Source: a virus
Strand: one strand, 5' to 3'
Length of the DNA: 38,339 bases
Virus record (IMG/VR): IMGVR_UViG_3300045988_105630
The notes beneath the pieces were generated by a model, which saw nothing but the letters and a program-made list of their open reading frames with translations, ran no database searches and was not told the origin of the DNA. Shown here one piece after another: positions 1 to 38,339 of the stretch. A program made the translations under genes and the position numbers. Each line of letters begins with the position of its first letter. The first letter of the stretch is position 1.

Positions 1-55
1 AGTCTGGATCACTTAAAGTCTTTTCGATAACCTCACTACTCATATACGCCCCGTG
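1..55. repeat. 55-bp terminal direct repeat identical to 38285..38339. It marks a circular or circularly permuted 38,284-bp genome (assembly overlap or terminal redundancy).
   Basis: Read directly: agtctggatcacttaaagtcttttcgataacctcactactcatatacgccccgtg occurs at 1..55 and at 38285..38339. An ORF is continuous across the junction. Confidence 0.9.
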
Positions 56-394
56 TTTTCTAATTGTTGGAAGTACTTCTGACGTAACCCAGTCACTAAA
101 TTTTTCTGCCTGTGGCTTTCTGCTTTGGAATACAAGCTTGTATAAGTTTGACTCATTAATAAAATCTGCTTTGCCTTTTCTGTAAGTTGGATCTCCATCA
201 CTTGTATAGCCGTTTAAAAGTGTTACGTCGGTACTAACGACACCACACTCATTCAACCTACTTTTAGCATCTCGAGAATTTTTTATCTCTAAAATTCTAC
301 AAACATCACTTAACATAAAGTAAGGTTCTTTGTTTACAACTGATGTCCTTACTTCTCCAAATTCGTTATTTTTAAAAATTTGTAAATCATTCAT
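1..394 (-). CDS. Phage antirepressor, N-terminal Bro-N/ANT-like half. It is the same gene as 37869..38339 and wraps the circular junction (about 269 aa in total).
   Basis: Missing from the ORF track because it runs off the window edge. Own translation from the ATG at 394..392 gives MNDLQIFKNNEFGEVRTSVVNKEPYFMLSDVCRILEIKNSRDAKSRL...ESNLYKLVFQSRKPQAEKFSDWVTSEVLPTIRKHGAY, then MSSEVIEK. It is in frame (351 nt) with the copy at 43..41 of the ATG of ORF 37869..38327. The pattern is Bro-N-like (LY.L...S..P.A..F..WV...VLP.IRKHG.Y). An SD GGAGA lies upstream. Confidence 0.8.
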   Translation of the reverse strand, partial: MNDLQIFKNNEFGEVRTSVVNKEPYFMLSDVCRILEIKNSRDAKSRLNECGVVSTDVTLLNGYTSDGDPTYRKGKADFINESNLYKLVFQSRKPQAEKFSDWVTSEVLPTIRKHGAYMSSEVIEKTLSDPD

Positions 395-412
395 TATATT
401 TCTCCTTTCTTC

Positions 413-433
413 AAATCAAGTTTAACTTGATTT
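413..433. promoter_or_regulatory. Perfect 10+1+10 palindrome AAATCAAGTT-T-AACTTGATTT between the Cro-like gene and the antirepressor start. It is a second copy of the switch operator at 2805..2823.
   Basis: The 19-nt string aaatcaagtttaacttgat is identical at 413..431 and 2805..2823. Here it overlaps the stop codon of ORF 422..634 and lies about 19 nt upstream of the antirepressor ATG. Confidence 0.6.
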
Positions 434-634
434 TTTAGGCAAAAAAACATCGTTCTTGTTTAAATTCAAAATTGAACACCATTTTTCAAAATCTTTCGCC
501 CTCATATTTGTTCTTCCGTTCTCCCAATTAACAATAGTTCCTTCGGATTTTCCCATTTTTATCGCCATTTCTTTTTGAGTTAATCCTTTATTAACTCTTG
601 CTGCTTTCAACGTAATTTTGAAGTCATTCTCCAT
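422..634 (-). CDS. XRE-family helix-turn-helix protein (Cro-like small regulator)
   Basis: ORF track, 70 aa. LKAARVNKGLTQKEMAIKMGKSEGTIVNWENGRT is a classic HTH_3 pattern. It lies directly upstream of the antirepressor gene. Confidence 0.8.
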   Translation of the reverse strand: MENDFKITLKAARVNKGLTQKEMAIKMGKSEGTIVNWENGRTNMRAKDFEKWCSILNLNKNDVFLPKKSS

Positions 635-657
635 ACCCTCACCCCTTTCTTTATTTG

Positions 658-666
658 TGCTATAAT
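658..666 (+). promoter_or_regulatory. Extended -10 promoter element TGcTATAAT for the plus-strand gene 680..1381
   Basis: tgtgctataat read directly. An SD AAAGGAG follows at 673..679. Confidence 0.5.
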
Positions 667-679
667 CAACTCAAAGGAG

Positions 680-1381
680 ATGATTATATTTATGGAAAAA
701 CATTCTTATCATAAAACTAGGTGTAGTTTTGAAGACATTAATCGTGAATTTATCTTTCAATTACCTAGAACCTGTGTTCACTGTCATGAAATCATGACCC
801 CTGAAATTATTTCTCAATCTAATACCTATGATGACCAAGTTGCCTTTTTAGCAAGATGCCCTCATTGTGGTGAATTTTTTGCCATTAGCTATAAGCTATC
901 TAAACGTAATGGAGAATGTTGTTCAGAAATAATTCCATACACTTATTCAGTCCAAGTTAACTATGATGCCCCACCAGAATTAGAAGAATTCTCACCAGAT
1001 TTCAAAGAAATCTACACCCAGGCCCTAAAAGCTGAAGCCTATAATCTGTATCACGTTGCGGGGATAGCTTACAGGAAATCACTAGAATTTCTTGTAAAAG
1101 ACTTCTTAATCAAAGTAAGAAAGTATCCAATAGATGACATAAAAGACATTACGCTTTCACAGGCTATCGACAAAATTGACAATAACCTAATTAGACCAGC
1201 TGCAAAAGCCGCAACTTGGATAGCTAACGATGAAACACATTATGTCAAAAAACACGCAGACAAAAACCTAACACACATTAAAAACTACTTACGCTCAGTC
1301 TGCCTATTATTATCTGCTGAATATATAGCTCTAGATGGCCAGTCTTTTATCAACGGAAACTCATCCAACAAATCAAATTGA
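680..1381 (+). CDS. Zn-ribbon plus DUF4145-like domain protein (lysogeny-oriented accessory gene). The start may be the ATG at 692.
   Basis: ORF track, 233 aa. The N-terminus has CVHCHE...CPHCGEFF (CxxC...CxxC). The C-terminal helical part, FKEIYTQALKAEAYNLYHVAGIAYRKSLEFLVKDFL...AKAATWIANDETHYVKKH, resembles DUF4145 as I remember it. It has its own extended -10 and SD and is divergent from the Cro-like gene. Confidence 0.55.
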   Translation: MIIFMEKHSYHKTRCSFEDINREFIFQLPRTCVHCHEIMTPEIISQSNTYDDQVAFLARCPHCGEFFAISYKLSKRNGECCSEIIPYTYSVQVNYDAPPELEEFSPDFKEIYTQALKAEAYNLYHVAGIAYRKSLEFLVKDFLIKVRKYPIDDIKDITLSQAIDKIDNNLIRPAAKAATWIANDETHYVKKHADKNLTHIKNYLRSVCLLLSAEYIALDGQSFINGNSSNKSN

Positions 1382-1530
1382 CCTATCCTTCTACCATCCA
1401 AACTCCAGAATTCACGTACAGTTCTTACTGGTATAAAAGGATTGTCACATACCTCATAGATCACTTCTACAACAGAAGTGATCTTTACTTTTTTAGCTAC
1501 TCTCTTATTTTCAAAATCCATTACATTCAC
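1285..1530 (-). CDS. Hypothetical early protein. The likely start is the ATG at 1521.
   Basis: ORF track, 81 aa. GGGAG lies 8 nt before the internal ATG (MDFENKR) and overlaps the stop of the upstream HTH gene. Its 3' end overlaps the convergent ORF 680..1381 by 97 nt. Confidence 0.5.
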   Translation of the reverse strand: MNVMDFENKRVAKKVKITSVVEVIYEVCDNPFIPVRTVREFWSLDGRRIGQFDLLDEFPLIKDWPSRAIYSADNNRQTERK

Positions 1531-1533
1531 TCC

Positions 1534-1719
1534 CTATTCGTATAACTTCCACCAATCAACATCAAACACTTCCGCAATCCTTTTTGCCACACTAACTGGA
1601 AGCTCTGACTCTTCTAACTCATATTTACTAATTGTTCTTTGATTCTTTCCTACAAGTTTTCCCAAATCAGATTGGCTCAATCCATTTTCTTTTCTTAATC
1701 TAATTAATAAACTCAACAT
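1534..1719 (-). CDS. XRE-family helix-turn-helix protein (small, Cro/Aca-like)
   Basis: ORF track, 61 aa. LRKENGLSQSDLGKLVGKNQRTISKYELEES matches an HTH_3 pattern. Confidence 0.75.
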   Translation of the reverse strand: MLSLLIRLRKENGLSQSDLGKLVGKNQRTISKYELEESELPVSVAKRIAEVFDVDWWKLYE

Positions 1720-1792
1720 ATTGTATGTTCATCTCCTTTTTCGTAACTTTACCCCTACATATGGTATAATAATAAGTAAAGGAGGTGAATTT

Positions 1793-2026
1793 ATGGCTGG
1801 GAAAAATCAACACGTTACTCCTTAAGGCGGTAAATGGCAAGTAAAAGGTGCCGGTAATAGCAAAGCCACAAAAATTTTCAATACACAAAAAGAAGCTGAA
1901 ACTTTTGCTAGACAAATAGCTAAGCATCAAAAATCTGAATTAATCACGCATAACCGCCACGGTCAAATTCGTTCAAAAGACAGTTTTGGCAATGATCCAC
2001 ATCCGCCAAGAGATAATGAACATTAA
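1793..2026 (+). pseudogene. DUF2188-like gene interrupted by an in-frame TAA at codon 11 (1823..1825)
   Basis: Own translation: MAGKNQHVTP*GGKWQVKGAGNSKATKIFNTQKEAETFARQIAKHQKSELITHNRHGQIRSKDSFGNDPHPPRDNEH*. It matches the remembered DUF2188 pattern (HV.P...W.VK..G...A...F.TQ.EA...AR.IA..Q.SEL..H...G.I....S.G.DP.PP). Extended -10 TGgTATAAT at 1762..1770 and SD AAAGGAGGTG at 1778..1787. There is no in-frame restart codon after the stop. Confidence 0.7.
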
Positions 2027-2235
2027 TCGTATTTAAACTTGACTCTGACTCTATAACCATTACTTGGTTTAAGCACATCGCTTATTATAGCAATGGTTCT
2101 AGGGTTATTTTCATCAGTTTCCACAATAATTTCCTTGACATCATCTTTTAAATAATTGCTTTCATTATCTTCTAATGAAACACCCTCAGCTCCAACTTCA
2201 TCGAAATGAAGAACCTTATTAATGTTTAAATCCAT
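2023..2235 (-). CDS. Hypothetical small acidic protein
   Basis: ORF track, 70 aa. An SD-like GAGAGGGGTGAG lies upstream. No domain recognised. Confidence 0.55.
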   Translation of the reverse strand: MDLNINKVLHFDEVGAEGVSLEDNESNYLKDDVKEIIVETDENNPRTIAIISDVLKPSNGYRVRVKFKYD

Positions 2236-2249
2236 ACTCTCACCCCTCT

Positions 2250-2333
2250 CTATTCATACAATTTCCACCAATCAACACCTATAGTTTTAGTAGTTTCAGC
2301 GACAATAGTATGATTAAAATCACCGTCATTAAC
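2250..2333 (-). pseudogene. 3' remnant of an XRE-type regulator gene (recombination scar)
   Basis: Own translation: VNDGDFNHTIVAETTKTIGVDWWKLYE*. It ends exactly like ORF 1534..1719 (...RIAEVFDVDWWKLYE*). 2250..2279 matches 1533..1562 at about 26/30 nt, and both junctions have the same layout of stop codon, SD and next gene. No start codon or HTH part remains. Confidence 0.6.
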
Positions 2334-2416
2334 TTACTAATAGATACCAAGTTTGATATCTCATTTTTTATTTCTTTTAGAATAAAAGTACGCTCTTTTT
2401 CTTCACTCATATTCAT
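2279..2416 (-). CDS. Small membrane protein candidate (45 aa)
   Basis: Own translation: MNMSEEKERTFILKEIKNEISNLVSISKLMTVILIILLSLKLLKL*. GAGGTG lies just upstream. The ORF is below the ORF-track size cut-off. Confidence 0.4.
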   Translation of the reverse strand: MNMSEEKERTFILKEIKNEISNLVSISKLMTVILIILLSLKLLKL

Positions 2417-2421
2417 CACCT

Positions 2422-2571
2422 CTATTCCCATCTACTAGCTACCTGTGCAATACTCAAAATCGCACACACAATGCCAACAACACTGAACACATCTTCATGT
2501 GTCACTACAGCCAGTAAAACCATTAAACAAGTTACAACCGACAATCCAAAATCTTTTACGTATCTTTTCAT
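2422..2571 (-). CDS. Small two-pass membrane protein candidate (49 aa)
   Basis: Own translation: MKRYVKDFGLSVVTCLMVLLAVVTHEDVFSVVGIVCAILSIAQVASRWE*. It has two hydrophobic stretches. Confidence 0.4.
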   Translation of the reverse strand: MKRYVKDFGLSVVTCLMVLLAVVTHEDVFSVVGIVCAILSIAQVASRWE

Positions 2572-2617
2572 ATATTTTAAAATATGATAAAATAGATATC
2601 ACCGTAGAGTCCAGGGG

Positions 2618-2770
2618 TTATATAACCCCTAGTTCTTTAAGTAGGCTTATTATGCTAGTTATGGCGGTTACCAGTTGCATAATCAAGCCTACTTTTTTTA
2701 TTTTCTTATCCTCTTTGGCTTTCTTCAACTCTCTTTCGAGACGTCTTATTTCGATATCCCTTTTATCAAT
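2618..2770 (-). CDS. Small coiled-coil plus hydrophobic-tail protein candidate (50 aa), apparently with a non-canonical ATT start
   Basis: Own translation: (I/M)DKRDIEIRRLERELKKAKEDKKIKKVGLIMQLVTAITSIISLLKELGVI*. AGGAGG lies 8 nt upstream of the ATT. An in-frame GTG abuts the SD. No ATG is available. Confidence 0.3.
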   Translation of the reverse strand: MDKRDIEIRRLERELKKAKEDKKIKKVGLIMQLVTAITSIISLLKELGVI

Positions 2771-2799
2771 TTTTCTCACCTCCTCTACTTGATGATTTT

Positions 2800-2828
2800 A
2801 TTATAAATCAAGTTTAACTTGATGTCAA
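2800..2828 (-). promoter_or_regulatory. Consensus sigma-A-type promoter TTGACA-17-TATAAT on the minus strand. Its spacer is filled by the palindromic operator ATCAAGTT-T-AACTTGAT (2807..2823).
   Basis: Minus strand reads TTGACAtcaagttaaacttgattTATAAT. The -35 is at 2823..2828 and the -10 at 2800..2805. Confidence 0.7.
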
Positions 2829-2868
2829 TGCTTTTTTAAAGTTTTTCTTGATTTTTTTGTTTTTTTTC

Positions 2869-2897
2869 TTGATTTTTTTTAAGTTATTCTTTATAAT
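2869..2897 (+). promoter_or_regulatory. Promoter for the repressor operon: TTGATT-17-TATAAT
   Basis: Read directly. The -35 overlaps one of four CTTGAT half-site copies (2788, 2818, 2846, 2868). The SD AAGGAGG at 2906..2912 precedes the ATG at 2918. Confidence 0.55.
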
Positions 2898-2917
2898 AAG
2901 AAAACAAGGAGGTAGTT

Positions 2918-3388
2918 ATGAATTTACCTGAAATTTTTTCATCAAATTTAAAAAGATATTTATCTGAACAAAACAGAACACAATTAGAACTATCAAAATA
3001 TTTAGGAGTATCAAATACTACAGTAAATAATTGTGTCAAGGGATATAATATGCCTAGAATGGATAAGATAGATAAGATATGTAGTTTTTTTGGAATACAA
3101 AGAACCGACCTAATCGAACCACCAAAAAAAGAAAACAAACTAACAACAGACCAGGAACAACTAATCACGAATTACAACAACTCCAACACACAAGGAAAAA
3201 CAATAATACTCACAACAGCAAAAAATATCTCCAAAGCATATCCAGTTGTCACACGTGATGAAATGATCTCATACCTCAAACAATTCCAGCGTGCAGCATA
3301 CGGAGACATGAAATCAATCTATGACATGACAGATGAAGAACTAGAACAACTATACATAAAATACAAGGAAGACTTCGAAGATGACTAA
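2918..3388 (+). CDS. XRE-family repressor (ImmR/CI-like)
   Basis: ORF track, 156 aa. N-terminal HTH: LKRYLSEQNRTQLELSKYLGVSNTTVNNCVKGYNMPRMDKIDKICSFFG. It is divergent from the consensus early promoter and overlaps the downstream ImmA-like gene. Confidence 0.8.
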   Translation: MNLPEIFSSNLKRYLSEQNRTQLELSKYLGVSNTTVNNCVKGYNMPRMDKIDKICSFFGIQRTDLIEPPKKENKLTTDQEQLITNYNNSNTQGKTIILTTAKNISKAYPVVTRDEMISYLKQFQRAAYGDMKSIYDMTDEELEQLYIKYKEDFEDD

Positions 3389-3797
3389 ACAAGACATAGA
3401 CCTCATAGTACAAGGATTAGTAGAAGTCGTAGGATCCAAAAACCTCAAAGACATAATAGACTACCTAGAAATAAAACTAATCACACACAGTAATACCACA
3501 GAATACGTCAACCACAACGGCAAACAAATCATCTACATATCGGAAACAATACCCGAACAACTACACGATTTCGTACTTGCCCATGAAATAGGACACGCAG
3601 TATTACACGATCATGAAATAATCCAGTATTCAAAACTAACCACACACAAAACCCAAACAGAAAAAGAAGCCGACTACTTCGCATTCAAACTCCTTGATAA
3701 ACAAATAGACCCAATATACCAATACACAGCACAACAATACGCAAAACTACTACAAGTAAACGAAGACATCATTCAATACATAATACAAGACAATTAA
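3381..3797 (+). CDS. ImmA/IrrE-family zinc metalloprotease (anti-repressor protease)
   Basis: ORF track, 138 aa. It has the HEIGH motif (FVLAHEIGHAVLHDHE) and is translationally coupled to the XRE repressor, the ImmR/ImmA arrangement. Confidence 0.8.
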   Translation: MTKQDIDLIVQGLVEVVGSKNLKDIIDYLEIKLITHSNTTEYVNHNGKQIIYISETIPEQLHDFVLAHEIGHAVLHDHEIIQYSKLTTHKTQTEKEADYFAFKLLDKQIDPIYQYTAQQYAKLLQVNEDIIQYIIQDN

Positions 3798-3800
3798 ACT

Positions 3801-3863
3801 CTTAGTACGGTATATTGCATTTTTTCGTACTAACATTTTTCTTAGTACGGTATATTGTATTTT
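3801..3863 (+). repeat. 23-nt direct repeat cttagtacggtatattg[c/t]atttt at 3801..3823 and 3841..3863. The first copy is part of the hairpin TTAGTACG/CGTACTAA.
   Basis: Read directly, 22/23 identical with 40-bp spacing. The 8-bp inverted repeat (3802..3809 and 3826..3833) is followed by a T-rich tract and could terminate the repressor operon. Confidence 0.6.
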
Positions 3864-3915
3864 AAGAGGTAATAAAGTTTTTCTTTACTGAAATATGTAA
3901 AATATTCAAGAAAGC

Positions 3916-4023
3916 TTGAAAAATTTCAAATTAATCATATAATGGAGATAGAGATTAGCATCATACTTCCCAAGGGAACATGTATGCGGAAATACCCTCC
4001 ATTATTATGGGGGGTATTTTTTT
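3916..4023 (+). ncRNA. Candidate short non-coding RNA unit A (promoter, about 70-75 nt RNA, intrinsic terminator) fused to an Abi remnant
   Basis: TTGAAA (3916..3921), 16 nt, TATAAT (3938..3943). Hairpin AAATACCCTCC (3990..4000) / GGGGGGTATTT (4009..4019) runs into a T tract that ends at 4023. There is no SD-preceded ORF. Confidence 0.4.
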
Positions 4024-4068
4024 ATGAAACCATTTAAAACACTAGATGAACAAATTAAAATAAAATAG
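4024..4068 (+). pseudogene. 14-codon 5' remnant of an Abi_2-type gene
   Basis: ATGAAACCATTTAAAACACTAGATGAACAAATTAAAATAAAATAG encodes MKPFKTLDEQIKIK*. It is homologous to KPFKTIEEQIQIL of ORF 4619..5596 (aaaccatttaaaaca and gaacaaatt are identical). Confidence 0.6.
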
Positions 4069-4105
4069 TTAAGCTATTTAAAAATAAAATTTTTAGGAGG
4101 AAGAA

Positions 4106-4495
4106 ATGACAGACATAGTAGAATGTAAAGTTATAGCAATTTTAGACAAATACACCATATTAATAGACTACGGTAGGTCTGATGGTGCTTCACTAAAAGA
4201 TTCAGTCAGAGTGATACAAAGAGGTCCTTTAGTTGTTTATGATGGAGAAGAATATGGTAGCTTAGACAACATAAAAGCAGAACTGACAATTAAAACAATA
4301 TACAACAATTTTTCAGTATGCAAAAATTCAAAAACGTCGAACGCAGTCATAAAAAACTTCTCTCAATCATTTCTATCCCTTTATGAAGCACAACATGAAG
4401 AATTGAACGTAAACGAATCACAAATTGAGAATCTAGACGTCCCAGAAGATAAAATAATCAATTTGGGAGATTTGGTAGAAGTAATAAAATTTTAA
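4106..4495 (+). CDS. Hypothetical protein (129 aa), cargo gene between the Abi remnant and the intact Abi gene
   Basis: ORF track. Strong SD TAGGAGGAAG lies 5 nt upstream. No domain recognised. Confidence 0.65.
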   Translation: MTDIVECKVIAILDKYTILIDYGRSDGASLKDSVRVIQRGPLVVYDGEEYGSLDNIKAELTIKTIYNNFSVCKNSKTSNAVIKNFSQSFLSLYEAQHEELNVNESQIENLDVPEDKIINLGDLVEVIKF

Positions 4496-4603
4496 TTTAC
4501 AAAAAGTAAAAAATATGCTATAGTAGTGATACAAAGATGACTTGGTTACGGGAAATATCTCGAACTGCTTAAACCCTATCACGCTATAGTGATAGGGCTT
4601 TTT
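4496..4603 (+). ncRNA. Candidate short non-coding RNA unit B (promoter, about 70-75 nt RNA, intrinsic terminator) immediately upstream of the Abi_2 gene
   Basis: TTTACA (4496..4501), 17 nt, TGcTATAGT (4516..4524). Hairpin CCCTATCAC (4574..4582) / GTGATAGGG (4589..4597) plus CTTTTT. It contains only an 11-codon ORF with no SD. Confidence 0.4.
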
Positions 4604-4618
4604 GTGTTAGGAAAGATT

Positions 4619-5596
4619 ATGAAACAACAAAGAATTCCAGACAAACCATTTAAAACAATTGAAGAACAAATTCAGATATTAAGATCTAGAAAATTAATTA
4701 TAGAAGATGAAAAATTTGCTGAATATGCGCTATTTACTTTTTCGTATTACGACTTAATCAATGGATATAAAGAATGTTTCATGGTAGATGATGAGTTTAG
4801 ACCAAACATTTCAATTGAATACTTGTATAATTTTTGTAGATTCGACCATAGATTACAAAACATTATTTTTCAATATAGCGTAATAGTTGAGACAAAATTT
4901 AAAACAGCTCTTGCCTATGTAATCTCAAAAAATCACGGAGTGTTTCAAGATGAATATCTATCAAGAAATAATTACATAAGATCCTCTAAAAATAAAAATA
5001 AAGTCGATAAAATTCTAAGTAAAGTTAGAGAAACTTATTCGCATAATTTTAAACATTTAGAAAACCCTACAAAACATTATATAGATACGAAAAATCACAT
5101 TCCTCCATGGATACTATTTAAAAATGTAACCTTTAATAACGTCATAAATCTATATTCAATACTAAATAATAATGACAAAAAAGAAGTTTGCAGTTTGATT
5201 TTAGATATAGATTTGCCAGAAAATCAAAAGCTTCAACTTTTTAAAGATTGCCTTACTATTATAAGACAATTTAGAAATAAAATCGCTCATAAATTGAAAT
5301 TTATCAGCTTCAAAACAAAAAGTAATCACCTATCAAAAAAAGTACTCACAGAAACTTCTTTCGACATTTTGTTTGATAAAAAAGTATACAACGAAGCTTA
5401 TAGTGCAATTATAGCTCTTAATATAATGTTAAATAAAAATTTAGATCTTTTAATAAGTCTAAATGCATCACTAAGTTCATTGTTAACACAACAAGATAAC
5501 AAAGAAATAATTCAAGATTATTGTAATATAACATCAATACCATTGGATTTTGACGAAAGAGCCAAAAACTTTTTAAGTGATTTATATAGACATTAA
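4619..5596 (+). CDS. Abi_2 family (AbiD/AbiF-like) HEPN abortive-infection protein
   Basis: The ORF track gives 4589..5596, but that GTG lies inside the terminator stem. The ATG at 4619 has the SD AGGAAAG. N-terminus: MKQQRIPDKPFKTIEEQIQILRSRKLIIEDEKFAEYALFTFSYYDLINGY. It carries the R-x4-H motif RQFRNKIAH. Confidence 0.7.
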   Translation: MKQQRIPDKPFKTIEEQIQILRSRKLIIEDEKFAEYALFTFSYYDLINGYKECFMVDDEFRPNISIEYLYNFCRFDHRLQNIIFQYSVIVETKFKTALAYVISKNHGVFQDEYLSRNNYIRSSKNKNKVDKILSKVRETYSHNFKHLENPTKHYIDTKNHIPPWILFKNVTFNNVINLYSILNNNDKKEVCSLILDIDLPENQKLQLFKDCLTIIRQFRNKIAHKLKFISFKTKSNHLSKKVLTETSFDILFDKKVYNEAYSAIIALNIMLNKNLDLLISLNASLSSLLTQQDNKEIIQDYCNITSIPLDFDERAKNFLSDLYRH

Positions 5597-5643
5597 CAAA
5601 AAAAGCCCCTCATTAGCGACAACTAATAAAGGACTTAAAGTGT

Positions 5644-5685
5644 AGTATATGCTATATACCTAGCACTAATATTATAGCATATGCT
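5644..5685. repeat. Imperfect 13-bp inverted repeat AGTATATGCTATA / TATAGCATATGCT flanking a 16-bp core. It is a candidate attP core or integrase-promoter operator.
   Basis: Read directly. The arms at 5644..5656 and 5673..5685 have one mismatch. The repeat lies 30 bp upstream of the serine integrase start. Confidence 0.35.
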
Positions 5686-5715
5686 CCTAAAAAAACATAA
5701 AAAAGGAGTAAAAGT

Positions 5716-7182
5716 ATGAAAAAAGCAGTAGGTTATTGTAGATTTTCTACAGACATGCAAAGAGAAGAATCTATCATGGCACAAATGAGAGCCATAGATG
5801 AATTCGCAAAAAGAGAATCAATAGAAATTATAAAATATTATAAAGACCAAGGACAATCAGGAACTTCCGACAACAGAGATGATTTTCAACTGATGATGAA
5901 AGAAGTTAAAAACATAGATTACGTTATTGTCCACAAATTTGATAGATTCGCTAGAAATAGCTTTGACCACGTAATAAACGAAAGAAAACTAAACAACAAA
6001 GGAATCAAATTAGTTTCAGTACTTGAACCAGTTGGAGAAAATCCAGAAAGCATATTAACCAAAAATCTACTTATAGGAATGAATGAGTATTTCTCTCTTA
6101 ACCTCTCAAGAGAAGTTAAAAAGGGACACAAAGAAAATGCACTACAATGTAAATTCAATGGAGGAACTCCCCCACTTGGATATAAAATTGTAGACGGATT
6201 TTACAAAATTGATGAAGAAGAAGCAAAAATCGTAGAAAAGATATTTGCTCTAAGACTACAAAATTATAGCTATCAAAAGATTGCAGATACATTGAACGGT
6301 TTAGGATACAAAAACAAGTATGGCAAAGAATTTAACCGCAATTCTTTCTATGAAATGCTACAAAATAAAAGATATAAAGGTACTTATATCTACGGAGTTA
6401 ATGATGGCAGTGGAGAAGTAAGAAACTATAGAAAAAGAAATTCTGAATGGGTAGAAATAGAAGACGCTATCCCAGCGATAATTACAAAAGAGGTGTGGGA
6501 AGAAGTGAATAAAAAATATAGAAAAAGATCAGGAGCCTTTAAGAAAGATGCAAGAGATTATATACTATCAGGATTAGTTTTCTGTGAACAATGTGGCGCC
6601 CCTATGCTAGGATGTAGTAGACAATCCTCTACTGGGAAGAAATACTATTATTACCGCTGCAACGATAGATGTGGAGCTAAGTCAATAAGAGCCGACCTAT
6701 TAGAAGAAGTTGTAACAAGCCTTATAAGAGATCATTTAATTCACGAAAAAAATATAGATGTTATAGTTGATTATGTAGTATCCAATTATGAAATGGAAAA
6801 TCCTTATAGAGAATTAGAAAAACAAAAAAACAAACTAATTAGACAAAGAGACAATATAGTTAATTTAATGGCTGAAACAGGTTCAAAAGCATTAATTGAT
6901 AAACTGGAACAATTAGATAGACAAATAGATAATATCTACATACCGCCTTTCAAACAAGTAGTATTAGATAGAGACGTGATCAAAAAAAGATATCTTCAAT
7001 TCCTTCATGAGCCTTTAACTGGATCCATGATAAGACTTCTAATAAAAAAAATAAAGGTTAACGACCATAAAACGATCATTAACCTTGTAAATTACCCAAA
7101 TGAATTACTCAATGGGTATAGTAATGGTGCAGGAAAAACACCACAAAATTTATACCCACGTGAAATAGAACTAATTTCTTAA
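5716..7182 (+). CDS. Large serine recombinase (phage integrase)
   Basis: ORF track, 488 aa. N-terminal resolvase-type domain: AVGYCRFSTDMQREES...VHKFDRFARN. A central recombinase domain is followed by the Zn-ribbon CEQCGAPM...YYYYRCNDRCG and a C-terminal coiled-coil. Confidence 0.9.
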   Translation: MKKAVGYCRFSTDMQREESIMAQMRAIDEFAKRESIEIIKYYKDQGQSGTSDNRDDFQLMMKEVKNIDYVIVHKFDRFARNSFDHVINERKLNNKGIKLVSVLEPVGENPESILTKNLLIGMNEYFSLNLSREVKKGHKENALQCKFNGGTPPLGYKIVDGFYKIDEEEAKIVEKIFALRLQNYSYQKIADTLNGLGYKNKYGKEFNRNSFYEMLQNKRYKGTYIYGVNDGSGEVRNYRKRNSEWVEIEDAIPAIITKEVWEEVNKKYRKRSGAFKKDARDYILSGLVFCEQCGAPMLGCSRQSSTGKKYYYYRCNDRCGAKSIRADLLEEVVTSLIRDHLIHEKNIDVIVDYVVSNYEMENPYRELEKQKNKLIRQRDNIVNLMAETGSKALIDKLEQLDRQIDNIYIPPFKQVVLDRDVIKKRYLQFLHEPLTGSMIRLLIKKIKVNDHKTIINLVNYPNELLNGYSNGAGKTPQNLYPREIELIS

Positions 7183-7195
7183 ATTTAGATGTTAG

Positions 7196-7217
7196 AAGGG
7201 CCATTCAGGCCCTTTTT
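7196..7217. terminator. Bidirectional intrinsic terminator between the convergent integrase and holin genes
   Basis: AAGGGCC-attca-GGCCCTT followed by TTT, with A-rich sequence on the other side. Confidence 0.65.
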
Positions 7218-7238
7218 AATTTATCGTATTTTTCTTAA

Positions 7239-7442
7239 TTATTTTTCTTTATAATAGTTCATTGAACTAATTCCTAATAGCGCTCCAATGAATAGATCCA
7301 CCGCGGATATTGTTCCCGCTACTTCCTTTGCATATGGAAATCCCCATATACCCGCCACCGCTACATATAAAGTTGCAGCAGCAGGTAGCAATATCTGAGC
7401 AATCCATTTCAACACATCATACGTTTCATTTTTTAATTTCAT
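7239..7442 (-). CDS. Holin (two transmembrane segments, phiLC3-type by resemblance)
   Basis: ORF track, 67 aa. TYDVLKWIAQILLPAAATLYVAVAGIWGFPY...LFIGALLGISSMNYY. It lies directly downstream of and abuts the endolysin gene. Confidence 0.75.
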   Translation of the reverse strand: MKLKNETYDVLKWIAQILLPAAATLYVAVAGIWGFPYAKEVAGTISAVDLFIGALLGISSMNYYKEK

Positions 7443-8402
7443 TTATTTCCTCCTTAAAAACTTACTTCTGTCTTTCAAAAATTCATCAACCCTATCGGCA
7501 CTTACTAAATAGTCACAGTACCCAGTGATACCGTAATCTTTTCCACTAATTTTACCAGTAGAATTTCCAATTCCAATTATCGTATCTTTTGATCTCTTCA
7601 TCTTGCCGAAATCCATGTTTAATTCAGCAGGAACCAAAACCGCTTTATGTTGTTTAGCAATTTTCACTGCCAATTCGTAGTCTTTCGCTTCATAGGTTAC
7701 TACAGTCTGCTTAATTTGATCCAGTAATTTTTCTTCTTCCATCTTTGTAAGTCCTTTCACTTCTGCTTTTTGTTCCTTGTATCCGTTAAGCCCTAATTTT
7801 TTCATCAAGCTTGGATAATCCACAAAACACCAGTTTGTATCAACACCGCCCTCTCCAGTCGATGCTATACCGCGCCATTGACCTTGATTTGTGTATTGGT
7901 GCATTCCATATTTGCCGTTGTAGTTTACATTCTTATTCCAGTGAGCTATCCAAATATCGTATTTTTTAATACGTTCCCAGTATAATCTGCTGTCAAGGAA
8001 TGCCTTGTTACTGTAAATACCAACGTAATACCCTGCTCGTTCAACCTCTGAACAAAATCTAACGGTATAATTCGTTAATTGTGTGTTTGTGTATCTTCGT
8101 CCACTCAAACTAAAGTCTTCGATATCGAAGTATATTGGATATTCCAATTGCTTACCCTTTAGTGCTTTCAAAGTCATATCAATTTCAGAACTGATGTTCA
8201 AATAACTTGCAACATACACACCAACACCGATTCCAGCTTTCTTACACTCTCTGTAATTGTATTCAAATGTTTTATCGATATATCCACCATTGTAACCGCT
8301 GCCAAGACGTAATATCGCAAATTGTACGCCAGTTCGCTTAGCTTTAGCCCAGTCAGGATATCCGTTGTACTTCGATACATCCACACCTACAAGCTTAGTC
8401 AT
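7443..8402 (-). CDS. Endolysin: GH25 muramidase N-terminal domain plus a C-terminal (probable cell-wall-binding) domain
   Basis: ORF track, 319 aa. GVDVSKYNGYPDWAKAKRTGVQFAILRLGSGYNGGYIDKTFEYNYRECKKAGIGVGVYVASY is the GH25 signature pattern. Confidence 0.85.
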   Translation of the reverse strand: MTKLVGVDVSKYNGYPDWAKAKRTGVQFAILRLGSGYNGGYIDKTFEYNYRECKKAGIGVGVYVASYLNISSEIDMTLKALKGKQLEYPIYFDIEDFSLSGRRYTNTQLTNYTVRFCSEVERAGYYVGIYSNKAFLDSRLYWERIKKYDIWIAHWNKNVNYNGKYGMHQYTNQGQWRGIASTGEGGVDTNWCFVDYPSLMKKLGLNGYKEQKAEVKGLTKMEEEKLLDQIKQTVVTYEAKDYELAVKIAKQHKAVLVPAELNMDFGKMKRSKDTIIGIGNSTGKISGKDYGITGYCDYLVSADRVDEFLKDRSKFLRRK

Positions 8403-8432
8403 ATAATCACACCTTTCATAAAAATTTATAAT

Positions 8433-8465
8433 AAAAAAGCACTATGTAGTGTGATACATAATGCT
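8433..8465 (-). terminator. Intrinsic terminator ending HicAB cassette 1
   Basis: The minus-strand RNA reads AGCAUUAUGUA-ucacac-UACAUAGUGCU, an 11-bp stem with one G.U pair, followed by UUUUUU. Confidence 0.65.
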
Positions 8466-8548
8466 TGATTTATTAATTATTGTAATTAATTTAAATATAT
8501 TTTTTTTATTGTTGTAACCTAGTATATAACTTATGCCATTAAAATAAG

Positions 8549-8956
8549 TTATCTATTAACCCCTAAATATTCTTTTAATGACGTTTGAAGAATTTTAGAA
8601 AAATTAACATTGTTATCCTCAGCTAAGTCATTTAACCATTTAGGAATTGTAACCGTCTTTTTTATAGACTTGTTTTCTATTTCATCACGTATTAAAGGCA
8701 TCCAAACAGAAATATAAGATACCGATTGATTTTCTTCAGTGAAAATAGGCTTATTTTTAGGTGGTTCAATTTCAATGTTGTTTTCTTCTTTAGCATAAAG
8801 AACCAATCCTAAGACATCTTTTGCATTATATAAAGCCTCTTCCAAAGACTCACCGTCAGTAAAGCAATCTTCCAAATCGGGAAAATCAACGTAGTATATT
8901 CCGTCACTTTTATCATACGTTATTATACAAGGATATGAATATTTGTCTTTTTTCAT
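8549..8956 (-). CDS. hicB: HicB-family antitoxin
   Basis: ORF track, 135 aa. YSYPCIITYDKSDGIYYVDFPDLEDCFTDGESLEEALYNAKDVLGLVL is the HicB N-terminal pattern. It lies directly downstream of hicA. Confidence 0.8.
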   Translation of the reverse strand: MKKDKYSYPCIITYDKSDGIYYVDFPDLEDCFTDGESLEEALYNAKDVLGLVLYAKEENNIEIEPPKNKPIFTEENQSVSYISVWMPLIRDEIENKSIKKTVTIPKWLNDLAEDNNVNFSKILQTSLKEYLGVNR

Positions 8957-8984
8957 AAAATCTCTCCTAACTAGAGGTTTAGGG

Positions 8985-9170
8985 CTAAAATTTTAGCCCT
9001 GTTATTCTCTTAATGTTCGCCAAAGTTCCAGCTGGAATATCTTTCTTATTGCATTTTATAGGACATATTTTACCGTCTTTAATGTAAATTTCATGCGAAC
9101 CAGTTGTATGGTCATAAACCCAACCGTTATTTTTGAGAACCTTTATAACCTCTCTATATGGTTTAACCAT
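8985..9170 (-). CDS. hicA: HicA-family mRNA interferase toxin
   Basis: ORF track, 61 aa. REVIKVLKNNGWVYDHTTGSHEIY...IPAGTLANIKRITGL is the YcfA/HicA pattern. Confidence 0.85.
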   Translation of the reverse strand: MVKPYREVIKVLKNNGWVYDHTTGSHEIYIKDGKICPIKCNKKDIPAGTLANIKRITGLKF

Positions 9171-9257
9171 ACTCCCTCCAATCTTATAATTGTCTTTAAA
9201 GTCGTTGATTGGTATTTGAGGGTTGAGTACTTGAGCAAGTATCTAACTTGCACTTAT

Positions 9258-9286
9258 ATTATACACGTATTATTAACACGTGTCAA
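9258..9286 (-). promoter_or_regulatory. Perfect consensus promoter TTGACA-17-TATAAT for HicAB cassette 1, with the inverted repeat ACACGT-n9-ACGTGT in and around the spacer
   Basis: Minus strand reads TTGACAcgtgttaataatacgtgTATAAT. The inverted-repeat arms lie at 9263..9268 and 9278..9283. Confidence 0.7.
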
Positions 9287-9305
9287 CACTTTTTGTTTTC
9301 TTTTT

Positions 9306-9650
9306 CTAGTCGTCATATCGTCTACCTCCTCCCAGTACAATCTGCTTCATTTCTCCAAGAATCTTCAATATTTCTTCTTGATTTTTTAGTATTTCATCAT
9401 GATCTCTTTGTAAATCTAATGCATTAATATTATGATGTTCAAGTTTTTCTTTGAGATCTAATAACTGTCTTTTAAAATCTACAGTTTCGTCATAATGCCT
9501 GTTTGTAATCTCCGTATTTCTATCTATCGACTTGTTAAAATTCATCCACGCATTCACAAAAAGAGGTGCGTATTTAAACACAAACACGCACACTCCGGCC
9601 GCAAACGCGAAGGTAAATCCAGTGTCAAGCAGTTTTAGAAATTGTTGCAT
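9306..9650 (-). CDS. N-terminally membrane-anchored coiled-coil protein, possibly a holin-like or lysis-accessory protein
   Basis: ORF track, 114 aa. A hydrophobic stretch (GFTFAFAAGVCVFVFKYAPLFV) is followed by charged heptad-like sequence. It sits between the tail genes and the lysis genes. The function is a guess. Confidence 0.35.
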   Translation of the reverse strand: MQQFLKLLDTGFTFAFAAGVCVFVFKYAPLFVNAWMNFNKSIDRNTEITNRHYDETVDFKRQLLDLKEKLEHHNINALDLQRDHDEILKNQEEILKILGEMKQIVLGGGRRYDD

Positions 9651-9665
9651 TTATCCCTCCTCGTG

Positions 9666-10043
9666 TTAAATCACTATAGTTGCCTTTTCATCTACCTCGT
9701 AAATCTTAATATCGTAGTAATTGTAGCTAGTATTACGAATCTTAATGTCGCAATTTTTTGTAATTCTGAAAACACTGTTATTTTTCACAGTGTTGTATGA
9801 ACCACTAACCACGATTGAATATTCGTTGTCTGGTTTACTTGTTACGAATTTATAATTTTTGTAAGTGTTCAGTTTGTTCCAAGAATTAACACTAAACTCA
9901 TAACTCGATCGTCCAGTATCATAATACACTAAAGTTCCTATGTCTTTTTCCCACACAATATCAATACCACGATATACTTTCAAAATTTGCTTACTGCCAA
10001 GCTTTATGTCCTTTGTGTCTTTGCCTATTTTAATCATAAGCAA
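9666..10043 (-). CDS. Hypothetical tail-fibre-associated protein (paralogue of 10114..10452 at its N-terminus)
   Basis: ORF track, 125 aa. The N-terminus IKIGKDTKDIKLGSKQILKVYRGIDIVWEK parallels IPKSVGNKDVSKIMKGSSLVWEK of the neighbouring ORF. Confidence 0.5.
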   Translation of the reverse strand: MLMIKIGKDTKDIKLGSKQILKVYRGIDIVWEKDIGTLVYYDTGRSSYEFSVNSWNKLNTYKNYKFVTSKPDNEYSIVVSGSYNTVKNNSVFRITKNCDIKIRNTSYNYYDIKIYEVDEKATIVI

Positions 10044-10113
10044 TCGTAGGGTACTACATAACTTGTACTACCCCCCCCGTGTAAATGTGTATTTTTCAAC
10101 GTTTTGCGCTCCT

Positions 10114-10452
10114 TTATTTATAAGTTACTGTTATAATTGTTCCTGCACGTATCCAGTCGTTTGTACCAAAGATTTCATCAAAAGATTTTGAAAATTCTAA
10201 ATACGGTACACTATTAGTAATGCCGTCCACCACTTCTCCTAAATCTCCAATTTTAACAGAGATTATTTGTTTGTCTTTTAGTTCTGGCTGAAAATCTCTT
10301 GGCACAATCAAATTATTAGCATATTGAGATATTCGGTTACTTATAGTCCACGATATAGTTTTAATCGACAATTTCTCCCATACCAAACTACTACCTTTCA
10401 TAATCTTTGAAACATCCTTATTTCCAACCGATTTTGGTATTTTACTTATCAT
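10114..10452 (-). CDS. Hypothetical tail-fibre-associated protein
   Basis: ORF track, 112 aa. It lies immediately downstream of the tail fibre gene and shares an N-terminal motif with 9666..10043. Confidence 0.5.
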   Translation of the reverse strand: MISKIPKSVGNKDVSKIMKGSSLVWEKLSIKTISWTISNRISQYANNLIVPRDFQPELKDKQIISVKIGDLGEVVDGITNSVPYLEFSKSFDEIFGTNDWIRAGTIITVTYK

Positions 10453-10455
10453 TTT

Positions 10456-12801
10456 CTACTCCTTTATAAAATAAATCGTGCTACTGTCTTTGGAATATAT
10501 ACTGTCATATTGACTTTCTGTGCCTGTCCAAAAACTTAGTTTTCCAGAACCATTCTTATTCTTAATGCTATCATTTGACAAGTTACTTACTTTATTATCC
10601 AAAACCGTTAAGTCCTCTTTACTAGCTTTTGCGTCTAATGTTGTTTGTAAGTTGTTCACATCTTCAATTGTATGTGTATGACTTTTACTTGCTTTGCCAT
10701 CAATACTACTTTGCAACGTTGATATATCAGTTTTACTTACTTTATTATCTAATGTAGTTTGAAGATTTGTTATGCTGGATATAGGGTGAATGTGACTTGT
10801 ACTAGCCTTACCGTTCAATGTCGTTTGTAGATTGTTAACATCACTTATATCGTGTTTGTGACTTGTGCTTGCTTTTGAGTTCAGTACAGTTTGTAGATTT
10901 GATACGTCACTGATAGCGTGTTTGTGTCCTACATCTGCTTTGAGATTAAGGTCTGTTTTGTCTGCCTTATTGTTAAGCGTTGTAGATATATCTGATATGC
11001 TCTTTGCGTTTGCATTAACTTTTGTGTCCAGTCCGCTGATATCAGTCGCTTCCAGTTTTTTGTCAAGTGCTGTTTGTAAATCAGTTATATCTGCTATTGA
11101 ATGAATATGTGCCTTTTCTGATTTGCTATCAATCAAGGTTTTTAACTTAACCACTTCACTTTGATTAGCTTTCAACCCTAAATCAGTAGTTAATTTATCG
11201 ATTGCTTCTTGTGATGGCAATTCCGTTAATTGACTTGATAAAGCTTCCAAATCTTCTTGACTAGCTTTTGTTTCAATACTTGTGTTGATTTGTTCAACTT
11301 CTTCTTTACTAGCTTTCGATGATATTTGAGTTGTTAGATTTTTAATATCATCTTGACTAGCTTTTGAGGATAAATCAGTAGTTAATGTATTAATATCTTC
11401 TTTTGTTGCTTTATTGTCTAATTTATCGGTTAATTCATCGGTTTTAGTTCCTAATGACTTTATACTTTCATCATGTGACGATAATTTAATATCTTGTTTT
11501 TCTATTTTTGTATTAATAGCTTGTTCTTTTTCAGTAATAGCCTTGTTGTATAAGTTATATGATACTGCTGTATCGTCTTCTTCTGATAAGCCTTTTAGCT
11601 TGACAACACCAGCTGTTGTCTCCGTTGCCCTCTCAATTTTAGGTATCTCTGGTAACTCCCCTGGAGTATTCCCCAGTGATTCAATCTTTTTATTCCATTC
11701 ACCAAACTTGATATCTCTCTCAGAATCTTTTGTTTGTCTTTGTTTTTCTGCTTCGATACGATTCAACTCATTAGTTTTTCTATCTTCTTCGTTGTTGATT
11801 CTTACTTGTTCAGCTTCACCTCTATTTTGCTCATTAGATATCCTTGTTTGTTCTCCTTGAACACGCTCTGACTCTTGCTGTGATCTCTTTTCTTCATTAG
11901 AACTTCTCTCAACTTCCTTAGAGTTTCTTTCCTGATCTGCTTTAACTCTAGACGATTCTTGTTCAGACCTTTTTTGTTCTTCTGAAATTCTTATTTCCTC
12001 TTTACTTACCCTAGCGTTTTCTTGTTCAATTCTTTTTTCTTCGTTGCTTTGATACAACTCACATTTTTGTTTTCTTTCATCTTCAGAAGCGATTCTTTTT
12101 TTTTCGTTTGCTTGCCTTATTTCTTCGTTAGACACGCGTTGCTTTTCGTTATCTACCCTAGTTGACTCGGAAACATTTCTTTGATTTTCTGATTCTTTCC
12201 TCTCGCCTTCATTATCTTTTCTAGTAGATTCATTTTCACTTCTTTTTGATTCTTCTTGAACTCTTAATCTTTCAGCTTGTTTTCTTTCTTCTTCGCCTTT
12301 TTTTAGGTCATCTAAACCGTCAAATCCATCAAAATTTTTCAATTTATCTAGTTTTTCTTCAAATCCGTCTAAGCTTTCTTGCATTTTAATAATGTCTATT
12401 ACCTTGTCTTCACCCAAGTCAATTTGACATGTCATAGATGGATGTACTTGGAGACTACTTTGCTTTGATTGAATTAACTCAACATTGTCCTTGTACAATG
12501 CAAGTTGAATTATCAGCGTTCCAACCTTTCTTAGCATATCAGTAGTCAGATATACTCTATACTTTTCATCTACAATATCTGCAACACTATATAAAAGCTT
12601 AGCTTCGTCTGCATACTTCGCATATAACCTAAGCTCATACTCCGTAGATGCAGGTATTGTATTGCCGTTATTATCCTTTATTCTTACAAGCAATCCTCTT
12701 GTTTTAGTGTCTCCTTGCACCACAAAAAGATGCTGTATTTCATTATTTAAAAAATCAATACTAATATTTTTCAAACCAATTGTTTCAATAGATTTACCCA
12801 T
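10456..12801 (-). CDS. Tail fibre or baseplate upper protein-like receptor-binding protein
   Basis: ORF track, 781 aa. The N-terminus is BppU-like (IDFLNNEIQHLFVVQGDTKTRGLLVRIKD...). About 200 aa of E/R/K/S/N-rich periodic sequence follows, then a C-terminal series of ...SH.H.I.D(V/I).NLQT.L..KAS repeats (HxH motifs). Confidence 0.7.
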   Translation of the reverse strand: MGKSIETIGLKNISIDFLNNEIQHLFVVQGDTKTRGLLVRIKDNNGNTIPASTEYELRLYAKYADEAKLLYSVADIVDEKYRVYLTTDMLRKVGTLIIQLALYKDNVELIQSKQSSLQVHPSMTCQIDLGEDKVIDIIKMQESLDGFEEKLDKLKNFDGFDGLDDLKKGEEERKQAERLRVQEESKRSENESTRKDNEGERKESENQRNVSESTRVDNEKQRVSNEEIRQANEKKRIASEDERKQKCELYQSNEEKRIEQENARVSKEEIRISEEQKRSEQESSRVKADQERNSKEVERSSNEEKRSQQESERVQGEQTRISNEQNRGEAEQVRINNEEDRKTNELNRIEAEKQRQTKDSERDIKFGEWNKKIESLGNTPGELPEIPKIERATETTAGVVKLKGLSEEDDTAVSYNLYNKAITEKEQAINTKIEKQDIKLSSHDESIKSLGTKTDELTDKLDNKATKEDINTLTTDLSSKASQDDIKNLTTQISSKASKEEVEQINTSIETKASQEDLEALSSQLTELPSQEAIDKLTTDLGLKANQSEVVKLKTLIDSKSEKAHIHSIADITDLQTALDKKLEATDISGLDTKVNANAKSISDISTTLNNKADKTDLNLKADVGHKHAISDVSNLQTVLNSKASTSHKHDISDVNNLQTTLNGKASTSHIHPISSITNLQTTLDNKVSKTDISTLQSSIDGKASKSHTHTIEDVNNLQTTLDAKASKEDLTVLDNKVSNLSNDSIKNKNGSGKLSFWTGTESQYDSIYSKDSSTIYFIKE

Positions 12802-12825
12802 GTAGTTTATCTCCTTTACTTGCCA

Positions 12826-14652
12826 TTACCTTTCTCCTCTCACATGATATGAAATCTCTACTCTGTTAGTAGTATTACTGTTTACTATATTCAGCACCCT
12901 TAATCTAAATCCCGATGAATCATAACTGATAATGAACGGGAATATACCCGTATCACTAGTACCAACCATACACATATTCAAGTAGCTAATTGAATTAACA
13001 TAATATGGGAAATTTACCCTAATAACATCACTGTATGCAAATCCGCCAATGGAGCCTTCATAAGAAACAGGACCCAAGTCAGCAGTACCGAACAAATCCC
13101 TAGTACTTTCAGTATCCAACCTTGATGAGGAATTATATTCTGCAAAAGGCTTAATATCCAATGCCTTGTCATTAATCTTTAATTCATCTTTGATATTAAG
13201 ATAATTTATATCGGCCTTCCAGGCTTTTAAAGTCAAGTCAGCTTCAATGCCTTGTGCGAAAATATCTCCCTTTACTTCAAGATTATCATTTCCTACAAGT
13301 TTATCATCAGGAAACTTCCCTATACCAACACTGTTATTCTTTGGATTTATGGCAATTCCTATAGATTGTGTTGGCACCGTAACCAACGCAGTATAACTTC
13401 TGAACTTATCCGTCGCAGTTACTCTAACCTCATACGATGCAAACTCCTTATATCCACTTCCCAAACTCACCGATTGAGTAGTAGATGCAATATTTATGTT
13501 TGCGCTGTATTTCGTTGAGAAACTTCCGTACGGCAATTCCCTCACATCAACAGTTACATTACAAGTATTATTATCAGTACTACCTCCGGATACAGTATGT
13601 TGTACCTTCACAGAAGCATTCAATCCTTCGCCTTGTCTTGTAACACTACATTCAGCAGTTGGTGGATTGTACTCTTTAACTCTTATATTCTCTCCGTAAG
13701 ATTTTCTTTGATTTCTACTATCCACAACTTCAAAAGTGATGTTTCTTTCTCCAGCTTTAGTTACACTACCAATATCGATAGTAGAGATATTTGAGTAAGT
13801 AGTGTACCCATCTAATGTCGCCAGGTACTTTTCAATACTCGCACCATTATATGCTTCAGCAGAGACATAAGCGCTAACATCACTTATATTTGTATAGAAG
13901 TAGTCACTTCCGAAAACACTCCTAACTTGTGAATTATTTTCACGAACAGAAACGTAAGATATGCTAGGCTTTTTTATTTCATAAACACGAAGAGTAATAG
14001 TCTTTGAAACACTTGTACCATCATCTGCACTAGCAGTAAAAGTCACATATCCACTTGACTCACTTCCGAATACATCAGAGAATGTCCTTGCATCGAAAGT
14101 GAAATTTTTACTACCCGTAATGCTACCGACATATCCTGAATAGTTGTCCGCTTCCCATCCAAGACTTACAGACCTTCCAGAAGTATTTGTAACATTAATA
14201 GTTACAGAATCTCCAATGTTTGCAGAATACACCGTATCACCTACAGAATCTACGATACTCATAGTCATAGGCTTTGCTCTTGCGATAGTAGGAAGTGTCA
14301 TCGTAGCACTCAGTGAACAAGTTCCTCTATGTGTTCCAACACTTGCTTTGATTGGAAACGACATTGTTCCATCTGAATTATGAGTGATTGTAAAAGTACC
14401 ACTACACAATGTAGAACTGCCACCTTTGTCAAAGCTATACGTTGTCGTCGTTTCCTCAATTGTCTGATTATTACAAATTAAAGAAGTGGCTCTCTTTGTT
14501 TGAGAATAGCCACTTCCTCCGCCTCTACTTTCAAGATATAATCTGTATCTAATTCTTGATGTGTTATCAGCCTCTGATTGACTGATAACTGACATATCTA
14601 ATTTAAAATACGCATACAAGCTTGAAGGCGCTGTACCAGTATATGTTGCCAT
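12826..14652 (-). CDS. Tail/baseplate structural protein (DUF859-like siphovirus protein)
   Basis: ORF track, 608 aa. YAYFKLDMSVISQSEADNTSRIRYRLYLESRGGGSGYS... resembles DUF859 as remembered. It lies between the Tal and the fibre genes. Confidence 0.5.
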   Translation of the reverse strand: MATYTGTAPSSLYAYFKLDMSVISQSEADNTSRIRYRLYLESRGGGSGYSQTKRATSLICNNQTIEETTTTYSFDKGGSSTLCSGTFTITHNSDGTMSFPIKASVGTHRGTCSLSATMTLPTIARAKPMTMSIVDSVGDTVYSANIGDSVTINVTNTSGRSVSLGWEADNYSGYVGSITGSKNFTFDARTFSDVFGSESSGYVTFTASADDGTSVSKTITLRVYEIKKPSISYVSVRENNSQVRSVFGSDYFYTNISDVSAYVSAEAYNGASIEKYLATLDGYTTYSNISTIDIGSVTKAGERNITFEVVDSRNQRKSYGENIRVKEYNPPTAECSVTRQGEGLNASVKVQHTVSGGSTDNNTCNVTVDVRELPYGSFSTKYSANINIASTTQSVSLGSGYKEFASYEVRVTATDKFRSYTALVTVPTQSIGIAINPKNNSVGIGKFPDDKLVGNDNLEVKGDIFAQGIEADLTLKAWKADINYLNIKDELKINDKALDIKPFAEYNSSSRLDTESTRDLFGTADLGPVSYEGSIGGFAYSDVIRVNFPYYVNSISYLNMCMVGTSDTGIFPFIISYDSSGFRLRVLNIVNSNTTNRVEISYHVRGER

Positions 14653-14661
14653 TTATTCCTC

Positions 14662-17600
14662 CTAAATCGGTTTAATAATCGTGTATTTATTTACACCATT
14701 ATCGTGCTTTGTTACCATGTGATATCCAAACTCTAATACCCCGTCAACCTTTAAATTCGGTACTTGTACTTGTGAGTTTGCAAATCTTGCAACCGTCTTA
14801 GTCCCGTCTACAATTTCTAGTGCATTGTTTTTAAGAATCATCTTAACTGCTTCGTCCTTTTTACCAATGAGAATACCTTCCTCACCGAAGTCAAAAAAAG
14901 TTGTTATCGCTTCTATTGTGAGCTTACCTGCTCCGACATTTTCTTCGATTACTTTGATTCTGTTTTGAAGTGACAAACTCTCGTTTTCCAACGCTTTTTT
15001 CACAGTATCAGCATACGCTTTTGCCTTTTCGACTTCTACAAATGATTTTTGAACATCATTCTTGTTAGGCATTTGCTTTATAAGAACCTCAACAGCTTGT
15101 TGCCTTGACTCAATATCTGTAACAGTTTGTGAGTCGGCTTTTTCTCCTAAATCCGACTTAACACCGTCAATCTCTTTCCAAATCTCTGTTGTGTCTGCAG
15201 GATCTCCTTTTTCTCCTTTAACCAACATCCAAGTATACTTCTTTGGGTCTGTTGAATCGGCTCTCTCGAAATCAGTATAAGTCCCAATATACGCTTTTTC
15301 TCCTGCCTCACTAACAGAAAAATCCTTACTACCATCAGCACTATTACTCCATGCTGTATGGAAATATGGTGTTTTTCCATCTGCTCCAGCCTTGCCTCGA
15401 ATACCATCAGCCCCATCCTTACCAGGTTTACCATCTTCGCCTACATATCTAGACCACTCATAACTCTTTGGATCTGTTGAGTCAGCTTTTTCAAAATCCG
15501 TGTAGAATCCAATATACTTCTTTCCACTAGTAGCAGTTCTTGTGAATCCAACAGCTCCATCCTCACTATCAGCATAAGCAAAGTGCATATAAGAAGTTCT
15601 TCCGTCCTTGCCGTCTTTACCAGGCATACCATCTTCGCCATCTGCCCCTGGAGGTCCTGGAGTAAGTTCCAATATCTCCAAGTCCCTTTTAGTGATAGTA
15701 TCTTCCCATCTATCGCCTTTCCACAACCTCTTGAAGTGAGTACCTTTGCCATCGTCCCATTGCCACACATCGCCCCAACTCAAACTAGCTCTATCAGGCT
15801 CTTTTTCTTGCTTATATATTCCAATCGTCAAGTCCTTTATGGTTATAAAACTTGTAGCTACAGCAACATCATTCAGCATTGCAGAGCATGTAAAAGTAGC
15901 TTGCAAATCAACGTCAGTGTTATTTATCCCAAGTATATTACCAGTTGAGCCTTCTTTAGATTTGTTCCAGTTTTCATCACTTGTAGTAATCTTGTCCTGG
16001 TATTCGGACACTCTTTCCCATACAAACTTATCAATCGTAGCAGTTTGATCCACACCTGCCTTAGTTACAATAGCAGTAATTTCTGTTGACAACACACCAT
16101 CTTTGAACACATTACCTTGACTTGATGATAGTTGCATTTCATATGGTACGTTTTGCCAATTAAATCTGCTACTATACACAGATTTTTCAAGACTTAAAAG
16201 TCTTTCAGAAATACCCGCTTTTTCTTCTTCAAAGTTTGCAAATATAGCAGAGTTGCTAAGCTCATCACATAAGCTCCTTGTGATATCCACAAGTCTAGCA
16301 GATAAGTACAACGCCGGCTTAAATCCGTGGTCTATAATTCTGATGTAGTCCCCGATTTCAAGCTCACCTGGAAGTTGTCTCAGTGACACCTCATAGCTAA
16401 TCTTAGCCTCATTGTTGTTTTTCAAGAACCTCAATCCCTCATCAAACAACGTCTTTTGACTAGTAGCCTCACTATCATACATTCTTATGAAATATTTTTG
16501 ACCCGTTTTATTGAATCTAGTCCACTTCTTAGCTGCTTCTCTATCGCAAATCAGACCATCATCAGTAACATAGAATCTTCCATCATCATACTTGTATCCA
16601 ACCAAGTCCGTGTTAACTTCGTGTTCTTTGTAGGATACTTGTTCAGTACTTGAAGCAGTAGCACCGGCATTAGTATATCGTTCAGATCCTTTCATGATAT
16701 TAGCAATCTTATCTCCCCATGCCTTATCACTAGCATAGTTATGTCCATTTTTATCGTGGTTCATCGCATACAACGTCTTTTGCCCGCGGTTATAGTAGTG
16801 TTCTTTTATCCACACAGCACCATTAATAATACCTGCCTGTAAACTTCTATTACTGCTCTTCTTAGCATTATCAGGATTACTATCATACGCATTAATACCG
16901 AAGTAATTGTGATATGTTCTTGCAATCCTACTGCTGCCCCACGCACTTTCTAGTGCTGCATGGGCTAATATATATCTTGCATCTAATCCGGATTGTTTTT
17001 GAGCTTCAATAAAAACCTGACCTTGCCCATTAAATGGTGAATTCGGTGCTTTTGCTCTTATCCAGTTATTTATTTGAGTCGCAGTTATTCCTTGCAATCT
17101 CTTGCCCAAATCGTGTTTTGTAACATCAGAATTAGTCCAGTACGTCTTCTTAGTTGCATCAACTATAGTTCCGCCTTTGTTCTCATTCCAACGATAAAAC
17201 CTAGCATTAGGACCGGTCCAGCCGTTAAGCTTAGTAGTCACAATACCATTTATGGATCCATACAATGTACAATGTATGATTGTGTTTTTATCTAATATTA
17301 CTCCTGTATGACCCTTGTTGTTGTATCGTGATACGAATATGTCTCCGTACTGAATTTCTGATTGATTGATTTGATGAAAGTACGTTCCAGCATTTCCCCA
17401 AGCCCATAATGTCCCAGTTGTTGGAAGTCCCACCGACTTTGGAAACAGTCCTGCAAATTTCGCAGCACTACTCACCGAACTTGAGCAGTCATAATAGTTA
17501 GGACCTTCACGTCTTGCTTGTGAATATCTGACCTTTCCTTCACGTGATTTCATCCATTTAACAAATAACTCAATCTTGCTATTTGGTGCAGGTTTCTTCT

Positions 17601-18309
17601 TATCTTCTTCAATTTCAACTTGTTTTACTTCTCTGATTTGCTCCTTGTGAGGTTTACCTACAGCTCTTACAGCAGTACACAAGTCCGCAATTGACACAGT
17701 ACGCTTAACATCACTTAAATCACGCCCGAACTCAAGCCTATATCCAGTCTCTTTGCCGCGTTTCTTATAAAAGTTAATGACCTTTTTATCTATTGCATTA
17801 CCATTTAATTTAACATCATAACTAATCTCACAGCCAAAACGACCTGCGATCATAGCAAGTCTCTTAGTCTTAGTAGTTGTACCATCAAATTTAAAAGCTA
17901 AGTTTTTATCCTTAGCTTCATTAATTCCAACAACCCAGTCTGATTTTTCACCAAGAGTATTGTTGACCCATTCTGCAAGTGTTCCTTTGAAATCTTGTTC
18001 TGCGATATCTTCATTAAGTAAATCAAGTCCGCAATCTTCTGCGACTATCTCCTTTGAATATCTTGTTTCTACAACTTCTGTAATCTCAAGTAAAACAGGC
18101 TTTTTCTTATACCCAGTAGCAACAACCAGACATCCAGCTTCTATAAGTTCGACATCCTTTTCAACAACCTTGTCAATACTGCAAGTAAGCATACAAGTTC
18201 CAGTTTCCAAGTTTTCGTTGAACTTATCATCTTGAAAATGTACGCCATCTGGATAATCATTACTAACTATTGTCAATGTTTGTAGATTTCTATCTGTAAC
18301 TATTAACAT
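14662..18309 (-). CDS. Tail-associated lysin (Tal)/minor structural protein with NlpC/P60-type peptidase, glucosaminidase-type domain and collagen-like repeats
   Basis: ORF track, 1215 aa. YSQARREGPNYYDCSSSVSSAAKFAG...GHTGVIL is NlpC/P60/CHAP-like. FIEAQKQSGLDARYILAHAALESAWGSSRIA...YHNYFGINAYD is glucosaminidase-like. Two roughly 70-aa repeats each start with Gly-X-Y runs (GPPGADGEDGMPGKDGKDG; GEDGKPGKDGADGIRGKAGADGK). Confidence 0.8.
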   Translation of the reverse strand: MLIVTDRNLQTLTIVSNDYPDGVHFQDDKFNENLETGTCMLTCSIDKVVEKDVELIEAGCLVVATGYKKKPVLLEITEVVETRYSKEIVAEDCGLDLLNEDIAEQDFKGTLAEWVNNTLGEKSDWVVGINEAKDKNLAFKFDGTTTKTKRLAMIAGRFGCEISYDVKLNGNAIDKKVINFYKKRGKETGYRLEFGRDLSDVKRTVSIADLCTAVRAVGKPHKEQIREVKQVEIEEDKKKPAPNSKIELFVKWMKSREGKVRYSQARREGPNYYDCSSSVSSAAKFAGLFPKSVGLPTTGTLWAWGNAGTYFHQINQSEIQYGDIFVSRYNNKGHTGVILDKNTIIHCTLYGSINGIVTTKLNGWTGPNARFYRWNENKGGTIVDATKKTYWTNSDVTKHDLGKRLQGITATQINNWIRAKAPNSPFNGQGQVFIEAQKQSGLDARYILAHAALESAWGSSRIARTYHNYFGINAYDSNPDNAKKSSNRSLQAGIINGAVWIKEHYYNRGQKTLYAMNHDKNGHNYASDKAWGDKIANIMKGSERYTNAGATASSTEQVSYKEHEVNTDLVGYKYDDGRFYVTDDGLICDREAAKKWTRFNKTGQKYFIRMYDSEATSQKTLFDEGLRFLKNNNEAKISYEVSLRQLPGELEIGDYIRIIDHGFKPALYLSARLVDITRSLCDELSNSAIFANFEEEKAGISERLLSLEKSVYSSRFNWQNVPYEMQLSSSQGNVFKDGVLSTEITAIVTKAGVDQTATIDKFVWERVSEYQDKITTSDENWNKSKEGSTGNILGINNTDVDLQATFTCSAMLNDVAVATSFITIKDLTIGIYKQEKEPDRASLSWGDVWQWDDGKGTHFKRLWKGDRWEDTITKRDLEILELTPGPPGADGEDGMPGKDGKDGRTSYMHFAYADSEDGAVGFTRTATSGKKYIGFYTDFEKADSTDPKSYEWSRYVGEDGKPGKDGADGIRGKAGADGKTPYFHTAWSNSADGSKDFSVSEAGEKAYIGTYTDFERADSTDPKKYTWMLVKGEKGDPADTTEIWKEIDGVKSDLGEKADSQTVTDIESRQQAVEVLIKQMPNKNDVQKSFVEVEKAKAYADTVKKALENESLSLQNRIKVIEENVGAGKLTIEAITTFFDFGEEGILIGKKDEAVKMILKNNALEIVDGTKTVARFANSQVQVPNLKVDGVLEFGYHMVTKHDNGVNKYTIIKPI

Positions 18310-20039
18310 TTGAACACCTCTCTGTAACTAACATCACAATCAACATAAGAGCCAAATTCTCCCTCTGTAGTTATCGCTATTTCTTCAACGCCCGGATAAA
18401 TTGGAGTAGGTTTTGAGCCAAATGCAATTGGCATCAAGCATCTGTGTCCGTTGTGGTAACAAAAACCAGTGTTCATGTCGATTCTTACAGTATCTCCATC
18501 ATTGAAATTAAATCTTGGAATGGCTACATTAATCATAGAAAACTCTTCCTTGCTTTTATTCTCAACATAAATATCTGCATCATAACCAGTAATTGTCATA
18601 TGCATTGGATTACAAGCTTGGATAAAGTCGTAGTTGTTCTTCTTAGTACATAACACATAAACATCACTAGCCACTACATCATCAATCTCAGCATTCATTA
18701 GTCTATAAGTGTAGCTTTTACCGTTCAACTGATTATACATGTAGTATGTAACCATAGCACCTCTTTTAGTAATAGTTACAGCGCCTGTCCAGTCAGCTTT
18801 ATTGTATCCAGTGTGAAGTTTACCATCACTACCACACAAGCACACCATTGCCATTCTTCCGTCACCATTAATAGTTTCTATCCTCATTCCGCCAATCATG
18901 TTTTGATCTTTATCAGTGATACCAAAAGTCAGAAAACCAAATTGTCCAGGGCTTGCTTTGTAATTGAATTTGAAAGTCATCTCCCAATCAGTCGCATTGT
19001 TAGTAACTTTTCTGTGAAGTGGTAATGTTGAGAATGTCTTTAAACTTGAACTATTCCAAAAAGGATACACACCAGTCACAGTGCTTTGGCTTTGACCTTG
19101 AATATCTTCTTCAAGCAACCAACCAAGATATCCCTCTTTATCTATAAGTCTGTATGCCTTCTTTGATTTTGATTTATTCACAGCCTTTGTCTTATCAAAT
19201 TTAAAAGACTTACCTTTTACCCAGTTAGCAATCCTCACTCCATTGTCCCAGTACCTTGCGTTCTTTGACACAGTAACAGTCCCGTTAGGAGTCTTTGGAC
19301 TTGATGTAGTAGTATTAGATACCTTCCCATCAAAATCACTATCAGCAACAAGTTTAGATGCGTCCACAATATCCCAACCATCACTAGTTTTCATAACCCT
19401 ATCAAGAATAGTTAAAGTTCCCTTACCACTCTTGAATAAGCTACTAGCTTGTTCCTTGTGTATCTTCATCTGTTTAATCGGTGCAAACTCCTTACTATCT
19501 CCGAATTGGAAACTGCCGTGCTTACTAGTCACTCCAATCATCGTAACCTTGCCATGACATGTGAAATCAAAAATAGGATACGTCTTATCCGTACCCTTAT
19601 TTTCACACATAATACTTTTAGCATTAGCTTGTGACAATTCCACAGGCTCTCTCTTATATCCACAAGCAGATGGAATGATAAAAGTTAGTTCGCCTTTCCC
19701 ATATCCTTTAGTGTAATTATTAGCCTTGTATTCAGAAGATTTTATTTCTCCATCAACCTTTGCGTAGTAAATAATATCTGGATCATCATAAAAGTATAAT
19801 TCCGATAATTCTTCAGTTCCTAAAAATTGAGCAAGAACTCTTCTAATTGTATTCAAGTTTTCTTGAACATAACTAAAAGTAATCTTGAATTTCGCTTCTT
19901 GTCTTCTGCTGCTAATAAAATCTGATCCATTAAACACAATATAAGGATTCAATTTATTTTCTGTAGAAGATAGAACGGGGCGCTCTATATTTTCTACAAT
20001 AATCAAATCCCTAAAATCAGTACCATTATAAAAAAACAT
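18303..20039 (-). CDS. Distal tail protein (Dit), enlarged form with inserted domains
   Basis: ORF track, 578 aa. It lies directly after the tape measure gene, overlapping its stop by 1 nt (TAATG). Its size is about twice that of a minimal Dit. The middle segment GTVTVSKNARYWDNGVRIANWVKGKSFKFDKTKAV...AYRLIDKEGYLGWLLEEDI looks SH3b-like. Confidence 0.6.
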   Translation of the reverse strand: MFFYNGTDFRDLIIVENIERPVLSSTENKLNPYIVFNGSDFISSRRQEAKFKITFSYVQENLNTIRRVLAQFLGTEELSELYFYDDPDIIYYAKVDGEIKSSEYKANNYTKGYGKGELTFIIPSACGYKREPVELSQANAKSIMCENKGTDKTYPIFDFTCHGKVTMIGVTSKHGSFQFGDSKEFAPIKQMKIHKEQASSLFKSGKGTLTILDRVMKTSDGWDIVDASKLVADSDFDGKVSNTTTSSPKTPNGTVTVSKNARYWDNGVRIANWVKGKSFKFDKTKAVNKSKSKKAYRLIDKEGYLGWLLEEDIQGQSQSTVTGVYPFWNSSSLKTFSTLPLHRKVTNNATDWEMTFKFNYKASPGQFGFLTFGITDKDQNMIGGMRIETINGDGRMAMVCLCGSDGKLHTGYNKADWTGAVTITKRGAMVTYYMYNQLNGKSYTYRLMNAEIDDVVASDVYVLCTKKNNYDFIQACNPMHMTITGYDADIYVENKSKEEFSMINVAIPRFNFNDGDTVRIDMNTGFCYHNGHRCLMPIAFGSKPTPIYPGVEEIAITTEGEFGSYVDCDVSYREVFKC

Positions 20040-21991
20040 TAATACACCCCTCTTCTTCTATTATTAATCTTTGTTTCTCTTTCCATGAACTCTTTATCAT
20101 AGCGATAAGTTCCTCTCGAGATTTCTCTGCCATCTAATTCACTTACAACAGTAATTTCAATAGGTTTTTGGTTGTTATCATTATTTGTTAATCCCGTTAA
20201 ATCATTGTAATTAGATCCAGTAGAATTAACCCTATAATCCTCTAGGTTAAATCCCGATTGGATTTGTGGCGCCATTGAATTAACCAACGATTGAACATTA
20301 GAAAAACCATCATCTAATCCTTCATATAAACCACCCATAATTGCGTTACCTGCTGGAATTAAAAGTTTTTTATCATAAGACAATGGCCCTTTATGATTTT
20401 GGATCCAAGTACCAATGCCACCAACAAATGATTTTACATGCTCAAATGCAGACTTCAATCCTCGCAAGAATCCATCAATAATAGCTTTACCAGCACTAAA
20501 CAGATTTACTTTTTTTACCGCTTGTATAATGCTACTTCCCAAATTATTCATAGCATTTTGAACATTTGAAAACATAGAAACTATACCCTTAACCAAAAAT
20601 ACAATGAGTTTAACACCCATTGCCAATATATCTGGTAATTTCTCCAACAAAGTAGCCAAAAACAACGCTGCAATCTTTAACACTGTAGCACCAATCATAG
20701 GTAGTCTTTGTATAATTCCGTTAACTAATTCCGTTAGAATCTTAATACCAGATTGTAGTATTTGTGGCAGATTATTAGTTACGTAATTAATAAATTCAGT
20801 AATAATCTTCAATGCAGTTTCTCCAATTTGAGGAAGTACATTGATAATTCCGTCAACTAATTTGAAAAACAAACTCTTTCCTGTTTCCCATATAGCCGGA
20901 AGATTACTCAATACAAACTGAACAAACGAGTTCAATAGATTACCTGCTGCACTTAAAAGTTCTGGTTGGGCGTTGATTATGCCAAGTATCAGATTACCTA
21001 CAAGTTCACTACCTTGCTGTAAAATCCTTGGGAAATTCGATTTCAACCAGGTAAATATTTGGTCAATTGCAGGATTAAGAGCATTAATCAGTTTAGGTAT
21101 TCCTTGAAGAATTACCAACCCAAGATTTCCCACAAGTTTTCCTACCATAGGTACCAAGTTCTTAAACAAGAAAGTACCCGTTGTTTGCACCAGATTACTT
21201 AATGTAGCATTAATATCTCCACCTGTAGTCAACGCTCCTTGAAAATCCTTAAAGGCGGCTTTCATAGAATTAAAAGAGCCTTCTAAAGTTTCACTCGCTT
21301 CCTTTGCAGTAGTTCCAGTAATATCTAATTTGCCTTGTATAGCGTGAATTGCATTGTATACATCAGACAAGTTGTTTATGTCATACTTCACTCCGGTAAG
21401 CTTAGTTGCATCGGCAAGTAGACGTTGCATCTCCGACTTCGTTCCTCCGTAACCGAGTTTAAGGTTATCCAGCATTGTGTAATTATCCTTGGCAAAGCCC
21501 TGGTATGCATTCTGAATGCTTTCCATATCTGAGCCGAACTTATTTGCATTATCGCTCATATCACGCATAGCCATGTCGGCTACATCTGCTGCTTTCGAAG
21601 TATTACCACCCAAAGATTGAAGCAAGCTAGCACTAAAACTGGTTACATTTTGCATGTATTCATTAGCAGATATGCCAGACGTTTCAAAAGCTTTTGCAGC
21701 ATACTGTTTTACCTTATCAGAGCTGTCCTTAAACAGCGTTTCCACACCACCAAGAGATTGCTCAAGCTGACCACCTTGAAATATACTGTCTTTGATAAAC
21801 TTTCCAATAGCAGCTGCCCCAATTACTCTTTTAGCCATGCCGACTAATGCTCCGCCAAGCTTAGATCCACTTTGAGTACCTGCACTCATGGCTTCACCGC
21901 CAAGTTCATTAGATATCATTCCTGATATACCTCTTGCAGAAGGAATTATTTGAACATAAGCCTTGCCTAAATCAGTTGCCATTTGTCTCAC
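20039..21991 (-). CDS. Tape measure protein. The likely start is the ATG at 21982.
   Basis: ORF track, 650 aa. It is a long helical protein with glycine- and hydrophobic-rich segments, positioned after the G/G-T chaperone pair. Confidence 0.8.
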   Translation of the reverse strand: MRQMATDLGKAYVQIIPSARGISGMISNELGGEAMSAGTQSGSKLGGALVGMAKRVIGAAAIGKFIKDSIFQGGQLEQSLGGVETLFKDSSDKVKQYAAKAFETSGISANEYMQNVTSFSASLLQSLGGNTSKAADVADMAMRDMSDNANKFGSDMESIQNAYQGFAKDNYTMLDNLKLGYGGTKSEMQRLLADATKLTGVKYDINNLSDVYNAIHAIQGKLDITGTTAKEASETLEGSFNSMKAAFKDFQGALTTGGDINATLSNLVQTTGTFLFKNLVPMVGKLVGNLGLVILQGIPKLINALNPAIDQIFTWLKSNFPRILQQGSELVGNLILGIINAQPELLSAAGNLLNSFVQFVLSNLPAIWETGKSLFFKLVDGIINVLPQIGETALKIITEFINYVTNNLPQILQSGIKILTELVNGIIQRLPMIGATVLKIAALFLATLLEKLPDILAMGVKLIVFLVKGIVSMFSNVQNAMNNLGSSIIQAVKKVNLFSAGKAIIDGFLRGLKSAFEHVKSFVGGIGTWIQNHKGPLSYDKKLLIPAGNAIMGGLYEGLDDGFSNVQSLVNSMAPQIQSGFNLEDYRVNSTGSNYNDLTGLTNNDNNQKPIEITVVSELDGREISRGTYRYDKEFMERETKINNRRRGVY

Positions 21992-22642
21992 CTGCCTTTA
22001 ATATCTTTTCTCTTGCTTTTAAAAACTCCTCACCAGTGTAGTACGCTTTGACATCGTCATCCATTTTCTTAGCAAAAACAGAATCAAATATCGATTTTGG
22101 AGCATTAATTCCTTTTTGCGCATCTTTAGTCTTAGACCAAGTAATAAAAGCCAAGTAATCAGTCATAAGAGCAAAAAGTTTTGTTTTGAAATCTCCCTTT
22201 TCACCACCCATACACATCATTACTCGGCTATCCTCTCTAAGTCCTCTTGTTAGTACCGCAGCAGTTGATAAAGGAATTTTCTTGTAATTGTAAATGTGAT
22301 AGTATTCAGCCAAATCACAAATCAATTCATCTTCACATTTATTTACCACACTAGCGAGGAATATTAGTTTTTTATAGGTTTTACTTGTTCAAAAATAGAA
22401 GTCAATTCTTCCTCTACTCTTTTAACATTGACTAGTCCTTTTTTATCACGAAGAAAATCAAGCAAATTATTTTTTTGTTTTTCTCCTAAAAGCAACACCA
22501 AAATCTTTGGCATAACCATTGGATTAGATTCATTTTCTGCTATAAGTTCAAATAACTCATAGTTTTCTAACCTATCCTTATCAATCGCAAATCTGAAACC
22601 ACTTTTAGTGATTCCTTTAATATAATTATTTTTGTTAGTCAT
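21972..22642 (-). CDS. Tail assembly chaperone G-T fusion made by a programmed -1 frameshift at 22367..22373
   Basis: The downstream ORF (track 21972..22349, GTG start, no SD) is open in the -1 frame back to 22388. It overlaps the end of the G ORF, where the heptamer A_AAA_AAC sits one codon before the G stop. Confidence 0.65.
22364..22642 (-). CDS. Tail assembly chaperone (gpG-like)
   Basis: ORF track, 92 aa. It lies between the major tail protein and the tape measure gene. Confidence 0.7.
   Translation of the reverse strand: MTNKNNYIKGITKSGFRFAIDKDRLENYELFELIAENESNPMVMPKILVLLLGEKQKNNLLDFLRDKKGLVNVKRVEEELTSIFEQVKPIKN
22367..22373 (-). promoter_or_regulatory. -1 ribosomal frameshift slippery heptamer A_AAA_AAC
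   Basis: Minus strand reads ATA AAA AAC TAA. The plus strand has gtttttt at 22367..22373. Confidence 0.65.
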
Positions 22643-22651
22643 TCATGCCTC

Positions 22652-23221
22652 CTACACTTCTGATGGCTTTGAAATATATTCAATGTGGTTATATTGTTCC
22701 TTGCCCTCTGTATAAGATAAAGCAGACACCGTAACTTCGTAGCCTATAGCATCGTTATTTACGTATTCAATATCTGATAAATTTGATAATTGCCCTTTAG
22801 GAATTACAATTCTTTTCAAATATCCGCCATTCATAATCATATCCACCACAACAGCTCTAGGTTCCCTAAAATCTGCAGTTGATTTAACTTTGATTCCAGT
22901 TTCGACAGTACCTGTGACATTCTTATCACCATAGACAAACTTCAACACCTCTACATTTAAAGTTTCAAGTAGTTTAAATGTAAAATCATCTGTCTTTTCT
23001 GTAGAAATCTTTAATACAGTTTGACCGCCCCATTCTTTAATATCTTCACTATCTAAGTTGTCAGCATTAGTCATTCCATCTTCTGATACAAATCCAAGTT
23101 CCTTAAAAGCAACATTTAATTTAGTATTAGCGTCTTTTGGAAGCTCAGTTCCAATCGGTGCCACCCAAATAGCTCCCTCAACTCGTGGTTTTGCAGCAGA
23201 AACATTACTAGAATTAGCCAT
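22652..23221 (-). CDS. Major tail protein
   Basis: ORF track, 189 aa. It sits upstream of the chaperone pair. GAIWVAPIGTELPKDA...ELGFVSEDG is typical of phi13-type major tail proteins as remembered. Confidence 0.75.
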   Translation of the reverse strand: MANSSNVSAAKPRVEGAIWVAPIGTELPKDANTKLNVAFKELGFVSEDGMTNADNLDSEDIKEWGGQTVLKISTEKTDDFTFKLLETLNVEVLKFVYGDKNVTGTVETGIKVKSTADFREPRAVVVDMIMNGGYLKRIVIPKGQLSNLSDIEYVNNDAIGYEVTVSALSYTEGKEQYNHIEYISKPSEV

Positions 23222-23232
23222 ACAATCCTCCT

Positions 23233-23571
23233 TTAATCTTTATAATAGATATCATACACAGCTTGATATCTGTGTTTTTTCTCTTGTACGTCAGTATAAT
23301 CGTAATCACTATCAAGTCTTACACTTGATACATCTTTAAGCTCAATTGCAGATAGCATCGCCTTTTTCAAATCATCATTCATAACAGCGCACTCATATTT
23401 GCTGTTAGCATAACTTTGAATAGCAAAGCTTGCATAGCTTATTCCATCACGAAAACCTCCGCCAAGTTTTTGAATTAAAAAAAACTGTGCCGGTTCATTT
23501 TCTTTATGCTCCAACAACACAGTTTTCTTCATTTTTTCTTCCAAATATTTTTTAATCGTTATTTCAATCAT
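23233..23571 (-). CDS. Tail terminator/tail completion protein
   Basis: ORF track, 112 aa. Assigned by position directly upstream of the major tail protein. Confidence 0.5.
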   Translation of the reverse strand: MIEITIKKYLEEKMKKTVLLEHKENEPAQFFLIQKLGGGFRDGISYASFAIQSYANSKYECAVMNDDLKKAMLSAIELKDVSSVRLDSDYDYTDVQEKKHRYQAVYDIYYKD

Positions 23572-23804
23572 TTTAAAGCCTTTAACAAAGTATTATTCTT
23601 GATATTCTCTTGCCTTGCTTTAGAACTACTAGCATATACACTTACAAATGCTCTTGTTTTCTCATCTACAACATCGGATGCATAACCATCACCACAACGG
23701 TTTTTGACAACCGCTGCCCTTTCTTCAAGAACATTTTTCATCTCATCAGAATGAAGTAATTGAGATACTCCTTTTTTATTTAATCTAAAACGAAACTTAT
23801 TCAA
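23568..23804 (-). CDS. Head-tail joining protein (HK97 gp10-like by resemblance)
   Basis: ORF track, 78 aa. GVSQLLHSDEMKNVLEERAAVV...NTLLKALK. Assigned partly by position in the neck module. Confidence 0.45.
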   Translation of the reverse strand: MNKFRFRLNKKGVSQLLHSDEMKNVLEERAAVVKNRCGDGYASDVVDEKTRAFVSVYASSSKARQENIKNNTLLKALK

Positions 23805-24141
23805 TTCGCTCCACCTTAACCTTTTTATTCCATTGAAGTGGAATCATATCCTCAATTCCTTGAGTAGGACTTCCCACAGTCTTGAATCTATCATCGAAAA
23901 ACTCAACAATAGCATTCTCCCAGTTGTGAGAATCCCCTTTTGGAATACCAAGAATATATGAAATTCGCCTACCAGTTAAATTCAATTCATTTACTAACTC
24001 ATCACTATTTAATGGAGCCACAAGAACATTATCAACAACAGTCGCCTTTTCAGTTACAACATCTGCTCCAAAAGGATCAGTCCCAGTCTTCACCAGATTC
24101 ACCAAAGTAACCGGTATTCCTTTCAGTTTCATAAAAATCAA
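23797..24141 (-). CDS. Head closure/head-tail adaptor protein. The likely start is the ATG at 24132.
   Basis: ORF track, 114 aa. GGGGTGA lies upstream of the MKLKGIPV start. Assigned by position after the gp6-like connector. Confidence 0.5.
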   Translation of the reverse strand: MIFMKLKGIPVTLVNLVKTGTDPFGADVVTEKATVVDNVLVAPLNSDELVNELNLTGRRISYILGIPKGDSHNWENAIVEFFDDRFKTVGSPTQGIEDMIPLQWNKKVKVERIE

Positions 24142-24511
24142 TCACCCCATATCTCTGACGTTTCAAACCTAACCTTTGAAGCTCGCTATTTTTTATGAAA
24201 ATACCTCCACCAGGTGTAAGATAAGTACCACTGACAGTATATCCAAGTGCAGACTGAGAAAACTGACTCAAAGGCTCTCCATCAGTAGCAGTCATCATAG
24301 TCCTTGATACAATATCAGTAACAACTGATTTTAAAACGCTTAGATATACTTCATTTTCGGCTTTCTTATCCAAATCGATTTGCATTTTTTCTGCCTCTAA
24401 CCTTAGCATATCACTCACCGTTTTTAAAAGAGCTTTGCACCTATCCATTTCTTCATCTTGCAGCGGTCTCCATAAAAGCACTACATCTTCTACAGTTGCA
24501 AATTCTTTCAT
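24077..24511 (-). CDS. gp6-like head-tail connector protein
   Basis: ORF track, 144 aa. Assigned by position after the capsid gene and its helical N-terminus. The C-terminus reads ...LKRQRYGV. Confidence 0.5.
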   Translation of the reverse strand: MKEFATVEDVVLLWRPLQDEEMDRCKALLKTVSDMLRLEAEKMQIDLDKKAENEVYLSVLKSVVTDIVSRTMMTATDGEPLSQFSQSALGYTVSGTYLTPGGGIFIKNSELQRLGLKRQRYGVIDFYETERNTGYFGESGEDWD

Positions 24512-24515
24512 AATA

Positions 24516-24788
24516 TTACCCTTGAAGTAATTTTAATAACTCATCTTTTGTCATCTTAGAGTCGTATTCAATCTTCAGTGCATCCAACTCCTGCATGATA
24601 TCTTTTTTTGTAATAGTCGATTTATCATCTTGATTTTCTGTTTGATTTTCTGTTTGGTCAGATTTTGTTTCAATCACTTTTTCATTCTTTTCTTCAGTGA
24701 TTTCTTTTCCTTTTTCCACCCAAAACTCTCCCATTGCAACAGAAGAGGAGCTTAGCACTCCTCCTGTTTTAGTGTTAATTAATATCAT
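24516..24788 (-). CDS. Small head-associated protein with a Rho-N/SAP-like C-terminal motif
   Basis: ORF track, 90 aa. The C-terminus is TKKDIMQELDALKIEYDSKMTKDELLKLLQG. Confidence 0.4.
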   Translation of the reverse strand: MILINTKTGGVLSSSSVAMGEFWVEKGKEITEEKNEKVIETKSDQTENQTENQDDKSTITKKDIMQELDALKIEYDSKMTKDELLKLLQG

Positions 24789-25678
24789 TATTCAGCAGCC
24801 TCAATTCTAGAAAATGCAGAAGCATCTAAGATTCCCCATCCTAAATAAGTTTCAGCTCTTAAATAAACTTGGTTATATCCTTTTAAGTCACGACCTGAGT
24901 TATCTGGATCACCATATTGAATAACTTCAAGTGGAATTTGCTTTGCATAGCCCCATTTAAATGATCCAGCAAAGTCTCCTAGGATTGCAACATCTTTTGA
25001 TGGTTTAGCATTAACAGTTTTATTAATGTCAATTTTTAACCCATTCAAGTTGCCAGGATTTGCTCCGAAACGCAATTCAGGATATTGTCTAACACCATTT
25101 ACTTTTATTTTTGATAATGCAGTAGTTACTTGTGGCGCAACAATCATTGCTGACACATCAGCTTCACTACCTTGAACTAACCCAATAGCAGTTTCGATAT
25201 TATCCTCAACATTCGCCTCATCATATACAACTTTTTGGCTTACTGCTGCATCAAAGTGATTTGACCCGATAACAGTAGAAGCTTGACCAGTTCTAGGATT
25301 AATACCGTGCATAGCCATTAAATCCAAGCCCTTAGCAAGTTTTTTTGCGAATCCATCATTAAATGCCTTTAATATATTGATTCTTTCTTCTTCTGATGCA
25401 TACATGAACTCGTCTGTAATTCTAGCACCATATTCAACTTTAATTGGAACAATCTTTATAGAATCTAAAGATATGCCACCGTGTGATTTCTTTCCATTTT
25501 CAGCTACAACATCAATCTCATTATCCATGGTGAAAGTAAATTCTTTCAATCCATTAAATGGAATCGGAGTTTGACCTGAAACTTGTGCAATTGACGATTT
25601 TCCCTTAACCTTATTGATTAAATCTTTTACTAATTGTGGTTGGAATAATTCTCCTCTTTGTAATTCTGTTTTTCCCAT
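24788..25678 (-). CDS. Major capsid protein (HK97-fold)
   Basis: ORF track, 296 aa. It lies directly downstream of the scaffold gene. ...ARITDEFMYASEEERINILKAFNDGFAKKLAKGLDLMAMHG... is a typical Phage_capsid pattern. Confidence 0.8.
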   Translation of the reverse strand: MGKTELQRGELFQPQLVKDLINKVKGKSSIAQVSGQTPIPFNGLKEFTFTMDNEIDVVAENGKKSHGGISLDSIKIVPIKVEYGARITDEFMYASEEERINILKAFNDGFAKKLAKGLDLMAMHGINPRTGQASTVIGSNHFDAAVSQKVVYDEANVEDNIETAIGLVQGSEADVSAMIVAPQVTTALSKIKVNGVRQYPELRFGANPGNLNGLKIDINKTVNAKPSKDVAILGDFAGSFKWGYAKQIPLEVIQYGDPDNSGRDLKGYNQVYLRAETYLGWGILDASAFSRIEAAE

Positions 25679-25679
25679 T

Positions 25680-26153
25680 TTACTCTCCTTGTAAATCTAA
25701 ATTTCTAACTAAATTCCTGTAAGCTGAATCCTCATCATCGATTATAGGTTCCACACTTGCAAGTGGCGCTACAGGTTCATTTCTTACTAGCATATTTGAT
25801 AAATTTTTTGCATCTTCCATCAAATCCTCTTCTGTATTTCCTACAAGTCTACCGGCCAACTCGTATGGAATGCCATTTTTTAAGGCTATGTCCGTTTTTA
25901 AATTCTTTAGTTCATAAGAATTAATCTTTCCTTGTAATTCTTCAATTCTTGAGTTGAACTCATCAGAATTTAGTTTGTTTTTTTCTAATACAGACTTAGT
26001 ATCTGATAACTCATGCTTTAGTGACTCATTTTCTTTTTTCAAATCATCATAGTCACTATAATCTTTCAAAATGCTTTCTTTTTGTCTGTTGAGTCTTTCT
26101 GCAATTGCAGAATTAAACTCTTCTTGAGTTGTAATAGGTTTAAATTCTCCCAT
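25680..26153 (-). CDS. Scaffolding protein (DUF4355-like)
   Basis: ORF track, 157 aa. TTQEEFNSAIAERLNRQKE plus coiled-coil sequence, directly upstream of the capsid gene. Confidence 0.7.
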   Translation of the reverse strand: MGEFKPITTQEEFNSAIAERLNRQKESILKDYSDYDDLKKENESLKHELSDTKSVLEKNKLNSDEFNSRIEELQGKINSYELKNLKTDIALKNGIPYELAGRLVGNTEEDLMEDAKNLSNMLVRNEPVAPLASVEPIIDDEDSAYRNLVRNLDLQGE

Positions 26154-26230
26154 TATTCAATTCTCCTTTCTCGATTTAGCCTCTCTTACGAGGAAATTTG
26201 TATTAAAAAATAGCCTACAATAGTAGACTA

Positions 26231-27628
26231 CTAACACCAAACTTTTTGTTTTTTCTTTTCTATTTTTTCACTACATATCCAATGCGCCAATATACACGCA
26301 TCCATTAAGGAAATATCATTTTCTTCAAACTGCGACTTATATCCAAATCCTCCATGACTACCAATATTTCTCTTCAAACAATTAGTCACAACATCAGTTA
26401 AACTAGCTTGATCCTTGTGCAATACTGTTTTTGTAAATATTGCTTGCTCCCATTTTGAGTTTGCAACAATAATCTCTGAAACTGTAGGCAAAATAGGTTT
26501 AATAAGCTTGAAACTATCCATTTCCTTTTTCAAAATCTCTTGTCCACTAGCACCATCTATGACTACATTTTCATAATCGATTTGTTTTAAAAAATTAATA
26601 ATCCAACCATTTCCGATACGAATGCTCCTACAATCAATAGCTTCAACGAAGATTTTACCCGACAATGTCTTTATAGCAATAGCCATAGCTACATTTTTGC
26701 CATCATTACCATACTTAATCCCGACATTAATCTTACCAGTAAGAGCAGGTAAACTTGGAGCCATAACAGAATCCCAGTCTTTTTGAGTAATTGCTGATTT
26801 TTGGTTATATCTAATCCATAAACCTAAACGCTGAATATTAAAGTCTAAATCATCCGTACCAATCTCATCCTCAATACTTCTTTCAGTAAATATCGTACCA
26901 AGAGATGGATTTGTCTTATACCAAAGCTCTACGTCATTAACATCTGATTCTTCATCAATTCCCCACTCAGCCCAGCCTGTGTTTTTACTACCACCATCGA
27001 TAGCATTGTTTCTCATATTTAAAAAAACAGTACCTGCCGATACTGTCGTTGGAGGAGTTCCTATAAATACCGTCTGTGGATTTTTACTAGAAGTAACCAC
27101 GTATTTAAGGGCAGATTGTTGGTCATCGGTGTATTCTTGAGCCTCATCAATGACAAGTAGATCATATCCTTCACCAAGACCACCTGTCGATGTTCTTGTT
27201 CTAAACTTTAAAACACCGCCGTCAACAAATCTTATCTCTTCATTTCCTTTAGCTTTTAAAGTTGTAAAATTTTCGTCGTTGACATAACCCATAGACTCCA
27301 GCACTTTAATAATTCTCTCCCAAGCGGTATGTGATGTATTAGTTCTGTGTGCTGTATGGAGCATTTCCTCACCTTTTAAGAGACCATATAACTCACGAAT
27401 AAGAACAACCTCATTTTTACCATTACGACGTGGAAGAGAAAAACCAAATTTTGTATGAGTCCATAAGCCATCATCATTAATAGCCAATATATGATTAATT
27501 AAGTTTTTCTGCCATTGCTGAGCCTTTCTCCCAGATTTTTCGTACCATTCAATGGCACAATCTCCGTATGTTTTTTCGTAGGGCAATAAAACAGATGTTG
27601 TTGGATTTTGATTACCAAGTCTTGTCAT
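26231..27628 (-). CDS. terL: Terminase large subunit
   Basis: ORF track, 465 aa. Walker A-like LPRRNGKNE and Walker B YDLLVIDEAQ, followed by a C-terminal nuclease-type region. Confidence 0.85.
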   Translation of the reverse strand: MTRLGNQNPTTSVLLPYEKTYGDCAIEWYEKSGRKAQQWQKNLINHILAINDDGLWTHTKFGFSLPRRNGKNEVVLIRELYGLLKGEEMLHTAHRTNTSHTAWERIIKVLESMGYVNDENFTTLKAKGNEEIRFVDGGVLKFRTRTSTGGLGEGYDLLVIDEAQEYTDDQQSALKYVVTSSKNPQTVFIGTPPTTVSAGTVFLNMRNNAIDGGSKNTGWAEWGIDEESDVNDVELWYKTNPSLGTIFTERSIEDEIGTDDLDFNIQRLGLWIRYNQKSAITQKDWDSVMAPSLPALTGKINVGIKYGNDGKNVAMAIAIKTLSGKIFVEAIDCRSIRIGNGWIINFLKQIDYENVVIDGASGQEILKKEMDSFKLIKPILPTVSEIIVANSKWEQAIFTKTVLHKDQASLTDVVTNCLKRNIGSHGGFGYKSQFEENDISLMDACILAHWICSEKIEKKKQKVWC

Positions 27629-27669
27629 TACCCCTCCTAAAATTTTGTACTAAATACGGGATATTATTT

Positions 27670-28026
27670 TTACATAAATACCAATTTAATCAAACTTGAA
27701 ATAGTATCCACGTTTTTTAATAAAAAGTTTTTAACTTCTTGCATTTTACTATTTTCAGTTAAAAATTGCATACCTTTAAAAGTAATCCTCATATCAGTTA
27801 AATCATTACATATGATAGATTCAATACCCCAAGCATGAGCAAAAATTAACCCATCAATAAATCCCTCTTTTTGCATTATTTCAAGTAAATCGTTAAAATA
27901 ATTTTCATCTATGCTACCAATAGCTGTTTTGAATTCATTAATATCAAATACAGTTTTCCTTTTTAAAACTGCATAAAGGTATGTTAATACTTTAAAAACA
28001 ATAACATTATAGTCATCCTTTGCCAA
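27670..28026 (-). CDS. YjcQ-like winged-helix protein occupying the small-terminase position (TTG start)
   Basis: ORF track, 118 aa. ...DLLEIMQKEGFIDGL...ITFKGMQFLTENSKM resembles YjcQ as remembered. AGGAGGTGG lies 7 nt before the TTG. It is directly upstream of terL. Confidence 0.45.
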   Translation of the reverse strand: MAKDDYNVIVFKVLTYLYAVLKRKTVFDINEFKTAIGSIDENYFNDLLEIMQKEGFIDGLIFAHAWGIESIICNDLTDMRITFKGMQFLTENSKMQEVKNFLLKNVDTISSLIKLVFM

Positions 28027-28055
28027 AATACGTCCACCTCCTAAAATTATGCACT

Positions 28056-28100
28056 AAAAAAGCACTCCTAACATCTTACAGTTGTAATTAGTTAGTGTGC
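28056..28100 (-). terminator. Possible intrinsic terminator after the MuF-toxin/immunity pair
   Basis: The minus-strand RNA reads GCACACUAAC...GUUAGGAGUGC, a 9-bp stem with an internal loop and an 18-nt loop, followed by UUUUUU. Confidence 0.35.
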
Positions 28101-28289
28101 TTAGTCTAATATTTCTATTGATTTGATTTCATTTTCAAGTAGTTTAATCCAACCGCTATCTGTTTTTACTGATAATCCATCAAATTCCTCTTCAAAGTCT
28201 TCTTTATTTTCATATAGACACCTTCCGGAAAACATCTGATTATCTATATCTGTTATTTTAACTAATTTATTATTGTATTTTTGCAACAT
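28101..28289 (-). CDS. Small acidic protein, candidate immunity protein for the MuF-fused toxin domain
   Basis: ORF track, 62 aa. It starts 2 nt after the MuF stop. The function is inferred from position only. Confidence 0.4.
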   Translation of the reverse strand: MLQKYNNKLVKITDIDNQMFSGRCLYENKEDFEEEFDGLSVKTDSGWIKLLENEIKSIEILD

Positions 28290-28291
28290 AT

Positions 28292-29527
28292 TTATTCTCC
28301 TGTATCAAAAAATGTAGGAACTAAGTGAACACCTGTTTTGCCATAATGTATAGTCATAGCATTTATTGGTCGATTAGTATAAAAATCTATCCCTAATTCT
28401 TTTTTTTCATTTAACGTGATTTTTTCTGTACTTTTCCTCTTGCCATTTCTGTCTTTTTCAATATATCCAGTCATCTTATACTCATTATACAACTTTTCTA
28501 TATCTATGTCATCATAAAAATAGCTTTTATTTTCCCCTACAGTTGATTGCATATGTCTTTTCTGTTTATCAAAATTAACCTTATCTTTCCATACCCCTTT
28601 ATTGAAATTATTTTGAATAAACACGTGATCCTTTAATTTCTCGTATTCTTCAATATTCTCATATTTTAGTTTTTGAAAGGCACTTAAAGATTTGGGCATT
28701 TTGTCTTTTCCTAACACAGAAATATATTGTTTATACTGCAATGAATCCTCATGTCTGTTTAGTGCTCTTATATCCTGTAATTCTTGTGCTTTTTGAATTC
28801 TTTCATTACTAAAATTAGAATTACGCTTTCTTTTAGTATGCACGTTTTGTCTACTATTTTTATCGGGGACATACTCCACAGTGCATCTACAATGCCTATG
28901 ACGTCTGAACACATCATTTCCAGTATTGCTGATATCATCATAATTATACGATCCAACTAGTTTTTTACACCAATCGCAGCAGCTTCCGTGTTCTTTTCTT
29001 ACAATCTTTGGAGATAGACCCAAATTACTATGAAATTCTGCATTAGTTTTAACTGTATCATCAACAACAGCTTGAGTGAAATTTGTTATAGGTTCTTTTA
29101 ACACCCATTTTGTTTTATCAAATTTATCCTCACTGACTCTGTTTATAATACCGTCAATTCTGTCTTGATTAATCTCCGGTTTTAAACCCTTAATATTTAA
29201 GCCAGCTTGCCTGTTTAAACTCGTTTGAGTGTCTGAGGCATATGTTGATACCAATTCATAGTTTTTTTTCAATGTGGGCTCTATAATTCGCTTAGCAATA
29301 TTATAATACATAGTCTCATTAGGAAGTATTCCTTCTGATATATTTTCCAGATAACACTCAGATAAAATATCACCTAACCTCATAGCGTATTCATTAGAGC
29401 TCATATGATTACTTTTCTTTTCGAATAGAAGAGTTTCCAGTCTTTTTATCTTTTCATCTTTTCTAAATTTATTCTGAAATGATTTTTCAATCAAATCTAA
29501 CAAATCAGGGACTATATCCTTATCCAT
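28292..29527 (-). CDS. Head morphogenesis protein (SPP1 gp7/Mu F-like) fused to a C-terminal toxin-like domain
   Basis: ORF track, 411 aa. It lies after the portal gene and overlaps its 3' end by 8 nt (29520..29527). The MuF-type core ends ...CCDWCKKLVGSYNYDD...FRRHRHCRCTVEYVP. About 175 extra residues follow, ending ...NFDKQKRHMQSTVGENKSYFY...TIHYGKTGVHLVPTFFD. Confidence 0.65.
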   Translation of the reverse strand: MDKDIVPDLLDLIEKSFQNKFRKDEKIKRLETLLFEKKSNHMSSNEYAMRLGDILSECYLENISEGILPNETMYYNIAKRIIEPTLKKNYELVSTYASDTQTSLNRQAGLNIKGLKPEINQDRIDGIINRVSEDKFDKTKWVLKEPITNFTQAVVDDTVKTNAEFHSNLGLSPKIVRKEHGSCCDWCKKLVGSYNYDDISNTGNDVFRRHRHCRCTVEYVPDKNSRQNVHTKRKRNSNFSNERIQKAQELQDIRALNRHEDSLQYKQYISVLGKDKMPKSLSAFQKLKYENIEEYEKLKDHVFIQNNFNKGVWKDKVNFDKQKRHMQSTVGENKSYFYDDIDIEKLYNEYKMTGYIEKDRNGKRKSTEKITLNEKKELGIDFYTNRPINAMTIHYGKTGVHLVPTFFDTGE

Positions 29528-30809
29528 TATCTTTTCCCTCTAAGCCTGTAAGTTTTCTAACAGTCTCACTATCTGCAAATCCTGGAATAGCTTGGTTTAA
29601 TTTAATCAATCCGTCACCGACCAAATTCAAAGTAGATGCATCAGATTCAAATACAGGATCCCATTTTACTGTAGCTTTGTAGAATTGACTTCTCTCATAA
29701 TCGAATTCGTCCCTCATACTACTAGCAACATATCCAACATTTAAAAAACCACTACTAAAACATCGCTGAGCTTTTTTACCCATAACTCTTAAAGTCTCAT
29801 GACTTGCTTTAATGGCATCACTAGAACTTGGATTATCAGAAACAAATCCCAAATCGTCCAAAGTCAAACCAGATTCTCCGGCAAAACCTGCTGCAGCAGT
29901 TCTTAACTGTTCAGTAAATGGACTCATACTTGGTGTTGTGAATTGACCAACAACCGGCTTATCACCATCACTGTCCTTATCAATTCTTAACATACTAGAT
30001 ATAGTCGCTTTCCAGTTATCCCATTGCTCAGCTTCTGAACTCATTCCTAAAATGTATTTTTGTGGGAATGAATAGAATTCAGCAGTTATATCTGATCTCA
30101 CAAGAGTTCTTTTAGCATAAGTTTGATGATACTCACAAGCTTTTGTGATCCTACTTCTACCAAAAGGTCTCACCGCATCAGGTCTATGAATAATAGGCAC
30201 AAGACTTGCATAAGAACAACTATGCTTAAATATATTTTTTTGTTTATTTTTGATAATAGTTGTTTTATATGGCTCAAAATAAGCCTCAGTAATTGCGTGA
30301 CCTTCTTTATCTTTCTTTAAAATAGCGTAGCCTTCTTTCAGCAAACCTGTTACGGGATCAATAGTACCTGTCGCATTCGCAGCATCTATAACCTGCAATC
30401 TAATATCACCGACATCATCTTTTGATACATAGACAAAAGAACATGAAGCAATCAAAGCATTAAGAATAGCACTATCGAAGAAAACATCAGGATTATTCAT
30501 ATTAAAAATACTGTTCATATCGAATGGATCATTGTCGAAGCCTTTAAACACAAGTCTATCAGCAAGACAATCGACAGCTTTTGAACACCACCCTAATACA
30601 GCTTTATATTGTCTTTTTAAATCATTACTTATCATAATCCCTCTATCATAGTCTTCTTTTTTCATATCATACCTAATATATCTCTCAACAACTCTCGGTT
30701 GGTATAGTTTTAATTTTTTACGTAGATAATCAATTCCCGATTGAGTGTCTTCGTATTTCTTAACAATATCTTTGTTAATTTCATAATTTTGAGAAACTAA
30801 TTGTTCCAT
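29520..30809 (-). CDS. Portal protein (SPP1 gp6-like)
   Basis: ORF track, 429 aa. Size and position directly upstream of the MuF-like gene support the call. Confidence 0.75.
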   Translation of the reverse strand: MEQLVSQNYEINKDIVKKYEDTQSGIDYLRKKLKLYQPRVVERYIRYDMKKEDYDRGIMISNDLKRQYKAVLGWCSKAVDCLADRLVFKGFDNDPFDMNSIFNMNNPDVFFDSAILNALIASCSFVYVSKDDVGDIRLQVIDAANATGTIDPVTGLLKEGYAILKKDKEGHAITEAYFEPYKTTIIKNKQKNIFKHSCSYASLVPIIHRPDAVRPFGRSRITKACEYHQTYAKRTLVRSDITAEFYSFPQKYILGMSSEAEQWDNWKATISSMLRIDKDSDGDKPVVGQFTTPSMSPFTEQLRTAAAGFAGESGLTLDDLGFVSDNPSSSDAIKASHETLRVMGKKAQRCFSSGFLNVGYVASSMRDEFDYERSQFYKATVKWDPVFESDASTLNLVGDGLIKLNQAIPGFADSETVRKLTGLEGKDNG

Positions 30810-30910
30810 TTATATCACTTCCTTTCAATTCCAAAAATACCTCGTGTGAAAATATGTACAGTAACGGTGATGAAGTCCGCTTAAGCCCTACAGGGGGAGG
30901 TATCCCCCCA

Positions 30911-31249
30911 TCATCTGGATTTATATTTAGTCCAATCCATTGATTGAGGCAAATTTCTATTTCCTAGTACTTGTTGCTCTTTTATTGTTTTTTCTTTGAA
31001 TAATTTATCTGACTTCTGTCTATTACATGTCCAATGCGCTAGTTGCAAGTTGCTTATATCGCTTGGATGTCCGCCTTTACTCACTGGTATTATGTGATCT
31101 ATGCAAGGTGCCAAGGGATTAGGTGCTTTCAAACTCTTATCAACAGGCTTACCACATATACCACATGTATTCTGAGTCTTCAGTATTCTTTGTTTATTTC
31201 TTTCAAAGTTAGCCCTATGGGGGCCTTTTCTATCGGGGCGGGTATTCAT
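30911..31249 (-). CDS. HNH endonuclease
   Basis: ORF track, 112 aa. CGICGKPV...CIDHIIPVSKGGHPSDISNLQLAHWTCNRQKSDK. Confidence 0.85.
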   Translation of the reverse strand: MNTRPDRKGPHRANFERNKQRILKTQNTCGICGKPVDKSLKAPNPLAPCIDHIIPVSKGGHPSDISNLQLAHWTCNRQKSDKLFKEKTIKEQQVLGNRNLPQSMDWTKYKSR

Positions 31250-31283
31250 AAAATCAGTCCTTTTCTTGCATTAAAAAAGGACT
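31250..31283 (-). terminator. Intrinsic terminator ending HicAB cassette 2. Its 3' arm contains the HNH ribosome-binding site.
   Basis: The minus-strand RNA reads AGUCCUUUU-uuaaugcaag-AAAAGGACU followed by GAUUUUAUG, where the AUG is the HNH start. Confidence 0.55.
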
Positions 31284-31319
31284 ACCCACAATCGGATAAT
31301 CCTAATTTAAAATATTTTA

Positions 31320-31700
31320 TTATCTGCTTAACTTATATAAAGCATATTGATTTAAACTAATTCCCTCTTTTTCTGCTTGAATTGACAAAAGCTTATGAAG
31401 TGATTTTGGAAGTCTCAAAGTAAACTTCCCTGAGAAATCATCATCGTCAAAAGGCAATGGTACTTTTTCCCCATCTTGAATACGTCTTTCAATACTCAAT
31501 TCTAAAACCTCTTGCATCCTATCTTGCAACGATATCATATCGTCAGCGTTAGTCTTTGCTTCTGGAATTTCCAAGAAACTACCTACAAAATAACTTCCAC
31601 TTTCATCATCAACTTTTTTTATAATCTTTGTATAGTCTAAATTATAAAAATCTTTCGCTTTCTCCAAAATTTCTTTTTCACACGAACTCATATATAGCAC
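31320..31700 (-). CDS. hicB: HicB-family antitoxin with a C-terminal ribbon-helix-helix-like tail
   Basis: ORF track, 126 aa. ...GSYFVGSFLEIPEAKTNADDMISLQDRMQEVLELSIE... and the C-terminus FTLRLPKSLHKLLSIQAEKEGISLNQYALYKL. Confidence 0.7.
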   Translation of the reverse strand: MLYMSSCEKEILEKAKDFYNLDYTKIIKKVDDESGSYFVGSFLEIPEAKTNADDMISLQDRMQEVLELSIERRIQDGEKVPLPFDDDDFSGKFTLRLPKSLHKLLSIQAEKEGISLNQYALYKLSR

Positions 31701-31730
31701 ACCAAGCGTTCGTTTTATGGAAGAAAGTAT

Positions 31731-31967
31731 CTAAATAATACCCTCTTCCTTTAATCTCACCAATAACTCTTCGATTTGATACTTCTTTGCAGGATTATCA
31801 CCAACAACAGTAAACACATCTCTATATTTTTTTGTATACTGGAAATGATCTCCTTTTGTTCTACTATGTTTATATCCCATATATTCTAAAACCTTAATAA
31901 TTTCTTTATATGAAATATTCGTACCACCTTGTTTGGCTTTTTTTATTATTTTATCAACGCTTGGCAT
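31731..31967 (-). CDS. hicA: HicA-family toxin
   Basis: ORF track, 78 aa. ISYKEIIKVLEYMGYKHSRTKGDHFQY. It lies upstream of the hicB-like gene. SD AAAGGAGGTAG. Confidence 0.7.
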   Translation of the reverse strand: MPSVDKIIKKAKQGGTNISYKEIIKVLEYMGYKHSRTKGDHFQYTKKYRDVFTVVGDNPAKKYQIEELLVRLKEEGII

Positions 31968-31988
31968 TTCTACCTCCTTTATGATTAT

Positions 31989-32017
31989 ATAATACCATAT
32001 ATGATACCACTTGTCAA
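31989..32017 (-). promoter_or_regulatory. Promoter of HicAB cassette 2: TTGACA-17-TGgTATTAT, with the direct repeat TGGTAT-n6-TGGTAT
   Basis: Minus strand reads TTGACAagtggtatcatatatggTATTAT. Confidence 0.6.
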
Positions 32018-32039
32018 GTATTTTATTATTTTTTCAACC

Positions 32040-32066
32040 AAAAAAGCCGATACAACATGTCGACTT
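32040..32066 (-). terminator. Intrinsic terminator upstream of HicAB cassette 2
   Basis: The minus-strand RNA reads AAGUCGA-cauguugua-UCGGCUU followed by UUUUU. Confidence 0.55.
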
Positions 32067-32123
32067 CCAGGTTAAATATTTTAAAAGGAGGTGAAATATT
32101 ACATCGTATTTGTAACTTTCTCC

Positions 32124-32174
32124 AATATCATAATATCATAGTTCATACTCTCATTTACTCTCATTTACTCTCAA
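32124..32174. repeat. Two short tandem repeats directly downstream of the late-regulator gene: AATATCAT x2 (32124..32139) and TCATTTACTC x2 plus partial units (32147..32174)
   Basis: Read directly. Confidence 0.7.
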
Positions 32175-32178
32175 TATT

Positions 32179-32574
32179 TTATAAATCTTTAATTAAACTC
32201 AAAGCCTCACCGTGTAATCTAAATATAGTTTGCTCACTTCGATGCATGATCTTAGCAATATCCTGCCACTTTAAACACTGAACATATCTCAAATTAAGTA
32301 AAACACCATATTCCCCATCCACGCCGCAAATCTTTTTCTTATAACATTCTCTTAAATCGATTAGTTCACTAATCCTCTTGTTAATGCTACATTCCAAATC
32401 AACAATCCTCTCAATTAAATCATTGTCATTTCTAACACTTGATTGCACCTTCTCACTATATGCAGATGGAGACCTAATCGAATATTTAAGAGAGTTCAAC
32501 TTCTCCAACTCTTTTATATCCGCACTAATTCTCAAATCTAATAAGTAGATCCTTTGCAACTCCTTCTTAGTCAT
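32179..32574 (-). CDS. DUF1492/ArpU/RinA-type late transcriptional regulator (sigma-70 region-4-like)
   Basis: ORF track, 131 aa. The C-terminus YGVLLNLRYVQCLKWQDIAKIMHRSEQTIFRLHGEALSLI is a region-4-type HTH. It is the last gene before the packaging module. Confidence 0.6.
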   Translation of the reverse strand: MTKKELQRIYLLDLRISADIKELEKLNSLKYSIRSPSAYSEKVQSSVRNDNDLIERIVDLECSINKRISELIDLRECYKKKICGVDGEYGVLLNLRYVQCLKWQDIAKIMHRSEQTIFRLHGEALSLIKDL

Positions 32575-33061
32575 GATTTTTCAAATCTTCCTCTTTGACA
32601 AAAACACCGTCCACCATCTTACCTTTTCTGCTGCTAATCTCGGAGTAAGCAAGATTCACACACTCTTTCAAAGTAGTATCGAACTCATCCGCAATTAATT
32701 CCAGTAATTTAACCAATTTAACAACATAAAAATACTCGTAAGGCTCATCACAACTACTAATATTGACAATCTCATCTCCTAGCATTCGTAACATACGCTC
32801 TCTATCCCTAAATCGTCCTCCATCATTCATGTAATTCTCACAAATGTTATTATTGTTCAACATACAACCAATAACCAAAGTCACATAAACATCACCAATA
32901 CTATCCTTAATCAAATCAATATCATTCTTACAGATTCCCTTGATAAGCTCACTCATTTCCTCAATAGTCTTAATAGCCTGTCCTTGAATAGTTCCTTTTT
33001 CGTTTATGTTTCGAATAACAGCCCATTCCTTAATCTTTATATTCAACTCTTCAATATTCAT
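32567..33061 (-). CDS. MazG-like nucleotide pyrophosphohydrolase
   Basis: ORF track, 164 aa. ...AIKTIEEMSELIKGI...DSIGDVYVTLVI. Confidence 0.55.
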   Translation of the reverse strand: MNIEELNIKIKEWAVIRNINEKGTIQGQAIKTIEEMSELIKGICKNDIDLIKDSIGDVYVTLVIGCMLNNNNICENYMNDGGRFRDRERMLRMLGDEIVNISSCDEPYEYFYVVKLVKLLELIADEFDTTLKECVNLAYSEISSRKGKMVDGVFVKEEDLKNHD

Positions 33062-33594
33062 CTAACATTCCTCGCTTTCCAGTCAATTCCATAGCAGTTC
33101 CACAAAAAGCACGACTTATAATCCTTGAAATCAAACACACCAAACCTATCAGTCTTACTAATCAGCCTAGCGTTACCACATAACCTATTCAAACTATTAC
33201 TCTTTTCGCCACAGTGATTAGACACATAATAACTCTTACCAACCTCAAATTTATCGCTTATACAGCTTTTACCATACGTCCTTTTAGGTTGTGTATGATA
33301 AGTTATCTTGAAATCACCTTTCTTAACCAATCCGCCATTTGCAAGTTCTTCTTCAATCTCCTTGTCGATTTCTTCCATCATTTTCATTTCCACTTTTTCA
33401 TTCCAAGTGTAAACATTATAAGTCTTCCTAAAATCCACAAGCTCATCATTCATCTTCAAAAATCTAGTAACAGTATTCTTGCTTTTGTTTAAAATCTTAC
33501 TAATACTCTCAGAAACTTTTGTCAAGCTTTCTCCACTGTGACTTCTAATCTGCGACTTACAAATCCTTATCTCATAATCGTGCCAACCTTTCAT
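33058..33594 (-). CDS. Hypothetical protein
   Basis: ORF track, 178 aa. It overlaps both neighbours by 4 nt. No domain recognised. Confidence 0.6.
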   Translation of the reverse strand: MKGWHDYEIRICKSQIRSHSGESLTKVSESISKILNKSKNTVTRFLKMNDELVDFRKTYNVYTWNEKVEMKMMEEIDKEIEEELANGGLVKKGDFKITYHTQPKRTYGKSCISDKFEVGKSYYVSNHCGEKSNSLNRLCGNARLISKTDRFGVFDFKDYKSCFLWNCYGIDWKARNVR

Positions 33595-33947
33595 CTAATC
33601 TCCCTAAAATCGTAATGTTCATCATATATTTTTAAAAACATCTTTTTCTTGATTTTATAAACATCTGTCAATACACCTTTTACATCCTCAACAACATTTC
33701 TTCCTTCTTTATCGTTATATAAAAAGTCCGCTACATACTCAATCTTTTTATGTTTTATCTCGTTTTTGTCAAAGAATTCATCTTGTAATATGAACCTAGG
33801 TTGAAGCACTAGATTTCTAATTTCTCCTGCTTTTAAAAACAATTTCAATTCACAATATCTTTCAGCTTCTCTTTTGCTGTCAAAGGTGTGTCCATCAATC
33901 TTGATTTTTTTTGCATTATACTTATTTCGTCTTGCCATTTTTCGCAT
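33591..33947 (-). CDS. DUF1064-family protein (putative resolvase-like nuclease)
   Basis: ORF track, 118 aa. NKYNAKKIKIDGHTFDSKREAERYCELKLFLKAGEIRNLVLQPRF. Confidence 0.65.
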   Translation of the reverse strand: MRKMARRNKYNAKKIKIDGHTFDSKREAERYCELKLFLKAGEIRNLVLQPRFILQDEFFDKNEIKHKKIEYVADFLYNDKEGRNVVEDVKGVLTDVYKIKKKMFLKIYDEHYDFREIR

Positions 33948-34791
33948 CTTCCTTTTCTTTTCTCATCTTGCTAAAAGCATTTTGCATAGTATTAAAACTA
34001 TTGTTAAACTTATCAGCTTGTTTTGTTTCTTCCTGCTGCTTTGGTCTATAATAAGTTTCTTTTTTCTTGAAATTATTTCTAGGCTTATCCGCTCCAGTTT
34101 TTTTCTTATTCAGCACTCCACGTATATAAGCTAAAGTCCTAACTCCATTTTGTTCAGCTATCTCAATAGCTTTCTTGACCCATTCATAGCTATACTCATT
34201 CATATAGTCACGTAACATATTTGCACTATAAGGTGTTATCAATCCAAACCCACAATCTTGATACAGCTTTATAAGTTCAGCTAACTTTGGATTATCTAAA
34301 TCCATTTCTGCTGGAGGGGGAACAACACCTGTAGTGTTATTACTCATTATTAATTCATTATTACTCATTATTGTTTGTTTCTTTTTGATTTCTTTTTGAT
34401 TTATTTCTGTTTTATTTCTGTTTTCTTTCAGTGTTATTTCAGTGTTACTTTTTGTGTTTTCGCTATCTTGATAAACCTCGTAATTTACTATGTTATAGAC
34501 CGTTTTTTTACTGTCACTTTTATAGCTAATCATTTTTTCATCACTTAACAAATTTAAAAACTTCTTTGTTTTCGTTATACTCCATCCCCATCGTTCAGAT
34601 AGCTTTCTGAGTGATGTTATTTTTTCACCTCTCTTGACCTCAATAATACTTCCATTGAACAAAACTTTCTTATCCTCATGATTGGCTAACAATAACAAAT
34701 CAACCCAAGCAGCTCCACGATTAAAAGGCTTGTCATTCCATATTAAATTATCTTGTATTTTCCTGTGTATGCTAATCCAACCATAAGACAT
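33922..34791 (-). CDS. Replisome organiser (N-terminal winged-helix part plus C-terminal DnaD-like domain)
   Basis: ORF track, 289 aa. YGWISIHRKIQDNLIWNDKPFNRGAAWVDLLLLANHED at the N-terminus and ...WVKKAIEIAEQNGVRTLAYIRGVLNKKK at the C-terminus, with a low-complexity middle region. Confidence 0.7.
   Translation of the reverse strand: MSYGWISIHRKIQDNLIWNDKPFNRGAAWVDLLLLANHEDKKVLFNGSIIEVKRGEKITSLRKLSERWGWSITKTKKFLNLLSDEKMISYKSDSKKTVYNIVNYEVYQDSENTKSNTEITLKENRNKTEINQKEIKKKQTIMSNNELIMSNNTTGVVPPPAEMDLDNPKLAELIKLYQDCGFGLITPYSANMLRDYMNEYSYEWVKKAIEIAEQNGVRTLAYIRGVLNKKKTGADKPRNNFKKKETYYRPKQQEETKQADKFNNSFNTMQNAFSKMRKEKEDAKNGKTK
34336..34447. repeat. Cluster of back-to-back tandem duplications (iteron-like), a candidate origin of replication
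   Basis: ATTACTCATTATT at 34339 and 34360. TTCTTTTTGAT x2 (34379..34400), TTATTTCTGTT x2 (34401..34422) and TTTCAGTGTTA x2 (34426..34447). Confidence 0.6.
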
Positions 34792-34802
34792 TTACATCAC
34801 CT

Positions 34803-35231
34803 CTAAAAAGGTAGGTCGTCATCGAAAGATTCTTGAGCGCTCATACCCAAATCAGCTGGATTGCTGTATCCTTGATTAGTTTTGTTACCGCTGCTATTGT
34901 TTTCAATAAAATCAAAGCTATCCACAATAACATCAGTCGTATATACTCTTTTACCTTCCTTGTTTTCGTATGATCCAGTTTGAATATGACCTGTAATCGC
35001 AATCTTGTTCCCTTTTTTAAAATACTGTCCAATAACCTCTGCAGTCTTCCCAAACGCAATACAGTTAATAAAATCAGCAGTAGGTTGGTTATTACTTTCT
35101 GCTGCTTGTTTCTTTTCTTTGCTAAGTTTCCTATCAACCGCACAAGTAAACCTACCAATAGCCATATTACCAGTTGTATATCTCAAATCAACATCCTTGA
35201 CCAATCTTCCTATTAAACATACATTATTCAT
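34803..35231 (-). CDS. ssb: Single-stranded DNA-binding protein
   Basis: ORF track, 142 aa. OB-fold pattern NNVCLIGRLVKDVDLRYT...FINCIAFGKTAE and an acidic tail DDDLPF. Confidence 0.9.
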   Translation of the reverse strand: MNNVCLIGRLVKDVDLRYTTGNMAIGRFTCAVDRKLSKEKKQAAESNNQPTADFINCIAFGKTAEVIGQYFKKGNKIAITGHIQTGSYENKEGKRVYTTDVIVDSFDFIENNSSGNKTNQGYSNPADLGMSAQESFDDDLPF

Positions 35232-35816
35232 TTACCAACCCCTCACTTCCGTAAGCAATCTTTGTTGCTCTCTTGCTGTCAAATCATCAAATTTTTGTTT
35301 CTTAAACTTTGTTTTTATAACCTCAGTAAGCTTATCAAAACCAATACCCTTAACCTTCAATATTTCACCAATCTGTTGTTTGATCAATGACTGTTGACTT
35401 GCACTAGATTCATTTTCTTCACCCGAATTAGTCACATCACTATCTTTTGTATCATCAATAGCAAATAGTCCATTTAAAGCATACTTACGCGCGTATGAGC
35501 TACTAGCTCCTGTAACTTGGGAGCTATCCATACCTTTTTTATTCTCTTCTTCCCTTGCATAGGCACTTGAAGCTATAATCTCTCCACTCTCAACATCAAC
35601 CAAACTCACAGTAGCTTTAACATAAAACCTATTGTCTACCTGTTCAATCTCATCATTGACAATTACGACACATTTTTCCTTTTTTAAAATCGGCTTTACA
35701 GCCTCCAGAATATCCTCGCAGCTTCTGTAATTATATCTACCAAAATTATTAGTCTGATTCTTTGGAGCCTTTAATTCTGATTGAATATTAAGTAACTTTT
35801 CATAAATAGCCATCAT
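35232..35816 (-). CDS. ERF-family single-strand annealing recombinase
   Basis: ORF track, 194 aa. IYEKLLNIQSELKAPKNQTNNFGRYNYRSCEDILEAVKPIL...GASSSYARKYALNGLF. Confidence 0.75.
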   Translation of the reverse strand: MMAIYEKLLNIQSELKAPKNQTNNFGRYNYRSCEDILEAVKPILKKEKCVVIVNDEIEQVDNRFYVKATVSLVDVESGEIIASSAYAREEENKKGMDSSQVTGASSSYARKYALNGLFAIDDTKDSDVTNSGEENESSASQQSLIKQQIGEILKVKGIGFDKLTEVIKTKFKKQKFDDLTAREQQRLLTEVRGW

Positions 35817-36046
35817 CTAATCCCCTCATTTTCATCAACATCATCTTTTACAATCCTATAAATGTCATCAAATCTATCAATAACAACATCGATAATCCTA
35901 TCAACACTACACTCACATTCATAAGTGTTATCCTTGATCAACTCCCTAACCTGTAGCGTAATCTCATACCTGTCAGCCTCAGCCTTATCAAAAAATTTGC
36001 GCCCATCAGAACAAGTCCACACTATCTCTTTTTGACCTCTAACCAT
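35813..36046 (-). CDS. Hypothetical early protein
   Basis: ORF track, 77 aa. It is coupled to its neighbours. Confidence 0.55.
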   Translation of the reverse strand: MVRGQKEIVWTCSDGRKFFDKAEADRYEITLQVRELIKDNTYECECSVDRIIDVVIDRFDDIYRIVKDDVDENEGIR

Positions 36047-36374
36047 TAGTTTTCTCCTTATCTATTGAATTCATAAAATAAATTTGTAAATATATATAGT
36101 GCAACTTCTTGCAGTTATTCTTTAAAGCATTGAACCTCTCATCACTAATTCTAAAATCATCAGTAATAGATACTTGCAGCTGCTCATCAAATATAAAAGC
36201 AAGTTCACCAAACATTAAATCCTTCGTATCAATCATAGACACTTGATTATCTTCCTTTTTTGTAAACACACAAGCAATCGGAAATTGACCGGAACTAAAT
36301 TTAAAATCTAAGTTCTCACTATCCGCCAATTTTTCAATCTTTTCACTAACCTTGTTAATCTCATCCAATAACAT
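36039..36374 (-). CDS. Hypothetical early protein
   Basis: ORF track, 111 aa. Confidence 0.55.
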   Translation of the reverse strand: MLLDEINKVSEKIEKLADSENLDFKFSSGQFPIACVFTKKEDNQVSMIDTKDLMFGELAFIFDEQLQVSITDDFRISDERFNALKNNCKKLHYIYLQIYFMNSIDKEKTNG

Positions 36375-36423
36375 ATATACACTCCCTAAAATTCGTGGTA
36401 TAATAAAAGAGCAGTATGTTGAA

Positions 36424-36459
36424 ACGCCTGTGTTTGTAGTGGGACACAGACGTTTTTTT
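36424..36459. terminator. Hairpin with flanking A7/T7 tracts (a potentially bidirectional terminator) in the gap between two early genes
   Basis: ACGCCTGTGT-ttgtagtggg-ACACAGACGT plus TTTTTT on the plus strand. On the minus-strand RNA the single mismatch becomes a G.U pair. Confidence 0.5.
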
Positions 36460-36463
36460 ATGC

Positions 36464-36649
36464 CTATAATTCCTTAACATCTGTACCACGGTAATACCCT
36501 TGCATACCCTCACTCTTTTGAAAATCAATCACAATTCTGTGCTTAAAATACTGATCTAATTCTTCCTTTAATTTGTACGGTGAGTTATCATAAAAATATT
36601 CCAAGCATTCATCTGTAATGTCAAAATCTATAGTCGCCCTAAACTTCAT
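36464..36649 (-). CDS. Hypothetical early protein
   Basis: ORF track, 61 aa. Confidence 0.5.
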   Translation of the reverse strand: MKFRATIDFDITDECLEYFYDNSPYKLKEELDQYFKHRIVIDFQKSEGMQGYYRGTDVKEL

Positions 36650-36789
36650 CTTTTCACTCCTCTTTTAGCCATCTTTTTGAACAATTCTGATCTGTTCATA
36701 ATCTTCTCATCTCTCTTATCTGATACATCCAACGTCGCACTACTGGCTTGTTTAACTAAATATCGTCTCTCTTTATAGTCTTTTCGCAT
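36646..36789 (-). CDS. Small basic protein candidate (47 aa)
   Basis: Own translation: MRKDYKERRYLVKQASSATLDVSDKRDEKIMNRSELFKKMAKRGVKR*. Its start abuts the upstream stop (TAAATG) and its stop overlaps the downstream start (ATGA). The SD is weak. Confidence 0.35.
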   Translation of the reverse strand: MRKDYKERRYLVKQASSATLDVSDKRDEKIMNRSELFKKMAKRGVKR

Positions 36790-37017
36790 TTAAAGCATTC
36801 TCGAAGTAATCACCAAAACGTTTAAAAGCACGAAAAACTTCAAAGCCATAATACAAAGATTAAATATTAATTTCATATCATCTAATTTGTCTGATTTTAC
36901 ATTTTTTTTAGTCTTTACTCTCTTGCTATTCCCAACACTTCTTTTTTTACTTACATCTTTTGATCTCTTAAATTTTGTCCAAACCTCATCATTAAAATCC
37001 GATACTCTTTTTTCCAT
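36790..37017 (-). CDS. Hypothetical protein with a basic N-terminus and a C-terminal transmembrane helix
   Basis: ORF track, 75 aa. ...LIFNLCIMALKFFVLLNVLVI. Confidence 0.5.
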   Translation of the reverse strand: MEKRVSDFNDEVWTKFKRSKDVSKKRSVGNSKRVKTKKNVKSDKLDDMKLIFNLCIMALKFFVLLNVLVITSRML

Positions 37018-37030
37018 AATTAAACTCCCT

Positions 37031-37234
37031 TTATCTATTAACGATCTTTAAAAACCTTGCTGTGTTTTGATGCTCATTAAGGTGCAACTCTGGTTCATCT
37101 TTACAAAGACTTAAATTATTGTCCTTAACCCATCTCAAAAACTCATTTGCAATAGCTTCAATATTTACACTTCCACTTACTTTATGAACTTCTACTTCCC
37201 TATTTAATTCAGTAGTCACCTTTAACACCTCCAT
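37031..37234 (-). CDS. Hypothetical early protein (start moved to the internal ATG)
   Basis: The ORF track gives 37031..37249. GAGGTGG lies 6 nt before the ATG at 37234 (MEVLKVTTEL). Confidence 0.5.
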   Translation of the reverse strand: MEVLKVTTELNREVEVHKVSGSVNIEAIANEFLRWVKDNNLSLCKDEPELHLNEHQNTARFLKIVNR

Positions 37235-37285
37235 ACAATTCCACCTCATACCTACACTCCTTTACTCCTATTTCAACTCATATCT

Positions 37286-37294
37286 TGGTATAAT
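37286..37294 (+). promoter_or_regulatory. Extended -10 TGgTATAAT for the plus-strand gene 37313..37693
   Basis: Read directly. The SD GAGGTG at 37301..37306 follows. Confidence 0.5.
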
Positions 37295-37312
37295 ATTTAT
37301 GAGGTGATAAAA

Positions 37313-37693
37313 ATGTTAACAATACAAACAACAATACTTTTATACAAATTAAGACAACTAAACAAACTTGAACTCAAAATCTTTTCAGAAAAAAATGATA
37401 TCCTCACAATTACACCATCGGATAATATAAAATTTGAATACATCAACAGTTATCCATATTATGTGATTATTGACGATAAAAAAGTCGTCAATGCCCGATT
37501 AGATGAAATATTGTTTTTGATTGAAAACAACTACATATCCCAAACAAAAAAAGTAATAAAAATAACACATCACGGTTACCACTGCTGGCAAATATCCCTT
37601 ATAAAATTTTGTGATTTTTGTTTTCGTTCAATAGCAGTCCCTGTTGTTGTTGCCCTTTTAACATCAATAGCCTACAATCACTTGTTGAGATAA
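37313..37693 (+). CDS. Hypothetical tail-anchored membrane protein encoded against the flow of the early operon (moron candidate)
   Basis: The ORF track gives 37304..37693 (GTG). The ATG at 37313 lies 6 nt after GAGGTG. The C-terminal hydrophobic helix is SIAVPVVVALLTSIAY. Confidence 0.55.
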   Translation: MLTIQTTILLYKLRQLNKLELKIFSEKNDILTITPSDNIKFEYINSYPYYVIIDDKKVVNARLDEILFLIENNYISQTKKVIKITHHGYHCWQISLIKFCDFCFRSIAVPVVVALLTSIAYNHLLR

Positions 37694-37866
37694 TATAATG
37701 TCAAAACAGATGTGATTACACTAACAACAATCTGAATAACAGTATCTATAGTGTCTATAAAAAAAGTTCCTCTGTTCTTTTGATAAAAATCGAAAAACCC
37801 ATAACATTCTTTATACGACACTTTTCTATATCTCCATTTTTCCTTTAGCATTTCCTTTAACCTCAT
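37678..37866 (-). CDS. Hypothetical small protein with a C-terminal transmembrane helix
   Basis: ORF track, 62 aa. ...TVIQIVVSVITSVLTLYYL. It lies directly downstream of the antirepressor gene. Confidence 0.5.
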   Translation of the reverse strand: MRLKEMLKEKWRYRKVSYKECYGFFDFYQKNRGTFFIDTIDTVIQIVVSVITSVLTLYYLNK

Positions 37867-37868
37867 AC

Positions 37869-38339
37869 CTACGCTCCCAAAAATTTGTTTATAAAGTAAA
37901 TGATCCCTTTACCCGTAACCTTCGTCGTAGTAGTCAGAACATTTACACCATTACTATCAACATAAGTCCCCTTCTTCAACTCAAACAACCCTTGCTCAAC
38001 ATATTGTTGCAGCGGTTGATTCTTTCTTTCGCCACTCTTACACAAATATCCGCTGTTACGCATCCAAGCAAACAAATTATTTTGCCCAATCTTCTTATCA
38101 ATCTCACCACGTCTGATAGCCTCTTGACTAATCAACTTAGCCAATTCACCAACCAAACACGACTTATTACTACTAGATACAGTATCCGCAAACAACACCT
38201 TCGGCTTATCTCTTTCAATCTGTGCCTCTGCCAACGCTCTCTTAGCTTTTTCCTCTTTTAAATTAGTAGCAAGTCTTATAAGATAGTCTGGATCACTTAA
38301 AGTCTTTTCGATAACCTCACTACTCATATACGCCCCGTG
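37869..38339 (-). CDS. Phage antirepressor, C-terminal KilAC-like half (continuation of 1..394 across the circular junction)
   Basis: ORF track 37869..38327. ...LVGELAKLISQEAIRRGEIDKKIGQNNLFAWMRNSGYLCKSGERKNQPLQQYVEQGLFELK resembles the KilAC pattern. The reading frame stays open to the window end and continues at 394..56. Confidence 0.75.
   Translation of the reverse strand, partial: HGAYMSSEVIEKTLSDPDYLIRLATNLKEEKAKRALAEAQIERDKPKVLFADTVSSSNKSCLVGELAKLISQEAIRRGEIDKKIGQNNLFAWMRNSGYLCKSGERKNQPLQQYVEQGLFELKKGTYVDSNGVNVLTTTTKVTGKGIIYFINKFLGA
38285..38339. repeat. Second copy of the 55-bp terminal direct repeat (identical to 1..55)
   Basis: Exact identity read directly. Confidence 0.9.

Follow-up and report, generated by a model that had tools for sequence, protein, structure and literature searches.

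Of the Abi defences that consist of a single gene, AbiD/F proteins are among the commonest, and they are the proposed ancestors of Cas13; to our knowledge, it was not until 2025 that an upstream RNA was shown to control them, in two systems. As far as we know, the RNAs of the lactococcal proteins AbiD, AbiD1 and AbiF are uncharacterised, and we know of no partner protein described for them. In ToxIN, CptIN and TenpIN, the terminator sets the RNA:toxin ratio, and in attenuators such as the pT181 and pIP501 rep leaders, which are composed of segments A, B and C, A:B pairing pre-empts the B:C terminator.

[quoted passage not shown] Lactococcal AbiD, AbiD1 and AbiF reportedly require their native upstream sequence for the gene to be tolerated (PMC13064643). 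A preliminary description of the locus studied here, made from its letters, had noted that AbiF-type HEPN proteins are restrained by an upstream ncRNA, and the literature on AbiFCd–RCd22 and PbAbiF bears this out; the order of RNA, terminator and toxin that it reported is likewise the published layout of AbiF/ncRNA type III-like toxin–antitoxin (TA) loci (PMC12373285, PMC12737573). Here, this locus was analysed in a 38,339-nt stretch of viral DNA (IMG/VR record IMGVR_UViG_3300045988_105630), hereafter the window. It probably carries a prophage AbiD/F type III-like TA cassette, which includes a putative antitoxin RNA, a proposed antiterminator step and a relic, termed unit 1.

An Abi_2/HEPN gene in the lysogeny module

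Within the lysogeny module, the cassette is flanked by HTH/ImmA genes on one side and by the integrase gene on the other, and its abi end comprises the following features:

4609-4615, plus strand: abi Shine-Dalgarno AGGAAAG, before the ATG at 4619
4619..5596, plus strand: abi, encoding an Abi_2/AbiD-F HEPN protein of 325 aa (Pfam, PADLOC, PHROG and PDB matches)
5273..5290, plus strand: Rx4H motif of the abi product, R219-N-K-I-A-H224
5603..5636, no strand assigned: terminator hairpin that separates abi from the serine integrase gene (minus-strand call, A/T-rich flanks on both sides)
5716-7182: serine integrase gene (integrase domains)

The abi product is a member of the Abi_2/HEPN family and a homologue of PbAbiF. 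It matched Pfam Abi_2 (PF07751) at 108.9 bits, far over the curated cut-off of 25.6 (E 4.9e-31), PADLOC AbiD (E 1.5e-40), PHROG 2158 (E 8.5e-60) and PbAbiF (PDB 8vz6_A; E 1.9e-7), the last in an alignment of low similarity that covers residues 4-226 only. These profile matches settle the assignment to the Abi_2 HEPN type that the preliminary description had made from the R-x4-H motif of the 325-aa ORF, and for which it had proposed a search of the Pfam Abi_2/HEPN models. Furthermore, RNKIAH of the abi product aligns with RNSCCH of PbAbiF, the motif that holds the active-site residues R210/H215 (PMC12373285), and R219, N220 and H224 are invariant among 36 homologues of the abi product. By analogy with the characterised proteins, the abi product would be toxic as an RNase. 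A scan of genome contigs with the single protein returned no match, and the related loci used below came from an alignment query.

A conserved RNA family precedes related Abi_2 genes

Directly upstream of abi lies the RNA2 unit:

4496..4524, plus strand: P2 promoter, sigma-70-type, TTTACA-17-TATAGT with an upstream TG (10/12, extended -10)
4531..4603, plus strand: RNA2, a predicted small RNA of ~73 nt (covariance model, covariation, MFE)
4535-4541, plus strand: RNA2 5′ motif AGAUGAC
4544-4566, plus strand: P2 hairpin of RNA2
4574-4597, plus strand: terminator T2 hairpin CCCTATCAC/GTGATAGGG, followed by the U tract CTTTTT at 4598-4603

The P2 promoter adjoins the stop codon of the gene orf129, and T2 ends 15 nt ahead of the abi ATG; the promoter, the hairpin with its CTTTTT and the 15-nt gap were all found where they had been reported. 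T2 is one of only three terminator-like sites in 2.7 kb, where 0.9 are expected, and the RNA2 fold is more stable than its shuffles (MFE z -4.6; 0/200 shuffles equally stable). Promoter scores were taken from 3300-6000 and RNA start sites were predicted from promoter geometry. As a class, promoter-like hexamers occur about as often in the region as expected (16 vs 15), so the case for P1, the promoter of unit 1, and P2 rests on their scores and on a layout conserved in related loci. TRF found no tandem repeats in 3900-4100 or 4496-4618, in agreement with the earlier remark that the RNAs are not ToxI-like tandem repeats.

This layout, a promoter followed by 40-50 nt, a terminator and a Shine-Dalgarno sequence, recurs upstream of related Abi_2 genes in 101/115 unique regions, and in those 101 the position equivalent to the P2 promoter is conserved. 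A covariance model (R1) gave a plus-strand match immediately before the Abi start in 79 of 100 loci. When a second model (R2) was trained without the window sequences, it located RNA2 at 4532-4604 as its best match in the window (36.2 bits, E 1.9e-7), and it also found six independent loci that had been retrieved via orf129 and not via Abi (37-50 bits). All 13 modelled pairs of the family, which comprise the 4-bp base of the P2 hairpin and the terminator only, the inner P2 stem being one that MAFFT was unable to align, carry compensatory changes, with 95.8% of cells paired; none of 500 shuffles matched this, and slid controls collapsed. Covarying structure upstream of Abi_2 homologues, a point on which the preliminary description had made its proposal depend, is thus present together with the promoter/terminator layout. 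These results demonstrated that RNA2 is a structured element that accompanies its Abi_2 clade, with conservation and covariation across it, and that the core of the RNA family consists of a single-stranded 5′ AGAUGA(A/C) motif, one variable hairpin and the terminator.

The Rfam abiF family RF03085, whose model is the hairpin CCCGCC-A-AGC...GCU-CAAAUC-GGCGGG, gave no match at E<=10 on 161-211-nt window slices or on the whole window, and it was absent from 34 related loci (20 searched at the gathering score, 14 at E<=0.01); the positive control phiC2 scored 37.6 bits, and its second hairpin 19.5 bits. Matches to Rfam families such as PyrR and CyaR at permissive thresholds were weak and terminator-driven and were rejected. 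Neither RF03085 nor any other Rfam family being matched, RNA2 lies outside Rfam, as had been surmised when the RNAs were called an unclassified variant; it is set apart from RF03085 by model, and the comparison with AbiF-AbiFr was by protein and layout. A large prophage Abi_2 clade, of Peptoniphilaceae, Veillonella, Fusobacterium and relatives, uses a conserved RNA of another type, absent from Rfam. Two further candidates were dropped: a closing helix between 5′ UAG and 3′ CUA after the P2 hairpin, seen by eye, had a register inconsistent across subfamilies, and a second abi promoter in the terminator loop had no -35 element, the loops not being -10-like in most loci.

The position of T2 so near the start codon would also suit an RNA2 that is merely a cis-acting leader or attenuator limiting abi transcription and translation, instead of a trans antitoxin that binds the protein; the alternative A:B pairing described below is classic attenuator logic, and the abiF motif known to contact the protein is not matched. 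We regard this as quite unlikely, since a near-consensus promoter ~100 nt before the gene, in over 100 loci, leads one to expect an abundant short RNA, the conserved AGAUGA(A/C) motif and the P2 hairpin would be superfluous for a simple terminator, and the leader RNAs of the two AbiF systems studied so far act in trans too, by binding the toxin (PMC12373285, PMC12737573). As RF03085 is not matched and PbAbiFr was compared by layout only, the antitoxin role that we prefer for RNA2 is transferred by protein homology (about 20-30% identity) and layout, and it is from the homologous systems that antitoxin activity would be expected of either RNA of the locus.

A partner gene is linked to Abi_2

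Between the two units lies one protein gene:

4106..4495, plus strand: orf129, a putative small beta-barrel partner of 129 aa, with a strong AGGAGG Shine-Dalgarno, between units 1 and 2

An orf129 homologue is found directly upstream of Abi_2 in 67/145 related loci by tblastn and in 69/145 by HMM. Reciprocally, eight of nine orf129 family members sampled by exact look-up sit ahead of an Abi_2 gene, and the linkage is also seen in the published phages phi575 (Gp3) and JNU_P5, whose family members are annotated merely as hypothetical. Therefore, orf129 is a third conserved part of the cassette, and about half of the clade's Abi_2 genes are accompanied by this uncharacterised partner protein, whose family, seeded by the window protein, comprises 600 representative clusters. 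The orf129 product is modelled as a small beta-barrel protein: the AF2 model reached a pLDDT of 88 with 101 sequences (41 with 8 sequences), Foldseek aligned it to FlgT/MreC-type barrels at a TM of about 0.35-0.48, and Pfam FlgT_C (PF16538) was matched by 51/101 family members, the window protein itself not being among them. The 13 nt AGTGATACAAAGA are repeated exactly, once within orf129 (at 4210) and once at 4525; this was treated as chance because six relatives do not conserve the repeat.

A second RNA unit stands in front of an abi remnant

Unit 1, upstream of orf129, repeats the layout of the RNA2 unit:

3916..3943, plus strand: P1 promoter, sigma-70-type, TTGAAA-16-TATAAT (11/12, best promoter match in 3300-6000)
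3950..4023, plus strand: RNA1, a predicted transcript of ~74 nt (MFE -29.7, inverted repeat; start from the promoter)
3958-3987, plus strand: first hairpin of RNA1
3988-4021, plus strand: terminator T1 hairpin (core arms 3990-4002/4007-4019, U tract to 4023)
4024..4068, plus strand: remnant of an earlier abi gene, 14 codons, MKPFKTLDEQIKIK and a stop (nucleotide identity, blastn-short)

The promoter, hairpin, T tract and 14-codon ORF are all present as first described, and 4024-4068 is a genuine Abi N-terminal remnant. Positions 4027-4062 are 86% identical to 4643-4678 of intact abi over 36 nt, the blastn-short matches of the remnant fall exactly on the first codons of the Abi genes in L070, L059, L039, L064 and L010, and the remnant agrees with the family consensus KPFKTxDEQIxI; the homology of this fragment to intact abi, claimed at the outset, therefore holds. 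In the twin locus L066, a near-identical cassette in another phage, orf129 lies 23 nt after a CI-type repressor gene, without unit 1. This identifies unit 1 as the relic of an earlier occupant and fits the proposal of two successive alleles at this spot; cassette replacement left an intact RNA unit behind. The earlier label of an orphan unit was right as to the Abi remnant, but the unit is also the promoter and leader of orf129, a gene that the preliminary description had overlooked.

RNA1 folds stably (z -5.3; 0/200 shuffles equally stable) and has the general layout and the A:B feature in common with the RNA family. With the leave-out model R2 it scored 17.3 bits (E 0.039), mostly from its terminator, and the unrelated site 27975-28042 scored 17.5; this level, no better than chance, does not confirm RNA1 as a member of the family. 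The functions that the preliminary description put forward for RNA1 (spare antitoxin, decoy or cross-immunity element) are speculative. Three patterns for an intact relative of unit 1 gave no match over viral contigs, and a metagenome pattern returned only the same phage, so that unit 1 was found in this phage and in one identical metagenome contig.

Phages can escape ToxIN via ToxI-like RNAs, and unit 1 might similarly be selected as an orphan antitoxin or decoy against a different AbiD/F toxin, carried either by the host or by a competing element, and not be a mere relic. P1 is the top promoter match of the region, the RNA1 hairpins and the A1:B1 pairing (p about 0.008) are intact, and the coding sequence to the right of unit 1 is truncated, as possibly is that to its left. 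Nevertheless, the twin phage L066 manages without unit 1, the unit is needed anyway as the orf129 promoter, which would also preserve it, RNA1 scores no better by the family model than an unrelated site, and conservation is not demonstrable for a unit confined to this phage and an identical contig. Selection as an antitoxin is thus distinctly improbable, and we retain the relic as the reading of unit 1.

Promoter and terminator segments covary

In both units, the promoter and the terminator share complementary segments:

3936..3947, plus strand: A1, the P1 -10 hexamer and discriminator CAUAUAAUGGAG, complementary to B1
3997..4009, plus strand: B1, the distal 5′ arm and loop of T1, CUCCAUUAUUAUG, partner of A1
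4519..4531, plus strand: A2, the P2 -10 hexamer and discriminator UAUAGUAGUGAUA, complementary to B2
4577..4588, plus strand: B2, the distal 5′ arm and loop of T2, UAUCACGCUAUA, partner of A2

Both A1:B1 and A2:B2 form 12 bp in the MFE structure of the partial long transcript. The A2:B2 duplex (-13.4 kcal/mol) was reached by 0/2000 shuffles (p<0.0005), and the A1:B1 duplex beat 1984/2000 dinucleotide shuffles (p about 0.008). Covariation of A and B spans 42 lineages, and the complementarity is locus-specific, with a self mean of 13.8 vs a cross mean of 10.6 (0/10000 permutations as high, z about 10). No signal lies outside offsets -5 to +10 relative to the -10 hexamer, and none is seen when offsets 7-16 are taken by themselves. 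At least five A:B pairs are predicted in the partial long transcript of 32/42 lineages, against 41% in swapped controls, and the genes upstream are co-directional in 33/39 lineages. Because segment A is the promoter's own -10 hexamer and discriminator, the choice would be set by where transcription starts, and the covariation suggests that upstream transcripts read through and promoter-initiated ones terminate, with both the antitermination and the start sites predicted from sequence. At equilibrium the terminator still forms in the full-length long transcript, and any antitermination would therefore need to act kinetically. From the covariation of the promoter with the terminator arm follows a model, open to direct testing, of how the toxin:antitoxin ratio is set.

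The greater stability of the terminator fold at equilibrium could also mean that A:B is no antiterminator, the RNA instead starting further upstream with A:B as its closing helix, or the inverted repeat acting as DNA. The predicted start site falls within the covarying segment (offsets 1-10), which also overlaps the conserved UAG of the 5′ motif. However, the signal enters the -10 hexamer and, in streptococcal phages, the promoter spacer, positions that cannot be transcribed from the unit's own promoter; no conserved alternative upstream promoter was found, and a sequence that varies between loci speaks against a shared DNA-binding protein. We consider such a role unlikely and favour antitermination. 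For RCd22/phiC2, A:B complementarity was not significant (545/2000 shuffles), and the short and long RCd22 transcripts have one shared start site, mapped experimentally (PMC12373285), which counts against start-site-dependent antitermination.

A model for the cassette

In the preferred reading, the toxin would be the 325-aa HEPN RNase homologue encoded at 4619-5596, and the strong internal promoter P2 would drive a structured RNA of ~73 nt ending at the intrinsic terminator before abi. RNA2 most likely binds the Abi dimer and silences the RNase, by analogy with AbiF/AbiFr and AbiFCd/RCd22. T2 would hold toxin transcription low, and abi mRNA would derive mainly from transcripts begun upstream, in orf129 or the immunity operon. 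Segment A would be carried only by these upstream-initiated transcripts, in which it would pair with B before the 3′ arm of the terminator is made and prevent termination; P2-initiated transcripts, which would be without A, would terminate and yield the antitoxin RNA. Unit 1 (P1, RNA1, T1 and the 14-codon abi fragment) would be the left end of an earlier abi cassette, overwritten as orf129-RNA2-abi recombined in, and would now serve as promoter and leader for orf129.

More tentatively, the cassette may be a three-component defence module of beta-barrel protein, small RNA and HEPN toxin, in which the antitoxin RNA's promoter sequence doubles as an antiterminator of the toxin's terminator, a regulatory device not known to have been described, and the beta-barrel protein acts as sensor or modulator; we hold this to be possible but doubtful. 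If true, the transcription start would decide between antitoxin RNA and toxin mRNA, and toxin synthesis would be tied to the prophage immunity operon.

Comparison with known systems

Like AbiF-AbiFr of Prevotellaceae (PbAbiF, PDB 8VZ6; Zilberzwige-Tal et al. 2025, as described in PMC12737573 and PMC12373285), the present cassette encodes an Abi_2/HEPN toxin with a catalytic Rx4H motif and a small RNA in cis immediately upstream, and both are treated as type III TA. Unlike AbiF-AbiFr, the present cassette is carried by a prophage, and a further conserved protein gene stands upstream. It resembles AbiFCd-RCd22 of the C. difficile phages phi027/phiC2 in being prophage-encoded and in the series of promoter (SigA in that system), RNA (~100 nt there), intrinsic terminator and abi (Saunier et al. 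2025, PMC12373285), and the short transcript should predominate in each. RCd22, however, carries two RF03085 hairpins, whereas the window RNAs and 34 related loci have none; it lies inside the lysis module and not between immunity genes and integrase, and it is without an orf129 partner.

The order of antitoxin RNA gene, terminator and endoribonuclease toxin gene is shared with ToxIN, CptIN and TenpIN, whose antitoxins are toxin-processed tandem repeats and whose toxins are not HEPN proteins, whereas the present cassette is without tandem repeats. Lactococcal AbiD, AbiD1 and AbiF are placed in one family with the abi product by Pfam and PADLOC but are plasmid-borne, unlike the present prophage cassette. 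Finally, the cassette has three segments A, B and C like the pT181/pIP501 rep attenuators, yet here the choice would follow the transcription start, with no ligand, ribosome or antisense RNA setting it.

Gene order and the Abi protein

The window is a prophage of low GC content (34%), and the features of the region are all located on the plus strand.

Features of the abi region, in gene order
2918-3388, +, HTH gene
3381-3797, +, ImmA/M78 peptidase gene
3916-4068, +, unit 1 (promoter P1, RNA1, terminator and a 14-codon abi fragment)
4106-4495, +, orf129, a 129-aa ORF between unit 1 and unit 2
4496-4618, +, unit 2 (promoter P2, RNA2 and terminator T2)
4619-5596, +, abi, a 325-aa ORF followed by a terminator
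5716-7182, +, serine integrase gene, after the terminator 3' of abi

The abi product matched Pfam Abi_2 (E 4.9e-31), as the preliminary description had proposed, as well as PADLOC AbiD (E 1.5e-40) and PHROG 2158, 'abortive infection resistance protein'. Sequence comparison with the PDB gave a single relative, 8vz6_A, the PbAbiF chain of an AbiF-ncRNA complex (E 1.9e-7), in which RNSCCH is aligned opposite the RNKIAH of abi, and R219, N220 and H224 were invariant among the 36 homologues compared.

Elsewhere in the window, the 233-aa product of an ORF at 680-1381 has Cys-rich motifs near its N-terminus; none of its Pfam matches was significant, and the best, to DUF6510, was weak and did not reach the cut-off. 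The stretch separating the ImmA gene from P1 contains a pair of 24-nt direct repeats, TCTTAGTACGGTATATTG(C/T)ATTTT, at 3800-3863, 96% identical and spaced 40 nt, with a partial inverted copy, CGTACTAA, between them at 3826-3839; these repeats look like operator sites.

A conserved RNA family upstream of abi

Every element that the preliminary description had listed for the two units was present in its place. In a 2.7 kb scan, the promoter-like sites of unit 1 (11/12) and unit 2 (10/12 plus an extended -10) were among the three best-scoring, the third being a minus-strand site (10/12), and three terminator-like sites including the T2 hairpin were found versus 0.9 expected. The predicted RNA1 and RNA2 were far more stable than shuffles (z -5.3 and -4.6), and a repeat search of both RNA regions found no tandem repeats, in agreement with the earlier statement that they are not ToxI-like tandem repeats.

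To examine the upstream regions, 145 loci encoding relatives of the Abi protein were gathered, 65 of them from genomes, including Anaerococcus, Peptoniphilus, Veillonella, Fusobacterium, Leptotrichia and Selenomonas, and 80 from viral contigs. A good promoter, 40-50 nt, a strong terminator, a Shine-Dalgarno and the start codon followed one another in 101 of the 115 unique upstream regions, and in the transcribed part a conserved 5' motif, either AGAUGA(A/C) or AGUGAA, preceded a hairpin whose sequence varied, with the terminator after it. A covariance model matched 79/100 loci on the plus strand, every time directly 5' of the Abi start. In the modelled alignment, 95.8% of cells were paired and all 13 modelled pairs showed compensatory changes, values that 0/500 shuffles reached and that collapsed in slid registers. 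A leave-out model, trained only on non-window sequences and also excluding L066, a near-identical twin locus in another phage, recovered the window RNA at 4532-4604 (36.2 bits, E 1.9e-7), together with six additional loci (37-50 bits) that had been retrieved through the orf129-family neighbour protein and not through Abi. The Rfam abiF motif RF03085 gave no match in the window at E<=10, in 20 related loci at the gathering score or in 14 further loci at E<=0.01; the positive control phiC2 scored 37.6 and 19.5 bits. The conserved structure anticipated upstream of Abi_2 homologues was thus found, the RNA was rightly suspected of being an unclassified variant, and judged from sequence it represents a conserved family distinct from the Rfam abiF motif.

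A 13-nt exact repeat, AGTGATACAAAGA, at 4210-4222 inside orf129 and 4525-4537 at the RNA2 start is probably due to chance, since it was not conserved in six relatives. Two known RNAs were also seen in related loci: skipping-rope RNA (RF02924; its 50.6 bits exceed the gathering score) at 1578-1646 of L034, an uncultured Lachnospira MAG, ~340 nt upstream of its orf129 homologue, and a match to the S. pyogenes small RNA Spy779816 (RF02589, 70.8 bits) at 1732-1837 on the minus strand of L168, Streptococcus phage Javan565, between the Abi and integrase genes.

Complementarity between promoter and terminator

Each of the two window units has a -10 hexamer and discriminator (A) whose sequence is complementary to the terminator's loop and distal 5' arm (B).

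A:B helices of the two units
4519-4531 with 4577-4588, unit 2, 12 bp
3936-3947 with 3997-4009, unit 1, 12 bp

For unit 2 the duplex was equalled by 0/2000 shuffles, and for unit 1 by 16/2000. When 42 non-redundant lineages were compared, complementarity proved locus-specific (self score 13.8 vs 10.6 for cross pairs; 0/10000 permutations as high). Relative to the hexamer, the signal spanned offsets -5 to +10, with none at offsets 7-16 alone, and is therefore mostly upstream of the expected start site. When an upstream-initiated transcript was truncated at the terminator loop, its MFE contained the A:B helix in 32/42 lineages, against 41% with swapped segments. Upstream genes were co-directional in 33/39 cases, and in the window the orf129 stop codon adjoins the -35 element of the unit 2 promoter. 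We read this as a possible start-site-dependent antiterminator at the abi cassette: transcripts initiated upstream would carry the antiterminator, and those initiated at the promoter would be without it. At equilibrium, the terminator fold prevailed over A:B pairing in the predicted folds. For RCd22, the RNA upstream of AbiFCd in C. difficile, the A:B signal was not significant, and its long and short transcripts have one common start site (PMC12373285).

In unit 1 (4010-4026) and a subset of related loci (L005, L036 and L023), the terminator U tract directly joins the ATG without a separate Shine-Dalgarno. Because the sole purine-rich stretch at these junctions is the G run of the terminator 3' arm, translation there could need an open terminator.

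orf129, a conserved partner protein

The preliminary account of the region between the units overlooked orf129, a homologue of which lies directly 5' of Abi_2 in 67/145 loci by tblastn (69 by HMM), at a spacing of about 90-190 nt. An exhaustive profile search placed 600 representative clusters in its family, and eight of nine members sampled across the whole score range have an Abi_2 gene next downstream. The lone exception is L163, where two convergent family genes that overlap at their 3' ends occupy 1989-2927 of a phage regulatory region and no neighbouring Abi_2 gene is present. The family also includes Gp3 of Staphylococcus phage phi575 and a hypothetical protein from Lactobacillus phage JNU_P5, both encoded 5' of an Abi gene. 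Pfam gave no match for the window protein; half of the family members matched FlgT_C. The structure model was confident (pLDDT 88), and the predicted fold is a small beta-barrel like the FlgT, MreC and F1 N-terminal barrels. In the related prophage L152, a 469-aa SNIPE/T5orf172/MUG113 nuclease-like gene (1539-2948) lies between a CI-type repressor gene and orf129, which suggests a small defence island at that prophage position.

Unit 1 as a relic of an earlier cassette

Over 36 nt, the 14-codon ORF at 4024-4068 shares 86% identity with the beginning of intact abi, and in several other loci it matched the opening codons of an Abi gene, bearing out its proposed homology. In L066, orf129, RNA2 and abi were 99% identical to the window, with identity beginning at the orf129 Shine-Dalgarno; there a CI/S24 repressor gene ends 23 nt before orf129 and unit 1 is absent, as it is from other relatives examined. 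Because of these absences, unit 1 and its abi fragment are read from sequence comparison as the leftover of an earlier abi cassette. Tentatively, 3865-3893, left of P1, may be a remnant of the earlier orf129 3' end: it reads EVIKF, resembling the orf129 C-terminus, and is 79% identical to 4477-4505 over 29 nt at a spacing of 612, vs 616 for the abi remnant pair, a repeat that could also be chance in AT-rich DNA. RNA1 shares the family's layout and A:B feature and starts with UAGA at the typical spacing from the -10; its score with the leave-out model was no better than chance, and scans of viral and metagenome contigs for intact unit 1 relatives gave only the same phage.

Comparison with known AbiF/ncRNA systems

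Collectively, the feature is real and was largely read correctly at the outset; its functions are all ones that we infer. According to Saunier et al. [quoted passage not shown] Zilberzwige-Tal et al. 2025 are described in PMC12737573 and PMC13064643 as having determined a structure of PbAbiF with its ncRNA and assigned AbiF to type III toxins. In view of this published work, the preliminary description was correct that AbiF-type proteins are restrained by an upstream ncRNA, and the general kind is already known. The abi cassette belongs to this AbiF/ncRNA type III-like toxin-antitoxin kind, with its roles presumed by analogy, and what is new in it is an uncatalogued RNA family, the conserved partner protein orf129, a possible start-site-dependent antiterminator and the apparent relic of a former cassette.
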